This document shows positions 1 through 64,000 of a DNA stretch of 64,000 nucleotides, piece after piece. Positions within the stretch are counted from its first letter, which is position 1. Each line of letters begins with the position of its first letter. The notes beneath the pieces were generated by a model. The model saw nothing but the letters and a program-made list of their open reading frames with translations. It was not told where the DNA came from and ran no database searches. Source of the stretch: Escherichia coli (lineage in GTDB: Bacteria > Pseudomonadota > Gammaproteobacteria > Enterobacterales > Enterobacteriaceae); NCBI RefSeq assembly GCF_003334305.1, contig NZ_QOWS01000026.1. One strand, written 5' to 3'. The translations under genes and the position numbers were made by a program.

Positions 1-24128: not shown

Positions 24129-24617
24129 AATAATAAGAGTGTTGCAGTTGTTTCATTTATTACTCAAAAATGGTTTAGTTATCGCCCAGGATGAGTTATG
24201 GATGCTATGAATATATTATATTCAGGGATGTTTATTTTTTGATTGGATCTTTATTTGCATAATCTGAATGGTGTACCCGAAAAATGTCAGCATCCTAACA
24301 GCACCCGGATTTAAGGTGAAATTAATCATCCATCACAGACCGGTCAGTACTGCCACCAACCGGTCTTTACTTGTTCATCGTTATAATTTTGTTGGTAACA
24401 GTTCGGGAAACAAGGAATTCCTTCCGGAACCCCCCGGTATCATCCGATAGCATTGACGTCAATCATCAGCGCGACGATGAGTTTTTTTAATCGCATCATA
24501 GGGTGGCGACGTTCAGCACGATTACGGGTCATAGCAAAACTCCTGGGCAGGCGACCACTATGCCGCTTTCACAGGAGTTCTGAATGCTAGTGCTTTCTGT
24601 ATGGCATAACCATGCCT

Positions 24618-24908
24618 CTAACGGTTAAGTGCTTGCAGCACATGTTGCGGATCATTGGCAATCGCTCGCAGCAAAGCCTTTGCAGGCCCGGTCGGTGAAC
24701 GTCGCCCCTGCTCCCAGTTACGCAACGTGTCTACGCTTACAGAAATAAGATCGGCAAATTTAGATTGTGACAACCCTGAAGCGCGGCGTATTTCTTTGAT
24801 TTTCATAGCATCAACTTCAAAAGTCCGCGAAGGCTGTCGCGTTCCTTCAATAATTTCATTCATCTGGGCCATGCTGTGAGTCAACCGCTCAAAAAGTGCC
24901 TTATCCAT
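24618..24908 (-). CDS. XRE-family HTH antitoxin-like protein (HigA-type)
   Basis: 96 aa; HTH with hallmark LRNWEQGRRSPTGPAKALLR segment typical of HigA-2-type antidotes; start codon directly abuts stop of upstream toxin gene. Confidence 0.8.
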   Translation of the reverse strand: MDKALFERLTHSMAQMNEIIEGTRQPSRTFEVDAMKIKEIRRASGLSQSKFADLISVSVDTLRNWEQGRRSPTGPAKALLRAIANDPQHVLQALNR

Positions 24909-25220
24909 TTACCACCTCGTATTTAACAACCGGAGCATTGCTTTTTCCTGGGGAGACAGATCATCTTTAATACCCTTACGATAAATAAGCAGTAATCTGA
25001 TCTCATAATGTTTAACCTGATGAAAGTAAATAACCCTGACACCAGCACGTTTCCCCTTTCCTCCTGAAACCCATCGAACCTTTCTTAACCCACCAGTTTC
25101 AGGTATTACCTCACCATAGTCAGGATTCAAGGCCAGGAAAAACTGAAAACGACTGAATTCATCGTCGGTCAGCAGTTTTTGAACATCTTCAGTAAAAATT
25201 TCCGTTTCGATGAAGAGCAT
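24909..25220 (-). CDS. RelE/ParE-superfamily toxin-like protein (HigB-type)
   Basis: 103 aa; conserved GGLRKVRW..GKGKRAGVRVIYF core typical of HigB-2/Gp49-like toxins; located upstream of its HTH partner (toxin-first order). Confidence 0.75.
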   Translation of the reverse strand: MLFIETEIFTEDVQKLLTDDEFSRFQFFLALNPDYGEVIPETGGLRKVRWVSGGKGKRAGVRVIYFHQVKHYEIRLLLIYRKGIKDDLSPQEKAMLRLLNTRW

Positions 25221-25342
25221 AATTATACGCCATTGGCTTAGAGTAACAATCCTTTTTGTACGTCATTGACGTACCCTTGAAACCACTAGCTTACTGATAG
25301 TGCTCCAGCAAAACCACGTCTCTGCCGGGTTTGTCTTTAGAT

Positions 25343-25361
25343 TTGCGAGGCGCTTTCCAGA
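25343..25361 (-). promoter_or_regulatory. Recurrent 19-bp motif copy C, about 125 bp upstream of the HigB-like gene
   Basis: Plus strand TTGCGAGGCGCTTTCCAGA; lies between the divergent toxin and esterase genes. Confidence 0.35.
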
Positions 25362-25373
25362 TTTTTCACGCCC

Positions 25374-26357
25374 GTGAATTTCCCTGTATCCATCCAGCAA
25401 AAACGGGTGTATAAGACTGTACATTCATACAGCAAAATAAGTTCTACTATGGCACTGGAAAAAGGAATTGCAGAGTTAGTCGAAAAGTTTATCGCTGCGG
25501 GTCGCCCCTCATCGCGTCAACAAAGTATTGCGCAGCGCAGGGAGGGCTATATCGCCAGCGCTGTCCTTGCGGGTGAGACAGAAACGCGGGTAGATATTCA
25601 GACTATCGAACTTGAAGGGATGACCTTACGAATAGTGTCGCCGCTGAATGCCCCGACATTACTCCCGACGATAATTTATTACTACGGTGGCTGTTTTGTT
25701 AGCGGCGGGTTCGCAACTCACGACAACCAGCTGCGCCAGTTAGCCTATTACGGGCAATGTCGGGTTATTGCCGTCCAGTATCGGCTGGCACCGGAACATA
25801 CTTTCCCCGCCGCCCATGATGATGCGCAACGAGGTGCAGAAATAGTCTGGCAACACGCCGAACGACTCGGCGTTGATAAACAACGTATAACTCTTGCCGG
25901 TGACAGTGCGGGCGGACATCTGGCGCTGGTAACTGCTTTGCGATTAAAGCGTGCTGGCGAGTGGCAACCGGCACAACTCATCTTAATTTATCCTATGCTT
26001 GATGCGACTGCGCATTTCGAAAGCTACATACGCAATGGTCACGATTACATCATCACACGCGACACTTTACTGAGCGGCTTTGAGATGTATCTGCCAGGCA
26101 TTGAACGCAGGCATCCTGAAGCCAGCCCTCTTTGGCGCGATGATTTCAATGGCTTGCCACCTGTACATATCATTACCGCTGAATACGACCCACTTTGCGA
26201 TGAAGGTGAAGCGTTGTATCACCGCATGACAGGGCAAGGAGTGCAATGCACCTGCCAACGCTACCTTGGCGTTATCCACGGATTTTTTCAGTTAGGTGGT
26301 ATCAGCGAGGCCGCGCGATCGGCACTACGGGATGTTGCCTGGAGAGCGGGAAGGTAA
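25374..26357 (+). CDS. Alpha/beta-hydrolase esterase/lipase (Aes / hormone-sensitive-lipase family)
   Basis: YGGCFVSGG oxyanion-hole region, GDSAGG nucleophile elbow, downstream Asp and His (DPLCDEGE, GVIHGF); ORF track start is GTG at 25374, alternative ATG at 25449 (MALEKG..., 302 aa). Confidence 0.8.
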   Translation: MNFPVSIQQKRVYKTVHSYSKISSTMALEKGIAELVEKFIAAGRPSSRQQSIAQRREGYIASAVLAGETETRVDIQTIELEGMTLRIVSPLNAPTLLPTIIYYYGGCFVSGGFATHDNQLRQLAYYGQCRVIAVQYRLAPEHTFPAAHDDAQRGAEIVWQHAERLGVDKQRITLAGDSAGGHLALVTALRLKRAGEWQPAQLILIYPMLDATAHFESYIRNGHDYIITRDTLLSGFEMYLPGIERRHPEASPLWRDDFNGLPPVHIITAEYDPLCDEGEALYHRMTGQGVQCTCQRYLGVIHGFFQLGGISEAARSALRDVAWRAGR

Positions 26358-26375
26358 CTTCGGACCTGGGCCCTG

Positions 26376-26408
26376 AAAAGGTTTTCAGATTGAAAACCTT
26401 TTCAGTCA
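26376..26408. terminator. Perfect 14-bp inverted repeat between convergent esterase and yiiD
   Basis: CTGAAAAGGTTTTC agatt GAAAACCTTTTCAG; no T-run, so terminator function uncertain. Confidence 0.4.
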
Positions 26409-26420
26409 AGTAAAACGCCC

Positions 26421-27410
26421 CTACTCTTCTTCGTTCCCGCCCTCTTCATACGGGCCAAATGGCTTCGCGGGCAGAACGATATACGTGCCTTCAAACACTG
26501 CACCCGGCGTCTCGTCGCCAAAGATTTCAACTTGCATCTGCACCCGTGCTTTTCGTCCGCGCGCCAGACGGTCGAGATCGCCGCTTAAGGCACCAAGGTC
26601 GGCTATCGCATGAGGTTTACCGCTAATCGGCTTGCTGTAGCGGATATGCGCATCCGCCAGAATAATCGTTCCGCCGAGATGGCGTTCGCGCAGCATCAGC
26701 CAGATAAGCCCCCAACCGGTGAGCGTCGCCAGCGAGAATAAACTCCCGGCAAACAGCGTATGGTGCGGATTCTGATTGCCGGTTTCCGGCATGGTGGTGA
26801 TAAATTTTTGCCCGGTATATTGTTGAATGCGCACGCCCATTTTTTCGCTTAATGGAATGTGTTCATACCACGCCTGTTGCAGCTGGGCGCACCAGTCACC
26901 GCGATGCAGAATATCATCCAGAGTGGCAACGGGTTTAATCATCAAAAAATGGCGAATCGGCGTGGTAGTTGGGGTGGTGATCTCCCCCTGATTAATGAAT
27001 CCCAGCTTGGCGAAAAACTCCACCGCGTCTTCACGGGCGCTACAGGTCACGCGCTTAACGCCTTCCTGACGCGCCACCGACTCCAGGGTCATCGCCATCA
27101 GCGTTCCTAACCCTTTGTCCTGCACGTCGGGATGAACGGCCATAAAGCGAATGGACGCTTCATTGTCGGCATTAATATACAATCGGCCTACCGCCACCAG
27201 ATTACCCTGCTCGTCGACGACCATCTGGTGATGCGCCATCGCATCCCACGCGTCGCGTTCCGAACCTTTTGGTTGATGCAGGGGCTTACGCAACATTTCC
27301 CAGCGAAACTGATAGTAACGCTCTAATTCTTCTTCTGTTTGTGGAACCCGAAGGTGATACATAGCGATACTCTCTCTTGTTTCCCGTGACAACCCTGGAA
27401 GCTGGCTCAT
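26421..27410 (-). CDS. yiiD: GNAT acetyltransferase / thioesterase fusion protein YiiD (FabY)
   Basis: 329 aa [40 protein letters not shown]. Confidence 0.88.
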
Positions 27411-27844
27411 ACCTGCAACCAGAATGTCACGGGGCCATCATTGACCAGCGATACCTGCATATCGGCAGCGAAGCGTCCTGTTTGCGTGTTCATCTCTTGC
27501 TGGCGGCAGCGTTCGACGAAATAGTCATATAACGCCTCTGCGCGATCCGGTGATGCGCCTTTGGAGAAACTTGGGCGCATCCCTCGTTCGGTATCTGCGG
27601 CGAGGGTAAACTGGGAAACCACCAGTACACTGCCGCCCGCCTGTTGCACGTTGAGATTCATCTTGCCTTCGGCATCGCTAAAGATGCGGTAGCCGAGCAC
27701 ACGCTCGCACAGACGGTTTGCTTTCTGTTCGTCGTCATCCTTTTCGACACCCAATAACACCAAAAGTCCCGCGCCAATTTCGCCCGTCACTTCTCCCTCC
27801 ACGGTGACGCTGGCACGGGTTACGCGTTGAATTAATGCAATCAT
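27407..27844 (-). CDS. dtd: D-aminoacyl-tRNA deacylase
   Basis: 145 aa [40 protein letters not shown]. Confidence 0.95.
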
Positions 27845-28713
27845 GGTTCGTCGTCTTCTTCTTGTTCAGCTGCTTGTTTTAGTTTGCGGTATTCCCCGAG
27901 AGTGACAGTAATTTCCGCGCCAAGCAAGACGATACACCATGTCCAGTAGACCCAAACAAAGAGAATGGGGATCACCGCCAGCACGCCGTAAATGAGCTGA
28001 TATGACGGGAACATGGTGATATAAAGCGCGAAACCTTTCTTTCCTGCTTCGAACAGGAGTGCAGCGACAAACGCGCCGACAATCGCGTCGCGGTTAGGTA
28101 CGCGGATGGTAGGAACAATGCTGTACAGCAACCAGAAGGAGATCCACGACAACAGCAGCGGAAAAATACGCAGCACGTTGTCGATGACAGTATTGAGATC
28201 GCTCGCCCAGCGCAGGGAGAGCAAATAGGAACTGATCGCCAGACTGGCCCCTGCCAGCAGCGGCCCCAGCGTTAAAATCATCCAGTACACGGCAAACGAG
28301 TAAATTTTTGGTCGCGCTCGTTTACTGCGCCAGATGGTATTCAACGCGCTATCGATGGAGTACATCAACAATAATGCGGTGACGATCAGCCCGCACGCGC
28401 CAACGGCGGTCATCTTGTTGGAATTGGCAACAAATTGTTCGATATACCGCTGAATAACATCGCCAGTAGCAGGCAGAAAGTTGGCAAAAATAAAGTGACG
28501 CAACTGAATGCTGACGTCGGAAAACATGGGAAAAGCGGCGAAAAGCGCAAAAACAACGGCAACCAGCGGCACTAATGAGAGCAAAGACACATAGGCAAGG
28601 TTACCTGCCAGGGTTGTCATGTTGTCCTCATCAATACGTTGCCAGAGTAGTTTTAGCCAGGCCCATAGTGGACGAGTACGGTGCCTGGCTTTGTCCTGAA
28701 TGGTTTTTAGCAT
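27841..28713 (-). CDS. yihY: BrkB/YihY-family inner-membrane protein
   Basis: 290 aa multi-TM protein; 4-bp overlaps with neighbours indicate operon yihX-yihY-dtd-yiiD. Confidence 0.88.
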
Positions 28714-29306
28714 AACACCTTCGCGAAATAGTCCGGGATGGTGGTTTTATCTTTCACCAGAATACTGGTAATGCCCAGCTGATTGGCTCCTTCTATATTA
28801 TCGGCGTTATCGTCGAAAAAGACCGTATCGCTGGGTGAAAAACCTTCCGCCTGCAAAACATGCTGGTAAATTCGTGCTTCAGGTTTGCGCATCCCCAGAT
28901 CTTGCGACAGATAGATATGGTCAGCAGCATCACGAATTTCCGGGTATTCTTCCGGCCAGAAGGTGGTATGCAGGCGGTTGGTATTGGAAAGCACCACCAC
29001 GCGATGCCCCTGCTCACGCAGTTTATGCATGATGGCGATCACTTCCGGGCGCAGCGCAACAAACACCGCCTGCCAGCCGTGAGAGAACTGCTCGTAGCTT
29101 AGCGGTAGAGCCATCTCATGACACAGCGCCTCTGCGAACGCTTCGTCGCTAATTTCCCCACGCTCATGCTGATGAAACGCCTCCCCCATATGAAAACTCT
29201 TCTTAAGCGATGCCAGCGGAATACGCGTTAAATCGCTCCAGGCTCCCAGCACACGGTTAAAGTCGATATCGACAATCACATTACCTAAATCAAAGATATA
29301 GAGCAT
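28707..29306 (-). CDS. yihX: HAD-family alpha-D-glucose-1-phosphate phosphatase
   Basis: 199 aa from [16 protein letters not shown] (HAD motif I DxG); ORF track extends 7 codons upstream. Confidence 0.88.
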
Positions 29307-29404
29307 TTTTGCCTCCTTTCGCGCCACAAGAAATTAACTGTAGCGGGAAAGGATGGGTTTGGCTATGTGGCAAGGTATGAAGCCAGGTTAACGGTCACAA
29401 AAAT

Positions 29405-30190
29405 CTACGCGTCTTCCTGGGGAAGAATGATTTCAATTTGGCTGTCTTGTAAGCGTGATTTTAGCGCAGCGGGCGGCAGCTCGTCGGTAAAGAGCGCAGT
29501 GACCTGTGCCACGTTACCAATTTCAACCGCCGCCGAAGCATGATACTTAGTGTGATCGGCGACCAGCAGAATATTTCTCGCGTGCGCCATCATCGTTTTC
29601 ACCACGTTAGCTTCGTTTACATCAAACTCCATCAACGCGCCATCGCTCTCAATCGCCCCAACGCTTGTTACCAGATAATCAGCACGAAAATCAGCCACAA
29701 AGGACGCCGCTGAAGGGCCAATGATCCCGCTATTATGAGAGCGCAACGTACCGCCGGGCACCATCACTTCAAAGCGCGGGTTGTGGTAAAGAATATGCGC
29801 CACACGCAGGCTGTTGGTGATTATCCGCAAATGATTATGGTTAAGTAACGCCCGGGCAACATGCTCAACAGTCGTACCAATGGTGATAAATATTGTTGAA
29901 CCATCAGGAATATAGTCTGCCACCGCTTCGGCAATCGCTTTTTTTTCCTCGGTTTGCGAAACCTCACGCTGCTCGAACGCCGTATTAACGACGCTGGAAG
30001 CCCGACCCGCGCCACCGTGATGGCGCGTAATCAGGCCTTGCTCGCTTAATTTACGAATATCCCGGCGGACCGTCTGCGTGGAGACATCCAGCAGATTTGC
30101 CAGCTCATCAATATTCATATACCCACGCTCGGCGATCAGCATGAGGAGTTGGTCGTGCCGCGGGTTACCGGTTAGTTCGGTAAGGCTCAT
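29405..30190 (-). CDS. yihW: DeoR-family regulator of sulfoquinovose catabolism (CsqR)
   Basis: 261 aa from MSLTELTGNPRHDQLLMLIAERGYMNIDELANLL; DeoR HTH. Confidence 0.88.
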   Translation of the reverse strand: MSLTELTGNPRHDQLLMLIAERGYMNIDELANLLDVSTQTVRRDIRKLSEQGLITRHHGGAGRASSVVNTAFEQREVSQTEEKKAIAEAVADYIPDGSTIFITIGTTVEHVARALLNHNHLRIITNSLRVAHILYHNPRFEVMVPGGTLRSHNSGIIGPSAASFVADFRADYLVTSVGAIESDGALMEFDVNEANVVKTMMAHARNILLVADHTKYHASAAVEIGNVAQVTALFTDELPPAALKSRLQDSQIEIILPQEDA

Positions 30191-30223
30191 GAAAATTCCT
30201 CGAAAAACCATCACCCTGGCATT

Positions 30224-31120
30224 TTATACAAAAAGTGACAAAAAAGATCGGGTTTGATCACAGTCAGGGATCCCGGCTCGTCCACCGGGACGTGTGCATT
30301 TTAACGCCGCTACACCGCTGGCGAAGCGGACTGACTCCGCTAAATCCCCACTTGTTGCCAGCGCCACCGCCAAAGCGCCGTGAAAAACATCACCCGCACC
30401 TGTGGTATCTACCACATCAACTTTGAAGGCCGGTTGATGCTGACGCCCACCATTTTCCAGCCAGTCGCAGCCTGCGCTACCCTGGGTCACATAGACATGA
30501 CCATTTGTGAGCGTTTGTGCCTGTTTTAGCGCACTGGCCATCTCTTTCACGCCCGTTAAGCGCGCCAGACCCGGTTCTGAAAAGGCCGCGTGATCGCTTA
30601 ATGCCACCAGCTCACTGATATCCTGCGGCGTAATGTCCCCGTCCAGAACGGTCATCACACCCGCCTGACGGGCCAGGGTGAAGGCTTTTTTAGCGCCGTC
30701 GTGCCAGCGTACATCTGCCAGCACAACATCCCACTGAGAGAAATCAATTTCCTCCAACCACTCTGCGTCAGGCAGCAGATCCGGGCTGGGGTAGTTAATG
30801 ATTATCCGCTCGCCTTTGGTATCCACCATGATGGCGGATTGCGAAGATTTCGCCTGGTTATACCGTTTGGTGTAACGGGTGTTAACGCCCCAGGATTCCA
30901 GCTCTGCCAGCAGGCTGTTGCCCGTGTCGTCATCACCTACGCGACCAATAAAATCGACCTGCGCCCCCAGCCTTGCCGCCGCAACCGCTGCCGTCGCCGC
31001 TGGCCCGCCACCAACTTCCGTATAATTTCTCGCCACGTATTTACCGCTCTCCGTCGGTAACCCTTCCACGTAATAGATGCGATCCATCACGGTTATACCT
31101 ACACAAGCAACACGAATCAT
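30224..31120 (-). CDS. yihV: 6-deoxy-6-sulfofructose kinase (PfkB family)
   Basis: 298 aa MIRVACVGITVMDRIYYVEG, ribokinase-like GAGD motif. Confidence 0.88.
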   Translation of the reverse strand: MIRVACVGITVMDRIYYVEGLPTESGKYVARNYTEVGGGPAATAAVAAARLGAQVDFIGRVGDDDTGNSLLAELESWGVNTRYTKRYNQAKSSQSAIMVDTKGERIIINYPSPDLLPDAEWLEEIDFSQWDVVLADVRWHDGAKKAFTLARQAGVMTVLDGDITPQDISELVALSDHAAFSEPGLARLTGVKEMASALKQAQTLTNGHVYVTQGSAGCDWLENGGRQHQPAFKVDVVDTTGAGDVFHGALAVALATSGDLAESVRFASGVAALKCTRPGGRAGIPDCDQTRSFLSLFV

Positions 31121-31126
31121 GGTCAT

Positions 31127-31287
31127 TCCTTAAACATTTTGGGATGCGTTCATTTTAATTTCACCAATTGTTTAAAAAGTGACGGCTGTCAATTTTTTGA
31201 CGATAAATTACAAATACGATCAAAAACAGACAAGCAAAGCATGTCATAAATGACAAAAAGTGACATCACTGTATTCAGGAGAGGGTT
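31127..31287. promoter_or_regulatory. Divergent yihV / yihUTS promoter region
   Basis: 161-bp AT-rich intergenic region between divergently transcribed sulfoglycolysis genes. Confidence 0.5.
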
Positions 31288-32184
31288 ATGGCAGCAATCG
31301 CGTTTATCGGTTTAGGACAAATGGGTTCGCCAATGGCGAGCAATTTATTGCAGCAAGGGCATCAACTTCGCGTCTTTGATGTGAACGCCGAAGCTGTGCG
31401 GCATCTGGTAGACAAAGGTGCGACTCCCGCCGCCAACCCAGCGCAGGCCGCTAAAGATGCCGAATTTATCATTACCATGTTGCCGAATGGCGATCTGGTG
31501 CGCAACGTGTTGTTCGGTGAAAACGGCGTTTGCGAAGGCTTATCTACCGATGCGCTGGTCATTGATATGTCCACCATCCATCCGCTGCAAACCGATAAAT
31601 TGATTGCCGATATGCAAGCCAAAGGCTTCAGCATGATGGATGTTCCGGTAGGCCGTACTTCTGCAAATGCCATTACCGGTACTCTGTTACTGCTGGCTGG
31701 CGGCACCGCTGAACAAGTTGAACGTGCCACACCGATCCTGATGGCGATGGGCAGTGAGTTGATCAACTCTGGCGGTCCGGGCATGGGGATCCGCGTTAAG
31801 CTCATCAACAACTACATGAGCATCGCGCTCAATGCGCTTTCGGCAGAAGCCGCCGTTTTGTGCGAAGCCCTGAATCTTCCCTTCGATGTTGCCGTCAAAG
31901 TGATGAGCGGTACCGCCGCCGGTAAAGGTCACTTCACCACTTCCTGGCCAAACAAAGTCCTCAGCGGAGATCTTTCTCCCGCCTTCATGATCGATCTTGC
32001 CCATAAGGATCTTGGCATCGCCCTTGATGTCGCCAACCAGCTGCATGTGCCAATGCCGCTGGGGGCCGCCTCACGGGAGGTTTATAGCCAGGCGCGCGCA
32101 GCGGGTCGCGGTCGCCAGGACTGGTCCGCCATTCTGGAACAGGTCCGTGTCAGTGCCGGGATGACTGCCAAAGTAAAAATGTAA
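31288..32184 (+). CDS. yihU: 3-sulfolactaldehyde reductase
   Basis: 298 aa [23 protein letters not shown]-binding beta-hydroxyacid dehydrogenase fold. Confidence 0.9.
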
Positions 32185-32207
32185 CGACTGGATAAAGGAA
32201 TAAATGA

Positions 32208-33086
32208 ATGAATAAGTACACCATCAACGACATTACGCGCGCATCGGGCGGTTTTGCCATGCTGGCGGTCGATCAGCGCGAAGCCATGCGCATGATGTTT
32301 GCCGCGGCTGGGGCACCCGCTCCGGTAGCCGATAGCGTTTTAACTGATTTCAAAGTTAACGCTGCAAAGGCCCTCTCGCCTTATGCCTCGGCGATTCTGG
32401 TAGATCAACAATTCTGCTACCGCCAGGTGGTTGAGCAAAACGCGATTGCCAAAAGTTGCGCCATGATTGTCGCCGCCGATGAGTTCATTCCTGGCAACGG
32501 TATTCCGGTCGATAGCGTGGTTATTGACCGCAAAATCAATCCGCTACAGATCAAACAAGACGGTGGCAAAGCCTTAAAACTGCTGGTGCTGTGGCGTAGT
32601 GATGAAGATGCGCAGCAACGTCTGGATATGGTGAAAGAGTTCAACGAACTGTGCCACTCACACGGTCTGGTAAGCATCATTGAGCCAGTCGTCCGCCCAC
32701 CGCGTCGTGGCGATAAATTCGATCGCGAACAAGCGATCATCGATGCCGCCAAAGAGCTGGGCGACAGTGGCGCTGACCTCTACAAAGTTGAAATGCCGCT
32801 TTATGGCAAAGGTCCGCAACAAGAGCTTCTCTGTGCTTCACAACGTCTGAATGACCATATCAATATGCCATGGGTGATCCTCTCTTCCGGTGTCGACGAA
32901 AAACTGTTCCCGCGTGCCGTACGCGTGGCAATGACGGCGGGCGCATCGGGATTCCTGGCAGGCCGTGCAGTCTGGGCATCGGTCGTCGGTTTACCAGACA
33001 ACGAGCTGATGCTGCGTGACGTTTGCGCACCGAAATTACAACAACTTGGCGATATCGTCGACGAAATGATGGCTAAACGCCGCTAA
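32208..33086 (+). CDS. yihT: 6-deoxy-6-sulfofructose-1-phosphate aldolase
   Basis: 292 aa class I aldolase-like ([27 protein letters not shown]). Confidence 0.9.
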
Positions 33087-33102
33087 GATGAGGATAAAAG
33101 GA

Positions 33103-55101: not shown

Positions 55102-57888
55102 TTAGTGCGCCTGATCCCAGTTTTCGCCACTCCCCACTTCCACCAGCAACGGCACATCCAGACGGGTACAGTTTTCCATCAGTTGATGAATCTGCTTCGC
55201 GACGGCATCAACATCATCTTTATGAACTTCAAATACCAGTTCATCGTGTACCTGCATGATCATACGTACACGCGGTTGCTCAGCCTGTAACCACGCATCA
55301 ACGGCAATCATCGCCCGTTTGATAATGTCGGCGGCGGTTCCCTGCATTGGCGCGTTAATGGCTGCACGTTCAGCCGCTGCACGACGAGCACCATTGCTGG
55401 ATTTGATATCCGGCAGATACAGACGGCGTCCGTCCAGCGTTTCAACGTAGCCCTGCTCTTTCGCCTGAGCACGGGTGCGTTCCATATACTCCAGCACGCC
55501 AGGGTAGCGTTCGAAGTAAAGGTCCATGTACTTCTGCGCTTCTTTACGTGGAATGTTCAATTGCCGCGCCAGACCGAAAGCACTCATGCCATAAATCAGA
55601 CCAAAGTTGATCGCTTTCGCGCTACGGCGTTGCTCGCTGGTGACGGTTTCCAGTGGCAAACCAAACACTTCTGCCGCCGTTGCCCGGTGGATATCTTTTC
55701 CTTCCGCGAATGCGGTCAGCAAGCCTTTGTCACGCGAGAGATGCGCCATAATGCGCAGTTCAATCTGCGAGTAGTCCGCTGAGACAATCACATAATCCTC
55801 TGGCGCAATAAACGCCTGGCGGATACGACGACCTTCTTCATTACGCACCGGAATGTTTTGCAGGTTAGGATCGGTTGACGATAAACGTCCCGTTGCAGTT
55901 ACTGCCTGGTGATAAGAGGTATGCACACGCCCGGTTTTCGGGTTGATCATCAGCGGCAGCTTGTCGGTGTAAGTCGACTTTAGCTTCGCCAGACCACGAT
56001 ACTCCAGAATCACTTTTGGCAACGGATAGTCCAGCGCCAGTTCTTCCAGTACCTCTTCCGACGTTGACGGCGCGCCACCCGGCGTTTTCTTCAGCGGTTT
56101 AATGCCCTGTTTTTCAAACAGAATGGTTTGTAACTGCTTGGTGGAAGAAAGGTTAAATTCCTCACCTGCAATTTCATGCGCTTTCTTTTCCAGCTCAGCC
56201 AGACGAAGGGTGAGCTCTTCAGAATGATTGTGCAGCACTTTCGGATCGATCTTCACACCGTTACGTTCAATGCGTGAAAGCACCGGCACCAGCGGCATTT
56301 CGATATTCTCGAAGACGTTCAACGGCCCTTTGTGTTTTTGCAGATCTGGCCACATTTTCAGATGCAACTGCAAGGTGACATCTGCATCTTCGGCGGCGTA
56401 ACGTCCGGCTTCTTCGAGGGCAATCTGGTTAAAGGTCAGTTGATTTTTGCCTTTACCCGCAATCTCTTCAAAAGTGATGGTTTTGTGCTTCAACCAACGT
56501 TCCGCGAGGCTGTCCATATCGTGACGCCCGGCAACGCTATTGAGAATGTAGGACTCCAGCATGGTATCAAACGCAATCCCACGCAGCTCAATGCCGTAAT
56601 TCGCCAGAATACCGCGATCGTATTTCAGGTTTTGCCCGACCTTCAGCGCCTTTTCATCTTCCAGCAGCGGTTTTAGCAACTCGAGTGCACGCTCGCGAGA
56701 GATTTGATCGGGCGCGTCAAGATAATCATGAGCAACCGGAATATATGCCGCTACGCCTGGCTCGATAGCAAAAGAAAGCCCGACCAGGTTAGCAGAGATG
56801 TTATCAAGGCTGTCGGTTTCGGTATCAAATGCAAATACCGGCGCTTTTTCCAGCTTCGCAATCCACGCTTTCAGTGTTTCTTCATCAAGGATGGTGACGT
56901 AGTTGTCATAAGAAATCACCGTTGCCGTCACTTCTGGTGCTTCGTCTGCAACACTGGTTTCCTGTGGCTTCGCGGCTGGTTTTGCCCCTTTGGCCTGTAA
57001 CCATTTGCCCGCTTCGACATCAGCAGTCCAGCGTTTGAACTCATACTTTTTGAACAGCCCCAACAACTCTTCCGCTGCCGGTTGCTGCACTTCCAGTTGT
57101 TCACAGGTCAGCTCCAGTTCAACGTCGGTTTTAATCGTCGCCAGCTGGTATGAGAGATAAGCAACTTCTTTGTTTTGCTCGAGCTTCGCTGCCATTGTTT
57201 TCGCGCCACGGAAGCTCAACCCAGCAATTTTTTCTGGCTCGGCATACAGCGTATCCAGCCCGCCCAGACCTTGCAGCAATGCCTGCGCGGTTTTTTCACC
57301 GACGCCCGGTACGCCAGGAATGTTATCGGAGGAGTCACCCATCAGCGCCAGGAAATCGATGATCAGTTCTGGCGGCACGCCGTACTTATTCACCACCTCT
57401 TCCGGTCCGAGGATGGTATTCGTCATGGTATTGATAAGCGTAATATTTGGCGTCACCAGCTGCGCCATATCTTTATCGCCAGTGCTGATCAGCACCGGAC
57501 GCCCGGCTTTTTCGGCTTCGCGCGCCAGAGTACCGATAACGTCGTCCGCTTCTACGCCAGAAACCGCCAGCAGCGGCAGTCCCATCGCTTTAACCATCGC
57601 GTGCAGGGGTTCGATTTGTGCTCGCAGATCGTTCGGCATTGGCGGGCGATGTGATTTGTAATGTTCAAACAGTTCATCACGAAAGGTTTTTCCCTTGGCG
57701 TCAAAGACCACCGCTGCATGCGTCGGTTTATATTGCATGATCAGACTGCGCAGCATGTTGAGGACACCATACATCGCACCGGTCGGCTCGCCTGCGCTGT
57801 TAGTCAGCGGGGGAAACGCGTGATATGCGCGATAAAGATAAGATGAACCATCTACAAGGATAAGTGGATTTTGGGGGATCTGAACCAT
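55102..57888 (-). CDS. polA: DNA polymerase I
   Basis: 928 aa [37 protein letters not shown]. Confidence 0.98.
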
Positions 57889-58251
57889 AATGTCCGTGCC
57901 TGTTTATCAGATTATGGGTAAAGGATGCCACAGACAGGATGAAAACATGAGTTTTTCACCGCTTTTCGTGAAAATCTTTTGTAGATCTTCTGGATCGCTC
58001 GCAAATCGTCATGTGGATAACTTTGTGCATAAATTATTTACATCGCTTTTAATTTATTATCATGCTTTTTACAGCATGATGTTTGTCTTTGTTTTTCATG
58101 CAGTTAAAAATAAAGCCATCCCTAATAATTGAGATAATGGGATTTTTTCTAATGTGGATAGATATGAATTATTTTTCTCCTTAAGGATCATCCGTTATTT
58201 GGGTCGTTTTCTGCTAAAATCTGCGCCTTGCGCTTCTTTAGCGCACTGTCT

Positions 58252-59184
58252 ATGGCTAACCTTTTGAATAAATTCATTATGACGAGAATACTCGCTGCGA
58301 TAACCCTTTTGCTGAGTATCGTATTGACCATTTTGGTCACTATTTTTTGTTCCGTCCCGATCATCATTGCCGGGATTGTAAAACTATTGCTACCTGTGCC
58401 AGTCATTTGGCGAAAGGTTTCGCGTTTTTGTGATTTTATGATGTATTGCTGGTGTGAAGGTCTGGCGGTATTACTGCATCTGAACCCACACCTGCAATGG
58501 GAAGTTCACGGGCTGGAAGGGTTAAGTAAGAAGAACTGGTATCTGCTTATTTGTAACCACCGTAGTTGGGCAGATATTGTCGTACTATGCGTGCTGTTTC
58601 GTAAGCACATTCCGATGAATAAATATTTCCTCAAGCAACAGCTGGCCTGGGTGCCATTTCTTGGCCTGGCGTGCTGGGCGCTGGATATGCCGTTTATGAA
58701 GCGTTATTCCCGCGCTTATTTATTACGTCATCCGGAGCGACGTGGTAAAGATGTTGAAACCACTCGGCGTTCTTGTGAAAAGTTTCGCCTGCATCCCACC
58801 ACCATTGTCAATTTCGTTGAAGGCTCCCGTTTCACGCAAGAAAAACATCAGCAAACCCACTCCACTTTTCAAAACTTGTTGCCACCAAAGGCGGCAGGCA
58901 TTGCGATGGCGCTAAATGTACTGGGTAAACAATTCGATAAACTGCTTAATGTTACGCTGTGTTATCCGGACAATAACCGTCAGCCGTTCTTCGATATGTT
59001 AAGCGGTAAACTGACGCGAATTGTCGTTCATGTGGATTTACAGCCTATTGCCGATGAGTTACATGGCGACTACATCAATGACAAAAGCTTTAAGCGCCAT
59101 TTTCAGCAATGGCTGAACTCACTGTGGCAGGAAAAAGACCGACTTCTGACGTCGTTGATGTCATCACAGCGGCAGGACAAGTAA
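58252..59184 (+). CDS. yihG: Acyltransferase (PlsC/LPLAT family) YihG
   Basis: 310 aa from [20 protein letters not shown]; acyltransferase HxxxxD motif (NHRSWAD). Confidence 0.88.
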
Positions 59185-59224
59185 ATTTTGCTCGCCTCTG
59201 AATGAGCAGAGGCGAGTGAGTATT

Positions 59225-60655
59225 TTAATGAACAAAACGTCCGGCACGAGACATAAATTCTTCTTCGCTCATCTCCTGTCCGTTAAAAACAACTTTACCC
59301 GGTGTATAACGCAGTTGCAGCGAGGCGGTATTGTTGTCAATCGTGATTAACTGAAACATCTGACCTAAGGTCATCATCCCGCTGATTTGTTTATCAGCCC
59401 GCTTTTGCGCTTTTTCCGCATCCATTCCTTCAGATAAATTAAGCTGTTTTGCGGTTTCTGTGGCGACATTAAGCGGTAACTTCACATCAAAATTGAGCGA
59501 TTTAATATCTTTGTTTGTGGATGATGAAGATTTGGCTGGGTCGGCAATACTGATATCCAGATTGGCATTTAGTTCGCCGAGTGCGTTCTTCCATTTTACC
59601 GGTTGTTTAATGGTCGGCTCACTTTTTTGTAATAACGGTAAATACTCTTTGAACAATGCAGCATTCACTTCTTGCAGAGCAACTTCATCGTTTGCTAACT
59701 CAGGGTGTGCAGCAAGCTGCTTCTGCATTGCAATGTTATACTGGATGATAAATTGGCGCACCGCTGAGGGATCAATAGATTCAGCAATCAATGACCACTC
59801 ACCACTACCGAGTTGCTGATTCCCTTTTGTTAACTTATCAAGTTCGTAGGTCAGATTGACATTGATATAATCTTTGTCTTTAACGCGATCCAGCCTGGTT
59901 TTTGCAACGAAAGCATCGATTTGGGCAACGTCTTCCCCGTGATTGATAATGTTAATCTGATTAAATTTCGACTCGCTTTCACCAACCGGAAATTTCTTTT
60001 CTTCTAATCGCGCCAGAGAATCAATGGTAAAACTTTTTGCCGTTACTTTGTTCATTGGTGATAATTGCAGAACAATATCTTCGACTTTGCCTTCAATATC
60101 CAGGTTAGACAATGAACTACCATCACCATTAAAAGTAAACTGGCCCTCACCAAAAGAAAACTTTCCATACTCTGCAGGGGCAACATCTAATGTCGTAGAG
60201 AATGAGCCACCAAACGCGAATCGCAATGTCGCTTCCACGGGCGATTTATTTTTCGCGGCGATAAATAGCGGTTGTGTCAGTTCATTATTCACTAAGTTCA
60301 CTTTTGCCGCTGCCAGTGCTGGGATGACATTACCATGCATTAACATTGTGATGGGCAACGGACCGTGCTCAACATCCACATCAAATACAACTTTCTGGCC
60401 TGGCTTGATATTGAGATCGGGTGCACCGTTATCGAATGTCATTTGCATTTGAAAACGGGAATTAAAAAAGCCTTTGTCAAAATTTTGATAACTTAACGTC
60501 ATATCGTAGGCATGTTCACCTTTCTTTTTAGCATCGTTAAAATCTTTAATAAATTTTTCGACACCAGGCTGAATTTGTGTACCTGTGTACCATGTGCCAC
60601 CACCCCAGATTACGGCTAACGCAACAATAACACCTGTAGCTGACTTACGTATCAT
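59225..60655 (-). CDS. yihF: DUF945-family protein YihF
   Basis: 476 aa from MIRKSATGVIVALAVIWGGGTWYTG; ORF track extends 14 codons upstream. Confidence 0.8.
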   Translation of the reverse strand: MIRKSATGVIVALAVIWGGGTWYTGTQIQPGVEKFIKDFNDAKKKGEHAYDMTLSYQNFDKGFFNSRFQMQMTFDNGAPDLNIKPGQKVVFDVDVEHGPLPITMLMHGNVIPALAAAKVNLVNNELTQPLFIAAKNKSPVEATLRFAFGGSFSTTLDVAPAEYGKFSFGEGQFTFNGDGSSLSNLDIEGKVEDIVLQLSPMNKVTAKSFTIDSLARLEEKKFPVGESESKFNQINIINHGEDVAQIDAFVAKTRLDRVKDKDYINVNLTYELDKLTKGNQQLGSGEWSLIAESIDPSAVRQFIIQYNIAMQKQLAAHPELANDEVALQEVNAALFKEYLPLLQKSEPTIKQPVKWKNALGELNANLDISIADPAKSSSSTNKDIKSLNFDVKLPLNVATETAKQLNLSEGMDAEKAQKRADKQISGMMTLGQMFQLITIDNNTASLQLRYTPGKVVFNGQEMSEEEFMSRAGRFVH

Positions 60656-60809
60656 ATAAATATTCCCTGATAAAACAGCAAAACTTTGAATATCCACTTA
60701 TGCTGAAATAATGTCCAGCGGCAGGATGCATTATCAGAATGTATTTATATTTATTAAATAATAAAAAAAGCCCGTGAATATTCACGGGCTTTATGTAATT
60801 TACATTTAA

Positions 60810-61436
60810 TTATTTTTTCTCGGACAGATATTTCACTGTATCAGCATACTGCTGAACAAAAACATCCATATTGCTGGTATCCATGCCCTGCGGATTCAGC
60901 TGATATTTACCGTTAACAAACATCGCCGGAACACCACGCAATTGCACGTCAGCTGCAGCTTTTTCCTGCTGAGCGACCAGAGATTTCACCACGAAGCTGT
61001 TCCACGCCGCGTCGTACTCTTCACCTTTAATACCTGCGTTGATAAATACATCGCGGATATCAGATGCTGAACGAATGGTCTGGGTTTTCTGTACGCCTTC
61101 AAACAGCGGAACAGTCACTTTGTCTTCCACGCCCAGCGCCATCGCCACAGCCCATGCCTGAGTCAGATCTTTGCCCAGGTCACCACCCATGAAGTTGACG
61201 TGGTATTTAGTCATCTTCACGCCTTCCGGCAGTTTTTTCTTCACATTATCAGAAATATGCAGAACTTCTTCAAACTGATAGCAGTGCGGACAGAAGAAAG
61301 AGAAAAACTCCAGCACTTGCGGCGCGCCAGCTACCGGTTTTTCCAGGGTAGTGTACTGTTTACCATCTTCATACTGCGCCGCCGATGCGCTAAACGCTAA
61401 AACTAAACCAGCCAGCGCCAGCCAAATCTTTTTCAT
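60810..61436 (-). CDS. dsbA: Periplasmic thiol:disulfide oxidoreductase DsbA
   Basis: 208 aa, signal peptide plus CPHC active site ([15 protein letters not shown]). Confidence 0.98.
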
Positions 61437-61452
61437 GATCTACTCTCTCCGA

Positions 61453-62439
61453 TTAATACATAGGTGTTAATTGTAAAGGGGGTTCTTGTAGAACTTTTGC
61501 CTGTTCTATAAAAGTCGCCGTTTGTCGCAGCCAGTAATCTTCCCCGGTTAACCACGGGAAATTTTTCGGGAACGCGGGATCAGCCCAACGCCGCATTAGC
61601 CAGGCAAGATAATAAACCAAACGCATGGCGCGTAAAGGTTCAATCAGTCCGATTTCAGCGGTGTCGAACTCGCTAAATTCTTCATAAGCTTCAATAATAG
61701 TTTCCAGTTGCATCCGCTGCTCGGCTTTATCGCCATTGAGCAACATCCACAAATCCTGAATAGCTGGACCATTACGTGCATCATCCAGATCAACAAACAT
61801 TGGACCATCGCGCCAGAGAATATTCCCGGCGTGGCAGTCTCCATGTAGCCGCAGAACGGTGAAGTCTTCCCGCCAGTGTGCTGTAACGGCGGCGATCAGC
61901 TCATCTGTCGCTTTCAGGAATGCCGCTTTCAACCCGGAAGGCATCAGTGTAGCGTCCTCAAACAGCTTGCGTGGCTCAATGAGATATTCATTCAGACCGA
62001 TGGTCGGGCGATGGATAAAAAGCTGTTTGCGCCCCGTCTGGTGCATACGCCCTAAATAACGCCCAACCGCTTCCATCTGATCGATATTATCAGCTTCGAA
62101 CTGGCGACCACCGACGCTTGGAAAAACAGCGAAATAAAATCCCTGATGATTCAATAAAGTCTGACCGTTAAAGGCCACAGGTGCTGCGACCGGAACTTCA
62201 TCATTTACCAACTGCAACGCAAATTGATGTTCTTCGAGGATTTGATCGGCTGTCCAACGTTCAGGGCGATAAAATTTGACGACAAAACGTCGACGATCTT
62301 CGTCCTGAAATTGATAGACACGGTTTTCATAGCTGTTAAGCGGGGTAAGACCGGAATCCACCCGGATCCCTTGCTCAAATAGAGCATCCATGATGGTATC
62401 CGGGTGTAGTGTCTGGAAAGTAAAAGCGCTGTTGTTCAT
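61453..62439 (-). CDS. srkA: Stress response kinase A (YihE)
   Basis: 328 aa MNNSAFTFQTLHPDTIMDALFEQGIRVDSGLTPLNSYENRVYQF. Confidence 0.92.
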   Translation of the reverse strand: MNNSAFTFQTLHPDTIMDALFEQGIRVDSGLTPLNSYENRVYQFQDEDRRRFVVKFYRPERWTADQILEEHQFALQLVNDEVPVAAPVAFNGQTLLNHQGFYFAVFPSVGGRQFEADNIDQMEAVGRYLGRMHQTGRKQLFIHRPTIGLNEYLIEPRKLFEDATLMPSGLKAAFLKATDELIAAVTAHWREDFTVLRLHGDCHAGNILWRDGPMFVDLDDARNGPAIQDLWMLLNGDKAEQRMQLETIIEAYEEFSEFDTAEIGLIEPLRAMRLVYYLAWLMRRWADPAFPKNFPWLTGEDYWLRQTATFIEQAKVLQEPPLQLTPMY

Positions 62440-62515
62440 CCCATCATCCGGAAAACATTACGAATGATGAAGGATATCATTTCACGATGATTTTGGTGGC
62501 ACCGCTTACAAGCTT

Positions 62516-62785
62516 TTACTCTTTAATTACGCCACGAGCGCGTAACAGCGCCGTTTTGAAGTCTTCTTCATAATCTTTCTGCAAACCCGGGATCACCGCA
62601 TCTTTCGCGGAATCACGCATTTTCAGGTGATAGATCAGAATGTCATCCGTCAAATCCGCCAGTTCGCCGTCAAAACCTGACTCTTTCGCCAGTTTCTGCA
62701 AAAATTGCAACAGGTTAAGGTCTGGCTCTTTTTGCCAGGCTGGCTGGAGGAGTTCAATAACTTCATTCAGACGTTTACATTTCAT
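62516..62785 (-). CDS. yihD: DUF1040-family protein YihD
   Basis: 89 aa from [29 protein letters not shown]; ORF track extends 10 codons upstream. Confidence 0.85.
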
Positions 62786-62854
62786 AGTAATGCTCCTTAC
62801 TCTTGAGACAGACACGTTAGCAGGGTCAATCCCACAATAAAAGAGGCGATATCG

Positions 62855-63439
62855 GTGAATCTGATGACGACGATAACAGGCGTTGTGCTGGCAGGCGGTA
62901 AAGCCAGACGAATGGGCGGCGTAGATAAAGGATTGCTTGAATTAAACGGCAAACCATTATGGCAACATGTCGCTGACGCGCTTATGACGCAGCTCTCTCA
63001 CGTCGTGGTTAATGCCAATCGCCATCAGGAAATCTATCAGGCAAGCGGTCTGAAAGTGATTGAAGATTCACTGGCGGATTACCCAGGCCCTCTGGCAGGA
63101 ATGCTTTCAGTAATGCAGCAGGAAGCAGGCGAGTGGTTTTTGTTTTGTCCGTGCGATACTCCTTATATTCCCGAGGATTTAGCAGCCCGGCTTAATCATC
63201 AGCGCAAAGATGCGCCTGTCGTGTGGGTCCACGACGGTGAACGCGATCACCCGACTATTGCTCTGGTAAACCGCGCAATTGAGCCTTTATTACTGGAATA
63301 TCTGCAAGCAGGAGAACGCCGGGTAATGGCATTTATGCGTCTGGCTGGCGGTCATGCGGTTGATTTCAGCGATAATAAAGATGCATTTATTAACGTGAAT
63401 ACGCCAGAGGAGCTTGCCCGATGGCAGGAAAAACGATGA
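62855..63439 (+). CDS. mobA: Molybdenum cofactor guanylyltransferase
   Basis: 194 aa [30 protein letters not shown]; GTG start. Confidence 0.95.
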
Positions 63440-63948
63440 TACCGTTACTCGCCTTTGCCGCGTGGAGTGGTACCGGAAAAACTACGCTTTTGAAACAACT
63501 GATCCCGGCATTATGCGCCAGAGGGATCCGTCCAGGGCTGATTAAGCATACGCACCATGATATGGATGTTGATAAGCCAGGCAAAGATAGCTATGAGCTG
63601 CGCAAGGCTGGCGCGGCACAAACCATCGTTGCCAGCCAGCAACGATGGGCCTTGATGACGGAAACACCAGACGAAGAAGAGCTGGATCTACAGTTTCTCG
63701 CAAGTCGAATGGATACCTCAAAGCTGGATTTGATTCTGGTCGAAGGGTTTAAGCATGAAGAGATCGCAAAGATTGTGCTGTTTCGCGATGGAGCCGGACA
63801 TCGACCTGAAGAATTAGTGATAGACAGGCATGTTATTGCTGTAGCCAGTGATGTGCCGCTTAATCTTGATGTCGCATTACTGGATATTAATGATGTTGAG
63901 GGGCTGGCTGATTTTGTGGTGGAGTGGATGCAAAAGCAGAACGGATAA
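63421..63948 (+). CDS. mobB: Molybdopterin-guanine dinucleotide biosynthesis adapter protein
   Basis: 175-aa ORF with P-loop (GTGKTT); overlaps mobA by 19 bp; start may instead be the internal Met ([10 protein letters not shown]). Confidence 0.9.
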
Positions 63949-63951
63949 GCA

Positions 63952-64000
63952 AGAGTAGGCTGGATAAGACGCGCCAGCGTCGCATCCGGCATTTTTTTCT
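63952..64000. repeat. REP element at window edge
   Basis: GGATAAGACGCGCCAGCGTCGCATCCGGCA palindromic unit; truncated by window end. Confidence 0.7.

Follow-up and report, generated by a model that had tools for sequence, protein, structure and literature searches.

The two genes at 24618-25220 of the window (the whole stretch of 64 kb of E. coli chromosome that was analysed) very probably constitute a chromosomal type II toxin-antitoxin (TA) operon of the HigB2/HigA2 type, orthologous to sehCD of Salmonella and acting by the mechanism that we propose below. This assignment draws on homology and fold, on the conservation of the catalytic residues and of the operators, on purifying selection, on synteny and on population frequency; the RNase activity of the toxin, its neutralisation and the repression of the operon in E. 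coli are what we infer. The module is real but ordinary and already known: about 49% of the complete E. coli genomes have this sehCD orthologue.

Gene layout and stop/start junction

Both genes lie on the minus strand, the 103-aa ORF (24909-25220) first and the 96-aa ORF (24618-24908) directly after it. The features of the transcribed part are the following.

24909..25220, minus strand: toxin gene, HigB-2/SehC-type, RelE superfamily (103-aa ORF, MLFIETEIF...GGLRKVRWVSGGKGKRAGVRVIYF...NTRW)
24618..24908, minus strand: antitoxin gene, NadS/HigA-2/SehD-type (96-aa ORF, MDKALFERL...LRNWEQGRRSPTGPAKALLR...ALNR)
24912..24918, minus strand: antitoxin Shine-Dalgarno GAGGTGG, within the last toxin codons (read from the sequence)
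24536..24616, minus strand: two hairpins 3' of the antitoxin stop, the second followed by UUUU, a possible operon terminator (RNA fold and inverted repeat I1)

On the minus strand, the junction reads CG AGG TGG TAA ATG GAT AAG, so that the TAA of the toxin (24909-24911) and the ATG of the antitoxin (24906-24908) are immediately adjacent. A strong Shine-Dalgarno precedes the antitoxin gene, and none can be recognised in front of the toxin gene. The junction AGGTGGTA[A/G]ATGGA recurs in Salmonella and Enterobacter, where the two proteins likewise have 103 and 96 aa, and the Pantoea junction is an overlapping TAATG version. Among the homologues found on viral contigs, 59 of 80 have a helix-turn-helix ORF 3' of the toxin, starting -20 to +55 nt from the toxin stop and, for most of them, within about 11 nt of it. 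Since both proteins have strong homologues and the junction and lengths recur in Salmonella and Enterobacter, the observation of the two ORFs goes far beyond chance. The initial annotation had described an intact, toxin-first and translationally coupled module, and this description holds: its coordinates, lengths, quoted motifs and uninterrupted frames agree with the ORF list and the sequence, the Shine-Dalgarno inside the toxin 3' end and the abutting TAA and ATG are conserved as a junction in three genera, and there are no indels between genera.

The gene order of the locus is fdhE-yiiF-yiiE-[TA]-esterase-fabY; the neighbours of the module are the esterase and core genes, with no defence or mobility genes. 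Downstream of the antitoxin, the RNA fold of 24525-24620 (minus strand) has an energy of -31.5 kcal/mol (z = -2.3), and the consensus terminator scan made no call at these hairpins. A 30-codon ORF at 24450-24543 (minus strand), preceded by an apparent Shine-Dalgarno, was rejected as a gene: what looks like a Shine-Dalgarno is an arm of the hairpin that follows the antitoxin gene, and the ORF is frameshifted in O157. The Rfam scan of 23000-26500 found nothing at the module and gave only sub-threshold REP-like matches near 23207-23289.

The toxin is a HigB-2 homologue

The assignment of the 103-aa protein to HigB-2 made by the initial annotation is borne out by the solved HigB-2 sequences and structures. 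Phmmer against the PDB matches the HigB-2 chains (5ja9, 5ja8, 9tv9, 8a0x, 5mje) with E-values from 1.5e-19 to 1.5e-18, the best being 9tv9_C (1.5e-19) and 5ja9_C (8.8e-19), and the alignment is ungapped over residues 2-99 with about 40% identity. The AF2 model, which was the structure prediction proposed at the outset, has a pLDDT of 92.3 and the topology beta-alpha-alpha-beta-beta-beta-alpha; in Foldseek it superposes on free HigB2 with a TM of 0.84-0.88 (rmsd 1.3-2.0 A), the next best matches being PfiT and RelE, and reaches a TM of only 0.42 with E. coli K-12 HigB (5ifg). Furthermore, R49, R62, Y80 and K82 of the toxin correspond to R51, R64, Y82 and K84 of V. cholerae HigB2, a demonstrated ribosome-dependent RNase in which the alanine substitution of any of these four residues lowers the activity 170- to 3000-fold (PMC5416850). 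The four residues are invariant in a 5-sequence alignment; among 70 diverse relatives, R49 is invariant and R62, Y80 and K82 are each conserved in at least 90%.

The profile libraries say little about this protein. Pfam gives one marginal match, RelE PF06296 (i-Evalue 0.0062, 17.2 bits, residues 43-101 only), a family for which some toxin homologues carry a precomputed match; Gp49-like PF05973 and HigB-type PF05015 are absent among its Pfam matches with E up to 10, and neither NCBIfam nor PADLOC has a match. The label "Gp49-like" of the initial annotation is therefore not supported, there being no PF05973 match in Pfam, and the profile-HMM check that it had proposed succeeded for the antitoxin (NadS, HTH_3) and gave only the marginal RelE match for the toxin. 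The profile libraries are uninformative for the toxin and are not evidence against its HigB-2 identity: to require a significant HMM hit would wrongly reject it, since its homology is established by the direct comparison with HigB-2 sequences and structures. Because no NCBIfam model detects the toxin and the Pfam match is marginal, the intact E. coli protein is labelled "hypothetical protein" in the RefSeq records examined, where only broken copies are called "RelE/ParE family toxin".

The antitoxin is of the HigA-2 type

The 96-aa partner carries a putative toxin-binding segment at its N-terminus and an XRE helix-turn-helix at its C-terminus. Its assignment as an XRE-HTH protein of the HigA-2 type, already proposed in the initial annotation, rests on Pfam HTH_3 (3e-9) and on the match of the HTH domain to PDB HigA-2 (E 1.8e-8; 8.5e-11 with a profile). 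Matches were also obtained with Atu1735 of the PDB (E 1.3e-10), with Pfam MqsA_antitoxin (2.6e-4) and with NCBIfam NadS NF041265 over residues 5-89 (E 1.2e-16), whose score of 60.7 bits barely exceeds the curated threshold of 60 bits. In RefSeq the gene goes by the name nadS; our literature search on "NadS" found no paper defining the name, and a different K-12 nadS gene is mentioned in a PIRT-Seq paper. In module-less E. coli genomes, a distant blastn search for a paralogue of the antitoxin gene found none.

In the alignment with HigA2, N64 and R69 of the antitoxin are the counterparts of N72 and R77, two of the four base-contact residues, and the other two, R68 and E71, are replaced by D60 and R63. 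The N-terminal segment is strongly conserved and gives no alignment to HigA2 in HMMER. In an AF2 model of toxin, linker and antitoxin, antitoxin residues 3-21 form a helix and residues 28-31 a strand (pLDDT 92-95); this model is a linker-fused single chain, whose interface is read from confidence and secondary structure only. The antitoxin N-terminus is thus predicted to form a helix-plus-strand element such as HigA2 uses for toxin binding.

Candidate operators and promoter region

The region upstream of the toxin gene contains two candidate operators and two promoter-like sites.

25258..25274, no strand assigned: candidate operator O1, perfect 17-bp palindrome GTACGTCA-T-TGACGTAC (repeat search I3), its centre 46 bp 5' of the toxin ATG
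25226..25240, no strand assigned: candidate operator O2, near-palindrome TAAGCCAATGGCGTA (minus-strand reading), its centre 13 bp 5' of the toxin ATG
25240..25266, minus strand: promoter-like site A, ATGACG-15-TACTCT, -35 in the right half of O1 (E. coli hexamers read by eye)
25222..25249, minus strand: candidate promoter-like site B, TTGTTA-16-TATAAT (10 of 12, consensus scan)

The centres of O1 and O2 are 33 bp apart. Both contain the family-wide motif TACGCCA-N-TGGCGTA (25259-25273 and 25226-25240), of which they are the only two matches in the 64-kb window; the GTACG-N7-CGTAC of O1 occurs once in the window for 0.01 expected. In the distinct upstream regions of homologous loci, the motif lies at most 60 nt from the start in 42 of 49, and 288,568 nt of background contain 0 matches. 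The O1 core is invariant in four genera, and E. coli, Salmonella, Enterobacter and a Pantoea plasmid share the O2 block, the sole change being the central spacer base in Pantoea. The frame of O1, TACG-N7-CGTA, is that of the V. cholerae higBA2 operator, footprinted as TGTACGC-N5-GCGTACA (PMC11006873). For Salmonella, repression by SehD, its binding to the promoter and two palindromes are reported only in PMC3868539, which is retracted.

A single σ70 promoter consistent across genera was sought and not retained: there are two candidates, neither of them fully satisfactory in E. coli, and their reading is that of a consensus scan and not of a mapped start site. Site B is the strongest σ70 match (TTGTTA-16-TATGAT in Enterobacter); its -10 overlaps O2 and stops a single base short of the toxin ATG, and a start site 6-9 nt downstream would lie inside the toxin ORF. 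The counterpart of site A in Salmonella, Enterobacter and Pantoea is TTGACG-16-TACTAT or TAAACT (9 of 12). In comparison with the TTGACG-16 of these genera, the ATGACG-15-TACTCT of E. coli appears to be a weakened promoter.

Distribution and conservation

The module is present as a single copy in 2637 of 5426 complete E. coli genomes (about 49%, counted at 95% identity or more), and hence about half of E. coli strains carry it, at the same chromosomal spot. Salmonella and Enterobacter have it in the same slot. Comparison of the genera gives a pN/pS of about 0.21 (toxin) and about 0.12 (antitoxin), values that point to purifying selection on both. A toxin +1 G frameshift is found in 132 of the 2637 carriers, about 95% of which are free of it; in L008, the one frameshift genome examined that retains the antitoxin, the antitoxin is intact.

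The Salmonella orthologue sehCD

The true Salmonella orthologue is sehCD (STM4032.2N-STM4033; SL3979-SL3980 in SL1344). It shares with the E. coli module the slot on the fdhE side and the divergent esterase gene, the stop/start junction, both operator boxes and the protein sizes (103 and 96 aa), at amino-acid identities of 71% for the toxin and 86% for the antitoxin. The mass of the Salmonella toxin, 12,326 Da, is the published mass of SehC (PMC4366850), and SehC was described as 72% identical to an "E. coli HigB" (PMC3868539, 2013, retracted). On the other hand, Salmonella has a second module, sehAB, beyond the esterase, which E. coli lacks; in E. coli, yiiF and yiiE separate fdhE from the module; and the -35 in O1 is TTGACG in Salmonella and ATGACG in E. 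coli, where the spacer is 1 nt shorter. Synonymous sites of the module are saturated between the two species, with a pS of 0.78 versus 0.46 for the flanking fdhE, and for this reason strictly vertical descent is not certain. SehAB was considered as the orthologue and rejected: Y53, H88 and other residues published for SehA find no match, SehB has about 143 aa or more, and sehAB is located beyond the esterase gene.

SehCD is reported to be a bona fide TA pair, in which SehC lowers cultivability and SehD restores it, and SehC has been detected by proteomics (PMC4366850). The only study that looked for one, since retracted (PMC3868539), found no growth or virulence phenotype for sehCD and a viable sehD deletion with no growth defect.

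Proposed model and alternative explanations

In the model we propose, the free toxin, a small basic protein of RelE fold, would enter the ribosomal A site and cleave the translated mRNA, thereby provoking growth arrest. The antitoxin, a dimeric XRE-HTH protein, would be translated from the strong Shine-Dalgarno at the end of the toxin gene, and its N-terminal 30 residues or so would fold against the toxin as a helix plus a strand, thereby inactivating the toxin. The antitoxin would also repress the operon through the two copies of the 15-bp palindrome TACGYCA-N-TGRCGTA, which overlap the promoter region about three helical turns apart. We propose that the absence of a toxin Shine-Dalgarno, the strong Shine-Dalgarno of the antitoxin and the autorepression together would keep the antitoxin in excess despite the toxin-first order.

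The same features could be read as those of a domesticated or attenuated module, a chromosomal relic whose toxin is barely made or weakly active and whose NadS/SehD-type protein is mainly a transcription factor. We hold this reading to be improbable. It would account for the unequal Shine-Dalgarno sequences, for the transcripts from site B, which would miss the toxin start, for the weakening in E. coli of a promoter conserved in other genera and for the toxin frameshift with the antitoxin left intact in L008; the viability of the Salmonella sehD deletion without phenotype (PMC3868539, retracted) suggests, furthermore, that the toxin may be weak at its native expression. However, about 95% of the E. 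coli carriers do not have the frameshift, the pN/pS of the toxin, its lack of indels and its four retained catalytic residues argue for a maintained protein, SehC is reported to be toxic on expression and to be seen by proteomics (PMC4366850), and the promoters come from a consensus scan. A further step along this line, which we likewise consider unlikely, is that the E. coli module has been rewired: the promoter with its -35 in O1 would be the ancestral one, now weakened, the toxin would be effectively silent, most transcripts would encode the antitoxin only, and the NadS-type protein would be a stand-alone regulator with possible targets beyond its own operon. If so, the locus would be a natural intermediate in TA domestication, polymorphic within the species, with about half of the strains without the module, 5% of the carriers with a frameshifted toxin and the rest intact.

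Could the toxin arrest growth by binding a target other than mRNA? The RelE fold alone is no proof of nuclease activity, since SehA, which has this fold, is reported to have no RNase activity and to inhibit RNase III (PMC12817084). This explanation is very unlikely for the E. coli toxin, which keeps every catalytic residue of HigB2 and whose model resembles HigB2 (TM 0.88) far more than K-12 HigB (0.42), whereas SehA is described as lacking the canonical active-site residues and as having its critical ones on an additional C-terminal helix (PMC12817084), and belongs to a different subfamily, being reportedly 40% identical to E. coli K-12 HigB and only 11.6% to SehC (PMC3868539, retracted). The stabilisation, persistence and abortive-infection roles suggested by the initial annotation are generic. 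The last of these, with the module as an anti-phage element in a variable defence hotspot, is in our opinion hardly credible: nothing was found in its support beyond the content of the yiiE-fabY slot, which differs among K-12, O157 and this strain, and the frequency of the family on viral contigs (IMG/VR has 238 relatives, a Pantoea copy shares its plasmid with phage tail and baseplate genes, and there are the PHROG families 5869 and 2104). The curated phage collection adds little, with only 9 toxin matches, several of them on bacterial contigs. In PADLOC-DB v2 the toxin matches 0 families, and the matches of the antitoxin are limited to generic HTH, RmrA and CapH ones; the genes that replace the module in O157 have no PADLOC match; the neighbours are those of neither a defence nor a mobile element; and the shared slot in Salmonella and Enterobacter indicates a long-term resident and not a recent mobile insertion.

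The discovery value of this locus is small, the family, structure, mechanism and operator being established in V. cholerae and the enterobacterial orthologue being already named sehCD. Its practical value lies in annotation: about 2,500 complete E. coli genomes carry the intact toxin, which is labelled hypothetical in the RefSeq records examined. Furthermore, studies of TA regulation may use the family-wide operator consensus, and studies of TA decay within a species may use the presence/absence and frameshift polymorphism of E. coli.

Comparison with known systems

The closest characterised system is V. cholerae HigB2/HigA2 (VCA0468-0469; PDB 5JA8, 5JA9, 5JAA, 8A0X), which has the same toxin-first order, the same toxin fold with its C-terminal helix, about 40% identity in an ungapped alignment of 98 residues, the four catalytic residues, an aliphatic-aliphatic-aromatic-aromatic β3 core (VIYF in E. 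coli, IIYY in V. cholerae), an N-terminal helix-plus-strand binder (predicted in E. coli) ahead of the C-terminal XRE HTH, and an operator (a candidate in E. coli) of the form TACG-N7-CGTA. The E. coli toxin is 7 residues shorter and the N-terminal segment of its antitoxin 7-8 residues shorter; D60 and R63 stand in place of the HigA2 base contacts R68 and E71; and E. coli has two candidate operator boxes, whereas a single site is reported for V. cholerae. The E. coli module occupies a core-genome slot, whereas higBA2 lies in the superintegron.

E. coli K-12 HigB/HigA (ygjN-ygjM), Proteus Rts1 HigBA and Salmonella SehAB are also toxin-first type II systems with RelE-superfamily toxins and HTH antitoxins. 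They form a different subfamily, as indicated by the TM of 0.42 to K-12 HigB and by the lack of a HigB-type Pfam match in our toxin, and their antitoxins bind the toxins in another manner. With E. coli RelE, the toxin shares the RelE fold (Foldseek probability 1.0, TM about 0.55) and an active site made of Arg, Lys and Tyr that has no His-Glu pair (PMC5416850). In the case of RelE/RelB, however, the gene order is reversed, the sequence identity is only about 10-12%, and the antitoxin is a ribbon-helix-helix protein with a C-terminal binding segment.

Organization of the gene pair and its chromosomal slot

Two minus-strand open reading frames of the window form a toxin-first module in which every element described by the initial annotation is found at its stated position: both reading frames with their lengths, the abutting TAA and ATG, and the internal Shine-Dalgarno. 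The module and its surroundings comprise the following features:

23334-23576 and 23795-24013, minus strand: yiiF and yiiE, small CopG/ribbon-helix-helix proteins between fdhE and the module
24618-24908, minus strand: antitoxin, 96 aa, directly 3' of the toxin reading frame
24909-25220, minus strand: toxin, 103 aa
25226-25240: second (toxin-proximal) box, block TAAGCCAATGGCGTA conserved in a four-genus alignment
25258-25274, upstream of the toxin: upstream box, perfect palindrome GTACGTCA-T-TGACGTAC
25449-26357, plus strand: alpha/beta hydrolase (esterase), 302 aa as annotated, divergent from the module

The junction on the minus strand reads ...CG AGG TGG TAA ATG GAT AAG..., so that the toxin stop codon abuts the antitoxin start codon, and a GAGGTGG Shine-Dalgarno for the antitoxin lies inside the final toxin codons; no recognisable Shine-Dalgarno precedes the toxin gene. 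RNA folding gives two hairpins 3' of the antitoxin stop, the second of which terminates in UUUU. The 207 bp that contain both hairpins (24411-24617) are common to O157 and missing in K-12, and hold a 30-codon minus-strand ORF (24450-24543) that is frameshifted in O157.

The window belongs to the E. coli chromosome, matches strain 503025 at 100% identity and has the gene order fdoI-fdhE-yiiF-yiiE-[antitoxin, toxin]-alpha/beta hydrolase-fabY-dtd-yihY. The yiiE-fabY interval (24041-26420 here; 3341-3816 in the K-12 locus L002; 3592-5880 in the O157:H7 locus L003) is a strain-variable slot, occupied here by the pair and the esterase. K-12 lacks the module and has some 455 bp of unrelated sequence there, including a fragment of a pseudogene. 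At the module position O157:H7 has two unrelated genes for hypothetical proteins (304 and 297 aa), neither of them matched in NCBIfam or PADLOC, and it keeps some 25 nt similar to the antitoxin 3' end. The esterase matches LipP1 and hormone-sensitive-lipase family models below their cut-offs, and is the counterpart of Salmonella STM4032. Neither yiiF nor yiiE has an NCBIfam match or an adjoining toxin gene, and both are missing at this position in Salmonella and Enterobacter. REP-like palindromic elements occupy the fdhE-yiiF gap (23207-23289), with sub-threshold Rfam matches to ES036 and naRNA4.

Identity of the toxin and the antitoxin

The profile libraries are nearly blind to the toxin: its sole Pfam match is RelE (PF06296, E=0.0062), and NCBIfam and PADLOC return zero matches. 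Five V. cholerae HigB-2 chains of solved structure align ungapped with residues 2-99 at E values of 1.5e-19 to 1.5e-18. Judged from these sequences, the homology to HigB-2 is unambiguous. Replacing Arg51, Arg64, Tyr82 and Lys84 with alanine reduces the activity of HigB2 by a factor of 170 to 3000 (Hadzi et al., PMC5416850); their counterparts in the ungapped alignment are R49, R62, Y80 and K82 of the toxin, which do not vary between E. coli, Salmonella, Enterobacter, Pantoea and Vibrio. In a set of 70 diverse relatives R49 is again invariant, and R62, Y80 and K82 are each conserved at 90% or more. The beta3 core VIYF shares the aliphatic-aliphatic-aromatic-aromatic pattern of the IIYY repeat that permits strand sliding in HigB2. 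The AlphaFold2 model built from the 70 relatives (pLDDT 92.3) is placed by Foldseek on HigB2 (TM 0.84-0.88, rmsd 1.3-2.0 A), with PfiT and RelE as distant seconds, whereas E. coli K-12 HigB reaches a TM of only 0.42.

The antitoxin, proposed to be a HigA-2-type XRE protein, fits this assignment: it carries an XRE helix-turn-helix (HTH_3, 3e-9), matches the HigA-2 chains with an E value of 1.8e-8, or of 8.5e-11 when a four-sequence profile is used, and barely passes the NCBIfam NadS cut-off (60.7 bits for 60). Of the base-reading residues R68, E71, N72 and R77 of the HigA2 operator complex (PMC11006873), N72 and R77 are kept as N64 and R69, whereas R68 and E71 are replaced by D60 and R63. The N-terminal 30 residues give no HMMER alignment with HigA2 and are strongly conserved among the enterobacterial proteins. 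In a fused-pair model, for which 28 natural toxin-antitoxin pairs with a flexible linker were assembled and the E. coli pair was predicted, antitoxin residues 3-21 are helical and 28-31 form a strand (pLDDT 92-95; linker disordered), the element that HigA2 forms on HigB2. Because the model output gives no contacts, this prediction is supportive rather than conclusive of a HigA2-like toxin-binding N-terminus.

Putative operator boxes and candidate promoters

The window contains GTACG-N7-CGTAC a single time (expectation 0.01), and the upstream palindrome has the frame of the footprinted V. cholerae operator TGTACGC-N5-GCGTACA. An alignment of the sequences preceding the toxin in E. coli, Salmonella, Enterobacter and a Pantoea plasmid shows the palindrome core conserved amid otherwise divergent sequence, and the second box differing only by its central spacer base in Pantoea. 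Both boxes are variants of one 15-mer; the distance between their centres is 33-34 bp where the module is chromosomal and 46 bp on the Pantoea plasmid. With at most 2 substitutions allowed, the motif lies no more than 60 nt from the start codon in 42 of 49 distinct upstream regions of homologous loci on viral contigs, and the 288,568 nt of flanking sequence used as background contain none; in the 64-kb window it is limited to the two boxes. The promoter-proximal box is thus family-wide, and the upstream one marks a subset to which the enterobacterial chromosomal clade belongs. The family-wide consensus is one residual point of note; the promoter geometry in E. coli is another. A candidate promoter with its -35 within the upstream box, TTGACG-16-TACTAT or TAAACT, is common to Salmonella, Enterobacter and Pantoea, but its E. 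coli version is weakened (ATGACG-15-TACTCT), and the best E. coli candidate, TTGTTA-16-TATAAT, ends one base 5' of the toxin ATG.

Distribution, decay and selection

Of 5426 complete E. coli genomes, 2637 carry the module, once each, at 95% identity or more; 2635 of these copies are chromosomal. In 132 of the carriers, which make up a sublineage, an additional G in the G-run of the toxin GGKGKR loop causes a frameshift (L008, 1792-2104; L010, 2499-2796). The antitoxin is intact in L008, the one frameshifted genome examined that retains it, and is replaced by IS1 in L010; in one further genome IS1 interrupts the toxin. Three plasmid-filed PLSDB records (CP022659.1, NZ_CP077309.1, NZ_OL790696.1) are probably chromosome pieces, since they carry core genes (fdoI, fdhE, fabY, dtd) or measure 4.8 Mb; because K-12 lacks the module, its presence in NZ_CM135829.1 (RefSeq), labelled 'DH5alpha', suggests a mislabelled strain. 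In the RefSeq/PGAP records examined, the intact toxin is a 'hypothetical protein' (locus L001, 3860-4171), and frameshifted or IS-split copies alone are named 'type II toxin-antitoxin system RelE/ParE family toxin' (L008, 1792-2104), an annotation gap also worth noting.

In Salmonella and in Enterobacter hormaechei the module lies at this same place next to fdhE; the esterase accompanies it in the former and is missing in the latter. Between genera the toxin is 70% and the antitoxin 86% identical, with no indels, at pN/pS of about 0.21 and 0.12. Synonymous sites are saturated (pS 0.78-0.89, versus 0.46 in flanking fdhE), so that purifying selection on the module is clear and strictly vertical descent is uncertain. 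The wider family counts 3888 clusters at 50% identity (E <=1e-3) and is frequent on prophage-like contigs (238 IMG/VR matches); its PHROGs, 5869 and 2104, are both labelled 'unknown function'. A 63%-identical copy on the 87-kb plasmid pPSP-26e of Pantoea sp. PSNIH1 (L006 / L016) adjoins phage tail, baseplate and maturation-control genes, and the plasmid looks like a phage-plasmid.

Model and alternatives

The reading we favour, and hold to be highly probable, is that of a canonical HigB2/HigA2-type module. The toxin would act as a ribosome-dependent mRNA endonuclease and would be neutralised by the N-terminal segment of the antitoxin, whose helix-turn-helix dimer would repress the operon at the two boxes; the strong internal Shine-Dalgarno, combined with weak toxin initiation, would ensure the antitoxin excess.

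An attenuated or domesticated module, the main product of which would be the regulator, is improbable. A non-nuclease toxin has a precedent in SehA, the neighbour of SehCD in Salmonella, which is reported to inhibit RNase III without nuclease activity (2026, PMC12817084); SehA, however, belongs to a different subfamily and was itself described as devoid of the canonical active site, and such a mode is very unlikely here because the full HigB2 active site is kept. Abortive-infection defence, with no positive evidence in its favour, is the role we would least expect.

Comparison with known systems

The finding is real, and the initial interpretation of a HigB/HigA-like module was correct in its essentials. 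The Salmonella copy is sehCD (STM4032.2N-STM4033; SL3979-SL3980), separated from the unrelated module sehAB by the esterase gene, and its toxin has the published SehC mass of 12,326 Da. De la Cruz et al. (2013, PMC3868539) reported SehC to be 72% identical to an 'E. coli HigB' and claimed two promoter palindromes, SehD binding to the promoter, tenfold repression by SehD, and sehC, sehD and sehCD deletions that affected neither growth nor virulence; this article is marked retracted and thus serves as a lead only. Independently, Lobato-Marquez et al. (2015, PMC4366850), who also detected SehC by proteomics, reported that SehCD works as a genuine toxin-antitoxin pair in S. Typhimurium, with SehC lowering cultivability and SehD restoring it. 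The module is of an already known kind: its orthologue has a name, and a homologue has been characterised structurally.

Follow-up and report, generated by a model that had tools for sequence, protein, structure and literature searches.

The gene analysed here has its closest described counterpart in Salmonella, where STM14_4846 ('nlhH') has been published as a LexA-dependent SOS gene, with dependence on both LexA and RecA (Merida-Floriano et al. 2021, PMC8072944). In that study, nalidixic acid induced the gene 15-fold, a single LexA box with a heterology index of 7.63 was located 13 bp from its ATG, and its expression resembled that of the 'group I' bistable SOS genes (PMC8072944). Salmonella nlhH is divergent from higB-2, and the box is said to serve both genes, both of which rise on SOS induction (PMC8072944). 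A 'putative acetyl esterase' was also raised along with SOS genes in a Salmonella dam mutant; that it is the same gene is an assumption.

We compared this system with a 64,000-nucleotide stretch of Escherichia coli DNA (hereafter the window), in which an esterase gene is arranged divergently from a toxin-antitoxin operon, as an earlier note on the stretch had correctly described. STM14_4846, STM4032 and the orthologue of the window esterase were equated on the basis of gene order, the name 'nlhH' and matching box distances. Like the window gene, S. Typhimurium STM4032/STM14_4846 has toxin-antitoxin neighbours on its fdhE side, is divergent from a HigB-2/RelE-like toxin gene and carries a LexA box 13–14 nt before its ATG, and the Salmonella orthologues that could be retrieved are 77% identical to the window esterase at the protein level. 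The two differ in that Salmonella has an HGGCF motif and a good Shine-Dalgarno sequence, whereas in E. coli the motif reads YGGCF and the Shine-Dalgarno sequence is weak, and in that S. Typhimurium has sehAB, a further toxin-antitoxin pair, on the downstream side of the esterase, where the window has none. SOS induction has been measured in Salmonella only. Taking the lines of evidence below together, we consider it probable that the gene encodes a 302-residue family IV carboxylesterase starting at ATG 25449, that it would be expressed from a LexA-controlled sigma-70 promoter and that it has long been inherited vertically within the fdhE-fabY interval (Table 1).

Table 1. Features of the esterase locus and its surroundings (positions in the window)
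Feature	Position	Strand	Remark
Toxin-antitoxin operon	24618..25220	-	RelE-like toxin 24909-25220, NadS-family antitoxin 24618-24908; context, outside the esterase unit
Conserved 20-mer TTTGCGAGGCGCTTTCCAGA	25342..25361	+	'Motif copy C' of the earlier note; 107 nt before the esterase ATG
Open, non-coding 5' extension of the reading frame (from GTG 25374)	25374..25448	+	Holds the promoter -10 and the LexA box; GTG in E. coli only
Probable sigma-70 -10 hexamer TATAAG (inferred)	25410..25415	+	TATAA core invariant or nearly so in 21 aligned upstream regions
LexA (SOS) box GACTGTACATTCATACAGCA	25415..25434	+	CTGT-N8-ACAG; abuts the -10; 14 nt before the ATG
Esterase CDS (302 aa + stop)	25449..26357	+	RefSeq WP_001162704.1 'alpha/beta hydrolase'; PGAP annotation of an identical locus; Pfam Abhydrolase_3
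Oxyanion-loop motif Y79-G-G-C-F (codons 79-83)	25683..25697	+	H-G-G-C-F in other genera; Tyr79 = TAC 25683-25685
Nucleophile elbow G-D-S153-A-G-G	25899..25916	+	Aligns with GDSAGG of PestE, Est8 and EH1AB1; invariant in orthologues
Catalytic Asp247 (in E-Y-D-P-L; YDPLCDEG)	26187..26189	+	Alignment to solved homologues; invariant
Catalytic His277 (in I-H-G-F; IHGFF)	26277..26279	+	Alignment to solved homologues; invariant
Perfect 15-bp hairpin in the convergent esterase/fabY gap	26373..26405	.	Probable bidirectional terminator

The longest open reading frame of the gene (25374–26357, + strand, from GTG) encodes 327 amino acids, and an in-frame ATG at 25449 gives a product of 302. Homology supports a real gene, already correctly annotated by RefSeq, whose product is by fold and triad a bacterial hormone-sensitive-lipase (family IV) esterase. 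Pfam Abhydrolase_3 (PF07859) matched residues 100–305 of the 327-residue frame with E = 6.7e-69, and 76 solved family IV esterases were retrieved from the PDB at E <= 1e-20, the best being Est8 (4ypv) and PestE (2yh2) at E ~1e-50; the assignment to the hormone-sensitive-lipase family made in the earlier note therefore holds. Est8, PestE, EH1AB1 (6i8d), EstE1 (2c7b) and EST2 (1evq), with E values of 1e-43 to 1e-50, share the Abhydrolase_3 fold, the GDSAGG, DPL and HGF motifs and a similar length with the window protein, in which these three motifs and the residues Ser153, Asp247 and His277 (the latter compared with PestE and Est8) align with their equivalents. The best solved matches show moderate sequence identity over the printed alignments, and their substrates are not transferable to the window esterase. 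Mutated GDSAGG motifs in homologues at this locus had been named in advance as evidence against an esterase; the motif is invariant in the orthologues examined, bar a rare E. coli G151D allele.

Among the marks of family IV, the fold-3 domain, the GxSxG nucleophile motif and the Asp and His in the C-terminal third are all present. The H-G-G-(G/A) oxyanion-loop motif is not, E. coli having Y-G-G-C with both central glycines kept; with fold and triad present and the HGG motif altered, the protein is therefore a family member that is atypical in its oxyanion loop. Solved family IV esterases carry HGGG(W/F), in contrast to Y-G-G-C-F in the window protein and H-G-G-C-F in its subfamily, throughout which the third glycine is replaced by cysteine (27/27). 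The subfamily is gamma-proteobacterial and is marked by H-G-G-C-F together with G-D-S-A-G-G. The YGGCF and GDSAGG motifs, Asp and His that the earlier note listed as hallmarks can all be read directly, but YGGCF is not a hallmark of the family, which has HGG, the tyrosine being specific to E. coli. Catalysis would proceed through the Ser153-Asp247-His277 triad, presumably in the cytoplasm, with an oxyanion hole formed, by homology, from main-chain NH groups of Ala154 and of Gly81 and Cys82 in the loop that follows residue 79.

Every match of the esterase to the curated NCBIfam esterase families fell below the family's own cut-off, and therefore no substrate could be transferred from them. The best of these models, NF058653 'LipP1 family HSL' (HjEstP1 of Haloarcula japonica, PMC11614938), scored 238.8 bits against a cut-off of 350, and the chloramphenicol hydrolase model NF033149 scored 163.1 against 500; the esterase is a member of neither. 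The label 'Aes-like' in the earlier note likewise stands at the family level only. The acetyl esterase Aes of E. coli (PRK10162; 4krx) has the same family and fold and lies at another locus, but is only distantly paralogous (139.9 bits, below the cut-off of 389; E = 5e-29 to 4krx). Nothing in the analysis suggests LexA control of Aes.

The start codon had previously been called ambiguous. As judged from orthologue N-termini, the start is ATG 25449 and there is little real ambiguity: PGAP chose this codon at an identical locus, every orthologue (75–83% identity) opens with MALEKG, the ATG is the sole start common to 20 other species, and an in-frame stop lies at most 12 codons upstream of it in 13 of 20 orthologues. 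The N-terminal comparison with homologues that the earlier note had proposed thus fixes the start, and both the 302-residue product it had described and the weakness of the preceding ribosome-binding site were confirmed, the latter reading TAAGTT or TGAGTT in E. coli versus AAGGA or AAGGAG in other genera. That the real protein is instead the 327-residue product from GTG 25374 seems scarcely credible to us. Although this is the longest reading frame, and the upstream frame is also open in a few other genera, the GTG (codon -25) occurs in E. coli only and has no Shine-Dalgarno sequence ahead of it, most orthologues have stops in the same stretch, and the extension lacks a counterpart in orthologues or solved structures, alignments with solved homologues beginning at residue 8 of the 302-residue form. 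The extension also overlaps the conserved -10 and LexA box; since the GTG lies upstream of both, it is probably outside the mRNA.

The sequence CTGT-N8-ACAG occurs only once in the window, in the box that precedes the esterase. This box, which had been missed in the earlier note, matches the consensus TACTGTATATATATACAGTA at 15 of 20 positions, as well as do the Salmonella boxes at the same locus. Enterobacterial orthologues carry the exact CTGT-N8-ACAG 14–18 nt before the ATG in 18 of 21 cases, and the other three show one mismatch; across the 21 aligned upstream sequences, the flanking bases vary freely around conserved half-sites. Both the box and the -10 are intact in every E. coli allele seen. 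A consensus scan called no plus-strand promoter, and the -35 element is poor. Two features expected of a LexA regulon member, a box overlapping the promoter and its conservation with the gene across species, were both found. Transcription would start from the sigma-70 promoter with its -10 at 25410–25415, and because this -10 abuts the box, LexA would keep the gene off until DNA damage, through RecA-mediated cleavage of LexA, would turn it on. By analogy with Salmonella, we infer that the E. coli gene is under LexA control.

The genes yebG and sbmC are non-repair members of the gamma-proteobacterial LexA regulon whose role is unknown. The esterase gene resembles genes of this type in having a single LexA box that overlaps the promoter near the ATG, and differs from them in encoding an esterase and in not occurring in K-12. 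We know of no classical list of the E. coli LexA regulon that includes it, as would be expected from its absence from K-12. Searches of a literature library found nothing on the E. coli gene, and the terms STM4032, nlhH and SOS plus esterase led only to the Salmonella work.

The box also accompanies the gene outside the Enterobacterales. It was found upstream of HGGCF-subfamily genes in Aeromonas (5/5), Vibrio (3/4) and Shewanella (1/1), where the gene neighbourhoods are unrelated, and in none of 49 distant HGGGW/HGGGF homologues that served as a control. These observations raise the possibility, which we advance tentatively, that H-G-G-C-F esterases are an old, conserved and unrecognised member of the gamma-proteobacterial SOS regulon, whose box has been kept through Enterobacterales, Aeromonadales, Vibrionales and Alteromonadales despite a complete turnover of neighbouring genes.

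A second conserved element lies further upstream, the 20-mer TTTGCGAGGCGCTTTCCAGA, of which the window holds three copies compared with 0.01 expected by chance. Its position (25342–25361) confirms the 12-bp gap to GTG 25374 reported earlier, and its distance from the esterase ATG is 105–109 nt in 19 of 22 loci. Such a fixed spacing would fit the site of an upstream regulator, and one could argue that CTGT-N8-ACAG does not function as a LexA operator in E. coli and that the gene is constitutive or controlled via the 20-mer. We regard this as improbable. Conservation of the 20-mer is better at loci with a divergent toxin-antitoxin or RHH gene (Mann-Whitney p = 0.0013, without phylogenetic correction), which suggests that the element serves those genes instead. 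The CTGT-N8-ACAG box, however, keeps its half-sites amid freely varying flanks, matches the consensus as closely as the boxes of the Salmonella locus and follows the esterase through four orders while being absent from the 49 distant homologues, all of which favours a LexA operator. Reading the 20-mer as a sigma-54 promoter would be speculative; a search of the literature for yiiE/yiiF with RpoN turned up no more than a weak RpoS SELEX peak, which lies between yiiD and yiiE.

The order fdhE, esterase, fabY, with the esterase and fabY convergent, was found in 21 loci from Citrobacter, Enterobacter, Salmonella, Kluyvera, Pseudocitrobacter, Superficieibacter and others, and gene order thus indicates that the esterase is stably lodged between these two genes across the Enterobacteriaceae. 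This synteny across genera rules out its arrival in E. coli on an inserted accessory island. Of 5426 complete E. coli genomes, 2640 carry the gene, which K-12 lacks, and because the esterase is syntenic across genera, the K-12 state is best read as a loss: the esterase would be an old vertical resident of the interval, from which both it and the toxin-antitoxin pair have disappeared in about half of E. coli strains, among them K-12. No remnants of the esterase or the toxin-antitoxin genes were detected in the 474 bp that replace them in K-12, and in strain C4 this 474-bp segment sits between the esterase and fabY. One hit (H55, strain IH5) was left out; it covers 57% of the gene and lies among truncated fragments of unrelated genes, with the look of an assembly artefact. 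The hairpin in the convergent gap has a minimum free energy of -23.3 kcal/mol (z = -3.85), and none of 200 shuffled sequences was as stable. An Rfam search for non-coding RNA at 22900–26600 gave only REP-like matches beside fdhE.

The toxin-antitoxin pair next to the esterase comprises a 96-residue antitoxin that scored 60.7 bits against the NCBIfam NadS model (cut-off 60) and a toxin whose Citrobacter orthologue gave a weak match to the RelE family PF06296. By position the pair corresponds to sehCD/higB-2. It is not Salmonella SehAB, as SehB is a 142-residue HigA-like protein, unlike the 96-residue NadS-family antitoxin of the window. PADLOC defence-system models matched neither the esterase nor the toxin. 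In Citrobacter youngae, a HigBA-like pair was seen downstream of the esterase.

A reading in which the esterase and the divergent pair form one three-gene module, co-inherited, co-regulated and mechanistically linked, might seem attractive. The genes are nearly always present or absent jointly in E. coli (a 2.1 kb segment in 2599 genomes, the esterase in 2640), a single 228-bp control region is common to them, and nlhH and higB-2 are both SOS-induced in Salmonella, with a box that they reportedly share (PMC8072944). Other genera nevertheless make this reading very improbable. Across 22 orthologous fdhE-fabY loci of other species, the slot beside the esterase holds a RelE/NadS pair in seven, a VapBC-type pair unrelated to it, or its RHH gene, in seven (the VapBC pair in other Salmonella and Citrobacter, for example) and nothing identifiable in six, where the esterase stands alone, as in Enterobacter (including Enterobacter hormaechei), Kluyvera and others; the rest are duplicate records of the same slot states. 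The neighbourhoods in Aeromonas and Vibrio are quite different again, and in the window 194 nt separate the LexA box from the toxin ATG, while the promoter predicted for the toxin-antitoxin pair has the box ~165 nt upstream of it. With RelE/NadS, VapBC or nothing in the slot, there is thus no obligate link between the esterase and RelE/NadS, and the earlier question of whether the two always travel together is answered in the negative, slot content differing between genera. As far as gene order can tell, the esterase and the toxin-antitoxin genes share an address and not a function, the pair being one of several interchangeable occupants of the slot.

The E. coli allele differs from its orthologues in one respect that was likewise overlooked in the earlier note, namely His79Tyr. 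The histidine of the HGG motif is canonical in 77 of 79 diverse homologues and present in all 22 non-E. coli orthologues, and has become tyrosine in E. coli alone. A 41-mer with the TAC codon for Tyr79 was exact in 2637 of the 2640 E. coli carriers of the gene, and its CAC (His79) version had no match in E. coli genomes. Among the 139 alignment columns that do not vary in 18 other orthologues, position 79 (H79Y) is the only one at which the window protein departs. The E. coli allele would be a derived one, with His79Tyr and a weakened Shine-Dalgarno sequence but otherwise fully conserved.

Tyr79, the degraded Shine-Dalgarno sequence and loss from half of the strains suggest that expression or activity of the E. 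coli protein may be low. They could also be taken to mean that the gene is a crippled relic heading for loss, in which His79Tyr disables the loop, the ribosome-binding site has decayed and the reading frame is intact only through recent common ancestry. The near-universal histidine, the departure of E. coli from the AAGGA-like sequences of other genera, the absence of the gene from 2786 of 5426 E. coli genomes and the rare alleles with G81S or G151D all fit such a relic, yet we think it rather unlikely. The reading frame runs its full length in 2637 of the 2640 carriers, 138 of the 139 otherwise invariant positions are kept, and dN/dS between phylogroup-level E. coli alleles is ~0.15, a value calculated from just 14 synonymous and 7 non-synonymous differences; the LexA box and -10 likewise remain intact. 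Moreover, the family builds its oxyanion hole from main-chain NH groups after the histidine, in LipN those of Gly144 and Gly145 (LipN paper), and the corresponding residues are unchanged here. A search for mutagenesis of the HGG histidine found one relevant paper, on LipN, in which the glycines and Trp were altered and not the histidine. We thus favour a derived but functional allele, and the Tyr79 enzyme would probably be catalytically competent. Its fixed His79Tyr amounts to a natural experiment on the conserved HGG histidine in a biotechnologically important enzyme family.

Annotation of the gene is in itself routine, as it belongs to a very large enzyme family. Its setting shows that a toxin-antitoxin pair beside a gene need not say anything about that gene, the fdhE-fabY interval being a hot spot in which at least three toxin-antitoxin families are gained and lost. 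The esterase sits behind an intact SOS box in about half of natural E. coli, and conservation of box and esterase over four gammaproteobacterial orders is at a level normally seen for core SOS functions. If membership of the SOS regulon proved true, the DNA-damage response would include a specific ester-hydrolysing step, for example the detoxification or activation of an ester-bearing genotoxin or the remodelling of an acylated metabolite, and the His79Tyr form peculiar to the E. coli lineage would have an altered activity or specificity. A LexA-governed hydrolase kept for so long would then pose a testable question, namely what chemistry is needed after DNA damage.

The window is a piece of the E. 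coli chromosome with the gene order fdoI, fdhE, yiiF, yiiE, antitoxin, toxin, esterase ORF, fabY, dtd, yihY and yihX. An earlier note, made from the sequence alone, had described here an ORF with an in-frame ATG, read as an Aes-like esterase of ambiguous start lying divergently from a toxin–antitoxin operon. The ORF and its ATG were found as described and the observation was confirmed as a whole; the interpretation was supported in part, in that a family IV esterase stood but the start 'ambiguity' and the toxin–antitoxin 'link' did not. Of 5426 complete E. coli genomes, 2640 carry the esterase CDS, at 97.7–100% identity. Window positions 24411-26420, comprising the toxin–antitoxin pair and the esterase, are missing from K-12, which has 474 unrelated AT-rich bases there instead. 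This segment (L002:4440-4913 in the K-12 locus), on which RefSeq puts a 'hypothetical protein', was found in 3083 of the 5426 genomes, so about 300 genomes carry both it and the esterase; strain C4 has it between esterase and fabY, beside a transposase (L010:5328-5909). The longest fabY ORF in the window encodes 329 aa, as does the K-12 annotation (990 nt), but most other strains are given 313 aa (942 nt) by PGAP, a discrepancy in the start codon. Just downstream of fdhE, sub-threshold matches to two REP-derived sRNA families of Rfam (naRNA4, 38.2 bits; ES036, 35.9 bits) are probably REP elements.

Features of the esterase locus (window positions)
Feature	Position	Strand	Remark
Rfam matches	23207-23289		sub-threshold
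yiiF	23334-23576	minus	
20-mer, first copy	23670-23689	plus	
yiiE	23795-24013	minus	
20-mer, second copy	24109-24128	plus	
NadS-family antitoxin gene	24618-24908	minus	
RelE-like toxin gene	24909-25220	minus	
Predicted toxin–antitoxin promoter, -10	25227-25222		
Predicted toxin–antitoxin promoter, -35	25249-25244		
Palindrome	25258-25274		GTACGTCA-T-TGACGTAC
20-mer, third copy	25342-25361	plus	
Esterase ORF	25374-26357	plus	in-frame ATG at 25449
-10 TATAAG	25410-25415	plus	conserved proximal block
LexA box	25415-25434	plus	GACTGTACATTCATACAGCA; 14 nt before esterase ATG
Hairpin	26373-26405		common to convergent fabY
fabY	26421-27410	minus	
dtd, yihY, yihX	after esterase	minus	

The esterase matched Pfam Abhydrolase_3 at E = 6.7e-69. 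Among solved structures, 76 esterases of family IV (the bacterial hormone-sensitive-lipase family) matched it at E <= 1e-20, the best being Est8 (4ypv) and PestE (2yh2) with E about 1e-50. Its GDSAGG (Ser153), YDPL (Asp247) and IHGF (His277) motifs line up with the catalytic motifs of these solved enzymes. Among the curated NCBIfam families it scored below every cut-off, including those of the LipP1 family (238.8 bits vs 350), chloramphenicol hydrolase (163.1 vs 500) and Aes (139.9 vs 389); therefore no substrate can be transferred to it, and 'Aes-like' holds at the family level only.

Alignment of the regions upstream of the orthologues revealed two conserved blocks amid freely varying DNA, the proximal one consisting of TATAA followed by CTGT-N8-ACAG. 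The latter occurs once in the 64 kb window, and the window box agrees with the LexA consensus TACTGTATATATATACAGTA, in the version used by Merida-Floriano et al., at 15 of 20 positions, a score equalled by the boxes of the Salmonella loci. The exact box core was present in 18 of 21 enterobacterial orthologues, with one mismatch in the remaining three. In more distantly related members of the subfamily, at about 50% identity, an exact box again lies no more than 70 nt from the start (Aeromonas 5/5, Vibrio 3/4, Shewanella 1/1), in unrelated neighbourhoods, for example with yqfB in Aeromonas and artP/hutH in Vibrio. No box was found in the 300 nt upstream of 49 more distant HGGGW/HGGGF homologues (0/49), nor a proximal box in Erwinia, Cedecea and one 'Enterobacter' orthologue, all outside the fdhE-fabY context. 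In Aeromonas caviae (L035:2720-3136) the gene directly upstream of the LexA-boxed esterase, on the same strand, encodes a yqfB-like N4-acetylcytidine amidohydrolase, another small deacylating enzyme whose adjacency may be coincidental.

The literature library searched yielded no paper on the E. coli gene. In S. Typhimurium 14028, STM14_4846 'nlhH' was induced 15.1-fold by nalidixic acid and carries a single LexA box (heterology index 7.63) 13 bp away from its ATG; the divergent higB-2 (STM14_4847), induced 8-fold, is said to share this box (Merida-Floriano et al., PMC8072944). In the Salmonella loci that we retrieved, the box is 14 nt away from the esterase ATG and 196 nt away from that of the toxin, and from the matching gene order, name and box distances we infer that nlhH is the orthologue of the window esterase. 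STMUK_4015, a 'putative acetyl esterase' that rose 2.5-3-fold along with SOS genes in a dam mutant of Salmonella (PMC4213855), is assumed to be the same Salmonella gene.

The esterase start codon is ATG 25449, at which the RefSeq annotation of an identical locus also begins (WP_001162704.1, 'alpha/beta hydrolase', 302 aa). All orthologues (75-83% identity, 302-310 aa; Citrobacter, Enterobacter, Salmonella, Leclercia, Lelliottia, Superficieibacter, Trabulsiella and Pseudocitrobacter) begin with MALEKG. Of 20 loci outside E. coli, 13 have an in-frame stop at most 12 codons upstream of the conserved ATG. Among the loci compared, only E. coli has the GTG at codon -25, and the alignment of solved homologues begins at residue 8 of the 302-aa form. 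Because the conserved -10 and the LexA box lie inside the 75-nt 5' 'extension', this extension is probably upstream of the transcript start. The weak ribosome-binding site noted earlier is real: the AAGGA or AAGGAG found 6-9 nt ahead of the ATG in other genera is replaced by TAAGTT in E. coli, and by TGAGTT in its B2 allele. This A-to-G change of the B2/ST131 allele (AAAATAAGT to AAAATGAGT; EC958, L009:2489-2491, window 25437-25439) adds a further in-frame ATG, four codons ahead of the conserved one, and gives a slightly better GAG Shine-Dalgarno-like element.

The window also holds three copies of a 20-mer, TTTGCGAGG(C/T)G(C/T)TTTCCAGA, against 0.01 expected by chance, each preceding a minus-strand gene (yiiF, yiiE or the toxin gene) by about 95-120 nt. 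Other genera have one copy, at a constant distance of 105-109 nt from the esterase ATG, which is better kept with a divergent toxin–antitoxin or ribbon-helix-helix (RHH) gene than with an empty slot (Mann-Whitney p = 0.0013, uncorrected for phylogeny). The reverse complement of the 20-mer, CTGGAAAGCGCCTCGCA, shows a GG-N10-GC spacing that we take to be like that of sigma-54 -24/-12 promoters, and the columns that vary fall within the spacer; a literature search found no support for this reading.

The order fdhE, esterase, fabY (convergent) was kept in every enterobacterial locus retrieved from other species, and the content of the fdhE-esterase slot varied: a RelE/NadS pair (L003, L007, L014, L017, L019, L025 and L028, plus E. 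coli), a YiiF-like RHH gene (L012, L015, L016, L018, L021, L023 and L096) or nothing identifiable (L005, L020, L022, L024, L026 and L027). Obligate pairing of esterase and toxin–antitoxin module thus dissolves: the esterase is the stable resident, the modules are interchangeable lodgers. Some Citrobacter have a HigBA-like pair downstream, between esterase and fabY; in S. Typhimurium sehAB lies downstream of the esterase, and a lone gene, STM4032, separates sehAB from sehCD (PMC3868539; retracted, and drawn on for gene order only). The fdhE-fabY interval (window 23005-26420; loci L003-L028 and L096) is a hot spot for toxin–antitoxin modules. The positional counterpart of the window pair is sehCD/higB-2 of Salmonella; identity with sehAB (STM14_4845 and STM14_4844; PMC12817084) was ruled out, SehB being a 142-aa HigA-like protein. 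The probable operator of the NadS antitoxin is the perfect palindrome just upstream of the predicted toxin–antitoxin promoter; it is kept as TACGTCAATGACGTA in Citrobacter and Salmonella loci with the same pair. Both YiiF and YiiE resemble VapB-type (RHH/CopG) antitoxins that stand as orphans: in Salmonella enterica (L012), Citrobacter youngae (L016) and L096 the same position is taken by a YiiF homologue (71-75% identity where measured) followed directly by a confirmed PIN-domain (VapC) toxin gene, and E. coli lacks that toxin gene.

The hallmark motif of family IV is H-G-G-G; in LipN its second and third glycines, Gly144 and Gly145, make the oxyanion hole (PMC10099132). Across 79 diverse homologues we counted HGGGW in 37, HGGCF in 27, HGGGF in 11 and other motifs in 4, the histidine being kept in 77; HGGCF marks the gamma-proteobacterial subfamily that also has the LexA box. 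Among the orthologues compared, E. coli alone has YGGCF. The Tyr79 TAC codon with its 41-nt context was exact in 2637 of the 2640 esterase-bearing E. coli genomes, and the CAC version had zero matches among the E. coli genomes. Eighteen other orthologues share 139 invariant alignment columns, and position 79 is the only one of these at which the window protein departs; Tyr79 is therefore not a sign of general decay. dN/dS was about 0.15 among E. coli esterase alleles (14 synonymous, 7 non-synonymous differences), 0.05-0.07 between genera and 0.02 for fabY. Rare E. coli alleles (P0123, P0129) are altered in catalytic motifs: G81S, which falls in the oxyanion loop, was seen on 29 contigs, and G151D, within GDSAGG, on 2.

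In the mechanism that we propose, LexA would cover the -10 and transcript start of a weak sigma-70 promoter, and DNA damage would de-repress the gene through RecA-stimulated LexA cleavage. Translation from 25449 would follow a leader of about 27 nt, giving a putative cytoplasmic Ser153-Asp247-His277 carboxylesterase, whose N-terminus, MALEKGIAELVEKF, shows no evident signal peptide. The 15-bp hairpin (-23.3 kcal/mol, z = -3.85) would terminate transcription. The interest of the locus lies in a conserved LexA-controlled esterase subfamily, with LexA control in E. coli predicted from sequence, that is missing from K-12 and carries a fixed His-to-Tyr change in E. coli.

Follow-up and report, generated by a model that had tools for sequence, protein, structure and literature searches.

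The window (the whole 64-kb stretch of DNA that was analysed) includes the Escherichia coli region fdhE-yiiF-yiiE-...-fabY(yiiD)-dtd-yihY. A gene encoding an esterase, an alpha/beta hydrolase of the hormone-sensitive-lipase type (25449-26357, plus strand), and fabY, also named yiiD (26421-27362, minus strand), are convergent. Their stop codons (26355-26357 and 26421-26423) are separated by a spacer of 63 bp. A hairpin is found inside this spacer, which agrees with the location between the esterase gene and yiiD given by the reading made from the sequence alone (hereafter the sequence-only reading). The region not shared with K-12 and O157-type genomes (24411-26420) carries a RelE/ParE-like toxin gene with a NadS antitoxin gene, the esterase gene and the hairpin, interpreted below as the relic of an operator. 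Homology to K-12 stops at 24410 on the left and restarts at 26421, exactly at the fabY stop codon, which is the right-hand limit of the variable segment; the hairpin lies 15 nt from this break.

The spacer is made of four parts. The left part (26358-26380, plus strand), CTTCGGACCTGGGCCCTGAAAAG, is homologous to the DNA found between the esterase stop codon and a palindrome named O1 in E. whittamii and in E. coli D8, CTCCGGATCCAGAGAAAATTT. It is followed by a 7-3-7 palindrome, GTTTTCA-gat-TGAAAAC (26381-26397, GTTTTCAGATTGAAAAC; no strand assigned), a putative orphan operator of the HigA type. The third part is a junction segment (26398-26407, plus strand), CTTTTCAGTC, for which any origin is conjectural. 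The last part (26408-26420, plus strand), AAGTAAAACGCCCC, is a remnant of the 3′ end of higA: it includes the last codon and the stop codon (AAG TAA) and the higA-fabY spacer, and it aligns with the sequence found before the fabY stop codon in E. whittamii, AAGTAAAAACGCC.

Gene content of the fdhE-fabY interval

An intact-looking toxin-antitoxin (TA) pair (24618-25273) precedes the esterase gene. It encodes a RelE/ParE-like toxin of 103 aa (24909-25220, minus strand) and its partner, a helix-turn-helix antitoxin of the NadS family of 96 aa (24618-24908, minus strand). The pair has its own promoter-like site (TTGTTA-16-TATAAT, 25249-25222), adjoined by a palindrome, TACGTCAtTGACGTA (25259-25273), that is probably its operator and is unrelated to the hairpin. 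The proposal that the hairpin is the operator of the NadS pair was rejected because this operon has its own promoter and a different palindrome.

A 20-nt motif, TTTGCGAGGCGTTTTCCAGA, is present in three direct copies (23670-23689, 24109-24128 and 25342-25361) with 0 to 1 mismatch, 0.01 being expected by chance. The copies are located about 90-125 nt upstream of small genes of the minus strand (yiiF, yiiE and the RelE/ParE-like toxin gene with NadS); the third is also located about 88 nt upstream of the esterase start. A single hybrid copy links yiiE straight to an esterase remnant in E. coli D8, an arrangement suggesting that recombination between copies 2 and 3 led to the gain or loss of the NadS module.

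In the soil isolate SC455 (L034, 2141-2757), an 80-aa CopG-family gene is found at the position of yiiF and is followed by a gene encoding a VapC-family toxin. The yiiF gene of the window (23334-23576) has the same length. According to its position, family and length, it therefore looks like a solo antitoxin of the VapB type that has lost its VapC partner. A REP-like sequence between fdhE and yiiF (23250-23284) is the source of dozens of extra BLAST places per genome (median of 35 with the 4.6-kb query).

The O157 cassette encodes two hypothetical proteins, and the yiiE-fabY segment of K-12 derives from it by deletion. One hybrid assembly includes a 294-kb 'plasmid' (L063, NZ_CP170379.1) that carries a yiiE-NadS-esterase-fabY-dtd-yihY-yihX block with the hairpin; this block is probably a misassembled or excised chromosomal segment.

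The esterase gene had been regarded as an accessory gene inserted beside the core gene yiiD, but the comparison of species points in the opposite direction. A scan of one genome per species retrieved relatives of the esterase at 23 loci, and the downstream flank could be read at 22. The esterase gene directly converges on fabY, with a short spacer and no higBA, in 11 of these 22 species (Citrobacter sp. Awk 4, Lelliottia nimipressuralis, six Klebsiella species, two Enterobacter strains and the metagenome-assembled genome UBA3516). The same adjacency in the four genera Klebsiella, Citrobacter, Lelliottia and Enterobacter indicates that it is ancestral and that the K-12 and O157 arrangement is a derived replacement. 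By this comparison, the esterase gene is an ancestral neighbour of fabY across Enterobacteriaceae and not a recent insertion. The palindrome is found in none of these 11 esterase-fabY spacers; those of Klebsiella are about 10 to 30 nt long and show no hairpin evident by eye.

Structure and variation of the inverted repeat

The hairpin sequence, CTGAAAAGGTTTTCAGATTGAAAACCTTTTCAG (33 nt), is found at 26373-26405, 3 nt to the left of the location first given (26376-26408). It is a perfect inverted repeat, CTGAAAAGGTTTTCA-gat-TGAAAACCTTTTCAG (no strand assigned), with arms of 15 bp (left 26373-26387, right 26391-26405), all paired, and a loop of 3 nt. The repeat reported by the sequence-only reading thus exists, with other coordinates and with a 15+3+15 layout instead of 14+5+14. 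Chance is rejected as its source, since 200 shuffles of the 64-kb window with dinucleotide composition preserved yielded no perfect inverted repeat of at least 15 bp with a loop of at most 10 nt.

The folding free energy of the hairpin alone is -18.2 kcal/mol, and the fold is predicted in both orientations, i.e. in transcripts of the esterase strand and of the fabY strand. Five of the 15 pairs of the stem are G-C pairs. The inner 8-bp stem, GGUUUUCA/UGAAAACC, includes 3 G-C pairs of 8 and alone accounts for -6.8 kcal/mol. Each 3′ arm contains an internal TTTT, so that UUUU directly follows the inner stem. The bases found after the full stem are UCAAGUAAAACG on the plus strand and GGCCCAGGUCCG on the minus strand; neither is a U-tract, and the earlier statement that there is no flanking T-run holds for the full stem on both strands. 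The scan reported no promoter-like and no terminator-like site in the 63-bp spacer. A canonical rho-independent terminator was set aside as improbable: the scan is empty, the stem is not GC-rich and it is not followed by a 3′ U-tract.

The covariance models of Rfam 15 gave no match in 26000-26800 on either strand (E-value up to 1), which rules out a known RNA family as the identity of the hairpin. A repeated element (REP/BIME or another extragenic palindrome) was also ruled out, as exactly one copy is found in each of the 2309 genomes that carry it; the window itself contains a single exact match to the core.

The survey of E. coli covered 5426 complete genomes, 2309 of which (about 43%) carry the spacer with the relic in single copy. 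The 63 nt are identical to those of the window in 1144 genomes. A second haplotype (999 genomes, about 43% of carriers) has A instead of T at 26374, leading to an A·A mismatch at the second base pair of the stem. The remaining carriers (about 166) have other variants, and strain Q5 has lost 1 nt in the T-run of the left arm. No change compensating the stem mismatch was found within E. coli. This within-species variation is consistent with neutrality; divergence is low. At its left end, the hairpin is overlapped by a short GC-rich quasi-palindrome, C[T/A]GGGCCC[T/A]G (26366-26375). Either A or T is found at each of the symmetric positions 26367 and 26374 of this motif, in all four combinations (window, L005, L061 and L062), which suggests recurrent template-switch mutation or recombination.

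Beyond the fabY stop codon, K-12 and O157 types carry another sequence, and homology is lost. Genomes devoid of the esterase gene have there a GC-rich hairpin, GAGAGAGGCagcaccGCCCCTCTC, 5 nt past the fabY stop codon (about -17 kcal/mol on the fabY strand; L001, 2470-2500, in K-12; L002, 3970-4000, in O157). It is unrelated to the hairpin studied here.

Two textbook bidirectional terminators are present elsewhere in the window (44582-44611, AAAAAACCTGCCAGcgatGGCAGGTTTTTT, and 53575-53610, GAAAAAAGGCGACAGattaCTGTCGCCTTTTTTC). Like the hairpin of the spacer, they are long perfect hairpins located between convergent genes, with a 5′ A-run paired with a 3′ T-run. Unlike them, the hairpin of the spacer has an AU-rich core stem instead of a GC-rich one, its T-run, only 4 nt long, is internal to the stem, and no U-rich stretch follows.

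A bidirectional terminator had been one of the initial proposals. In its weaker form, the palindrome, orphaned and lengthened, would have been exapted as a weak bidirectional terminator or as a structure stabilizing the 3′ ends of the esterase and fabY transcripts. This is consistent with the position of the hairpin midway between the two convergent stop codons, with its fold at -18.2 kcal/mol in either orientation, with arms that exceed the operator core by 8 bp (the palindrome of the independently decayed locus L010 is extended too) and with an inner stem followed by UUUU, loosely resembling the terminators at 44582 and 53575. K-12-type genomes have, moreover, the unrelated GC-rich hairpin next to the fabY stop codon. 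The lack of a U-tract after the full stem on either strand, the empty scan, the AU-rich stem and the weakness of the inner stem argue against it. So do the relatives that have no hairpin at this place (the 10-nt gap of D8-type genomes and the short Klebsiella spacers, read by eye), the stem mismatch carried by about half of the carriers without any compensatory change in E. coli, and the arm deletion of one of them. An exapted RNA hairpin is therefore considered unlikely, although it retains some credit.

higBA cassettes at the same locus and the operator motif

In E. whittamii (L031), a higB-higA operon is located between an internally deleted esterase remnant and fabY. HigB and HigA were identified by BLASTP against the K-12 proteins (40% and 43% identity, respectively), by matches in the PDB (5IFG and 5YCL for HigA) and by RefSeq annotation; neither protein had a match in NCBIfam. 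An example of HigA of this E. whittamii/D8 type is WP_001534936.1. The operon is preceded by two palindromes, O1 and O2, GTTTTCAACTTGAAAAT and GTTTTCAGGTTGAAAAC, whose half-sites are those of the core found in the window. This core is located 23 nt from the esterase stop codon vs about 21 nt for O1.

DNA similar to this higBA is rare in E. coli: a DNA-level search found it in only 35 of the 5426 complete genomes, including 34 with about 95% nucleotide identity. In the three of these 34 that were examined (D8, FHI_NMBU_03 and SC455), higBA is found at the present locus beside an esterase remnant; it stands instead of the relic, not alongside it. In D8-type genomes, the stop codons of higA and fabY are separated by 10 nt only. 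The occurrence of the hairpin at the same place in genomes lacking the esterase and TA genes, an eventuality raised by the sequence-only reading, is found in part: genomes of the D8 type are devoid of an intact esterase gene and of the NadS pair and have the palindrome core at the same place, but with higBA.

Metagenome contigs were scanned by exact pattern for two such palindromes separated by 12-40 nt, and 24 loci were retrieved. The palindromes are immediately followed by higB and higA at 14 loci; the 10 others are AT-rich tandem repeats that are not related to higBA and were discarded. Among the 14, higBA adjoins a convergent fabY at eight (L036, L041, L042, L043, L051, L053, L054 and L058). 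Seven of these eight also have the esterase gene upstream, six of them in full and one (L051) in a form interrupted by the contig end; L053 has no esterase match. Five other contigs carry the same pair of palindromes directly upstream of higB in unrelated genomic contexts. A distant HigBA pair with only about 30% protein identity, attributed to the further locus L056, is counted among these five. The two-palindrome pattern was not found in viral contigs. The association of the palindromes with higBA in other contexts, together with their absence from the 11 esterase-fabY spacers devoid of higBA, indicates that the motif is a feature of higBA and not of the esterase gene or fabY.

The half-sites GTTTTCA and TGAAAAC are exact in 32 of the 34 palindromes of 17 higBA loci; the two exceptions are O1 variants, each differing by one base. 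Variation is found in the central 3 nt and in the 20-21 nt that separate the two operators. O1 and O2 are spaced by 37-38 nt from start to start (28 nt in the distant pair). Conserved half-sites around a free centre are the pattern expected from a dimeric DNA-binding protein; an RNA stem would tolerate compensatory changes. When the 17 loci are read together, a candidate promoter can be proposed: the right half of O1 contains a -35-like TTGAAA, followed 16-17 nt downstream by a TAnnnT hexamer, just before O2. The spacer of the window differs from this operator context by the lack of any higB or higA ORF and of any promoter-like site.

A third HigBA pair is encoded between hycI and ascB and has DNA-level matches in 941 genomes. 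Its operator is GTTTACAtatTGTGAAC (GTTTACA-tat-TGTGAAC; L064, 1360-1385), lengthened to GGGTGTTTACAtatTGTGAACACCC in strain 746 (L065, 1245-1275). Among the three paralogues, the recognition helix and the variable bases of the half-site change together: SKSNVSNIL with TT, SKSLVSQIL with TA or CA and SKSMVSRVL with GC. The motif GTTnnCA-N3-TGnnAAC, whose two variable bases track the residues of the recognition helix, is thus a candidate specificity code for HigA of the YgjM type. Such an operator code could help to locate HigA regulons and orphan sites.

The symmetric and intact half-sites of the relic, and the existence in E. coli of HigA paralogues with related operators (GTTTACA and GTTGCCA), one of which is found in 941 genomes, raise the question of a still-active site. 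The HigA of the hycI-ascB pair or of ygjNM would bind the orphan operator, which would act as a decoy or as a transcriptional roadblock. This is very unlikely, since one or two of the seven half-site bases are different in the paralogue operators, as are the recognition helices. Furthermore, higBA DNA of the cognate type is found in 35 of 5426 genomes only and replaces the relic in the three genomes examined, and a lone site with no promoter nearby has no obvious regulatory target. A HigA of the same specificity, too diverged for detection at the DNA level, may act in trans.

Putative origin of the relic and comparison with known systems

The hairpin is most probably an orphaned HigA operator that was left after a deletion of higB and higA and is now likely to be functionless. 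Assignment of the core as an operator is deduced from its position, its symmetry and the covariation seen with the paralogues. The earlier proposal of a protein-binding site would thus be correct as regards origin, the core corresponding to the palindrome that is the putative HigA operator in the higBA cassette found at exactly this position in relatives.

The ancestor would have carried a higB-higA operon between the esterase gene and fabY, encoding a HigA that would be a helix-turn-helix antitoxin of the YgjM type. This operon would have been preceded by O1 and O2 (GTTTTCA-N3-TGAAAAC) bracketing the higBA promoter, O1 containing the -35 element TTGAAA and O2 being immediately preceded by the -10 element. 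The lineage of the window would then have lost the promoter, higB and nearly all of higA by deletion, keeping only the last codon and the stop codon of higA, joined to a single palindrome. The capacity to form a hairpin would be a by-product of the symmetry of the operator, 8 more complementary bases having been added at or after the deletion. The hairpin would now be at most an incidental 3′ stem-loop on the esterase and fabY transcripts.

Five states of this locus, arranged here by extent of decay, are found. In the first, the cassette is intact or has an esterase gene merely cut by the contig end (seven metagenome contigs). In the second, higBA is kept and the esterase gene is gutted (E. 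whittamii and 34 E. coli genomes). The third and fourth have one palindrome each: L015 carries a solo higA and has lost higB, and L010 (Superficieibacter) carries a truncated higA and has lost higB and the 5′ part of higA. In the fifth, a single palindrome is left with the final 6 nt of higA (window and 2308 other E. coli genomes). The promoter is gone, and at least 2274 carriers out of 2309 have no cognate higBA detected at the DNA level; the site thus probably does nothing specific at present.

A recombination junction had also been proposed. The hairpin does abut the scar of the higBA deletion, close to the K-12 break, but it shows no sign of a recombination site, is present in single copy and is not accompanied by a recombinase gene. 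In a stronger version of the proposal, the hairpin would be the target of a recombinase or transposase (similar to attC, REP or IS200/IS605 ends) and would mediate exchange of yiiE-fabY cassettes. The high variability of the yiiE-fabY interval in E. coli (at least five arrangements) and the 15-nt distance from the K-12 homology break are in keeping with such a role. The finding of one copy per genome and none elsewhere, the lack of an Rfam match and of an adjacent recombinase gene, the absence of a hairpin copy at the right ends of the K-12 and O157-type cassettes and the origin from a higBA operator, which already accounts for the sequence, make it highly implausible.

The arms of the palindrome are longer than those of the operators. 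The first 8 nt of CTTTTCAGTC (i.e. CTTTTCAG) pair perfectly with the left flank, CTGAAAAG, of which they are the reverse complement, and lengthen the arms from 7 to 15 bp. This 8-bp extension is not part of the operators of intact cassettes and, with a chance probability of about 4^-8 (about 1.5e-5), is too long to be accidental. Neither edge of the deletion, in higBA cassettes of the Escherichia type, offers a clear counterpart of CTTTTCAGTC. Global alignment with E. whittamii and D8 is fragmented and gives no unique deletion endpoints: the core of the window resembles O2 and its left flank resembles that of O1. The locus L010, which decayed independently, also has lengthened arms, CTGTTGTTTTCA/TGAAAACAACAG, of 12 bp. 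Extension of the arms in both the window and L010 hints at selection for a hairpin or at a mutation process specific to palindromes, pure neutrality appearing insufficient. Selection might have favoured a 3′ stem-loop after the esterase gene and fabY had come to converge directly, whereas the mutation process might have been fold-back templated synthesis at the junction of the deletion. An origin of the right extension from O2 flanks would be a third option, less parsimonious than fold-back synthesis or selection: comparison of the right flank with the O2 flanks of L041 (CCTT) and L042 (TTCAGT) gives two partial matches that are mutually incompatible.

Quasi-palindromes are hot spots of template-switch mutation, in which synthesis is templated by a fold-back structure (Ripley model). 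Two features of the locus resemble such hot spots, namely the A/T transversions at the symmetric positions 26367 and 26374 and the right extension that is the exact complement of the left flank; recombination between haplotypes could also yield the four A/T combinations. During or after the deletion, fold-back synthesis at the operator could have copied the left flank rightward, converting 7-bp arms into 15-bp arms, and the product would have been kept as a makeshift bidirectional 3′-end structure. This full scenario is regarded as quite improbable. If true, a protein-binding site would have been turned into an RNA element by palindrome-specific mutation, perhaps independently in Superficieibacter L010.

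The origin from a deleted higBA explains a conspicuous hairpin carried by about 43% of the complete E. coli genomes. Its value lies mainly in annotation: the relic is ordinary and the current understanding of TA biology is unchanged. The fdhE-fabY interval would be a graveyard of TA systems, including yiiF and yiiE (regulators of the CopG type), the NadS pair and a fully erased higBA.

One of the closest known systems is the higBA operon of K-12. Its promoter was mapped and is repressed by HigA, and its inverted repeats have been suggested to be the binding sites (Christensen-Dalsgaard et al. 2010, PMC2814082). In the open-access literature, no paper was found that defines the operator sequence of E. 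coli HigA experimentally. The K-12 higBA promoter carries ATCCGTTGCCAatcTGGCAACGGAT (GTTGCCA-atc-TGGCAAC) and a second, weaker partial site (L035, 6456-6540). The same 7-3-7 dyad, GTTnnCA-N3-TGnnAAC, is found in K-12 and in the window. In the K-12 operator, too, the palindrome is extended (arms of 11 bp), and K-12 HigA is 43% identical to that of the cassette that fills the present locus in relatives. The two differ by the central bases of the half-site (TT here, GC in K-12) and by the number of sites (one here, two in K-12). Unlike the K-12 operator, the relic lies between convergent stop codons and is devoid of promoter, higB and higA, the cognate gene being usually absent from the genome.

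Decayed or orphan TA loci, such as solo antitoxins and TA pseudogenes, are another term of comparison, and further TA remnants are indeed found in the same interval. The decay is deeper here: nothing remains but the operator and 6 nt at the 3′ end of higA, so the relic is invisible to gene-based TA finders.
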